Part shown: positions 1 through 64,000 of the stretch, in pieces
Numbering within the stretch: the first letter of the stretch is position 1
How the letters are laid out: each line of letters opens with the position of its first letter
Source: Eledone cirrhosa
Lineage: Eukaryota
DNA: 64,000 bases
Reading direction: 5' to 3'
Assembly: GCA_964016885.1 (NCBI GenBank)
Contig: OZ024743.1
Location: 275,218,001 to 275,282,000 of the forward strand
Notes under the pieces: model-generated
Database searches by the model: none
What the model was told of the DNA's origin: nothing
Seen by the model: only the letters and a program-made list of their open reading frames with translations
Translations under genes and position numbers: made by a program

Positions 1-360
1 GATATAAACGGAGAAAGAGAAATCAACGTATAGACAAACAGAGAGTGAAAGAGCGAGTAGTCTGGCTGCTTTGAACCACTCCCTATATTAGACTGTCTCT
101 AAAGTTATAAACGGAGAAAGAGAAATCAACGTATAGACAAAGAGAGAGTGAAAGAGCAACGTATAGACAAAGAGAGAGTGCTATAAACGAAGAAAGAGAA
201 ATCAACGTATAGACAAAGAGTGAGTGAAAGAGCGAGTGTGAAATTTTTTTAATTAAAGATAATTTCAATAGAATTAGTATTCTCTCTTTAATTTAATATA
301 ATTTCAATAGAATTAGTAAATTCTCTCTTTAATTTAATATAATTTCAATAGAATTAGTAT
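1..360. repeat. Tandem repeats in the Helitron 5' region
   Basis: Recurring AAAGAGAAATCAACGTATAGACAAA units, then about 40-bp TAATTTCAATAGAATTAGTA units. Further 35-36 bp doublets lie at about 630-790. Confidence 0.8.
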
Positions 361-1051
361 AGTGTCTGTTTCACATTACTCCCCTTCCACTCCCATTACA
401 GGGAATTCTTTTTCAGCTAGCCCTTAACTAAGTGCTGTAATTTGCTATCTTCATTTCGTCTGTTCTTATTTTCCTGACCTGGACATAAACCAACAGCTTA
501 TCTTCCCTACCTTTATCTCTATAGAAGTTACTACTTATTTCTTCATCCTTTTCTTTTAGTCTATGTATCTATATAGAGTTTTTTCCTGTTTTTCATCATT
601 TCTCCATATACCGTTTCTGGGTTTCCTTTTTAATACCTTGGTGTTTTGATATTCTTAAAATATTATAATACCTTGGTGTTTTAATATTCTTAAAATATTA
701 TATCTCTCTTCCACTATTATCACTAGAATTTCTACTCTAGCTATCTTATAGCCAATCACTAGAATTTCTACTCTAGCTATCTTATAGCCACTAACTGCTG
801 TAATTTGATATCTTCATTTCGTCTGTCCTTATTTTCCTGACCTGGACTTACACCAGCAGCTTACCTTCCCTACCTTTATCTCTATAGAAGTTACTACTTA
901 TTTCTTCATACTTTGGTTTTATATTTTTAGTTTTATTACCCTACCACATAAACAATGATCACTTATAATACCATGATCCATTTTCCTTATATACTGTAAT
1001 TTTCTGATGAAGGACTGAGGTACGTGTTATTTTGTCTGAATAATTTGTATT

Positions 1052-1353
1052 ATTTTCACTCTGTTTTTACAATTGTTTATATCATCAATCAACACATACA
1101 TATTGGTTATGACTCCTTCTACATTTCGATTACATTGAGTTCTTCATACGTATTTCACACTACTGCTCATTTCGGTAGAGTGATTGTGATAAAATATTTT
1201 CCTTTATTTTCACTCTGTTTTTACAATTGTTTATATCATCAATCAACACATACATATTGGTTATGACTCCTTCTACATTTCGATTACATTGAGTTCTTCA
1301 TACGTATTTCACACTACTTCTCATTTCGGTAGAGTGATTGTGATAAAATATTT
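1052..1353. repeat. About 155-bp tandem duplication immediately upstream of the RepHel ATG
   Basis: ATTTTCACTCTGTTTTTACAATTG...GATAAAATATTTT occurs twice, nearly identical. Confidence 0.9.
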
Positions 1354-1364
1354 TCTATTCAATT

Positions 1365-4300
1365 ATGCCTCCCAAACGACGAGCGATTGGTCAATCTACC
1401 CCTCAAGCAACGAAAAAATATGCATTACGAGCTTCAGAAACATACGAGCAACGGGAATCACGATTGGAAACCGTTCGAGTAAGAACTGCTCAAGCCCGTT
1501 CATCTGAAACAGACGAGCAACGGGAAGCAAGATTGCAAACCGTTCGAGTAAGAACTGCTCAAGCCCGTTCATCTGAAACAGACGAGCAACGGAAAGCAAG
1601 ATTGGAAACGAATCGACTACGCAATGCTCTCACAAGAAGAATACTGCACGATGATTTCAATCTTGGTGCATTTCATTACGATTCAAATTGTGATTACAGT
1701 CTTCATCCAAGTGTGATTATTGGAAAAATGGATAAATTATGCGGGTATTGTGGTGCCCTCAAATTTAAAAATGAAACACCAGGAATGTGCTGCTCGGGTG
1801 GAAAAGTGAAATTGCCAGAATTACATCCACCACCTGAACCATTATCAACGTTAGTATCAGGTGACACAAGCGAATCTAAACATTTCTTGGCAAACATACG
1901 CAAGTACAATTCATGTTTCCAAATGACATCGTTCGGTGCAACAAATATCGTGCGCGAGAATCACATGCCAACATTCAAAGTGCAAGGGCAAATTTATCAT
2001 CGTGCTGGAACACTACTACCACTGCCGGACGCAGATCACAAATTTCTTCAAATTTATTTCATGGGAAACACTGATGACCAAATAGATCAACGTTGCAAAT
2101 TCAATAGGGGAACTAAACGAGAAATTGTTACTGCATTACAAACTTTATTCAATCAACACAACAAATTAATTAGATTGTTCAGAGCTGCCCTGGAACAAAT
2201 GCCAAATGATGACTACACAATTGTAGTTAGAGCAGACAAAACACCTGTTGGCCAACATCAAAGACAGTACAATGCACCAACAATTGATGAAGTGGCGATC
2301 GTTATAGTAGGTGAAGAATTTAACTCGCGTGATATAATTCTTCACCGCAGAAATGGTGATGTTCAGCGAGTCTCAGAAACGCATCGGTCATACGATGGTT
2401 TGCAATATCCGATTTTATTTTGGCAAGGAGAAGATGGATATCATTTCAACATCAAACTGAGAAATCCAGAAACAGATGACGAAACGAATAAGAAAGTCAG
2501 TGCCATGAATTATTATTCATATAGATTAATGATTCGTGAAAACGGTGAAAATCATATTTTGAAATGTCGACAATTGTTCCATCAATACATTGTCGATATG
2601 TATGCACAAATCGAAACCGAACGACTTCTCTACATTCGATTGAATCAAACCAAGCTACGTTCAGAAGAGTACATTCATTTACGTGATGCCATTCTTAATG
2701 ATGGCAATATGAATCCTAATGAATTGGGGAAAATGGTCATACTGCCGGCTACATTTACAGGGAGCCCACGGCACATGCATGAATACGCACAAGATGCAAT
2801 GACATATGTTCGCGCATATGGCCGTCCAGATTTGTTCATTACATTCACATGCAATCCTACGTGGGATGAAATTAAAGAACTTTTGTTACCTGGTCAATCA
2901 TCTTCGGATCGTCATGATATTACAGCGCGTGTGTTCAAACAAAAATTGAAATCTTTAATCGATTTCATTGTCAAGCATCATGTTTTTGGAGAGACACGCT
3001 GTTGGATGTATTCCATTGAATGGCAAAAAAGAGGATTGCCACATGCACACATTTTGATTTGGTTGATTGAAAAAGTCACACCAGATCAAATTGATCAAAT
3101 CATCTCAGCAGAAATGCCAGATGTCGACGTTGATCCAGACTTATTTGAAGTCATCACTAAAAACATGATTCATGGTCCATGTGGCTTACTCAACAACAAT
3201 TCACCATGCATGTCTGATGGGAAATGCACGAAACAATACCCAAAAGACTTACTTGCCGACACTATCACTGGCAATGATGGATATCCACTCTATCGTCGAC
3301 GAGCAACTGAAGATGGCGGCAAATCCATCACTTTAAAAGTACGAAACAATTATGTTGAAGTCAATAATCGTTGGATTGTACCATATTCACCGTTACTCTC
3401 GAAGACGTTCAAAGCACACATCAATGTCGAGTATTGCAATTCGGTGAAAGCGATCAAGTACATTTGCAAATATATCAACAAAGGAAGCGATATGGCAGTC
3501 TTTGGAGTGTGCAATGCAACTACACCTATCGATGAAATCGACCAATACCAACTGGGACGCTACATTAGTAGTAATGAAGCAGTATGGCGCATTTTATCAT
3601 TTCCAATCCATCATCGACATCCAACAGTTGTTCATTTGGCGGTGCACCTTGAAAATGGACAGCGCGTATACTTCACAACTGAAAATGTACGTGCAAGGGC
3701 ACTGACACCACCGCCAACAACGTTAACTGCGTTTTTCTCATTGTGCAGCGAAGATGTGTTTGCAAAGACACTACTTTATTCTGAAGTGCCAACATATTAC
3801 ACATGGAATACACCAACGAAAAAGTTTAAACGTCGCAAACAGGGTAAAGTAGTTGAAGGACATCCAAATTTATATTCGACCGATGCGTTAGGCCGTTTGT
3901 ACACTGTTCACCCAAATAATGCAGAATGCTTTTATTTGCGATTGTTGTTAATTAACATACGTGGACCGACATCATTCCAAGAATTGAGAACAGTAAACGG
4001 TCAAGTATGTGCCACTTATCGTGAAGCTTGCCAAGAATTAAATCTTCTTGAAAATGATGGACATTGGGACACTTCACTCGCTGATGCATCGAATACTGCT
4101 CGACCACAGCAAATACGCACGTTATTCTCAATAATATTGACAACGTGCTTCCCATCAAATCCAAAAGATCTTTGGGAAAAATATAAAGACTACATGAGTG
4201 AAGACATCCTACATCGTTTGCGTGCAACAAATCAAAATATGAATATTCAATTCACACAAAATGTGTATAATGAAGCATTGGTTTCCATTGAGGTCATATG

Positions 4301-5815
4301 TTTAGCAATCGCTAACAAAACATTGGTACAATTGGAATGCCTGCGCCGAATCGATCTGTAAACGACATTTTCGATCGTGATTTGCAACGAGAAACAAACT
4401 TTGATGTCGCCGAATTGGGTACATTTGTTCAAACGAATCTTCCCAAATTGCTACCAGAACAACGCATAGTATATGACCAAATTATGCAGGCAATTATAAG
4501 TCAAAGCGGCGGATTGTATTTTATAGATGCGCCCGGTGGTACAGACAAAACTTTTCTCATTTCACTTATTTTGGCAACTATACGATCAGAAAATAATATT
4601 GCACTGGCAATCGCATCATCTGGAATTGCGGCAACTCTTTTAGATGGTGGCCGAACAGCACATTCAGCCCTGAAATTGCCATTGAATATGCAAATCGCTG
4701 AGACATCAACATGCAATATTACCAAAAATTCTGGTATAGGTAAAGTACTCCAATCATGTAAAATCATTATATGGGACGAATGTACTATGGCGCACAAAAC
4801 ATCATTGGAAGCGCTTAATAATACGCTAAAAGATTTGAAAGGAAATGAACAGCTCTTCGGTGGCACACTCATTTTATTGTCTGGTGATTTTCGACAAACT
4901 CTACCAGTTATACCGCGATCAACACCCGCTGATGAGCTTAATGGATGTCTCAAATCATCAGTTTTATGGCGACACGTACAGAAATTAACTTTAAAAAACA
5001 ATATGCGTGTACAACTACAAAATGACGCATCCGCTGAACGTTTCACAAAACAATTGCTGGATATTGGGAATGGGAAAATGGTAATCGATGATTCCACAAA
5101 ATGTATCACATTGCCAACAAACTTCTGTAGAATCACGGCAACCAGAGACGAACTGATTCACAAAGTGTTCCCAAATATTGCGCAGCATTACAAAAATCAT
5201 CAGTGGCTCAGTGTACGTGCTATATTAGCAGCCAAAAACACCGATGTCAATGCCATTAATTTCAGCATTTAAAACGAAATACCAGGCGAAGCGACAACGT
5301 ATAAGTCCATCGATACTGTAATGAATCAAGACGAAATTATCAATTATCCAATTGAATTCTTGAATTCACTTGATTTGCCAGGCATGCCACCGCACATTTT
5401 AACATTGAAAATTGGCGTGCCTATCATCCTTCTCCGAAACATCAATCCACCACAACTTTGCAACAGTACCAGACTTTCAGTGAAAAAGACGATGAACAAT
5501 ATCATCGAGGCTACAATTTTAAATGGAAAATTTAAAGGAGAAGATGTACTCTTGCCACGCATCCCAATCATTCCAACAGATACGCCATTCGATTTCAAAC
5601 GTTTGCAGTTTCCGGTGCGACTCGCCTTTGCAATGACTATCAACAAAGCACAAGGACAATCGCTACAAGTGTGTGGACTAAATTTAGAAAATCCATGCTT
5701 CTCACATGGACAGCTGTATGTGGCTTGCTCACGCGTCGGTAAACCTTCTGATTTATTCGTGTACGCACCAGAAGGAAAAACAAAAAACATTGTGTATCCA
5801 AAAGCACTTCAGTAA
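1365..5815 (+). pseudogene. Helitron Rep-helicase (HUH Y2 nuclease plus PIF1-family helicase), disrupted
   Basis: Zn motif CGYC..CC; Rep motifs PDLFITFTCNP, EWQKRGLPHAH and YICKY; helicase motifs APGGTDKT, DECTM, GDFRQ, TINKAQGQS and HGQLYVACSR. 1-bp frameshift near 4335 and in-frame TAA at 5270-5272. Confidence 0.95.
1437..1622 (+). repeat. 69-bp coding repeats giving 23-aa ETxEQRxxRL (STPR-type) repeats
   Basis: ETYEQRESRL.., ETDEQREARL.. and ETDEQRKARL at exact 23-aa spacing. Confidence 0.8.
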
Positions 5816-6030
5816 AACAAATTAAATGTTCTTATAACGAATTTTCTTTAAATTCGTCAGTCATTCAGTCATTTAAAGATAAATGTTAAAATCTAAAAAA
5901 TAGAAACTAAATTACAGAAGTTTTTAAATAACGATTAAAATGTTAATATTATTCTTTTCTAAATAAGCTTTTTAACACTGAGCGAAGCCGGGTAGCTCCG
6001 CTAGTATATATATATATATATATATATATA

Positions 6031-6158
6031 TCGTTTCTGAATTTGTTTAGCAAGATTCTTTATCTGAAAACGTCCGGTTATTGAACCAACCAACCAATCG
6101 GAAATTTATAAATTTAATTTATAATAAATTGGAGTGAAAGCAACTGGTGCGTGTGTTT

Positions 6159-6162
<4 letters not shown>
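6031..6162. mobile_element. Two-piece inverted fragment of the PLE-tail family seen at 11249-12033
   Basis: First part matches about 11249-11287; second part matches the opposite orientation (about 11890-11998). Flanked by (TA)n. Confidence 0.7.
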
Positions 6163-6212
<50 letters not shown>

Positions 6213-6215
6213 GGC

Positions 6216-6596
6216 AACAATACCTTAACATCAGTATAAGCTGCCGGTTACAACTGGTTTGAACAGAAAGAGGTGAGAGATTTTTGGCCGGATACGGTTA
6301 GTTTAAATGCTAAAGGGTTAATGAAGTTTTATCACGATCTGATGTGCTAAACCTAATCGATCGTCCGGTTTAACGCCACCACATATTCCTTGGCTGTCGT
6401 TAGTGGCGTCGCCTATGTTGCAAGTATTTGGGCCATTCTGGCTTGAGGAAATCTTCCCCCATCCCTCCTTCGGATCCTGATAAAACTTCATTAACCCTTT
6501 AGCATTTAAACTGGCCGTACCCGGCCCAAATCCTCACACCTCTTTCTGTTCAGCCCGGCTGTAACCGGCAGCTTATACTAATGTTAAGGTATTGTT
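6216..6596. repeat. About 125-bp imperfect inverted repeat containing piggyBac-like TTAACCCTTTAGCAT ends
   Basis: Arms 6216-6341 and 6471-6596. ATGCTAAAGGGTTAA at 6307-6321 and TTAACCCTTTAGCAT at 6491-6505. Confidence 0.75.
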
Positions 6597-6977
6597 CTCA
6601 AAATATATAATATCAAAATCTTATAGATTTGTCTTAGAGACACCGCCAAAGAGCCATAGGTTCCGACCTTTCTCCAGAATAAACAGTAAAGAATATTTGG
6701 ATGCAATATTCTTTTGATTTCATTTTTGCATATTGTTTTTCTTTCTTTGTTTGTTGTTTTTTTGTGTGTGTGTGTCATGTGTGTGTGTGTGTGTGTGTAT
6801 GTATGTGTGTATGGGATTTTTTAAAATGTTTCCCTGCAATTTATGATATAAATTTATTTGTTTTTTATGCTATTGTGTTGTTGTCTTATTGATGTTGTTG
6901 TTGCTGTTTCTTCGATATTTATTCATTATTGAAAACAAGCCTCACAGCTACGGGAATCTATTTTGTTGGAATAGTTC

Positions 6978-8180
6978 CATCACAACCAATACCATCACCA
7001 TCACCATCACCAGCATCAACAACAGCATCAATATAACACCAGTACCAACACTAACAACATCATCAGCACCATCACCAATACCATCACCAACACCCGCACC
7101 ATCGCCAGCACCATCATGAATACCATCACCATCACCAACACCATCACCAACACCATCACCATCACCATCACCGACAACAACACCAACATTAACACCAACA
7201 CCAGCACGACCACCAGTACATCAAACACCATCACCATCATCACCAACAACACCAACAACAACATCACCGACAACAACACCAACACCAACACCAACACCAG
7301 TCCCACCACCAGTACATCAAACACCAACACCATCACCAACATAAACACCATCATCATCACCAACAACACTAACATGAACACGATCACCAACACAGTCACC
7401 ATCACCATCACCATCACCACCAACAACACTAACATTAACACCAACACCAGCACCACCACTAATACAACATGCACCACCATCATCACCAACAACAAAACCA
7501 TCACCATCACCAACACAATCATTATCCCCATCACCATCACCACCACCATCATCATCACCAACAACAAGACCAACATTAACACCAATACCATCACCATCAC
7601 TATCACCAACACCACCACCATCACCATCGCCAACAACAACACCAATATTAACACCAACACCAGCACCAGCACCAGTACAACAAACACCATCATCATCACC
7701 AACAACAACACCAACATTAAGACCATCACCACCACCATCACCATCACCAACATTAACACCAACACCACCACCAGAACATCAAACACCACCATCATCACCA
7801 ACAACAACACCAACATTAACACCAACACCAACACCACCACCAGTACATCAAACACCACCATCATCACCAACAACACCAACATTAACACCAACACCAACAC
7901 CACCACCAGTACATCAAACACCACCATCATCACCAACAACACCAACATTAACACCAACACCAACACCACCACCAGTACATCAAACACCATCACCATCACC
8001 AACACCAACATTAACACCAACACCAACACCACCACCAGTACATCAAACACCATCACCATCACCAACACCAACATTAACACCAACACCAACACCACCACCA
8101 GTACATCAAACACCATCACCATCACCAACAACAACAACAACAACAACATTAACACCATCACCAACAACAGCATCAACGCT
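6978..8180. repeat. ACC/AAC/ATC trinucleotide-derived minisatellite
   Basis: Higher-order units of about 60 bp anchored by AGTACATCAAACACC. Confidence 0.9.
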
Positions 8181-8524
8181 GCTTAACCATTTAACTATTC
8201 GTTCTGTCATTTTCCGCCATTTAATATTCAAAAATTATTTTTTTTAGTTTTTTAGTTTATTTTTTTTCGGTGGTTAGGGGTCCATCGTTCTAAAAAAACT
8301 GGTGTATACAATCCGGTGTAGTGAAGCAGAATTGTGGTTAGGTGGAGAAAGGGAGGGGGCAATAGGAAGGATCGAAGGAAGATAAAATGAAAGACAATGC
8401 AAATAAAAGTATACGGTAAATGGATGACGGAGAGAGGGGGGGGGGGGAGAAAGAGGCGGGAAAAGAAATGAAAGAGAGATGGAAAACGCACGAAAAAGAG
8501 ATATACAAACAGGTAAAGCAAACA

Positions 8525-8525
8525 T

Positions 8526-8619
<94 letters not shown>

Positions 8620-8620
8620 T
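8525..8620. repeat. (GATA)n microsatellite, representative of the dozens of TA/CA/GA/TATG tracts
   Basis: Direct inspection. Confidence 0.95.
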
Positions 8621-9231
8621 GAGACAGATAGAGACAGACAGAGAGAGAGGGGGGAGAGAGACTGACAGACAGACATACAGTACACTACAGATAGATACAT
8701 AGATAGATTGATTGATAGACACATAGAGAGAGTGATAGAGAGAGAGAATCAGTCAGACAGATACACACAGACACACACACAGAGATAGATAGATAGTTAG
8801 ATAGATAGATAAATAATTAGACAGATAGGTAGAGAGAGAGAGTGTGTGTGTGTGTATATGTGGTGGCGGGGTTTTAATAAGACGAAAGGAAAGCAACTGT
8901 TTACTAAGAAATTGAGAGAGAGAGAGCATGTGTAAGAAAAAATAACGTTAAAGTACATCACTCTGTTGTACACCACTCAGTGTTGTGTTGTGACTCATAT
9001 AGAAATGTACTGCTCCACCTTGCATTCACATTTACACCAATGATTGCCTTACTTCTATTGCCTTATGTATGTATTTGTGTGTATGAATTGATGCATGCAT
9101 GTATGTATGTATTTATATATATATGTATGTGTATATATATATGTATTTATATATATATGTATGTGTATGTATATATGTATTTATATATATATGTATGTGT
9201 ATGTGTGTATGTATGTGTGTATGAAATTATG

Positions 9232-9274
<43 letters not shown>

Positions 9275-9611
9275 TTATGTATACATGTAGGTATGTATGT
9301 GTGTATGTATGCATGAATATATGTGTATATTTATGTGTGTATGAATTTATGTATATATATATATATGTGTGTGTATACATGTATGTATGTATGTATGTGC
9401 ATGTATGTGTATGTATGTATGCATGTATGTATATTGTATGTACATATTTAATGTATGTTTATACGTATTTATGTATGTATATATATGCATGTATTTATTT
9501 ATGTATGTATGTATATGTATGTATATGTATGTATGTATATGTATGTATGTATATGTATGTATATATGTATGTATGTATATGTATGTATGCACATATATAT
9601 ATATATATATT

Positions 9612-9682
<71 letters not shown>

Positions 9683-10070
9683 ATATATGTATATGTATGT
9701 ACCACCAATGTATATTCACTAGCATAGCAAATATTGTGAATACTCTTAATTATCTGTGATGGTTAGAGAGGTAGAGAGAAAGTGTGAGAGTATGTGTGCG
9801 TAACAGAGAGAAAGCGAGAGAGAGACAAACAGAGAAAGAGAGAGAAATAGAGAGAGAGAGTAAGTGAGAGAAATATGGAGAGATAGAGAGAGAAGGGAGA
9901 TGGGGAAAGAGGGAGGTGAAAAAGGCTGGAGGTGAAAAAAATGGTAACAAGAAATCATAAAACTTCGTTAACTTGCTCTCATAAACACACACTTACTCTC
10001 TCTTTCCTCCCTCTCTATCAATTCCTCTCTCTCTCCATCTCTCCCTCACTATATATATATATATATATAT

Positions 10071-10136
<66 letters not shown>

Positions 10137-10138
<2 letters not shown>

Positions 10139-10338
10139 CGAAGGAAATGTGGTAAGGAACCAGGTGGACCATAACGCACCAAAGTACTCAATACTTGAGG
10201 TAGTAGAGTGGGTAATAGGAACCAGTAAGACCCCGACAGCTGAGCTCAAGCCGTTTCGACGGCTAATTCTGGACGGCTAATCCAGTCCAGAATTAGCCGT
10301 CGAAACGGCTTGAGCTCAGCTGTCGGGTCTTACTGGTT

Positions 10339-10343
<5 letters not shown>
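10137..10343. mobile_element. Family A short (TA)n-inserted element with the 3' part of an HHR; fold-back copy
   Basis: Starts AACGAAGGAAATGTGGTAAGG with an inverted arm at 10285-10343. Related copies at 12276, 33758, 36098 and 50374. Confidence 0.85.
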
Positions 10344-10412
<69 letters not shown>

Positions 10413-10465
10413 AATATATGTACATATGTATACATATACATACATATACATATACATTTATACAT

Positions 10466-10526
<61 letters not shown>

Positions 10527-10580
10527 TGTATGTATGTATGTATGTATGTATGTATCACTCAGTATTGATGGTTATAGATA

Positions 10581-10875
10581 TCTTTCTTTATTTGCCACAG
10601 GGGCGTACAAAAATGGGACATTACAAGACGTGACGGCGGGGGTTTTACATAAAAATAACTTTAACATTAATAAATAACAATAAACTATATATAATAAAAT
10701 AACAATTGAAATCCCCAGTAGGGGGGAACGTTACTGCAGGGTTGTTTTACACCGCCGTGGATAGAACAACCCTCAAAGACCAGGAACACGTTTTGTAGGT
10801 GTTCCTGTCTTCCCTCTGTTTATCTTCCTCAACCTACAGGCTTATATACAGAGAAGGCCCATTCACTCGGGCCAT
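10581..10875 (-). mobile_element. 5'-truncated non-LTR retrotransposon 3' end (L1/Tx1-like) with 16-bp TSD
   Basis: TTGATGGTTATAGATA at 10565-10580 and 10876-10891. Minus-strand AATAAA at the element end. Confidence 0.7.
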
Positions 10876-11154
10876 TTGATGGTTATAGATAGAAGTGTGA
10901 ATAGAAAGCTATGCCGACTAAAAATTATAAAACATCTTTCTTTCACACATTTTATCTCTTTACCTACCTTCTTTTCTATTATCTATCTATCTTCTACTAT
11001 ATATATATATATGTGAGAAAAATCACAGACCCTCCATCTCAACTCTACTTTTGAAAAGCAGAAGAACTGCGAAACCGGTAAAGGAACCAAATAAATATAT
11101 ATATATTTTTTTTAAATAAGACTGCAGTTGCATTTTCGATTTCATCTTTTTTTC

Positions 11155-11248
<94 letters not shown>

Positions 11249-11249
<1 letters not shown>

Positions 11250-12024
11250 CGTTTCTGAATTTGTTTAGCAAGATTCTTTATCTGAAATCGTGTGTTGAAA
11301 CCGATATTGTTATACTTTGGGGGGGGGGGGGGGGGTCATGTTGCCAATAAGAAACACACGCACCAGTTGCTTTCACTTCAATTTATTATAATAAATTCAT
11401 AATAAATTTATAAATTTATAAATTTCTGGTTGGTTGGTTGGTTCCACAACCAGATAGTTGTTTATATATAGTCATAGCTCTTTCGTCACACACTCTGTGA
11501 CCTCTTCAGAATCTACACACAGAAAAGACGCAATGTTTAGACAAATTACAGAGGCAATAAACATAAAAGAATTACAACCAAAATTAAATAGAAAATATGA
11601 GTGGAACAGCAACATCACAACTTACAATTAAGGACAAAATGAAAAAACACACACACATAGAACAAACAACCAACCAGTAACATGTAAATAAACAAATAAA
11701 TAAATGAACATAAACATACACAGACACCCGCATGTGGCGCATGCGCAGACTGAGCACACAACACACACACAGAAACAAAATGGCGTAGGACAGAACAAAG
11801 GAGAGGCACAGAAACAAAGAAAGGAATCCCCAGTCACTGAAGAGGTCACAGAGTGTGTGACGAAAGAACTATGACTATATATAAACAACTATCTGGTTGT
11901 GGAACCAACCAACCAACCAGAAATTTATAAATTTATAAATTTATTATAAATTTATTATAATAAATTGAAGTGAAAGCAACTGGTGCGTGTGTTTCTTATT
12001 GGCAACATGACCCTCCCAAAGTAT

Positions 12025-12033
<9 letters not shown>
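11249..12033. mobile_element. PLE terminal region with about 200-bp inverted arms and an HHR
   Basis: Arms about 11304-11509 and 11837-12033. Similar to the tail of the GIY-YIG element at 41866-41990; flanked by (TA)n. Confidence 0.8.
11832..11876 (+). ncRNA. Minimal type I hammerhead ribozyme
   Basis: AGTCA-CTGAAGA-g-GTCAC/GTGAC-GAAA-gaac-TA-TGACT; stem I is AGTCA/TGACT. Confidence 0.75.
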
Positions 12034-12065
<32 letters not shown>

Positions 12066-12087
12066 CTTATATATATATATATAGAAT

Positions 12088-12185
12088 ATATTAATAAATG
12101 GAAACTATATTTATAAAACCATACTTGTTGAGTGCTTTATATCAGTTATAAAAATGTTTATTATAATTAAATATAACCTCTGCAT
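12088..12185. mobile_element. Two-piece inverted fragment of the 13603-13970 family
   Basis: 12088-12122 matches 13700-13735 directly; 12123-12185 is the reverse complement of about 13603-13680. Confidence 0.75.
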
Positions 12186-12275
12186 ATATATATATATGTA
12201 TATATATGTATATATATATATATATATGTATATATATGTATATATATATTTATATATATATATATATATATATAT

Positions 12276-12425
12276 AACGAAGGAAATGTGGTAAGGAACC
12301 AGGTGGACCATAACGCACCAAAGTACTCAATACTTAGGGTAGTAGAGTGGGTAATAGGAACAAGTAATTAGCCCAGAATTAGCCGTCGAAACGGCTTGAG
12401 CTCAGCCGCCGGGGTCTTACTTGTT

Positions 12426-12430
<5 letters not shown>
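12276..12430. mobile_element. Family A copy with internal inversion
   Basis: Same terminus as 10137; inverted arm ends TTCCTAT into (TA)n. Confidence 0.85.
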
Positions 12431-12524
<94 letters not shown>

Positions 12525-12525
12525 A

Positions 12526-12586
<61 letters not shown>

Positions 12587-12906
12587 GTAGGTCCCGGGTT
12601 GAGTCGGGGATAACCACAGTAAGTAAGGTACTCAATACAAGGAAGTTGAAAAAAACTTACCTCTTAATTTTAAATCTTTGATTTTTAGTTTTTAATTCTT
12701 ATTAATTCTTTTTAATTGTAATACTCAACATTTGATAAGATGAATTTTACTAGTACATCGAAACGTGTAATACTTTATATACTTTATATACATTAAAATA
12801 AAAATCCCCCTCATTTTTTGAATAATGTCACTTTGACGAATCAAAGAAAGGAAAAAAAAAAGAAAAACAGACCCTAAAATATATTTTCCGTGCTATTTCC
12901 AACTTC

Positions 12907-13015
<109 letters not shown>

Positions 13016-13487
13016 TAACGACTCCGTTAATTTATCGTGATATTTCGCTCCTTATAACAGTCTTTCCTCTCTCTCTGTTTGGTTGAGCACACTTCTTTGA
13101 GTGGTTTTTGGGCTGCCCTTTCTAGCAGCTCGTCCCTCAGATACCACTGGTTCACTGCCCTAAACACGCTGTGACATCTCTCTGCCGCGTGTAGCTGGAC
13201 AGTCGCTTTAGATTCTCTTAGAGTTGTCTGGAATGTATAGTCTTGCACGCTGATGAACCATAGGCGATTCCATTTCAGTCAACAACTTCCTGGAGAAACA
13301 GTTCTCTTTGGATTTGTACTCGTGTGTTATATAGTTATAGAGGTGTGTATATACATTTTAATTTATATTTTTAATTATTGTGTCTACCCTGCCTTCCATA
13401 GATTATAGATTCCATACACTGGTGGTTTTCCCTGTTTTATTGATAACACACTATTTCTCTCTAGTGTGTTACCGTTTCAACATATTG

Positions 13488-13528
<41 letters not shown>

Positions 13529-13542
13529 CATATGTATATATA

Positions 13543-13606
<64 letters not shown>

Positions 13607-13737
13607 GAGGTTATATTTAATTTGTTGGGATTCAACAACCTTAAAAATGTTTATAACTGATATAAAGCACTCAATAAGTTAGTGGGGTAAATACACAAGA
13701 TATTAATAAATGGAAACTATATTTATAAAACCATATT

Positions 13738-13803
13738 TATTTTATTATATATATTTCAAGGGCAACCAGGGCAAATTATGGTGCGCTTTCATCAGATAAA
13801 ATA
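13738..13803 (-). ncRNA. Minimal type I hammerhead ribozyme
   Basis: Reverse complement of 13867-13932. Confidence 0.7.
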
Positions 13804-13866
13804 CAGATTTGTTTTATAAATAAATATTGACATACCCGGAAAATATTTATTTATAAAACAAATCTG

Positions 13867-13932
13867 TATTTTATCTGATGAAAGCGCACCATAATTTGCC
13901 TTGGTTGCCCTTGAAATATATATAATAAAATA
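13867..13932 (+). ncRNA. Minimal type I hammerhead ribozyme
   Basis: TATTTTAT-CTGATGA-AAG...CTT-GAAA-tatata-TA-ATAAAATA; 8-bp stem I and palindromic stem III. Confidence 0.75.
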
Positions 13933-13970
13933 AATATGGTTTTATAAATATAGTTTCCATATATTAATAT

Positions 13971-14041
<71 letters not shown>

Positions 14042-14130
14042 TCTAAAGAGTTCGACAGCTATTTCCAGACTTGCAGTATCTTCGTCATTTCATCGGGAAC
14101 GTTGCTTATGTGATTGACGTGTCGGTAAAA

Positions 14131-14894
14131 TAATTGTCAATGGTAATGGAATGTATTTATCATCTTAATTTATTGGGGTGTGTGAGTGCGTGCATGCATA
14201 GCGTTCGCCATTTCTGTGGTCGGAGGAGTCAGAAAACTTAGCTGACTTAATTGCAGCCACGAAACCAGCATTGATGCCACCAAAAATCTTTAACATTCTC
14301 GGGCGCCAAAAACCGGCATGGTTATGCCAGTACAAATTTTACATGTCTCTCAACAACAAAAAAAACATTTTCTTTTTAAATTTTCTCGAAAGATCTCAGA
14401 TCAGCTGGTCAGTATTATGATTGTTGTTGTTGTTGTTGTTTCGTGTGTGTATTTGTTGTTGGTTGTTGTGCTAAAAGTTATTTTGCCTTATTTTATGGTA
14501 CAGTTTTATATTTTAATTTATGGTAATTAATATGGTAATTAATATGCATGTATCTACGTGGGTTTGTGTCTGTTTGCATGTGTGAGCGGGTGTTTGTGGA
14601 AGAGAGAGGTGATGTTGATATTTTGTATTTATTTGTTATGCAATATAGTAGGCCTAAGGTGGGTGCCTAAGTGTGCTCGTCTGCCCGCGTACGATTAGTT
14701 ATTGTTACTTTTGTAAATGGATTGCCTGGGTGAGGGTTGTCGGTTTTGTGCTGCAACTGGATTGGTGTTGTGGTGCCTACCTATTTGGGAGTTATCCTAT
14801 TTGGTATAAGTATTGGAAGTGTGGCTTGGGTTGGCATATACGAGGTTGCTTGTGTGCAGGCAAAGGCACCTATATTTCTATAAGGTCGTGTGAT

Positions 14895-14984
<90 letters not shown>

Positions 14985-16144
14985 CATGGCCCCATCTGCG
15001 CAAGTGCTTATGTATGCGCTTGTGCTGGGTGTCTATCTGGGTTCTGGCTCTGGGTGTGGTGTTGTGGATTGTGTGTGCATATGGTTCTCCACCCAAGAAG
15101 TTGACATAGGTGAATGACATTAGTATGGTAATTTTAAATCCTAATTCCTGGAAGAATCTGATTAGATGTTTGCGTACCCGGTCCGTACTGCTGGGGTTAT
15201 ATCCGGTCAGGATTACATGCCCGTCGTCTCAGTATAGGCACCCTCCGAGAGCTGGGAACCTTTCAATTGATTTCTGGAATATATACAAGCATATTAGGTC
15301 TGTAACCTCCCGAATCGGTTGGTCCCATAGTATCATCGAAGGGTGAATTTGGGGAACGTTTTATCCAGGTTGTATTTTCAAAGAACAAAACAGTCTTCCT
15401 GGCATGGAATATAAAGACAATTTCCTGATCACTGATTGGTGTGATATTTCGGACGTAATTAATCGTGGCCGCCAGGGGTGGTTGAGTTATTGAGGTACAG
15501 TAATTTTCGATAATTGAATGCATTTGGTGTTCTCCTTATCAGTGATACCTTGAAACCAGGATATGACCTCTTGTGTGTTAGTCCATAAGCTGAGCCTTGC
15601 ACGCTGCTTCACCCGGGGTATGATTTTATCCAGGATCCTTTTAGTGATTCTCACTATGTCGGACTTCTTCTGGTTAATGAGCCGGATGGTTTGCGGTCGA
15701 AGTCCGTTTTATGGTTCTTGAGAGTGAAATAAGGTTCAGTTCGATGATGAATGCTGAGGTTGGAAGCGATATTGTGTCCCTCAGTATTGATCTCCTGGAT
15801 CATACGTGGCTTGGACTTTCTGTAAGAGAAGGTCAGGCTGTTTTTAATCAGAGAATAGTAACTATCTTTGTTGTCAAAGTGTAAGTTATCGGTTTTGTCG
15901 GAATGCACGAGGATGTCGTCGATGTTTCGGTACTCGCGTATCTTATTGCAGAGTTGTTGGGATCGGTTGGTGCTTGAAGTTAACTCATTTGGCCAGGTTG
16001 AATAAGTCGGCCTCGAAAAGCGAAAAGCCGGCTGAGTTTTCTGACCACTCGGACCACAGAAATGATGAACGCCATACATAATGCACTCACATACCCCTAT
16101 AAATCAAGATGATAAATACATTCCATTTCCCATTGACAATTGTT
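14131..16144 (-). mobile_element. Decayed Penelope-like retroelement bounded by about 115-bp diverged inverted repeats
   Basis: 14131-14248 is the reverse complement of 16025-16144, with RT remnants between them. Confidence 0.65.
15020..16000 (-). pseudogene. PLE reverse transcriptase remnant
   Basis: SDKTDN, YFTLKNHKTDF, IFHARKTVLF and FDDTMGPTD resemble PLE RT motifs ADKT, ITLKDHK and FDVTMGSxD. Frameshifted. Confidence 0.75.
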
Positions 16145-16230
16145 CAACTTCACATAATACTTACCGCACCACAACACCACAGTTCTCCTTATCCATCCCA
16201 ACATAAGTCATGAAACACATAGACACCCAT

Positions 16231-16262
<32 letters not shown>

Positions 16263-16319
16263 ACACACACACATACACACTGTTTGTCAACATTCTGGAA
16301 CTAGCTGACGAAACGGCAA

Positions 16320-16427
16320 GAGCTCAACCGTCGAACTCTTTCTAATATAGTCATACTCTACTATTCCAAGTAACTCTGTTACTAGTTTAATACTGATATG
16401 TATATATTTGTGTGTGTGTGTTCATGC

Positions 16428-16509
<82 letters not shown>

Positions 16510-16617
16510 GCATGAACACACACACACAAATATATACATATCAGTATTAAACTAGTAACAGAGTTACTTGGAATAGTAGAGTATGACTATATTAGAAAGA
16601 GTTCGACGGTTGAGCTC
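16320..16617. repeat. About 117-bp near-perfect palindrome centred on a (TA)n tract
   Basis: Arms 16320-16436 and 16501-16617. Confidence 0.9.
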
Positions 16618-16812
16618 AAGTTAAAACAATGAAATAAAAATTCAAGTCATTAGGAAAATACTTCACTGCTTTACGATCGTTTCTAGGTGATAATAATACA
16701 TCGTACGCATATTTCGTTATCGATCTATGTAAGGTTAGTTACAAAATATCAGATAAGGAGAATATATATATATATAAATATAGAGAGAGAGAGGGAGAGA
16801 CAGGTAAATGTG

Positions 16813-16901
<89 letters not shown>

Positions 16902-16935
16902 AGTAAGAATATTTTCGAAACAGCGAGTGGGTTTG

Positions 16936-17298
16936 AAATTATTAGAAATGTAAGCTATCGCCGTATTTGAACTAAAGAAATTAAAGGAATTATTTAGCCT
17001 GATAGTGGGTTAAGAACCCTCGGAGAAATGGAAAAAGATGAATATTGACGTACATGAGAGTCGAACCCACATCTTTGGTTATCCGGGCCACTGTGATACC
17101 ATTTACACCAACACATGGTGTGTTGGTGTAAATGGTATCACAGTGGTCCGGATAACCAAAGATGTGGGTTCGACTCTCATGTACGTCAATATTCATCTTT
17201 TTCCATTTCTCCGAGGGTTCTTCACCCACTATCAGGCTAAATAATTCCTTTAATTTCTTTAGTCCAAATACGGCGATAGCTTACATTTCTAATAATTT
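16936..17298. mobile_element. Head-to-head palindrome of a tRNA-headed SINE-like element
   Basis: 180-bp arms with a 3-nt loop. A box TGGTGTAAATGG and B box GGTTCGACTC in the right arm (about 17124-17177). Confidence 0.8.
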
Positions 17299-17353
17299 AT
17301 ATATATATATATATATATATATAATTATGTAATAAACAACATAAGGCAATTAT

Positions 17354-17411
17354 TCCATTTACCAGTGGTTTCTTAAAAGCAAAAAAATTTGCTTTCAATC
17401 ATCAGAATGAA
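17354..17411 (-). ncRNA. Type I hammerhead ribozyme
   Basis: TTCATT-CTGATGA-11-bp stem II-GAAA-ccactgg-TA-AATGGA. Confidence 0.85.
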
Positions 17412-17549
17412 AAAATCCTGGTGTATTTATTGACATTGGATTCTAAAAACAAAAATGCAATCTATATCTATTAAGCTCTGTTACCTACATAGAGCACACT
17501 TTTTTCCTGGACTTTTCCGACGGAATTACTTCATATATATATATTAACA

Positions 17550-17821
17550 TTCAGTCACTACCATGACTGAATCTTAACCATCCACTAAGTCAGGGTATGT
17601 CCTGCATCATCTTATTTTATCTGATAAGGGCGTACTGTTGAAGATACCTCAGTACCTCTGAAATATGTATAATAAAATATACTTGATTACACGAATGTCT
17701 ATTTTTGTTAATATTTTGAATTAATATTAATAACTCTGGAAAACCAATACTGTTGAGTGCTTCCAACCTATTGTAAAACTTATTCTTTGATTTATTCATT
17801 GAACATTGTTTAACCTTTAAA
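17550..17821 (+). mobile_element. PLE tail with core-mutated HHR (CTGATAA, 17613-17679)
   Basis: Reverse complement of 28003-28290 and similar to 50090-50297; ends at (TA)n. Confidence 0.8.
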
Positions 17822-17847
17822 TATATATATATATATATATAAATATA

Positions 17848-17942
<95 letters not shown>

Positions 17943-17945
<3 letters not shown>

Positions 17946-18229
17946 CCTGGTATGTGTATAAGCATTTCTTGTAACTTTAATTTTATACTTAATTGTGTAT
18001 GGTTGACGATATATTTAATCGATTTCCACGTGCTGTTGAAATGTTGGGTTAATATTCTATGGCGGTTGGCCGCGAAGAGATTGCTGTCGTTTATTTATAT
18101 ATTATTTCTTTATAGGTGCCTTTTAATCTTATAGCCTGGTCTAATTGATTTTTTGTGTGGTTATTATGCTAATTGGGAGAGGAATTGGTGTATATATATT
18201 ATCAAATGGTTCTATGGACATACTTTATA

Positions 18230-18232
<3 letters not shown>
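17943..18232 (+). mobile_element. (TA)n-flanked element of about 290 bp; second copy inverted at 50588-50880
   Basis: Shared GGTTGACGATATATTTAATCGATTTCCACGTGCT and shared termini. Confidence 0.8.
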
Positions 18233-18298
<66 letters not shown>

Positions 18299-18867
18299 TA
18301 GATAGATAGATACATATACAAATATCCCTATATCTATATATCTTAATTTCTTATGATATTTAAAGAGGGGGAAATGGATGATGAAAACCCAAATGACTAG
18401 AAATCGCCAAACTTCTTTCTCGCCGTTGCTTTAGTCAATGTCTTCTTCTCTTCCTCTAGGCCCTACGATGGAGTGAGTAAGTGAGAGAGTAGGAGAGACA
18501 ACGGATATGAATCATATAGAGAATGAAAGAAAGAAAGAAGAACGGTAAGTAATATACACATAAGAAAGAAAGCAAGAAAGAAAGAAAGAAAGAAAGAGAG
18601 AAAGAAAGAAAGAAAGGAAGAAAGAAAGAAAGAAACGAAGAGAGAAAGAAAGGAAGGAAGAAAGGGAATGAGAGAAACGAAAGCGAGAAGGTAAGAACGA
18701 AAGAAAGAAAAGAAGGAAGGGGATATTTATCGACTATACCACCTACTCCGTATAGAAAATTGACCTTGTAACAAGTGAATATAAATCAAGTATTTACGTG
18801 CGTATATTAATGTATGGGTGAGGTGTATATATATATATATATATACACATACAACATACATATATAT

Positions 18868-18900
<33 letters not shown>

Positions 18901-19239
18901 GTATATATATATTATATATATAATTAATATATATATGTATATATCGTGCATATCCGTGTGTGTGTGTGCGTATGTATGTGTGTATGTGCATGTTCGTGCT
19001 TGTGTAAGGTCAATGTGAATAAATACATGTGCATGCATCAATGCACCAGTGCATTTTCCTGAACATAAGTGTAGGTGTAAATTCATATAACATTACAATT
19101 TTATATGTTTGACAACAGATCTCTTTCCGCTTAAGTGTAGAAATATGTGTAATATAATATACATGTGTGTGTGTGTGTGTAAAGGAATGTATATCGATAT
19201 TCGTTATAGATATTTATGTTCTGATATATATATATATTC

Positions 19240-19286
<47 letters not shown>

Positions 19287-19324
19287 CATATATATATATA
19301 CATATATACATGTATATATATATA

Positions 19325-19622
<298 letters not shown>

Positions 19623-19635
19623 ATATATATATATA

Positions 19636-19684
<49 letters not shown>

Positions 19685-19687
19685 GTG

Positions 19688-19736
<49 letters not shown>

Positions 19737-20239
19737 ATATATATATGTATGTATATGTATATATATATATGAGTATTCGTGCGTGAGAGTATGTGTGTTT
19801 TTAAATGATGGATAGATAGATGATAGATGTGTATGCATATATATGTCCGTATGTATATGTGTGCGTATGTATGTGTGAGTTATGAACATGTGTTTACGCT
19901 TAAAATATCTAATAGTTATACCATATATACGGATGTGAAATGTACAGGCCTGTATACATATATATTTATATATATGTATATGAATGCATCTATATATGTA
20001 TACATGGATGTACGTATGTATGTACGTAAATATCTATGTATATATATATATGTATATATATGTATGCATGTATATATGTATGTATGCATGTATATATCTA
20101 AATATGTATGTATGTATCTATGTATGTATAAAGTGTGTGTGCGTTGTGTGTAGGGGGGGGGGGGGTAAAACGTATAAATATAGAACTTTCCTCTCTAACT
20201 AAAAAGAAAAAGAAGAGACCGTCACTGGAATCTTTGTCA

Positions 20240-20705
20240 ACATGTTTCTTAGGCTAAACCTGTACATATATTTTATCGTTCGACTGAAAGACCTAGGATC
20301 AAATATATTACTTTGACCCGCAAACACAATCTTTTCAGAAAGGTGTTTGTTAGACTAAACATCTATCTTTTAGCTTCTCTTTCAAAGATCTAGGATCAAA
20401 TGCTTTTTTCTGAGCCTCTGACAAAGCCTCTCACTTGCATGTTTGTTTTTTAGACCGAACGTCTATATTTTATCGTATCTTCGAAGATCTATTGTGTTAC
20501 TTTGACTCACAAACAAAAGCTTTTCAAACGTGTTTCTTAAAGTGAATGTCGATATTTTATCGTCTCTGTCAAAGAGCTTGAATCAAGTATTTCACTTTGA
20601 ATCGAAAACAAGCTTTTCAAAAACATGTTTGTTGGACTGAACGTGTATAATATTTCATCGTCAGCATCAGAGAGCTAAGATCAAATATTTTATTTTGACC
20701 TGTAA
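20240..20705. repeat. Degenerate tandem array, about 5 units of 90-100 bp
   Basis: Recurring TGTTT.TTAGAC..AAC...TATTTTATCGT...GATCAAAT..TTTGAC. Confidence 0.7.
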
Positions 20706-22829
20706 AAAAACCTGGTCTGGGCGCATAACTGAATACGTCATTAACATTATTTACTACTAATCGTTGTTAAAGCGTGGAAGAAAATACTCTGAGTTATTTA
20801 TTCTGGCTCTTTGCCTTCTGAATTTAAATCCCGCTGACCAGCTTCTTTCATCGTGGTCGTTAAAATAAAGTAGCAGTCAAATACTAGGGTCGGTATAATT
20901 GACTGTTCTCTTACTCCCAAACATGAAGCCTTGCGCTTACATAAAAAATCAATATTATTTTTTATTAGAAAGAACAGTTGGTGGATTGGCAGTATCTGTC
21001 AAGCTGTGCGTGTGCGGCGATGTTTAGTTGCTGTTCTTTCGTTCTGAGATCGAATTCGACTGTGGCTTTGATTTTCATTGATTTTCATCTTTCTAGGGGT
21101 CGATGAAATTAGCACCAGTAATATACTGAAGCTTGAGACCTTGTTTTCATTTAGAAATCATTACTTTTATCGATACTGTATGGTAGAAAGGGAAATGTAG
21201 AGTTGATCACCAACTGAGATATATAATGGAACGAATGAAAGATTTTTATATCATATTCATTTAAAATTATACATTTATAAGTACGACAATAAAAAGAAAA
21301 TGTGAAAAAAAAAACCTACATAGATCAGATTACGTATCTGTTGTACACCGGTCGACCTCTTTATTGACTACACGACAGGGTCTCTGGGTAATTTGAACTA
21401 TCAATTTAACTATCAATTGAAATTAGACATTCAGTCAGAGAGGTAGATTTGATAGATTTATAAGTGTGTATGTATGAGTGTGTGTGTGTGTATGAGTGTG
21501 TGTGTATGTATGAGTGTGTGTGTATGTATGTATGTTATCCGTTCAGGTTCTAAGAAATTCCTGTGCGTGAATCTGATTATAGTGGACGTGACCTACACAG
21601 AACCATGCCCACTTTCCAAACAGGTCGCAGTTTGCCCATGACTGGTTTATATTATAGTTATATACTATTCGTGTTCTGGGGTTTGCTTCTGTCATAAACA
21701 TAGTGGAATTTCAGTGTGATTCTAGACTGTGTTAAACAGGTCTTAAGTGATTCCTTCTCCCACACATGTAACATCTGGGTTTGCTTACTCTGCACTATCA
21801 ATATGTACGCTTTCCCGCCTGTTCCAACACCAGGGTAGAGTTTTACGACAGCTTTGTGGTCTACGAGCATTGCGAGAACTTACAGCGCTATACAAACAAT
21901 ATGTGTCCTACACATCTTCCGTACTGTTCCGCAACGTCTATGGCCTTGGACCTTGTGTTGCGTCTCTCTATATACGTCGACACCAGCCTATGGGCATATA
22001 TGTTATACCATCTGTTCTTGCCGTCTCATCTAGTTCTCGGTCTTAAAGACCAAGCACAAACTTCTATATGCTTTTTCCTGGTCGATAGAATACTTATCGT
22101 TCCACCAAAGTGAGTAGGGCTTAATCTACTGCTTCTTTGAAGGCATATGAAAATTCCCTCGATTTTTTTTCTTGGAAATCAGAGATATGTTAATTTCCTC
22201 CATGTCCTTTCCTTGGGGAAATCCTCGAGGGAGGGGGTGTCATTGTTATTGTAACAGACTTCTTCCTTGTTTTGGGGGTATGTTTTTTTTCATGAAGGTT
22301 ACTTATGTCCAATTTTTCTCAATGGCTCATAACGCCAGAAAAATTATTGTTGTTGCCTTTGTTTTGAAATCATTAACATTATCTCTGCTTTTTACATATA
22401 TAATTGCAAACGTTTTAACAACTCTGTTCAATTGTCATCATTTTTTCTATTTATTATTTTTTAGATGTGTTTTTGCTTGCAAAATGTTTAACTTCTTAGA
22501 GACTTACTCGTTGCCCCATGTCTCAATCAAGCTGAAGAAACCATATTAAATTACGAGTAAACAACGTTAGCAAAATATATTAAATATCTAAGACAAACCT
22601 TATCTAAGACAAACCAAAATATATTAAATATCTAAGACAAACCTCACCTAAGGTGAGGAAGTGGGCATTTAAATGTCCTAAATCACCTTGTTAGCAAAAT
22701 AAACGGATTTTTTTTTTTCATCAATTAAAAGATGGTGAAATCCAAATTTTCTCCGGGGCTGTTTTAAAGTCAAGACCAACAATAATGGTTAATAATTTTG
22801 AAAAAAAAGACCAATAATTTTGGAGAGAC

Positions 22830-23140
22830 GAGAAAGTCGATTAAATCGATCCAGTACTTTACTGCTAAATGTTATCGACCTCAGAACGATGAATAACAAG
22901 ACAAGGTTAACTTCGGTGGGATATGAACCCAGAATGTAAAGTTCCAGAACAAATACCGCAAAACATTTTATCCGATGCTCCAACGATTCTACTAATCCTC
23001 CGCTCTTTATCGACCCCAGAACGATGAATGATAAAACAAAGTTGACCTCGGTGAGATTGGAACCCAGAACGTAAAGTCCCAGAACAAATGCCGCAGATCA
23101 CTTTATCCGATGCTCTAACGATTCTACCAATCCTCTGCTC
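22830..23140 (-). mobile_element. Tandem partial copies of the tRNA-derived SINE
   Basis: About 130-bp duplicated unit TTATCGACC...GAACCCAGAA...TTTATCCGATGCTC. Confidence 0.7.
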
Positions 23141-23529
23141 TTTATTGAATTGAAATAAAAAATAAATGAAAGGTGAGAAGATGTAAATAAAAGTAATATA
23201 AGTTATGATAACAGCTCAAGTTTTTGTATAAGCAGTAAGTGATTCTTTCGTTGTAATTTTACTTAACATTTTGAATTGCATACGAATGTCTACATATTAA
23301 TGTACCAGCTTGAAGGTTGTGGATACGTGTGTCTGTTTTTGTGTGGTTGTGTATGTTTGTGTGTGTGTATCTGTGTATGCATATGTGTGCATGTGTCTGT
23401 GCGTGCATGCGTGCGTGGGTATCTCAAACGATTATACATATCAAGCCTCTGTCATCAAATTTGTAAACCAACGCCGGTGTGTATATATATTTGTGTGTGT
23501 TTGTCTATATGTGTATATATATAACCATA

Positions 23530-23560
<31 letters not shown>

Positions 23561-23599
23561 ATGCAAATGGCAAACAGAAATAACAAAGCCAACGACACA

Positions 23600-23684
<85 letters not shown>

Positions 23685-24328
23685 CACGCATATATATATA
23701 TATATACGCATATATATAGCGATAGGGAGGGGGAGAGAGAGAGAAAAATAGAGAGAGACAAAGAGAGAGAGACATGCACACACGCACATACATCTGAACA
23801 CGGGTGACGTTCACACACGCACTTGTGTGTGTATGATCAGCTGGAGCTGGCGGCTGGCGTGCGAGGAGCACAAGGATTTTTATCTCTGAAATAAAAACAC
23901 GGATAAGGCCCTAAACTAATATTATTAGAAGATCTCAAAAGTTTCAATCCTTAACAAAACATGCCTGTTAAAATGTATTCATTGAAAACCTATTGGCACC
24001 TTTAGACCGTGCGGATCGGTTTTCAACGTTGATATTTTCTGAAATACACCGGAGATTTTCATTACACAACATATACAACAATTCCGATGAACCTTTCTCA
24101 GTCTATACACTCTCCCTTCCTCCAGCCCTCTCTCGTGCCATACATACACATACACACATACACACACACACAAAACACACACACAAACACACACATACAT
24201 ATATATATATATATAGAGAGAGAAAGAGGATAGATAGATAGAGAGAGAGAGAGAGAGAATTAGAATTTAGCTTCGAGCATAGCTGTATAAAGATATGTAT
24301 TGGACATTTGTATATGAAGCTGTATAAA

Positions 24329-24361
<33 letters not shown>

Positions 24362-24559
24362 GTTCATATTCGGAATAAAGGCGCTACCCAAGGTTCCAGG
24401 GTCCAAACAAGATGCATCATAATAGTGACCGTAAAGGTCTTGTATTCTGGAGGTATGGTTAAATTTGGGCCTTGAATCCTTAGGTAGCACTGTTCTTCTG
24501 TGTATGAAGATAAATAAGTGTTATAATATTTCTGCTCTCTTTCCTTTTCACATCTACGA

Positions 24560-24666
<107 letters not shown>

Positions 24667-25149
24667 CTATAGATTTAGATAAATGGACACTCAGTCAGTC
24701 AGACAGATAGATAGGTAGAGAGGTAGATTTGGTAGATTTATATGGGTGTATGTATGAGTTTGTGTGTATGTATATATGTATGTATGTTATCCATTCGGGT
24801 TCTAATAAATTCCTGTACGTGAATTTGATTATAGAGGACGTGACTTACACAGAACCATGTCCACTTTTCAAACAAAATCAGCAAGAAAAGCCAATGGCTC
24901 AGTATAGGGTGGGACGCCCACCAACTGATTCACCTTCAGGATTTCTACCAGAGTTTCCTTCTAATAAATGTTTGGATGGTCGTTGACTCTTAAGAGTTCT
25001 TCCGCCCTTTGACGGGATTTGTTTTTCCTCCCGCATGATATCCAAAAAATGACCTCCCTCATCAAGCTAGCTTGGTGGGGTTACCAGTTTAGTCACCGAC
25101 GACTCAGCCATTCGACAGGTCGTACTGGATTACATGTTACCAGTATGCT

Positions 25150-26284
25150 CGTTGCTTTGTTAAAAATATTCACCAACACCGATGTAGGCATATATATAAT
25201 TTATCGAACACGAAGACTTTTTAACATCCCACGATTCCTTGCTACATCAAAAACATATATTGCTCTGATATGTGATGTATTTTATGAAGAGGACTGTGAT
25301 CTTATTAGCCACACACCTTCAACTTCTTATGGATTGTTTCTCAGCAACATGTGATGAGTTTGTGCTCACAATCAGCCTGAAAAAGACAGCGGGGATGTAC
25401 CAGAATACTCACGAAATGTCATATATTCCACCATCCATATCTTTCAAAGGGAGAATATTTAAGGTTTTGGATAAGTTCATCTGCCTGGGTAGTACTCCTC
25501 CAGAACCAGCACACTTGATGAAGAGGTAAGCCAATGGCTGTCCAGAGCTTCCGATACTTTTGGTAAGTTTAAGAAACGTCTGTGATCACAATCAGATATC
25601 AGTGAGCGCCGAAAGTTGAAGTGTATCAAGCATGTGTACTTACAGTCTTGCTGTGTGGATTTGAATCATGGATAGCACACTGTGAGAATACCCAGCGTCT
25701 CGAACGTTTCCATCAACAATGCTGTGCATCATCTTCAAGATTTCATAAGGTTTCATACATCAGACACAGATGTGCTGCAGCAGGCATGTCTGCCAGATAT
25801 CAAGCCCAGTGGGGAAATATGATTGCTACCGGTGTTAAGGAATTTGAAAAGAAGCAGAGGGTCTATGCTGAACTGAAGTGAGTAGATAAAATATGAGATA
25901 TGTTAGTCCGCTCCCAGAATGAGATTCGAAAAAAAAAACTCTTATCTGTGAGGGATGTGGTCGTATATGTACGTTAAAGGCTTATCTAAGTCATAGCAGT
26001 TGTTATACTCATTTGAGTACCCCATACACCTTGATTTTGTATGTAGCAGCTGTACCAAAGTATATCACACTGCAGGTAGGTTAACACTACACCTCAAAAC
26101 ATTCCACTGTAAACACCAGAAGGCTGGGAACTTAGCTGCACACTGTATGTAAGTCACTTCCTGGTTTGATGAGCCATCTAAGGCGACATCTAAGGCGACA
26201 TCTAAGGCGACATCTAAGGCAACATCAATAACACGTTGGTGCCAAAAAAGTGGCCATATTCAGACATAAGTTGGCTTCCACTCT
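25150..26284 (+). pseudogene. RTE-clade LINE remnant (RT C-terminus to 3' end)
   Basis: GIYIIYRTRRLFN, LQLLMDCFSATCDEFVLTISLKKT, KFICLGST, YQACVLTVLLCGFESW and LERFHQQC. Ends at a (GTAT)n tract. Confidence 0.8.
26176..26224. repeat. 12-bp tandem repeat CATCTAAGGCGA x4
   Basis: Direct inspection. Confidence 0.9.
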
Positions 26285-26859
26285 GTATGTATGTATGTAT
26301 TTATGTATGCATGTATGTATGTATGTATGTATGTATGTATGTTCATCTGGTTTTATTATTTCACAAATTTTTACCAATAGAGAGAGTCGGTTTCTAACAT
26401 AGACACAAGACTCTCTCATTGGAATTTACACATCAACTAGGTAGATTATGTATGTATGCATGTGTAGATTTGGGTGTTATTGTATGTGTGGATGTGGATG
26501 TTTTGAGTTGTATGTGTGCATGTGTATATGCTTTGTATCTGTACATGTGTATATTCAGTTATTAGACTCAAAATTTTTGGAATGTTTTACATATTTTTAC
26601 TGTTCCATTAATGGATTGTACTTGTAATTGTACGTATGTATGTATGTATGTATGTATGTATGTATGTATGTATGTATGTATGTATGTATGTATGTATGTA
26701 TGTATGTATGAAGAACTCATAAGAGTCAACGGCCATCCAAAAATGTGTAAATATGTATATACATGTATGCATGTGTATATATGTGTATATATGTATATAT
26801 GTATATATGTATATATGTATATACATGGGTGCATGTGTATGTATATGCGCGGGGACATA

Positions 26860-27200
26860 GAAATAATCGGGCTGGATACCCGATCGTGCGGTTAAACCAC
26901 TGGGAGTGAAGGACCCCTAGCCTTTGTCAGGGCCTTCTTCTAGAAGGCAACTCAGGAAGCTGGGATAACTTGGATATAAAACCTGCGGCTCAGTAGTTAC
27001 CGATGATGTTGATCTTTTCTTCTTTTCGGGTTATAGCTACTGTCGTTCAGGGAGTGGGATTGGCTCGGTGCACAGTCTTTCCTCACTTTTAAAAAAATCT
27101 TCACGCACAGGTATTGCACCATAGCATTAATTGATAATTATTAATAATGTTATATCGTGGAATGGCCATACTCAATAACGAGGGGACAGCCATCATCCAT
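26860..27200 (+). mobile_element. Short non-autonomous RTE-related element
   Basis: Similar to 60150-60550; ends in the same stem-loop plus CAGCCATCAT as the RTE at 39827-39860. Confidence 0.6.
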
Positions 27201-27949
27201 GTATTTATGTATGTAAGGTTCATCTTAGCAAACTTTTCGAACCTCGATAATTGTATAGTCCCAAATCTGAAACAGCAGTTTGTTTTTGTTGTTTTTTGTT
27301 TGTTTGTTTTTTTTGTTGTTGTTGTTATTTTTTTGTTTATTTTTGTTTGTTTGTTTTGGCAGGGGCGGGGGGTTTAACGTTTCATTACATTAGTAGTTTC
27401 CCTTGAAGTTTGATATATTAGGATTTTATTTTATATATTGACACAATGTACACTATTCTTTCCCAGTTTGAATTACTCCTTTGGTTAAAATTCTTCCCCT
27501 GGGAGTTTAATGCCTTCCGTTTGAGAATCACCGAAGCGAGACAGATCAATAAAAATGAAAAAAAAATTCAGATTTAGAGCAAACATATATTTATATATAA
27601 GTACAGCTAAACCGAGGAGACACTTGAAAATGAAATCAAGGCATCTATTAATATAAATGTTTCATATAATGTATTCTATCTACGAATATATTATATATTA
27701 ATTTCAATGTGAGGCTCTATTATATTTTAAAGTGTCTTCTCGTGTTAGCTGTTCTTCTTAAATATAGTTTTATTTTTATTGAACTTTCTCGATAATCACT
27801 TTGCACCCCAAATATATTTTCGAGATATGAAATATTTTCAATCACTTATATACATGTGTGTCTGTGTGTGTGTGTGTGTGCAAAAAGTAAATAAAAATAA
27901 AACCAACGGCACAATACAATGAAGTATTATATTAGTTTAATGCTTTATA

Positions 27950-28007
<58 letters not shown>

Positions 28008-28166
28008 AAGGTTAAACAAAGTTCAATGAATAAATCATAAAGGTTAATCAAGGTTCAATGAATAAAGTTTTACAATAGATTAGAAGCACTCCACAGTATT
28101 GGTTTTCCAGAGTTATTAATATTAATTCAAAATATTAACAAAAATAGACATTCGTGTAATCAAGTA

Positions 28167-28233
28167 TATTTTATTATACATATTTCAGAGGTACTGAGCT
28201 ATCTTCAACAGTACGTCCTCATCAGATAAAATA
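28167..28233 (-). ncRNA. Minimal type I hammerhead ribozyme
   Basis: TATTTTAT-CTGATGA-ggacGTACTG..CAGTACctct-GAAA-tatgta-TA-ATAAAATA. Confidence 0.75.
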
Positions 28234-28947
28234 AGATGATGCATGACATACCCTGACTAAGTAGATGGTTAAAATTCAGTCATGGCAGTGAATAAGATAT
28301 GACAAAACTCAATATTTATATACTTTAAGATTGGCACGTGGAAAAATTACATATAATACAGAGGGTGCGTGTGAGAAAGCTTATAAAGATACATAATAAT
28401 AAACAACTACTAATATAATAGAAACTTATATAACTGTTAGAGATTCAAATAATTTAAATTATTGAAGAATGAAGAAGTGAAAGACAGAGAGAGAAACAGA
28501 TGAGGAAAAAGATAGTTACTAGAAGTATAGAAATATCTTATGCACGAAAGCAAAAGAAAATTGATTAAGGATAGAGAGACAAGAAAGAATAATTTTTATA
28601 GTATAAAGCATAGGGAGGGAGATTTGTATTGTCGTGGATAAATAGCGTATAATTAGATGATGCAAATATATATATATATAAATATACATTTGGGCATAGC
28701 TTTACGAATGAATAGTTTCGAATCGTTAAATTATTTAGAAATAATCAATCAATCAAAATATCAAATATATCTGGGTGTAGTTATATGAGGGTTTATTTTC
28801 GAGTCCTGAAGTTAATTAGAAATAGACTATTAATCAATTATATATATCCAAACATATCCGGATGACCGTTAAATTTCGAATTATTTATGTTAGTTCAAAA
28901 TAGTGAATTAATCTAAAGGTATAATATTTCGGGCTATAAAATGTATA

Positions 28948-30060
28948 AGTATTTATATTATAGTATAATATCATATTTAAAGTATTTGCAAACATGAGAA
29001 AGAAGAGACTTAATATTTTCTTCATTCCGAAGGTAATCCATATTAAATTATATTAAAAAGTTTTATATTAAAGAGATTAAAGAGATTTTATATTAAAAAA
29101 TAATCATTATATAATATAAAAAGTAATTACAATTATAATTTTAAAAATTTTAAATTAACATTAGAATGCCCTAAAGTATCCAAAGGCCTTATAATTATAC
29201 TTAAAAAGGATATTATTAAACTAGATATACGCATTTGTCTAAGTTTATACAAAGAGTATATTGCTTAAAGTTTAAGACGATATTAGTCAGTTATATATAA
29301 TATAATATAATATAATATAATATAATATAATATAATATAATATAATATAATATAATATAATAAATTACTGTTAATAGTGTTCAAGGGAAGGTTTTACGTC
29401 AATTATTATATTAGGATCAAGTAATACATATATACTATAAATATACAAATCAAACTTCATGAATCATAAAAGATAAGACACAGATTCAAAATAAATAAAT
29501 GAATGGTTTGCGATCCTATATCTAAGCTATATAATTTAAAATACAAGAACATTTTTAAGTATCTATATTATAGTATAATATCATATTTAAAGTGTCTGCA
29601 AATATGAGAAAGAAAAGACTTAAGATTTACATCAACCCGAAGGTAATCCAAATTTAATTATATTAAAAAAAATTAAAAAATCATTATATAATTTTTAAAA
29701 TATTTAACAATTATAATGTCCTTAAGTATCTAAGGCACTTTTAAATGTACCTAGAAGGATGTTATTAAACTAGATATACACATTTGTCTAAATACATACA
29801 GAGTATACTGTTTAAAGCTTAAGACAATATTAGTGATTTATATAGATATAATAAATAATAAAAACAATTACTGTTAATAATGTTATAATTGAAGTTTTAC
29901 ATCAAGTTAAATGGAAAAAGTTTGTCCACTAGGATCGTGTACGACACATATACCATAAATATATAAATCAAACATCTTGAATCTTAAAACAACATATTCA
30001 AAATAAATAAATGAATGGTTTACGATTCCTTATAACTGTTAACCATATAAGCTATATATT
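28948..30060. repeat. Diverged direct duplication with a period of about 610 bp
   Basis: TATATTATAGTATAATATCATATTTAAAGT at about 28954 and 29564, with collinear matches downstream. Confidence 0.8.
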
Positions 30061-30296
30061 TTAAAAAATACAATAAACCTCGAAAAAGTTAAATGTATTT
30101 TCACAATCAAATGATATGCATATTCATCAAGAGATCATGTTAACAGTCTATATGTTTATATATTTATATAGAACCCTTAATCTAACAATTATCATATCGT
30201 AAATGAATAAAAATTATTATAAGGTTTTATAATCTGTTATAGTATCATTTTACGCACTCAGTTGATAAGAAACATCAAAAATTAAAACTTATTTAT

Positions 30297-30990
30297 TCAA
30301 TGTTTTTTCCTGACTTTTTGCGAGGCTTGGAATGTAGAAGAAGCTTTATGTAGGCAATTTGAGAATAATTCACTTTTTTTGTTAATTAAATTTTCATAAT
30401 TAGTAATTATTAATAGGGTCTCCATAGTACAAAGATTGCAGTTAGGTGATATTGAAGAATTCAAGAGCTTTGACCAAGAAATCGAGTATTTTAAATTTTT
30501 GTCTTTTAATGACCATATAAGTTGTGATAAATAAGTCGAAGATTTCCTATTAGGATTCGAAAAAGAACATTTGTGATTCGAAAATCTTAATTTAAATGTC
30601 GATGAAGTTGCACCAAGTTGATGAAGTTGCACCAAGTTGTATGTGATGTTATTTGCTTTTACGGACCAGATTGCTATCCAGACAATTATTTTGCAGAGGG
30701 CAATTTGATCTATTTCTATAATTACATTTCGATTTATTGTTATTACTATAAATTGGACAATTGACATTAACATTGCTAGTACTTTGAAGTGTTCTATTGA
30801 TAGTGCTTAGATTAATGTTATTGTTATTCCTAGTATTGATATTGCTAGTGCTATTATATTCATTATCCCTAATTGTTTGTTGGTTATGATTTAGAATTCT
30901 ACTATTTATTTTTGCAATTTTATGGGCCATATTCATAGTTGTAGAATAAGAAAGCTTAATTGTGTGTCGGTTAAATATGGAACGGTATTT
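30297..30990 (-). pseudogene. PLE C-terminal GIY-YIG-type endonuclease remnant
   Basis: [52 protein letters not shown] and NKKSELFSNCLH. Frameshifted. Confidence 0.8.
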
Positions 30991-31049
30991 ATGTATATAC
31001 ATATATATATGTATATACATATGTATATATATATATATATATATACACG

Positions 31050-31201
<152 letters not shown>

Positions 31202-31203
31202 TT

Positions 31204-31254
<51 letters not shown>

Positions 31255-31312
31255 AAGGCTCTGATACCATCAACACTATAAACACAGAGCTGGCATATCT
31301 AAGAACTGTCTA

Positions 31313-31368
31313 ACTGCCTGATGAGGTCATAGCCATTCAATGGCTATCATCGAAATATATATACCAGT
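31313..31368 (+). ncRNA. Minimal type I hammerhead ribozyme within an insert of about 165 bp in (TA)n
   Basis: ACTGc-CTGATGA-ggtcATAGCC/GGCTATcatc-GAAA-tatata-TA-cCAGT. Confidence 0.75.
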
Positions 31369-31441
31369 AAATAAAGGATTATGAGTTCATGCAATTGACT
31401 TATGTTTCCACACTATACATATATATATATATATATATATA

Positions 31442-31901
31442 CTAGCAGCAGTACCAAGCGTTGCCTGGGTAGGTAAAATAATATCTGCTTTGATGAAAAG
31501 GTGTTGATCTTAGCGACTGCTTCTCGATGACTCATCTATGGCCGCACATGTGGAAAAAATCGTATTTTGAAGAGTTAAACGGCTGCCACGCCGTCCCTGA
31601 ACAACAAATGCAAAATATAAAGCCATTACAGGATGTGCAATGATAAATTTGAACGAAATCGGTGGCAAAATATGGGTGCTAGAGCCAAAAATCTTATTTT
31701 TCGATACCTAAAAAAAGGTGACCCCCCTATTGATATTTATCTGCAGAATGACCCCGGAATAAAATAAAAACGATACGCTGTTATATAGAAAACACTCCCC
31801 GATGACTAATCTATGAGCCTGTAAAGTTTCATGAAAATCGGTCGTAAGATGTAGGGCCCTATAGGTAATACACAGACAAACAAACACACATACACACATA
31901 C

Positions 31902-31910
<9 letters not shown>
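31442..31910 (-). mobile_element. Non-autonomous Helitron
   Basis: Minus-strand 3' end ACCCAGGCAACGCTTGGT hairpin, 7 nt, then CTAG-T. GTTT/GTCT microsatellite near the 5' end; inserted in (TA)n. Confidence 0.7.
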
Positions 31911-31957
<47 letters not shown>

Positions 31958-32181
31958 TTCAAGAGTAACCAATCTTAAAGAGAGAGATTGAGATAGTAGA
32001 GGAGATATGAGAGGGAAAATTGGTGAGTTAGTTAGAAGCCAAAGCGTAAAGGCATGTGCTCAATGTGCAATATGCAGTAGAAAGCAGCTAGGTGGCTGGG
32101 TTCATGCAAAGGTTAGGTGCGCAGATCTGGAAATAATAATGTCTTGCTTGTGAAATTTGTGGTCTTGTTTTGCTTAACTAA

Positions 32182-32246
<65 letters not shown>

Positions 32247-32429
32247 GGAAAATGCACTTTACTTAGGTGACCTCTTTGTTCACTTTGTCTAATGGTGCAA
32301 TTTTTTCTTATATATTCATGACACCAACGAGACATAAATAATATATATATTCGTAAAGTTTTTCAATTAATATTTACATATATATATATATATATTACTT
32401 GTGTCTATAAAATGGTCTCCTAACTGACT

Positions 32430-33660
32430 CCCAGCATGGCTTTCACCCGAGTAGAAGTTGCCCTACACAGCTCTCGCAGCATTATGACTAGCTACTGAAA
32501 AGCTGCCAGACACTTCGAACGTGGATGTGATATATTTCGACTTTGCGAAGGCCTTCTTACAAGGTTGATCATGGGATGATATGTCACAAATCACGTAGCT
32601 TTTTCATAGTTGTAAATTTGGGTGAATGGCTTCATGACTTTTTAAAAGACAGAAACCAGACTGTTGCAGCCAATTGGGCCTTTTCAGAGGAAACGTCATT
32701 AACAAGTGGCATGCCCTAAGGAACCGTCTTGAGATCACTACTGTTTGTACTGGTTCTCTCAGATATGGCCTCCCCCACTAGCGATGCTGATAACACGAAA
32801 GTAGCACAAGTAATCAAGAAAGTGGCTGATGCTACTCTCTTACAAGATTAAGATGCCACATACGAATGCGCTGAGGACAACAATATGCAATTTAATGACG
32901 GAAAATGTCAAGACCTCAGGTATCAACCTGCAAACACAACAAAGGGGCCACTACAACAAAGCTAAACTGGACCAGGAGGAATCGAAATCTCCGAGTCGAA
33001 ATCAATACAGGGCCTGGGTATTGACGTGAACAATGATGCTTCGATTCATGCACACATCACTAAAATGACGACAATGTGGATTCTAAGGATTTTCAGTACA
33101 AGAGACCTGGAAACCATGTTGGTCTTCTGGAGGACTTTTGTCCTCAACCGACTGGACTATTGCTCTCAGCTGTGGTCGCCCCACTATGTCAAACGAACTA
33201 CAGAACTTGAAGCAATCCAACGAAGCAAGACCAAGAGGATTGCCTGAATGGAGAAAGATAACCTACTGAGAGAGACTGAAAAAACTAAAGCTCTTCTCTC
33301 TGGATCGAAGACAGGTGAGATACGCTATGATATACGTATGGAAGATCCTGGGAGGGCTAGCACCAAACTTCGGCATTGAAAGCCGGATCAACCCACGAAC
33401 AGGGCGCCACAGTGTAGTGCTAAAGATCCCCCTCCTTCACATTTATAGTAGGGACCAGATACTGCAATAGCCTGAGGTTCAAAGAACCCCATCTCTTTAA
33501 AAAGCTGGCAAAAAATCTGAAAGATTTACATGGTGTACATGTAGATGTTTTCAAAAAGCATCTCGACATTCCGCTAACCAAGACCCCGGATGAACCTACA
33601 GCACGAGGCGAAGCGCATATACGGGTGGCGGCAACAAACTCTCTTTTCCATCAATGACCA
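32430..33660 (+). pseudogene. CR1-group LINE RT remnant
   Basis: QHGF, VDVIYFDFAKAF, KVDH, SGMP*GTVL, NNMQFN and RLDYCSQLWSP. Many stops and frameshifts. Confidence 0.85.
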
Positions 33661-33708
33661 ACCAAGGATGGCCATATATACATACACACACACACACACA
33701 CACACACA

Positions 33709-33740
<32 letters not shown>

Positions 33741-33757
33741 CTATATATATATATATA

Positions 33758-33906
33758 TTGACCTCGACGGCAGAGCTCAAGCCGTTTCGACCGGCTTGAG
33801 CTCTGCCGTCGGGGTCATACTTGTTCCTATTACCCACTCTACTACCCTAAGTATTGAGTACTCTGGTGCGTTATAGTCCATCTGGTTCCTTACCACATTT
33901 CCTTCG

Positions 33907-33910
<4 letters not shown>
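33758..33910. mobile_element. Family A copy with short 5' inversion
   Basis: GACCTCGACGGCAGAGCTCAAGCCG folds onto CGGCTTGAGCTCTGCCGTCGGGGTC; ends TTCCTTCGTTA-(TA)n. Confidence 0.85.
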
Positions 33911-33950
<40 letters not shown>

Positions 33951-34111
33951 TGTTATAATTTATATATTTTTCAGTAAGTCCATCTGTCACACTATTTAAT
34001 CTATCTACTTATTTATCATCTATTATCTACTAATCTATTATACATACATTCACATGCATACATATGTATGTCGGTGAGAGAGTATGGATGTGTATATGGA
34101 TGTAATTTCGT

Positions 34112-35725
<1,614 letters not shown>

Positions 35726-35750
35726 ATATATATATTTATATATATATATA

Positions 35751-35838
<88 letters not shown>

Positions 35839-35904
35839 TATATATACACACACACACATATATATATATATATTTCCTTACCACAATTCCTTCGTTATAT
35901 ATAT

Positions 35905-36050
35905 GCTGTCCAGCATAGTTACGTCCCTTTACGATCTGAGTTCAAATCCCGCCGAGGTTAACTTTGCCTTTCATCCATACAGAGGTCGATAAAATAAAGT
36001 ACCAGTAATGTACTGGGTAATTGCTGGCCTTGTGCCAAAAGTAGAAACAG

Positions 36051-36052
<2 letters not shown>
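35905..36052 (+). mobile_element. tRNA-derived SINE, 5'-truncated
   Basis: B box GAGTTCAAATCC and core TTTGCCTTTCATCC..GGTCGATAAAATAAAGTACCAGT. Confidence 0.8.
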
Positions 36053-36097
<45 letters not shown>

Positions 36098-36100
<3 letters not shown>

Positions 36101-36266
36101 CGAAGGAATTGTGGTAAGGAACCAGATGGACCATAACGCACCAGAGTACTCAATACTTTAGGGTAGTAGAGTGGGAAATAGGAAAAGGTATGACCCCGAC
36201 GGCAGAGCTCAAGCCGTCTCTACGGCTATTTCCAGAAATAGCCGTGGACGGCTATTTCTGGAAATA
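36098..36266 (-). mobile_element. Family A copy
   Basis: Same terminus; ends in the ACGGCTATTTC/GAAATAGCCGT hairpin and is fused directly to a family B unit. Confidence 0.8.
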
Positions 36267-36270
36267 TTTT

Positions 36271-36893
36271 CATATTTACACATTTTTTTCCCCCGCTGTT
36301 ACACGTCTATTTCGTTCTTACTGCTTCCTCTTTCTCTCTATCTTTACCCTCTCTAGCAGTCTCTCTCTCTCTGTTAGCCTCTTCCTCACCCTTCACTCAC
36401 TCATTCTCTGTTACTACCTTTCCTCCTCCTCCTTCTTCCTGTTTGACCTGTGCGTAATTCTTTTCTTTCGCACTCTTGGTCTAGCAGGTGGTTCTTTTTC
36501 TCTCTCTCGTCTACGATTTCACAGAACTCACGTTCACCGAAATCACAGACTAGATCCCTTCTTCCTCCCGTTAGACCTGTACGGAATTCCTTCCTTGCTC
36601 ACATTCCAACCAGGTTTGATGGTCTTTATTCTCTCTCGTTCACGATTTCACCGAATTTAAATTCATAGAAATTTGGGACTTGACTTCTTCTTCCTCACTT
36701 TTCGTTGCTCACCATTTTTGTTGTTTCCACTCGTGTCCCCTTTATTTACGTGTCCCAACGACTTTTTTTAGCAGTTGCTCGCACCAACCGGAGGTATATG
36801 GTCTTTAAAGCGATGAAATACCAATGATGGTTGGAAGATCACTGATGAAGGACTAACTTTATTCATATGTAACCCATTAGCAACGCCGCAGCA
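36271..36893 (+). mobile_element. Family B, diverged single unit in a different circular permutation
   Basis: Collinear with 35071-35675 followed by 35036-35060. Confidence 0.8.
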
Positions 36894-36904
36894 CGTTTAT
36901 TTTC

Positions 36905-37031
<127 letters not shown>

Positions 37032-37445
37032 AATATATTCATCAGTTTCACTATCATTCTGCCCATAATCTATATTCCTTTTCTCGCTGTACCACCTTTG
37101 CCCTCCGATGTAATCACATTGTTTGGCATACCCCTTTCTCTTTATATATATATATACAGATCAGAGCAAACATCACGGACGCTCTATCTCAAAATTATTT
37201 TTGAAAAGCATTAGAAATGCGCAACCGGTAAAACTTAAAACCAAAACTGAATACTAACCAATACTATTACTAATTATCACTTATTCCTAATTAGACTATT
37301 TTTCACTGTGAACAATTTGTCAGAATTTTCTATTCCGTTTACCAATATATATATATATATATATATATGACGATATCTTACACAATATTTTATTTATACG
37401 TCATACCTTTCCTGCCATCATTCTTTCTCCCTCTCCCCTTCTCTT

Positions 37446-37476
<31 letters not shown>

Positions 37477-37524
37477 TACACACACACACACTCACACACA
37501 CACACACACAAACATACACACACT

Positions 37525-37567
<43 letters not shown>

Positions 37568-37987
37568 TCACACACACTCACATACTCACACACACACACA
37601 CACATACTCACACACACACACACATACACACATACTCTTTCTCTCTCGCAGCTTGTCTTTCACTCACAATTCCTCCCTCAAACCAATATATCCTCCATTT
37701 TCCTACAAATTAGTGATCTATATAACCCTGTCTATCAAAAATACGGTAGTGCAGTGCAGTTGTTGTTTGAAGGCATCCTTTAATGTCCCTCCACTCTTTG
37801 ATATCAAACCAACAAACCATCCAGCCAGCCAACCAGCCAACCAGCCAACCACATTTACCATACGTTCAATGTCTTTTATTATTTTAACACAGCACTGTCC
37901 AAACGGTTTTCACATCACTTGACTGTCTTAACTAGATTTCCAGATACGATGTTGGACTCTATGTATGTGTATCTGTATTGGTATGTC

Positions 37988-38026
<39 letters not shown>

Positions 38027-38089
38027 AAGTGTAGTGTGTGTTGTGTATGCGTATATTTGTACGTGTGTGTGTATACATATATACACATA

Positions 38090-38170
<81 letters not shown>

Positions 38171-38228
38171 ATACTTTGGGAGGGTCTGAAACGAAATATA
38201 TATATAAATATATATATATATATATTTA

Positions 38229-38341
<113 letters not shown>

Positions 38342-38449
38342 ACACGCGTACAAATATACGCGTGTGTGTGTATACATATATATATATAGTGCAAATGTAT
38401 ACGGGAACAAAACAGAGAGGCAGACAAATAAAGGTTTATTAGGTTCACG

Positions 38450-38517
<68 letters not shown>

Positions 38518-39214
38518 CGTGAACCTAATAAACCTTTATTTATATACCTATATATATATATATATTTATTAAAATAACAGATTAAAGTTTAAGCAAAGAA
38601 TCGCTGCTTGCACCCCTAACGGGATCTTCTGAAACTCTATCTTTTGCTCTGCGGTTCTTATATATTTGATATATATTTATCCTTATCGAGCGCTCTTTGG
38701 ATTTTAGTCTTCATATTTATTATTATTACTATATATATATATACGTATATGTATATACATATATATAGATATAAATATAAATATAGTGTGTGTGTGTGTG
38801 TGTGTGTGTGTACGCATGTTTGTGGGTGTATGAGCGCCACCGCGTGAGAGAGCGGGGGAGAGAGACAATTATATACACACACATATATATAAATGAATGC
38901 ATGTACGTAATAACTGACTGCTTTAAAATGTCACTTCACAATTATGAGGTTGTAGGTTCGATTCCGTTCCGTTACGTTACATTTTGGGCAAATGTCATTT
39001 GCGCTATTCGACACACTGCCATGCTTAGCGTGTGAGATTCGGTAGAAATGAAAATGTCTATATATATGTGTTTAAACGGCATCTCATACCATCTCTGCCA
39101 AAGAATTACATGAATAGTACATTTGTTTTTAGGATATTCAACCTTGAAACTGACGGAGATCCATTAAGTTTTTCTACTTTTTATGTGTACGTGTATGCAT
39201 GTATGTATGTATGT

Positions 39215-39860
39215 TGAGGTGGGGCGGACACGTGGTCCGGATGTCTGATGATTGTATTCCAAAGCAACTTTTTACGGAGAACTGTGTGAAGGAAGGCGGC
39301 CAGGACACAAACCAAAAATGCGGTACCGGGACTGTGCCAGGGGCATCTTGGCTTGTGCTGGAATTTCATCTGACGAATGGGAGAAAATGGCTGAGGAGCG
39401 TGTGAAGTGGAGACGTTTGATTAAGTCAGGTAGTGAACACTTTGAAACTCGTCGAAGAGAACACCTAACACTGAAAATGAAGGTGGGGAAAAGAGACTGT
39501 CTTGAACTGCCTGCTGTTGAACATCATCTGGTATGCCAGCACTGTGGTTGAGTCAGCCTGAGTAAAGCTGGTTTCACTAGACACGAGCAAAGTCATATCA
39601 GTAGACCTCATGTTGATTATGATCTGAAAAGATGTAAAGAATGTGACAAGGAATGAGCAAGCATGGGAGGTCTTAAAAGACACATGAGAACACACAGCCA
39701 GAACAAAGCAATGGAAAGTCCCAGAAGAGCCTACAGTTGCTATATATGTGCCAGAGGGTGCAAGTGTTTGGCTGGTTTAAAGAGCCACATTCGTGCCTCA
39801 CATTTTTTTAGCATTTTATCGGGCGATGGCAATGCTCGAACACGAGTATACAGCCATCAT
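39215..39860 (+). pseudogene. RTE-clade LINE 3' end with C2H2 zinc-finger-like motifs
   Basis: LRWGGHVVRMSDDCIPKQLF/YGEL, WEKMAEERVKWR, then CQHC..H, CKEC..LKRHMRTH and CYIC..LKSH. 3' stem-loop; in a TATG tract. Confidence 0.85.
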
Positions 39861-40046
39861 GTATGTGAATGTGTATGTATGTATATATGTATGTGTGTAT
39901 GCATGTATGTATGTGTATGTATGCTTATATGTTTTGTGGGCTTATAATTGTATGTGAACAAATTCTACATATATATGTATGTGCGTTTATGTATACATGC
40001 GAAAAATAAATGAATAAAACATATATGTACCTGTACATGAATGTAT

Positions 40047-40114
<68 letters not shown>

Positions 40115-40119
40115 ATACA

Positions 40120-40150
<31 letters not shown>

Positions 40151-40161
40151 TTATCTAGCAA

Positions 40162-40281
<120 letters not shown>

Positions 40282-40286
40282 GATAA

Positions 40287-40421
<135 letters not shown>

Positions 40422-40822
40422 CAGAGCTATAGATTAGGTATATAGATATATATGGATGTATGTGTATGTATGTATATACATTTGTATGTATATACATATC
40501 TATGTATATACATTTGTATGTATTTGTATACATATGTGTATATATGTGTATAGATTCCGTTACGCTCATACATATACATACATTATAGATGTCTATAATA
40601 TCTATTTATTATAGGCATTAGTGCGATAAATAAGGCCAACCGCCTGACCTATGTTGGTCAGATGTATCCACAGCGGCTGAACAACCATTCTATACACGTC
40701 AAAGTAAAATGAAATTGGGGCTGTGACATTCATGCCATTCCTATGGACATGAGAGCTAAATGAATAAATCAAGAAACTAAAACAGGAATGGGAACAAAGC
40801 AGTATATCATATATATATATAC

Positions 40823-40923
<101 letters not shown>

Positions 40924-41011
40924 CATAGATAGATAGATAGATAGATAGATACATATATATACATACACACACACATATATATATAGAGAGAGAGAGATAT
41001 AGAGATATATG

Positions 41012-41042
<31 letters not shown>

Positions 41043-41054
41043 AGGGTGGTGGTC

Positions 41055-41098
<44 letters not shown>

Positions 41099-41100
41099 CT

Positions 41101-41182
<82 letters not shown>

Positions 41183-41183
<1 letters not shown>

Positions 41184-41276
41184 AGGGTATCCCAAAAAAT
41201 GTATACACACTTCAACAACATTTTAATAAATATTGCCTGTACAGTTAATCAAAGTGTGGATACATTTTGGGGAACA

Positions 41277-41280
<4 letters not shown>
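41183..41280. mobile_element. About 100-bp Tc1/mariner-type MITE; other copies at 48989-49065 (partial) and 62196-62296
   Basis: CAGGGT..CCC AAAATGTATACACAC terminal inverted repeats in TA context. Confidence 0.75.
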
Positions 41281-41325
<45 letters not shown>

Positions 41326-41542
41326 TCCGACACTATAATGACCCCCAGAGAACAGCCAATGAGAGGGAATGTCCATGTTCTTGTCTCTTCCGAATTTTCT
41401 GCTTCATTCCATTTCTTGCCAAGTGTTCCTTTAACCACACAGCCTAAATGTTTAATCAAATTGTTATATATATACTATACTACATAAGGTATTACCTATA
41501 GCTATCACACACACACTCCCCCTATCTTCCTCTCTCCGCATC

Positions 41543-41723
<181 letters not shown>

Positions 41724-41728
41724 ATGTG

Positions 41729-41787
<59 letters not shown>

Positions 41788-42427
41788 GTATATATATATA
41801 TATACGTGTATATATATATATATTTATATATATATATATATATATATATACGTATATATATATAGTTTTGCGAGGTTTTTTATATGAAATCGTGTGTCGA
41901 AACAGATATTGTTATATTTGGGGAGGGTCATATTTGCGTAATATTGCCAGAATTAATAACAGAACACACTCACTGTTTGGTTGGTTTTCGCTTCTCGCTG
42001 TCTTTTATATATATGTATCTGCGATCTAACTTACTCGGTCCTCAATGTTGCCATTGACTGACCGGCGGTCAAAAATAATACAGATACAATATAGACAAAC
42101 ACATATATATATAGTTTACATAAATCTTTCGTTGCACATCTGCAACATCGTCAGTGGTGTTATATTCATTGTTCCTCCTGTTGTGTTGTATGTCTACGCC
42201 ATTTTTTTTTGTTCAGTCTGTCTATATATTTATTTATTTATTTGTTTGTTTGTTTATCTTATTTTATTTTGTCTTCTTTGCGCATGCGTTTGCGTGTGTG
42301 TATAGTGTTATGTGTGATGTGTGACTAGTGTGTATAGTGTTGTGTCTGCTGGGTGACTAGTGTGTGTTTATGTGCTTGTGTATGTATTTATTTATCTTAT
42401 TTTATTTAATTTAATTTACTTATTTAT

Positions 42428-43028
42428 TTATACTTCTCTTAGGTCAGTGTTGTTTGTTTGGGTGTTGTTGTTGTTCCACTCATTCTTTCTGTTTAGCTTT
42501 GGTCTTCTAATTTCTATTTCACTGGCCTCTCTGATTTGCCTATCTGCTGGGTCATTCCTATGTTTAGATATTATTCTAATTTCTATGTTGTCTATGTTAC
42601 CGTCATGATGTTGTCTAGCATGTTCGTATAGTACTGACCCGTTTTTTCGTCCTTTTAGTTCCCCCCAGTGTTGGTCTATCCTTTCACCTATGCTACGAGC
42701 TGTCTCACCTATGTATGTTGTTGTCGTGTTTCTGCAAGTACCCTCTGTACATCTTATGCTATAGACTACGTTTCTAGTTTTACAGTTTATCCGGGGGTTC
42801 ACCTTACATATGATACATTTCCTATTGGTACAGTGGGTTTTCTTAAAAGGGTAGGTTTTGCTGATCAGGGATTTTATGGTGGTTCCTGGCTTTTCTACCA
42901 CCTTTATTTTTAAGTGGGTCTTTCTCAGGGCCTTTCTACACTGGTTAGCTAATTTCCCTCCAGGGGTGGCGTCCACAAACATGACACTCTGATATCTCTG
43001 GTTGTCGTACCATGATGTGGCCTTCCCT
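42428..43028 (-). CDS. PLE ORF C-terminus: Cys-rich linker plus GIY-YIG endonuclease, open up to the assembly gap
   Basis: C..CIIC..C..NVVYSIRC..C..YIGETARSIGER..H..RQIREA..LNRKNEW; no stops in the visible part. Confidence 0.85.
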
Positions 43029-43228
43029 NNNNNNNNNNNNNNNNNNNNNNNNNNNNNNNNNNNNNNNNNNNNNNNNNNNNNNNNNNNNNNNNNNNNNNNN
43101 NNNNNNNNNNNNNNNNNNNNNNNNNNNNNNNNNNNNNNNNNNNNNNNNNNNNNNNNNNNNNNNNNNNNNNNNNNNNNNNNNNNNNNNNNNNNNNNNNNNN
43201 NNNNNNNNNNNNNNNNNNNNNNNNNNNN
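43029..43228. other. Assembly gap (200 N)
   Basis: Run of N. Confidence 1.
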
Positions 43229-43964
43229 TATATCAAGAGGAACTTTCTAGATACAGCTCCATGGTCTCTGAAAACAAAAACACAAGAAATGTACCAATGT
43301 TAATTTTGTTAATGTATACAAAAAGTAAACGGAAACAACAAAGCAAACAACACGACACAATGAATAAATGTATTAGTTTAACACTTGATATAGTAGGAAA
43401 AGGGCGTTACGTTTTGAACACTAGTCCTTCATCAGAAGCTAGAATGAGAAATAAAAGATCAAATATAAAGATAGCGAGTGAGGAGAGAAAGGATGGGAAA
43501 ACTTTTTTAGAAAAATGTACGTGTATTTATCTGGCCATTTTAGAGGAACCTTTCATTGGTATATTTCTAATATAATTGTCAACAAATTTTGAAAACAATG
43601 AAGAATTTTGCGGGATTTAGTAATATTACTAACTTTCTCGTTATTAATCTGGTTCTTAAATAAATTTATGACCGGAAGTTTTTTTATGTAAATATAAAGA
43701 GTTTAAAAATAAACAACGTTGTATCGTAGAACCAAGGCAGTTTCAAGTGGTTTTTGTGTCAAAATAGTTAAATTTAAGGCGGGGGAGGGGGTATTTTTGT
43801 ACTTAAACATATTTTTTAAAGTTCACATGAGATTATTGATTTTGCAAAAATGAAGTCACGAAGGTAAAAAATTTGGAATCTCCTGTTTCGTTGATAATGC
43901 TTTATCGAACTAATTAGTTTTATTACCTTGTATTTACCTTCTGAGTGTAGAAAGGTAGGTAGCA

Positions 43965-43989
43965 CAGTAGTAGTAGTAGTAGCAGTAGC

Positions 43990-44041
<52 letters not shown>

Positions 44042-44063
44042 GTAGTAGTAGTAGTGGTGTAGT

Positions 44064-44137
<74 letters not shown>

Positions 44138-44144
44138 CAGTAGC

Positions 44145-44183
<39 letters not shown>

Positions 44184-44289
44184 GGTGGTGATGGTGGTGG
44201 TGGTGGTGGTGGTGGTGGTGGTGGTGGTGGTGGTCGTGTGTGGTGGGGTGGTTGGTGGTGGTGACGGTGGCGGTAATAGCAGCAGCAGC

Positions 44290-44370
<81 letters not shown>

Positions 44371-44489
44371 GTAGTAGTAGTGGTAGTAGTGGTGGTGGTG
44401 GTGGTAGTGGTGGTGGTGGTGGTGTGGTGGTGGTGGTGGTGTGTGGTGGTGGTGGTGGTGGTGGTGGTGGTGGTGACGGTGGCGGTAAT

Positions 44490-44579
<90 letters not shown>

Positions 44580-44657
44580 GGGTGGTGGTGGTGGTGGTGG
44601 TGGTGGTGGTGGTGGTGTGGTGGTGGTGACGTAATAGCAGCAGCAGCTAGCAGCAGC

Positions 44658-44707
<50 letters not shown>

Positions 44708-44717
44708 CAGCAGCAAC

Positions 44718-44776
<59 letters not shown>

Positions 44777-44833
44777 CAGCAGCAGCAGCAGCAATAGTGG
44801 TGATGGTGATGGTGGTGATAATAGTAATAGTAA

Positions 44834-44864
<31 letters not shown>

Positions 44865-44890
44865 GGTGGTGGTGGTGATGGCAGTGATAA

Positions 44891-44922
<32 letters not shown>
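43965..44922. repeat. Compound AGT/GGT/AGC trinucleotide array with higher-order repeats
   Basis: GGTGACGGTGGCGGTAATAGCAGC recurs at about 44260 and 44472. Confidence 0.9.
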
Positions 44923-45387
44923 ATGCAGTTGATAGGGAGCCATGATGATTTCTCTAACCAGTTAAAATAATGATCAGATTATTATCACAATACAGTATAA
45001 TACTTGACTGTCTTATTGAAGCGGATTGAAGAGGGGGTGACTATGTATCTATGCTTGTGGGTGTGTCTTTTAAGTTTGTGTGTCTCTTTCTAATTTATCT
45101 GGAGGGGGAGGGAGTTCTTTCGTACGACTATATATATATATATATGGTTATCATTTATTGGTTATCATTTATTTTTTATCATTTATTTTGTTTTGACCTG
45201 TTTAGCTTGATTTGGTTTCTGGCTTGGGTGGTTAATGCCTTCTTGACCACCTTTTCAGTTTTGTATGGCTTCTTAACACATTGTTTAGCTCTGGTTTTTA
45301 ACTATTGAGCACTTTGCCAGTATCATTTCTGATTTTTGTGTTTCGCTTCGCTTTTCCTGCCCGCCGAAATGCGATTCTCGCTGAATC

Positions 45388-45432
<45 letters not shown>

Positions 45433-45547
45433 ATTACCACCAAGCGTGAACCTAATATAACTGTGTATAATTGCCTCCTGTGTTTTGTTCGTTCATTTTC
45501 AACTATATATATATAATAGTTATGTAATAAAAAACAAAAGGTAATTA

Positions 45548-45610
45548 TTTCATTTACCAGTGGTTTCTTGAAAACAGATATGTATGTCTGTCTTCATTCA
45601 TCAGAAGAAA
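45548..45610 (-). ncRNA. Type I hammerhead ribozyme, same family as 17354
   Basis: CTGATGA-aTGAAGACAGA/TCTGTTTTCAa-GAAA-ccactgg-TA; imperfect stem I. Confidence 0.7.
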
Positions 45611-45835
45611 TAATATGAAATATTTATTTAATATGGATTTGAAAACAGAGTTTAGGATAAATGAAATTGAGGCTGAAATAAAATAAAATAACGGGCAAAA
45701 ATTGAGGGGAAAAAATATAAATAAATATCCAAAACATAAACGTGCTCATACTCAAACTCACGCATATACGTAATAGTACGTAAACGTATACATTCACACA
45801 TAAGTATATGTGCGTCTACATGGAAATACATATAT

Positions 45836-46794
45836 AACTAGACATGAAAAATGCGCAAGCTCAAAAGTGCCACAGAATGTTATAATAAACCTTCAAAAGT
45901 GTGGGACTAGAGTTGTTGCTAAAAAATATTGTAATCATTATATATCGTACATTCTGTGGCATCCTTTATAAAAATAGCTTAAACCAACGAAGCCTTTATT
46001 TTTACGCTATTTCACTTAGTTAATTCTTAGAGTGTAACATATAAAAATATGATTTACAACTATAAAATAAATTAATTAATATAATAACAGAGCTGCGGAG
46101 CTGAAATTTAGGAAATAATGGAGTATCGGATCCTGAGTTGGAGCCAGTCAATTTTTGACCGACTCCGCAGCCCTGTATAATACATTTCATATTAAAGTTA
46201 TTAATAAACCTATTTTACACTTCATGCAAATTACCACGAGATATTGATATTAGATATAAGATACAGCGCAATATCTACAGCTGTAAAAGTACGAAAGCGA
46301 AGTAATAATAAGTGGCTTAAGGTAATTCCAATATGAAAGTTTGTAGTGATAAAAATTTGATAATGCAATACGATTGTTAATATTATAGTTCTATGAAAAT
46401 GTAACAATAGATAACTAAATTATTTTACTATTAGTATATTTAAGAAATTATCATTATAGATTTGATCGTTCATATAAGCATCATATTAAGTTTCAACACA
46501 ATTATTTTGTTACTATGAGTATATGATAATAATATTACGTAATTATTTATAGCTGTTATTACATTAAACATAGATGTATTTATTTTTATATGTTACACTC
46601 TAAGAATTAACTAAGTGAAATAGCGTAAAAATAAAGGCTTCGTTGGTTTAAGCTATTTTTATAAAGGATGCCACAGAATGTACGATATATAATGATTACA
46701 ATATTTTTTAGCAACAACTCTAGTCCCACACTTTTGAAGGTTTATTATAACATTCTGTGGCACTTTTGAGCTTGCGCATTTTTCATGTCTAGTT
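45836..46794. mobile_element. Non-autonomous TIR/fold-back element with 214-bp near-perfect arms
   Basis: 45836-46049 is the reverse complement of 46581-46794; no clear TSD. Confidence 0.85.
46088..46175. mobile_element. 88-bp hAT-type MITE nested in the fold-back element
   Basis: TIRs CAGAGCTGCGGAG / CTCCGCAGCCCTG; 8-bp TSD TATAATAA / TATAATAC. Confidence 0.75.
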
Positions 46795-47907
46795 TAATAT
46801 TTTTTTAAGGCAACGCTTGTAATAACTCTAGTTAAACAGGATATATATTAATAATAAATTATCGTTGTAATGTAATTAGATTATGTAATTGTTATTATAA
46901 ATTATCTTATAAATATTAGTGTAAGATGTATAAAAATATTTTCAGACTTTTAATATAAACAACTACAAAAAACAATCAATATTAAATCAATATATTATAC
47001 ATAATAGAAAACATAAAATATACAATACAAAAACAAAATATTTACATACAATTGCAATTATCAGTGTATATACATTTTCTTTATATTCCCTGAGCAAATT
47101 AATAAGATTTGTTTTTATTGTACATAATTTGATGACTTGTTGGAGTGTATTAAAAGATAGCAACAATTTGTGATTAAATTGTTATCTTAAGCAACTCACT
47201 TTTTAATAGTTGTTGGCTGAGCGAAATTGTAAAAGCCTATGAGCAAATATAAAAAAAAATACACAAACAACATTTCCTTGTGTTATTACAACATTAGATA
47301 AAATAATTGAGCAATGTCGTTATATTTTGCTCTTATTGCACATTAATAGTGTTTCTATTTTTCGGCACAAATCCATTACGGCAGTCCATTACTGGTACTT
47401 TATTTTATCGAATTAGTAAGTATGAAAGTCGAAGTTAACCTCGGCAGGATTTGAACTTAGAATGCAAAGGACCATAACAATACTGCAAAGCATGGTGTCT
47501 GACGCTCTACCAATACTTGTGTTGAGCTGGTCATTAATTTATGGTGGTCGTGCGTGGAGTAGAGCAATCGCTAGTTGAAATATTATGAACAAAACATTTT
47601 TATTTGCCGAAGAACATATTTTCAATACTGTTTGTGAATGTGACGAAGGAAATACATTCTGATATGGAACAGTGTACAAAGTGTGTCTGTGAATAACATA
47701 ATGTTACCTCATGTTGTTGTCAAGACATAATGGATTTCGTTTATCCAGTTAGAAGATGAAACCTAGCCATCTCGGATTAGTTATATTTCATGCCATGTGT
47801 AAACGTGTTTGAGGATAGCAAAATATGCGCGTTAATTATAATAATTAGTTAATAATATTACAAAATATACCTAATTAAACTCTTTGCTTGAAATTTTATC
47901 ATTCTTC

Positions 47908-48016
<109 letters not shown>

Positions 48017-48235
48017 TCTAGTCCTTCGCTCAAGATTAATCTATAAGTTTAGATGTTTGCCTTCGTTTAAGTAAATATTACAGTAAGATTTTTAATATAA
48101 ACAACTGCAAAAAACAATTAATATTAAAACGAAAAAATTATCAATGATAAAAGAAGCGGATGCAACTTTTTTTTTTATAAAGTTATATTCCTGTTTCTTT
48201 AAAGAACATTTCATTTTTGTTCTATTGTAGGCGAA

Positions 48236-48425
48236 ATAATTGTTTCTACTTTAGGCACAAGGCCAGCAAATTAACCAGTACATTACTGGTACTTTATTTT
48301 ATCGACCCCGTAAGGATGAAAGGCAAAGTTAACCTCGGCGGGATTTGAACTCAGACTGTAAAGGGACGTAACTATGCTAGAAAGCATGGCGTCCAACCCT
48401 CTACCGATACTGCCAATTCACCGCC
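48236..48425 (-). mobile_element. Near full-length tRNA-derived SINE; other copies about 20770-21165, 47350-47515, 48575-48624, 53730-53845 and 59630-59800
   Basis: A box TGGCAGTATCGG, B box GAGTTCAAATCC, conserved core and tail GGCCTTGTGCCTAAAGTAGAAAC. Confidence 0.85.
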
Positions 48426-50089
48426 CTGTAGGCGAAATAATGCAATGGTTTAATAGGGAAGATATAACTTACGAATTATGTCTCTAACCGTGTAACGCTT
48501 TTTAAGTAGATAACTACAATTGAAAATACTAAAGAAATGGAACCAACAATTCAATTTGAAAGTCGTCTAGTGACAGTGTATTACTGGTACTTTATTTTAT
48601 CGACCCCGTAACGATGAAAGGCAAAAATGCAAATGCTTAAAATTTAAATTGCCTTAATTCTATCGTCTGCTGTTTCATTAAAGGGAGATTATCGTCTGTA
48701 TTTAATTCTATCGTCTACTGTTCCACTAAACAGATATACCTCCACTATCGTCTCTATTTATACATTTTAACTTATAACTTATACACATTTGATTTGAAAT
48801 ATTTTATCTAGTCCCCCCTCTCAATATTATGATGATTTCTTTCGAATGAAACAGTTCTAGTCCTGTAGAAGCCATTTATATATATAATTGAACTGAGTTA
48901 AAAATTCACAATATTTATAATTAAATAAGCTCATATATATATGTGTGTATTTATCTGTTTATTGTATTATATATAATGTGTGTATATACAGGATGTCCCC
49001 CAAAAATATATACACACTTCAACAGCATTCTAATAACTATTGCCTGTACAGGTAATCAAAGTGTCAATCGAATGTTAGTTTCGTGTTTTAACAGTACAAA
49101 TTTACAATACACACATAAAACCAGTGTATATACATACATGAGTGTGTATACACATACATGAATGTGTATATACAATATATATGTATATATATATATAGAC
49201 ACATGTATTCACGGTGCAACGGTACATTAAAATATAGATGCGGGAGAGGGGGTGTATATATAGGGGCGCTGGGGATAAAGGAGTGTAAAGCGTGTGTAAT
49301 TGATATATTGAAGGAGAGGAGCGTGCAGCGATAGAGTAACAAATATATAGAGAGGGGGAGAGATGGTATTGAAGGGGAGGAGTGCAAAGCGAAAGAGTAA
49401 GAGATATAAATAGAGACGGAACAGATAGAGAGAAACAGGCGTAAGTAACAGTGGAAGAGATATAGAGAGAGGTACTCTGATTGGTTGAAAATTAGCCAAT
49501 CACATACGATCACCACCACGGCTATCCCCGAAAAATTTTTAAAGAAGCTAGGCATATATGTTAGAACACGAAAAGTGAACATTCTGTGTTTCACACTTTT
49601 CGTGTTCTAACAGATATATATATATATATAATATATATATATAATACATATATATATATATGTGTGTGTGTGTAATCAATGGTTCCTCAGACCTCTGTGG
49701 GAGTAATGACAGAGCTCCGACGAGCCATTGATTACAGAGTCGAGCTAAATCGATACAGATCGAACCTTGAGCTAATCAATAGTGAAACGCGCGTCACCAA
49801 CCAATAAACGTAATGAAGGAGTAACCATTCGTCATTGTTTTATTGTACTACACTCTCTCTAGCTCTACACCTTGATACTGACATGAACCTAAACATCGAG
49901 TGCTCACCCGAGTGAACCTACAGTAACTCTGCGTTACACTCCCTGGATATATATATATATATATATATATTACTTCAAAACTTCAAAATATTAATAAATA
50001 TAGACATTCACGTGATCAAATATATTTTATTATATATATTTCAGAGGTACTGAGCTGTTTCATCAGTTGAGGTATGTCAGACATCAATT

Positions 50090-50155
50090 TATTTTATCTG
50101 ATGAGGACGTACTGATGAAACAGCTCAGTACCTCTGAAATATATATAATAAAATA
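50090..50155 (+). ncRNA. Minimal type I hammerhead ribozyme within fold-back insert 49971-50297
   Basis: TATTTTAT-CTGATGA-..GTACTGA/TCAGTAC..-GAAA-tatata-TA-ATAAAATA. Confidence 0.75.
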
Positions 50156-50294
50156 TATTTGATCACATGAATGTCTATATTTATTAATATTTTGAAGTAA
50201 TATTAATAACTCCAGAAAACCCACTGTTGGGTGCTTCTAATCTATTGTAAAACTATATTCATTGATTAATCAATGAACCTTGTTAAACTTTTGG

Positions 50295-50373
<79 letters not shown>

Positions 50374-50377
<4 letters not shown>

Positions 50378-50533
50378 AAAATGTTTAACCCCGACTAGTC
50401 CAGAAATAACCGTCGAAACGGCTTGAGCTCTGCCGTAAGGGCTAAACATTTTCCTATTACCCACTCTACTACCTTAAGTATTGAGTACTCTGGTGCGTTA
50501 TGGTCCATCTGGTTCCTTACCATACTTCCTTCG

Positions 50534-50535
<2 letters not shown>
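50374..50535 (+). mobile_element. Family A copy with short 5' inversion
   Basis: AGGAAAATGTTTAACCC folds onto GGGCTAAACATTTTCCT; ends TTCCTTCGTTA-(TA)n. Confidence 0.85.
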
Positions 50536-50589
<54 letters not shown>

Positions 50590-51255
50590 TATAAATTATG
50601 TCCATAGAATCATTTGATAAAATATATACATTATTTCCTCTCCCAATCAGCATAATTAACCACACAAAAAACCAATTAAACCAGGCTATAAGATTAAAAG
50701 GCACCTATGAAGAAATAATAGATAAATAAACGACAGCCATCTATTCGCGATCAACAGCTATAAAATATTTACCCAGCATTTCAATAGCACGTGGAAATCG
50801 ATTAAATATATCGTCAACCATACACAATTAAGTATAAAATTAAAGTTAGAAGAAAAAATGCATATAAACATACCAGGATTACGTTTCTACTCTTTAGGGT
50901 TTCATTCGCTTTTGGAAATATCCGATCAAGGATAAATTTCCGAGCTTCGAAATCATCAGGAAACAAACTCACTTGGACGAAGATTTTTCTGACTACTACT
51001 ACTGACGTGAGAATGAATACACAATACTGAAGGAGAGTTTAAATATTCTTTATTATGGTGTTGAATCGTGTTGCTCTGGAGTTTCACCTGTGTACTCACA
51101 GGATCATCAGACAAGACCATGATCTTGTAAGTTTGTAGGTGAAACTCCAGACTGGCACTACTCATCCTTTTGTCATAATAAAGTATATATATATACAACA
51201 CCATAATAAAGAATATTTAAACTCTCCTTCGTTATTGTGCATTCATTCTCACGTC

Positions 51256-51308
<53 letters not shown>

Positions 51309-51322
51309 CAGCAGCAGCAGCA

Positions 51323-51512
<190 letters not shown>

Positions 51513-51779
51513 CAGCAGCAGCAGTAGTAGTAGTAGTAGTAGTAGTAGTATAAGGGGTTCCTGTAGTTGTAGACTTCAACACAACATGTACCAAATTTAA
51601 TTGGTGATTCATGGGTACATCATATACCCTAAGGAAAACACACGCCAGTCGTATTTAATCAGGCACACACACGCGCAACAAAAATCAGACTAGCTCATAG
51701 AAACACATACACTCATACATATATAAACACATACTTTTATAGACATATACATACCGGAGTGTGTATATATATATATATA

Positions 51780-51826
<47 letters not shown>

Positions 51827-51878
51827 ATTGATTGGTGGTGATGACGATGATGACAATAATGATTTGTTTATACGCACG

Positions 51879-51948
<70 letters not shown>

Positions 51949-52168
51949 TGGAAAGAGAGAGACATAAATCTGCATTTAGAAATACACATATGCAAGTTTG
52001 CTTGTGATTAAGTTATATAGGTGCACAGGTGCACGCATTGTTGCATCAACATATTCATATGTGTCTATAAGTGCATAGAACAACTATGAAAGTAATTATA
52101 TATATATATATATATTGTATATATATATTTTTTTTTTTAAATGTATAATAAACAATACAATATAATGA

Positions 52169-52237
52169 CCTCATTACCAGAGGTTTCCCGAATAAGACGA
52201 ATACAAAAAAACGTCCTCATTCGTTCATCGGACAAGG
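52169..52237 (-). ncRNA. Hammerhead motif with core variant CCGATGA
   Basis: CCTTGT/ATGAGG stem I, CGAATgAGGACG/CGTCTTATTCG stem II, GAAA-cctctgg-TA. Confidence 0.65.
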
Positions 52238-52308
52238 CAATTTTCTCTACTTACATAGAGCACTCTTCACTCCTATGACTTTTTCAATTTTCAATGGAAA
52301 CTTCAATA

Positions 52309-52356
<48 letters not shown>

Positions 52357-52424
52357 AAAATAACAGATTAAAGTTTAAGCAAAGAATCGCTGCTTTGGAT
52401 TTTAGTCTTCAAATTTATTAGTAT

Positions 52425-52869
<445 letters not shown>

Positions 52870-52921
52870 AGGAGGTGAGTTTTATTGTAGTACAATAAAG
52901 CAATGCAGATATCGGATAAGA

Positions 52922-52973
<52 letters not shown>

Positions 52974-52980
<7 letters not shown>

Positions 52981-53642
52981 CAAATAACGAAACGAAATTA
53001 AATTTCGTTTCGTTTGTAACTCACTTTTGTATGACTGACGCTTAAACAATTAAGTTAAAAATGTACATCTACATATGCATACTGAAATACTAGTATGCAT
53101 ATGAATACACACACGTATACATATGTAGATGTACCAAGTCTTTCACTGGTTACTTTACTGTGAGTATCCAGCTATTCTGTATGTAAACACACAGACAAAC
53201 CGGTTTTTAGAGTCATACTGGTTTTTGATGAAACACCTTTCCTCTATTCTCCAGAAAGCCAGACAAGGAATATTGAACTAGTTTCGTTGTTGTTACAACT
53301 CATCAGCAATATTTACCTATCTACCGGCCTTTCTGGAGAATCGTAAAAGCACATATCGTTATATGCTTTTTCTATGAAAATTAGTAGTGGGCAGACTAAT
53401 TTGCATAGAGTGTGAGTACGTACCGGTTCAACGGAGACGATAAAAACAAATAACGAAACGAAATTAAATTTCGTTTCGTTTGTAACTCACTTTTGTATGA
53501 CTGACGCTTAAACAATTAAGTTAAAAATGTACATCTACATATGCATACTGAAATACTAGTATGCATATGAATACACACACGTATACATATGTAGATGTAC
53601 CAAGTCTTTCACTGGTTACTTTACTGGATACTCACAGTAAAG

Positions 53643-53646
<4 letters not shown>
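52974..53646 (-). mobile_element. Retrozyme-like element: 466-bp unit, 187-bp terminal redundancy, one HHR
   Basis: 52974-53160 equals 53440-53626; short terminal inversion; (TA)n flanks. Confidence 0.75.
53269..53313 (-). ncRNA. Minimal type I hammerhead ribozyme
   Basis: AATATTG-CTGATGA-GTTG/CAAC-GAAA-ctag-TT-CAATATT; 7-bp perfect stem I. Confidence 0.85.
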
Positions 53647-53720
<74 letters not shown>

Positions 53721-53862
53721 CTTTCAAATGAGTTCAAATCCCGCCGAGGTTGACTTTGCCTTTCATCCTTACGGGGTCGATAAAATAAAGTACCAGTAAT
53801 GCACTGGGTAATTGCTGGCCTTGTGCCTAAAGTAGAAGCAATTACTATATATATATATATAT

Positions 53863-54155
53863 AAAGATATCGTGTATCAAACAAAGATACGAGACATCGC
53901 TGATCTAAGGCAAAAGATCACTGATGCTTTTGCCACCATTGATGAGGCTATGCTACAGCGAACATTGTAAGAAATCGAGTACCGTCTTGATGTGCTTCGT
54001 GCAACTAATGCTGCCCATATAGAAGTGTATTAAATTAGGTGAAAAAACACTTTAATGTCTACTTATCATTTTGTAATAATTTCTACATATTTGTCTGTTC
54101 ATTTGCTTTTGTAATAAAATTTTTTAAATTGTTAAGAGACTTTATGGACACCCTG
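53863..54155 (+). mobile_element. Tc1/mariner-superfamily transposon 3' remnant
   Basis: KDIVYQTKIRDIADLRQKITDAFATIDEAMLQRTL*EIEYRLDVLRATNAAHIEVY*; ends TTATGGACACCCTG followed by TA. Confidence 0.8.
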
Positions 54156-54467
54156 TATTGTTTCTGGGTATCACCAACTCTGAGAGTTTGGCAGGTGAAC
54201 AGTGAGCTGTACTGATGAAGGGTGATACCCGAAAACATTAGTGTCTGCAGTTCTCTTCGCATGCCAACACAAGAGCAAGAATGAAGTGTTCATTCTACTG
54301 ACATGGCTATAAAATTGAGGCTTGTTTGCATAATTGCAAACGAATCGAATGTTATTATTAATATTCGAAAAACTCAGATTATATATATATATATAAGGTA
54401 AACAGAAATAACAACACAATCGGTACAGTATATGGAAGGGTTAACGCTTGATATAGCAGGAAGAGGG

Positions 54468-54502
54468 TCTTAACGTTTCGGACGCTAGTCCTTCATCAGA
54501 AA
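54468..54502 (-). ncRNA. Minimal hammerhead motif in the 3' tail of the adjacent PLE; degenerate copy at about 43407-43437
   Basis: CTGATGA-a-GGAC-tagc-GTCC-GAAACGTTA; weak stem I. Confidence 0.7.
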
Positions 54503-54782
54503 AAAGAATGAGAAATAAGATAGATTGAGGGGACGGGCGGATTGGAATTGGAAAAAATGTCTTTAGATAAAAATAACAGGTCCATGTTGACATCTCTTGC
54601 AAAACTGTTGGTGCTGGCGTCTTGTGTATGATTTATATTTTAGAAACGTGGATGATGGAGTGCGTCTACCTGAAATGGAAAAAAAACATTTTGTAAAAAG
54701 AGCCATACTTGTGCACGTGCGTAAACATGTGTGTGTGTGTGTGTGCGTGTGTGTTATTATATCCGTACGAAGCTAAGAAGAA

Positions 54783-54947
<165 letters not shown>

Positions 54948-55144
54948 AGTAAAAGAGTGTGTGCATGTAAGTACGAAGCTATGAGCAAAAGTATGTTAAT
55001 ATAAGGGTGCGTATGTGTGTATACAGACCAGTGAAGGGAAAAGTGGAGTGAGCATATATAGTCGGCATGTATTAGTTTTAAGAGAAGATGTTAATGATCA
55101 AGAGAAAGCGATAGGAATCTAGGGGTGTGATAATGCACGGGGTA

Positions 55145-55988
55145 TTAGAGAAATTGGGGAGGTGAGTTGAGTCCAAGAGGGGAATAGGACCCAAGGCGGT
55201 GAATCAGACTTTGTTCAGTCCTGGTGCGCGAGTACTGTGATCCATGATGTAAAAGGACACCCAGGACTGAAACATGTAGGGAAGACTGGCCAGGAGAACA
55301 GAAATGACGGGCGACAGGAGTATCTAAACCGAGTCGTATGTCCCTCGAATGTTCGGCAAAACGGTCCGCCATACGGCGCTTAAAAGCAGTAATGGGTGAG
55401 TTTGGAAAAAAGCGAGAAGTGACGGGGTCAGAAGAGAGGATACGGAAGGAACGGAGGATATGTCGCCGGAGTGGTAGTGTGATGGGGTGGTAGGTGAGAG
55501 GGAAAGGAACACGGGTGTTGGGAGGGCGGGAGGTGAGGTGAGAGGGCTGTGGTGCGGTCTGTTTCACGGGCGCGGGTGAGAGCAACTTGGATCAGGGTGG
55601 GGAGATATCCACGCTGGATGAAACAGGAAGCCATGCAAAGGTAATGAGTTTCGAAATCGTCGTCCTGGCTACAGAGCCGAGGAAGACAGAGGAATTGGGA
55701 ATAGGGTATGGAGTGTTTGGTGTAGGTTGGATGGGAGGAGGTGAAGTCGAGGTAAGATTGGGAGTCTGTTGGTTTAATGAAGATGGAAGTAGAGAGGGTG
55801 TGGTGAGAGTGATTAATAGATAGAGAGATATCTAGAAAAGCGACAGAAGAATCGGAGACGGAGGCGGTGAAATTGAGAGCAGGGTGGAAAGATTGGACAA
55901 AAGAAAGAAAACAGTCAAGCTGTTCTCGTGATAGAGAGGTGGCGCCGATGCAGTCGTCGATATAACGACCGTATAGATCAGGAGACAA
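55145..55988 (-). pseudogene. PLE (Neptune-like) RT thumb plus internally deleted endonuclease
   Basis: RYIDDC, FLDISL, KPTDSQSYL..SSHP..SIPYSQF, RGY, LTYHP, RFAEH, PVARHF and PLGLN. Frameshifted. Confidence 0.9.
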
Positions 55989-56164
55989 ACGTTCCTGGCT
56001 TTGGATAAAAGAAAATACAGGAGGATCAGTTAATTAAGATTTTATTCAACATATTCCCCTCTCAAATTCACACACTTATTGCAGCGGTCCTACCTGCCCT
56101 GTAAAGGTAACAGTTCTAATCTTTCGCGAGACCCTTAAGCCGGGAACTTTTCAGCATTCCTGTA
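55989..56164 (-). mobile_element. mariner-derived short element
   Basis: GTTCCTGGCTT / AAGCCGGGAAC inverted ends; minus-strand KCVNLRGEYVE* resembles a mariner C-terminus. Confidence 0.65.
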
Positions 56165-57365
56165 TATGCATGATCGTGTGGTAAACCACTTGGTTTCTGG
56201 TTCAGTCTCACTGTGTGGCACCTTTGCCAATTGTCTTCTATTCTAGCCGCGGATTGACTTTAAGGTCTTAGTGGAAACGGTGTAGAAAGCCGGAGTGGGA
56301 AGATAAAAATCAAGTCCAACTACGCAGCCCCCGGGGATACAGACCTCAGAAAAACATTACTGGACCTTATAAGATCACAGTTTTATACAAATTTGTTGAA
56401 TTAACTTAAATAAGTAATTATTTCCCACGATCAATGGTTAAATCACTAAACATTTTTGCCGCATAGCAGCGTTGTGGAATTATCCAAAACGGTGAAGAGG
56501 TTCGTATGGCGTTATGACCTTTTGCATGATTTGGTGTATGTGAATGTGGACTGTGGAGTAGAAATTGCAAGCTAAGTAATTTCTTAGGTTGTTCAGAGTA
56601 AGAAGTGGCAAAAACTAAGTTCGTCAGCTTACAAAACTGTAAATTAAAAATATTTCATTTGGGAGAACGAGGCATTTAACCGGAAGAAGCGGGCGGATAT
56701 TGTTGAGCTAGTCAACGACACTAAACAGACCCAGGCGTCGGCTCTGTATAAACCACCAAGCATTCTATCCAGTGATTTATTGATTCTGCCACCTTGTCGT
56801 CCCCAATGAAATCCTCGTATTAATCATCTTATCATTGAAATTAAGCAGTGTTAACTACATCCTGTCAGAGTTTTGGCTACGGTGATCTTAAACGTTCTTC
56901 TAGATCTTGCCTTCTGCTGTAACTTTCTTTCTTCGTTTAATTTATGGAATCCCAGTATGGTCGTTTATATTCAAAGAAACACTATAGAATTTATCAGAAC
57001 TCTGCAGAAAGAAGTATCCAAAGATTATAAATTCTTTCAGTGAAAATCACAACGCTAAAAATCATATTCGGAAAAAAATTTTAATATAAATTCACACACA
57101 CACACACACATACATATATATATAGAGAGAGGGGGGTTATGGTTTTATTTATTTAGTTTCTTATAAAATAGCTATGGTGTTTCAGCAAAGCGAAACATCA
57201 TAGCTATTTTGTAAGAAACGGAATTAATCTTTTCCAGTCCGTGATATTCAAATATTTACTTGGTTGGTTTATCTACGCATGCGAGTAATTTTTACACCAC
57301 CCTGGATCGGTAAGGATTAATTCTGTTTGCTAACAGGTAAATATTGTTTTACACTTTCAAAGAAT

Positions 57366-57458
57366 GCCCTCTGAAGAAATTGTCTTCTTCGGTAATGCCT
57401 GTTTTATGTATTGAAATGGTCCATGCTGTTTCTTGATAATTGAAACTGCGGTAAAGGC
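57366..57458 (+). ncRNA. Hammerhead ribozyme with long stem II, in a hairpin-rich segment of about 500 bp
   Basis: GCCcT-CTGAAGA-AATTGTC...GATAATT-GAAA-ctgcgg-TA-AaGGC. Confidence 0.65.
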
Positions 57459-57841
57459 GAGATTAATGGTGAAGCTGTCTTATTTTAGATGGCTTTACTA
57501 GGATCTACCCGTTGCTAACTTTGTAAAAGTTATACTATTGTATATGCATACTCTTCTCTAAATAGATAAGTTTAACTATCTTTCCATTGAGATGTTTCTA
57601 TATGTCAGTGACAAATAACCGTCTGTATTATGACATTTGATGCAGGTTCATGGTTATTTGTGCAAGAATTTATCTCTCTCTCTCTCTCTCATTCTATATA
57701 TATATATATATATTTCCCGCCTTCTCTTCACACCAGCGTACATACGGGTCACTTTTACGACCTTTCAGACCTGTGTCAGTTGGAGACGAGGTCATATATT
57801 TTATCGTTCCTGAGGTTTTTAACCCTAGGAAAGAAAAATGC

Positions 57842-57919
57842 TTCTCTGATGATCTTTGTTTTTCCCTTAATATCCATGTGATATCTAATGTTTTGCAAAG
57901 TGAAACTGTACAGTAAGGG
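57842..57919 (+). ncRNA. Type I hammerhead ribozyme, copy 1
   Basis: TTCT-CTGATGA-tCTTTG...CAAAGt-GAAA-ctgtacag-TA-AGGG. Confidence 0.75.
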
Positions 57920-58360
57920 CCATTTGAATAAGTAAATATTTATATTATATTTTTTAATTTTGATTAATTTTAATTGTAAATTAATTTTGATTTATTTTGA
58001 AAAATTGGTTGAATTTTACTTGTTCTGCTTATCTTGATATTAAGTTCTGGTATATCAAATTATTACCATAGAACCACCTTGAATCATAGACAACCTATGT
58101 ATTTCTAGGGGTACCTTGTACCCTCAGATATATTAACTTTATTCATTATTCTCCGTTATGTAGAGAACAAATCTGTCGTTCTATCTAGCTGCTAATTTTT
58201 TTAGTGGCGACTATAGACAACAAGTCTACGATTTCCCGCCTTCACTTCACACCAGCGTACATACGGGTCACTTTTACGACCTTTCAGACCTGTGTCAGTT
58301 GGAGACAAGGTCATATATTTTATCGTTCCTGAGGTTTTTAACCCTAGGAAAGGAAAATGC

Positions 58361-58438
58361 TTCTCTGATGATCTTTGTTTTTCCATTAATATCCATGTGA
58401 TATCTAATGTTTTGCAAAGTGAAACTGTACAGTAAGGG
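58361..58438 (+). ncRNA. Type I hammerhead ribozyme, copy 2
   Basis: Same motif 519 bp downstream. Confidence 0.75.
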
Positions 58439-58553
58439 CCATTTGAATAGGTAAATATTTATATTATATTTTTTAATTTTGATTAATTTTAATTGTAAAT
58501 TAATTTTGATTTATTTTGAAAAATTGCTTGAATTTTACTTGTTCTGCTTATCT

Positions 58554-58608
<55 letters not shown>

Positions 58609-58865
58609 AGTATGCATGTATACGTACATACATATATGTATACAGACGTACAGTAGCATGCACATATATATATATATATATACATATATATATACATATG
58701 CATACAGGTACACATACATATATGCACGTATCAGTTTAGCGGCGCTTATTATAACGTCGCTTTGTTCGTTTGTAAACAAACTGAACAGCCTGAATTTATG
58801 CCATACGGTGTAAGTAAGTGCCATACTAAGAGTGAGAAATGAAATTTCGTTTTCATTTTGTTTCA

Positions 58866-58902
<37 letters not shown>

Positions 58903-59903
58903 CAAGGGTGTGTAATAGAGTGTGTGAGAGACCCGAAGCACGAGTTACACGTATTTACGTATAAAATATATTGAACTGAAACTTCGATCTTTTTCGTAAT
59001 ATAAACACTCACGTGTTCGAGCATTGGTGACTTGTGGGCTTATGTCGAACACCTGCTGTCACATGTAGGACGGACCCGGTTATCAGCTGAGTCCATCGTG
59101 AAGATTGCCCCGCTGCCTTCCTTTAGCCGGGAAGGGCAGGCAGTTTTTATCTGCCTGGTGGCCATAGCGAAAATGTCTGAAAGGGTTGAAGACGGGCACG
59201 TTACTCTTCGGTGAAGCCCTGATTAACTTTTTCAGGTTTTATTTGAAGAGGAAAATCAGGGTCAAGAGAGAAATGCTGCCTTCCAAGCAGTTTATTGAAA
59301 ATTAGGTGAGAGGGGTGAGCATGGTCCGAGTGAATAGACCTGTCTGAGTATGCGCCAGTGGCTAGGTGCGGAAGACTGGGAGAAGGCATTTACCCTGGTA
59401 GTCAGAGTGACCGTGACTTTTTGTGGGCTTTCTCCAAGTGGGACCCTCAGAAATAGCAACTATTAAGGAATTTACTTTGTTTGAATTTGTTTTCTATCTC
59501 GTTATATGACGTTTCTATACGTTAAAGCCCACACTTCCGTCATGTTGTATCTACACGCCCCATTGATTTGTTTCTTTTCTTCTTGTAAGAACTGCGTGGC
59601 TAATAAAGAAATCATCTTCGGTGATTTGGAAGTATCGGTAGAGCGTCAGACACCATGCTTTGCAACATCGAGTTATGGCCCTTTACGTTCTGAGTTACGC
59701 CGAGGTTAACTTTGCCTTTCGTCCTTACGGAGTCGATAAAATAAAGTACCAGTAATGCACTGTGATAATTGCTGGCCTTGTGGCAAAAATAGAAACATTA
59801 TTATTATTATTATCATCATCAACATCACCATCACCATCTTCATTTTATATCCACATACATACATATATATACATATATATACATATATACATATACACAT
59901 ATA

Positions 59904-59936
<33 letters not shown>

Positions 59937-60149
59937 TTTATGGATAATTGTCGTTCTGTATTTCTAATTAAATTGTTTTATATATACCAACATATATATG
60001 TGTGTGTATCTGTATGTGTCTCTATGTGTGTGTGTGTGAACGTGTGTGTTTGTGTGTTTTCTATATTAATATATTTCATATTCCTAGAATTCTAATTGAT
60101 TTATCGTGTACTTTTAATTATGTGTGCGTACATATATATATAGAGAGAT

Positions 60150-60547
60150 GACCCCTTAGCCTTTGTCAAGGCAGAATTCTAGGAGAAGGAAAACTCTGAT
60201 ATAACACCTGCAACCCTGATGGTATCCAATGATGTTGACTTGTTCTTCTTTTTGGTAAATATCATCTTGGTTAAGAGAGTGGGACTGGCTTTGTGCAGTG
60301 CCTTTGCTCACTATAAAAGCTTCACGGCACAGGCATTGCTTTATATCTGGAGATCTTTCTGCACTTGTCGTTACATGGTACCATGGGCCCAGCACTATGT
60401 GTCAATAATTGTCACAGGTGTAGTGTTTGTACCAGAGTTTTCAAGTCGCTGGCTGGACTAAAAAGTCATATTCGTTCAGCGTATCGGTAGGGGTTCTCCT
60501 AGATGGATATAAAGTATTGGCCGTACTCGAAAACGAGTTGGCAGCCA

Positions 60548-60550
<3 letters not shown>
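60150..60550 (+). mobile_element. Short non-autonomous RTE-related element
   Basis: CTAGGAGAAGGAAAACTCTGA resembles RTE 5' UTRs; 3' stem-loop GGCCGTACTCGAAAACGAGTTGGCAGCC. Confidence 0.6.
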
Positions 60551-60602
<52 letters not shown>

Positions 60603-60861
60603 ATTCATATGTGTGTGTGTGTGTTTCTGTGTGCGTGTGTGTGTCTGTGTCTCTATGTGTGTGTGTGTTTGTGTCTCTATATGTGTGTGTGTCTGTGTCT
60701 CTATGTGTATGTGTCTCTGTGTGTGTGTGTCTGTGTCTCTATGTGTGTGTGTGTCTGTGTCTCTATGTGTGTGTGTCTGTGTCTCTATGTGTGTGTGTGT
60801 GTCTGTGTCTCTGTGTGTGTGTGTGTCTGTGTCTCTATGTGTGTGTGTGTCTGTGTCTCTA

Positions 60862-60894
<33 letters not shown>

Positions 60895-61074
60895 CTCTAT
60901 GTGTGTGTACCTTGTTTAGTTACAAGGGTTTTCGTATATTTTATGTTTCTTTCTCTACGTCTAATTGAATTGTGAAGTGAATTATTAGAAATATTTTTGT
61001 ATTTATCAGATTATATATATATTTGTTATTTTATTTCTCTATATCTTATTGTTTGATTTATATGTATTCATATA

Positions 61075-61218
<144 letters not shown>

Positions 61219-61298
61219 TACATATACATACACACACACACATATATATGTATTCATTTATATATATATGTGTGTGTGAGTGTGTATAAATATATATG

Positions 61299-61379
<81 letters not shown>

Positions 61380-61746
61380 ACACGCATATCACTACTAAAC
61401 ATAATTCCATCATTTCGACCTGCCAACCTCTTTCAATTTCCTTACACGAAATATAAACGTTTGTGAAACGTTTACTATTACTAAAATACAATGAAGTATC
61501 TCAATAAATAGCAAGACTGGAATAGTTTGTTTTGTTCTTTTTCCTTTTGTTTTACCTTGGTTATTCTTCAATAAAAAATTTTTTTTTTTAAAACACGTTA
61601 GATTTATTATTCTGAAATGTTTCCTTTCTACGCGGTTTATAAATATATCCTTTTTATGATAACTAATAAAAACTTTGTAATTTCTTTGAAACTGTCTACA
61701 ACACGTACACATACAGGCACATACATGTATATGCATATATATATAC

Positions 61747-61855
<109 letters not shown>

Positions 61856-62074
61856 CATACGTATATATATATACACGTATATATACGTATATATACATAT
61901 ATATATATACGTATATATATAAATGAAAGGTATAGAAAATATTGTAGCAAAAAGCCAACAGTATTCCATAATATACGTATATATATATATATGTATATAC
62001 TTACATATATATATATACGTATATATATATATATATATACGTATATATACGTATATATACATATATATATATAC

Positions 62075-62115
<41 letters not shown>

Positions 62116-62369
62116 TACATACAAATGTATATACGCATATATATATATATATACGCAAACATATATACATACAAATGTATATATATATATATATTCAGGG
62201 TATCCCCAAAAAATGTATACACACTTTGATTACCTGTACAGGCAATATTTATTAGAATGCTGTTGAAGTGTGTATACATTTTGGGGGGAAACCCTGTATA
62301 TATATATATATATATATATACATACATATATACATACATACAATCATCATATATACACACCAACACACT

Positions 62370-62433
<64 letters not shown>

Positions 62434-62619
62434 CACACACACACTCGAGCGCACGCAATGATGTTTTGTATTAGAAGAGTGTTCAACAAAGTGGTGAGTC
62501 ATTTCTCCTCCTCCTCCTCCTCTTCATCATCATCATCAACATCATCAACATCACCACTACCACCGTCACCAAATAGAACACCTGTAACACCTTTACCACC
62601 ACCACCACCACAAGGTGCA

Positions 62620-63460
62620 TTCCTATAGTTACCATCGCCACCACTATCATTGCTGTCAACACCACCTCTGCCATCACCAGCACCATTATCATCATCATCA
62701 CTACTACCACTACCAACATCATCACCACCACCGCCACCCCCATCATTACTGCCATCACCATCATCACTACCATCATTACTATCACTTTCCCACCGCCACC
62801 ACCACCATCATTACTACCACCACCGCCACCCCCATCATTACTACCATCACCATCATCATTACTATCACTTTCCCACCGCCACCCCCATCATTACTGCCAT
62901 CACCATCATCACTACCATCATTACTATCACTTTCCCACCACCACCACCACCACCACCACCATCCTCATTACTACCACCACCGCCACCCCCATCATTACTG
63001 CCATCACCATCATCACTACCATCATTACTATCACTTTCCCACCACCACCACCATCCTCATTACTACCACCACCGCCACCCCCATCATTACTACCATCACC
63101 ATCATCACTACCATCATTAGTATCACTTTCCCACCACCACCACCACCATCCTCATTACTACCACCACCGCCACCCCCATCATTACTGCCATCACCATCAT
63201 CACTACCATCATTACTATCACTTTCCCACCACCACCACCACCATCATTACTACCACCACCGCCACCCCCATCATTACTGCCATCACCATCATCACTACCA
63301 TCATTACTATCACTTTCCCACCACCACCGCCACCATCATTACTACCACCACCGCCACCCCCATCATTACTGCCATCACCATCATCACTACCATCATTACT
63401 ATCACTTTCCCACCACCACCACCACCACCGCCACCATCATTACTACCACCACCGCCACCA
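62620..63460. repeat. CCA/TCA-rich minisatellite with units of about 80-90 bp
   Basis: Recurring CCGCCACCCCCATCATTACTGCCATCACC...TATCACTTTCCC. Confidence 0.9.
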
Positions 63461-63566
63461 CTAGATGCTACATTGCTGTTTCATGCACACGCGCTGTAGT
63501 CACAGGTGCGCGGTTTTAGACAATAACTGCACACTTCATTGATTTGCATACATACTCAAACACGGT

Positions 63567-63639
<73 letters not shown>

Positions 63640-64000
63640 GCGTGTGTATGTAGTGTACGAAGTAACCAAAAAATACAATAAAAACTAACTCGGAATATGA
63701 ATAAAATTGAGAATATTAGTTTAATGTGTGTCTGTCTGTCTGTGTGTGTGTGTGTGTGTCTGTATGTATGTCTGTCTGTGTGTGTGTGTCTGTGTATGTA
63801 TGTGTGTGTGTGTGCGTGTGTTTGTGTGTGTGTCTGTTTGTGTCCATCTGTTTGTGTATGTGTGTATTTTTTTGGTTACTTCGAACACTACATACACATG
63901 CGTGTGAGTGTGTGTGTGTGTGTGTGTATGTATGTGCGTGAGTGAGTGTGTGTATGTATATATGTGTGTGTGTCTGTCTGTCTGTGTCTGTGTATATGTG

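Follow-up and report, generated by a model that had tools for sequence, protein, structure and literature searches.

A new hammerhead retrozyme family in Eledone cirrhosa with Penelope-like insertion anatomy and variants suggesting a circular RNA template

The window analysed here, a 64,000-nucleotide stretch of the Eledone cirrhosa genome (assembly GCA_964016885.1, contig OZ024743.1, positions 275,218,001 to 275,282,000), contains at 52974-53646 a young member of a new retrozyme family. The reading that we favour, at a probability of roughly 0.7, is that of a non-coding, hammerhead-bearing, non-LTR retrozyme whose circular monomer is copied by the enzyme of a Penelope-like element (PLE), through rolling-circle reverse transcription (RT) primed by both strands of a cut (TA)n microsatellite.

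The copy reads in RNA sense on the minus strand, from 53646 down to 52974, and is flanked on both sides by the (TA)n target, at 53647-53716 (5' flank in RNA sense) and 52924-52976 (3' flank), neither of which has a strand. It consists of a 653-nt direct arm and a 22-bp inverted arm. The direct arm holds a complete 466-nt unit (52974-53439, minus strand), numbered q1-466 in RNA sense by subtracting the window coordinate from 53440, and a second, 5'-truncated unit (53440-53626, minus strand; q280-466) identical to the first. The resulting 187-bp direct repeat (52974-53160 and 53440-53626) has a period of 466 and is 100% identical, as an earlier reading made from the letters of the window (the sequence-only reading) had judged. 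That reading had also seen the 22-bp terminal inversion (53624-53645, plus strand; q269-290), which overlaps the direct arm by 3 nt and forms the 5' end in RNA sense; this arm is atypical, most copies starting theirs at q392-397. Position 52974 is q466, a "long" fixed 3' end and putative first RT start. A "short" fixed 3' end at q392-397, lying in a small AU hairpin (53043-53048, minus strand) and a putative second start, is internal in the focal copy, and the "tail" between the two (q398-466; 52974-53042, minus strand) has a hairpin at 52988-53014. The unit is low in GC (163 of 466 nt) and non-coding, with no stop-to-stop frame above 65 codons in the tandem array. The sequence-only reading had named attachment to a longer coding element as evidence against its own interpretation; no ORF with RT and GIY-YIG domains is joined to the 466-nt unit.

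The complete unit carries one type I hammerhead motif, on the minus strand (53269-53313), with a predicted cut at 53276/53275, after q164. The core CUGAUGA lies at 53306-53300, with a GUUG/CAAC stem II, GAAA, a 7-bp stem I, a 2-bp stem III within the palindrome ACUAGU, and a GUU triplet ending at 53276. An Rfam search of the focal element returned nothing at gathering level; the match to Hammerhead_HH9 (53253-53324, minus strand; E 1.1e-7) scores 38.6 bits, against a gathering score of 52. The linear fold of the minus strand has an energy of -156.8 kcal/mol and a z-score of -10.5 against shuffles (plus strand, -7.8). Circular folding gives -13.1 for the minus strand and -9.6 for the plus strand, none of 60 shuffles being equally good, and three control sequences gave circular z-scores of -0.8, -1.2 and -4.9. 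The one clean hammerhead and the high degree of structure reported earlier are thus both borne out, and the stem I extension (predicted, 53247-53340, minus strand; arms 53247-53258 and 53329-53340) and the hairpins then listed are present in the predicted fold. Calling that fold "viroid-like" was an overstatement, given one ribozyme polarity, a branched set of hairpins (66% paired, not rod-like) and thousands of DNA copies. The modelled stem I extension would keep both ends of a cut-to-cut monomer together.

The family is large. In this 3.0-Gb, microsatellite-rich genome, thousands of copies are dispersed as dimers to multimers. Among 522 candidates, the best 40 yielded 136 matches, most of them 97%–100% identical, and the closest, at 99%–100%, uphold the earlier claim of a recent insertion. 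Subfamilies are ~88%, 95%–97% and 99%–100% identical to the focal copy. The junction of the 3' end with (TA)n, searched as an exact pattern, has at least 2,236 matches (control 0), and the exact ribozyme motif of this family (family A) has 9,224 matches genome-wide; a looser ribozyme pattern, which also takes a sister family B, has 36,390. Family B, ~60% identical over the unit, has units of 420-520 nt, about three times as many ribozyme motifs as family A, an expandable internal (TA)n hairpin, and the same fold and two ends (L182-L200; L090:956-1477). One family A copy (L248; G000:C1:56501-62000) with the q392 end sits in (ATG)n and not (TA)n. Two identical 1,543-bp insertions ~17.7 kb apart (L065 and L066) represent either a segmental duplication or an assembly duplicate.

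Alignment of nine family A and six family B units from cut to cut yields a common fold in which stem I closes both ends. Double changes between A and B occur in 21 of 77 pairs, including 3/6 in stem I, 3/4 in stem II and 3/8 in a long-range helix around the short start site, counts that are inflated by relatedness and by taking the structure from the same alignment. Single folds of A and B units predict a helix spanning the long start site q466, so the RNA likely continues beyond q466 and priming would be internal.

Insertion anatomy was scored at 97 loci selected for the long end at q466 and taken in chromosome order, being the first 98 of 100 long-end places minus one duplicate; L017, L018, L023, L026, L030, L066 and L201 were dropped from counts as duplicate or overlapping. 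In 63 of the 97 insertions, (TA)n is followed by an inverted arm starting at q387-397, a direct arm ending at q466, and (TA)n again. The other 34 have a very short inverted arm (4), ran off the stretch (10) or are arranged otherwise (20). An inverted arm ending at q455 or beyond, which would give two long ends, occurs in 0 of 97. Loci chosen by ribozyme motif instead have the same two fixed ends, and the short-end pattern has 3,194 matches genome-wide with overlaps counted (control 9). The outer ends are therefore fixed, q466 on one side and q392-397 on the other, 69-74 nt apart. Inner ends are spread around the unit, with a 0-5 nt overlap at the join in 48 of 69 cases. The circle test proposed earlier, varied permutations among genomic copies, was for this reason mis-specified: variation is confined to the 5' ends, the 3' ends having two fixed internal positions. 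The associated claim that RT ran more than once round is supported.

Several further observations were set aside. The odd inverted arm of L102 proved to be a mutated q372-397, unique in the genome. An enrichment of inner ends at q361-440 on later rounds (22/52, 8.9 expected) carries no weight, the bin having been chosen post hoc and overlapping hairpins. The X1 contigs have loose (TA)n ends at both fixed sites (one at 53043), but may be from the source sample. A single 496-nt X4 contig (466+30, a closed-cycle shape) was left unused, as a tandem gives the same and the kind of run is unrecorded.

Multimers with an inversion and a (TA)n target are the known insertion signature of PLEs, which the sequence-only reading overlooked. 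As given in the accessible text of Craig et al. 2021, that signature comprises partial tandems, an inverted 5'-truncated arm, a tail and a microsatellite target. Frangieh et al. 2024 (PMC11167929) found two internal RT starts in vitro, with both DNA strands cut and extended; their Poseidon PLE used uncut RNA, and the hammerhead was not needed. Because the insertion anatomy matches in its tandem and inverted arms and its tail in (TA)n, the retrozyme was most likely mobilised by a PLE enzyme.

The window itself contains a broken PLE fragment (54400-56033, minus strand) with RT and endonuclease pieces and a minimal hammerhead downstream; Pfam did not recognise six PLE fragments from the window. 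One PLE fragment of the window led to two young autonomous families, PLE-A and PLE-B, with intact RT and GIY-YIG frames of 1,200-1,290 aa, whose insertions in (TA)n likewise consist of head-to-head arms and have two fixed ends separated by 43-60 nt. PLE-A has a 4,117-bp unit and a 1,210-aa frame (window 42428-43246, minus strand; for example G000:C1:307.33-307.35 Mb), and we take it to be Neptune-like from the cysteine motif ahead of GIY-YIG. Its full-length copies are tandem, in head-to-head arms, and very young, all 150 scored matches out of 38,380 candidates being 100% identical. PLE-B (L102:1947-3510; L212-L225) has frames of ~1,280 aa, a canonical hammerhead, and ends ~60 nt apart inside the ORF start. 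The partner search covered these two families and one older family seeded from window 30300-30620, which are part of the genome's PLE diversity. None of the three has ends in common with the retrozyme unit, and no sequence common to the unit and PLE-A or PLE-B was found beyond chance (best E 0.025 and 0.031). A 14-nt likeness between the tail hairpin and the long end of PLE-B falls short of significance (E 0.11), and a piece of PLE-A found at the 5' terminus of L067 was rejected as an RNA chimera because it mirrors a neighbouring insertion. Of 423 family A/B ribozymes in the 1.45 Mb covered, none has a PLE coding hit within 900 nt unless (TA)n intervenes.

Other elements of the window include a 153-bp perfect palindrome in (TA)n next to the focal copy (52523-52840). 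Its arms each carry a different type I hammerhead (52743-52797, plus strand; 52620-52566, minus strand), and its appearance suggests the inverted end of a separate PLE-type family. Many more hammerhead-like motifs, from several families and mostly close to (TA)n, lie at 13746-13924, 17360-17405, 28175-28225, 50098-50147, 50888-50959, 54470-54505, 57846-57915 and 58365-58434, those at 57846 and 58365 forming a 519-nt tandem. A Helitron-like Rep/helicase coding region with three long frames (1347-5815, plus strand) was recognised by eye, and a tRNA-like match (17117-17188, plus strand; Rfam, 34 bits) is possibly the head of a SINE.

We used private variants to ask what kind of template the enzyme would have read. 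At 122 loci, alleles present in at most three of the loci sampled were polarised by the eight nearest loci. Variants common to all units of an insertion (n=64) are strongly skewed on the ribozyme strand, with 34 A>G against 6 T>C (p 4e-6), or 23 against 4 when counted as distinct sites (p 1.5e-4). Variants in a single unit (n=337) have 34 A>G and 35 T>C, and partial variants (n=32) two of each, with a period of four in L034. No cluster of three or more A>G confined to a single unit occurs in the 122 loci. The A>G sites are modestly enriched after U (13/23 versus 49/149) and only one is preceded by G; a U-before, G-poor context fits the preference of ADAR. Paired positions are not enriched (16/23 versus 91/149). 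Some sites, namely q34, q38 and q39, are changed in several loci. In L074, five A>G lie within 18 nt; this cluster occurs four times in the 3-Gb genome, all in that insertion, once in the inverted arm and three times in the direct arm, and L074 is the single locus with a genome-unique haplotype spanning both arms. Seven changes called over q12-130 in L075 form a motif found three times in the genome, in one arm of one insertion. The third edited haplotype examined, that of L050, is not private, occurring in 69 units at seven loci as a sublineage, so some shared A>G are inherited; one array with this motif has 18 full units across its two arms, all of them identical. By comparison, private shared variants of PLE-A occur in both arms in 8 of 11 cases and lack the A>G bias (2/11).

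Since an edit marks a single RNA molecule, identical edits in every unit, with no single-unit excess, argue for one monomer read repeatedly, and the presence of the L074 edits in both arms argues that both primers used the same RNA. The start sites lie ~230 and ~300 nt downstream of the predicted cut, and read-through of the cut site is seen in 71/93 direct and 44/63 inverted arms. Inner (5') ends do not pile up at the cut (5 of 162 at q160-170, 3.8 expected), and the junction length is unchanged in 385 of 386 read-throughs, scored with a pattern that would miss disruptions greater than ~10 nt. Taken together, these data suggest that the template was one edited circular monomer per insertion, with both target strands priming rolling-circle RT. 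A closed circle would best explain the shared edits and the clean junction; jumping on a cut monomer, or an identically edited multimer, is possible. We give only even odds to a fuller claim: that A-to-I edits are molecule-level barcodes proving one covalently closed RNA circle, with both target strands primed by a Penelope-type enzyme for up to at least 20 rounds, the PLE tail being the primer offset and recruitment needing only the RNA fold and no sequence homology with the autonomous element.

In the cycle that we propose, tandem copies would be transcribed on the ribozyme strand. The hammerheads would cut, probably as dimers because stem III is a 2-bp palindrome, and the monomer would be ligated into a circle that is sometimes A-to-I edited. 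A PLE RT/GIY-YIG protein would then recognise the fold and nick both (TA)n strands. One strand would prime at q466 and its partner at q392-397, both on one RNA molecule, with each RT covering a variable distance and often several rounds. Repair would join the two cDNAs head-to-head through 0-5 nt of microhomology, and some arrays would afterwards change length by DNA duplication. This last process is visible: one locus (L034/L201, G000:C1:5.738-5.753 Mb) has an inverted arm of ~30 units with variants every four units, a higher-order repeat. Periodic and partial variants in some arrays show that some multimers were also made by DNA-level duplication, and long arrays alone were for that reason rejected as proof of rolling-circle copying.

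Such post-insertion duplication also makes room for a reading in which the same element and enzyme used an uncut linear multimeric transcript, the source arrays being homogeneous or homogenised later. A PLE assayed in vitro acted mainly on uncut RNA (PMC11167929), an edited haplotype can be inherited (L050), and hot spots such as q34, q38 and q39 could be edited alike in several units. Yet an edited multimer should leave unit-specific A>G, of which there is no excess (34 versus 35; 2 versus 2), and the genome-unique five-site cluster is in all four covering units of both arms. Inverted arms in the family, moreover, start from a fixed priming end of their own and hence did not arise by later DNA inversion. 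We consider this template unlikely; the sequence-only reading had allowed for a circular or a multimeric RNA, and the variant patterns favour the circular monomer and disfavour the linear multimer. A cut linear monomer, its ends paired by stem I and the RT jumping from the 5' to the 3' end at each round, would account for the shared edits equally well. It is nonetheless improbable in view of the absence of a 5'-end pile-up at the cut and of the read-throughs without length change, as end-to-end jumps usually leave added bases, as with the R2 RT.

Two other origins would dispense with a PLE copying a retrozyme circle. The unit could be a pseudo-LTR (pLTR) or truncated end of an undiscovered autonomous PLE, later amplified as satellite DNA, as only part of the PLE diversity was covered and as Xenopus retrozymes are often pLTR-homologous, with DNA-level amplification proposed (bioRxiv 2026.07.22.740005). 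This is difficult to square with units that follow one another head-to-tail with no gene between them (328 read-throughs of q466/q1), the lack of any PLE coding hit beside the 423 family A/B motifs without (TA)n in between, multimers with priming-type ends in both arms, and an RNA-strand A>G bias, which requires an RNA stage; its probability appears small. The element is also small, structured and ribozyme-bearing, and RNA replication has been suggested for retrozymes, so one might imagine a viroid-like RNA replicating from RNA to RNA and only occasionally captured in DNA. Single ribozyme polarity, a branched fold, thousands of copies in subfamilies 88%–100% identical with fixed PLE-type ends, and the lack of the T>C excess that minus-strand editing would leave make this scarcely credible. 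The 466-nt element is neither a viroid nor an autonomous PLE: it resembles hammerhead viroids and viroid-like RNAs in size, hammerhead and high structure, but differs in its one-polarity ribozyme, genomic DNA stage and retrotransposon-type ends.

Our preferred reading, a retrozyme circle copied by a PLE enzyme, places the family among known systems. As judged from its sequence, the element has the intact-core hammerhead, dispersed tandem copies, non-coding low GC and stable predicted fold of metazoan non-LTR retrozymes. In the accessible text of Cervera & de la Pena 2020 (PMC7229834), these too are low-GC, non-coding tandem units that pair strongly with themselves, carry one type I hammerhead with a short stem III and number thousands of copies in genomes that also contain PLEs; they measure 170-400 nt, as compared with 466 nt in Eledone. 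That text hypothesises PLE mobilisation and circle-templated tandem cDNA, and demonstrates the circles by northern, without genomic evidence for the circle as template; in the Eledone family, circles are a prediction from genomic sequence. It does not describe (TA)n targeting, head-to-head arms or two fixed starts, which the Eledone family has. Endonuclease-positive PLEs share the tandems, inverted arm, tail and two RT starts downstream of the hammerhead, going by PMC11167929 and the accessible text of Craig et al. 2021, whereas the Eledone unit has no ORF and no similarity to PLE-A or PLE-B; its tail is 69-74 nt, against the 30-40 nt given there for PLEs and 43-60 nt in PLE-A/B. For vertebrate non-LTR retrozymes, Li, Clavereau, Pollet (bioRxiv 10.64898/2026.07.22.740005) base the PLE link on co-occurrence and on homology to pLTRs, and describe local amplification of a satellite type. 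The Eledone unit falls within the 51-972 bp range of those retrozymes and also co-occurs with PLEs, but its PLE link comes from insertion anatomy, without detected pLTR homology, and its multimers appear to be made at insertion.

A circular RNA template was proposed for PLEs in 2014 (PMC4209133) and for retrozymes in 2020 (PMC7229834), going by the accessible text of both. Literature searched by title and abstract opening, outside subscription papers, Repbase/Dfam and supplements (where cephalopod examples and insertion maps are possible), held no earlier report of such edit evidence. What is new here is genomic evidence that points to the copying of a single molecule from two primers over several rounds, along with mapped start sites. 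With RNA-strand A>G recurring in all units of both arms, the family bears on the open point of the circular template, and the edit-barcode test should be usable on any retrozyme or PLE family with good assemblies. The family also ties a retrozyme to PLE machinery through insertion anatomy, and its compact RNA with mapped starts, together with young intact enzymes from the same genome, would be suited to direct assay.
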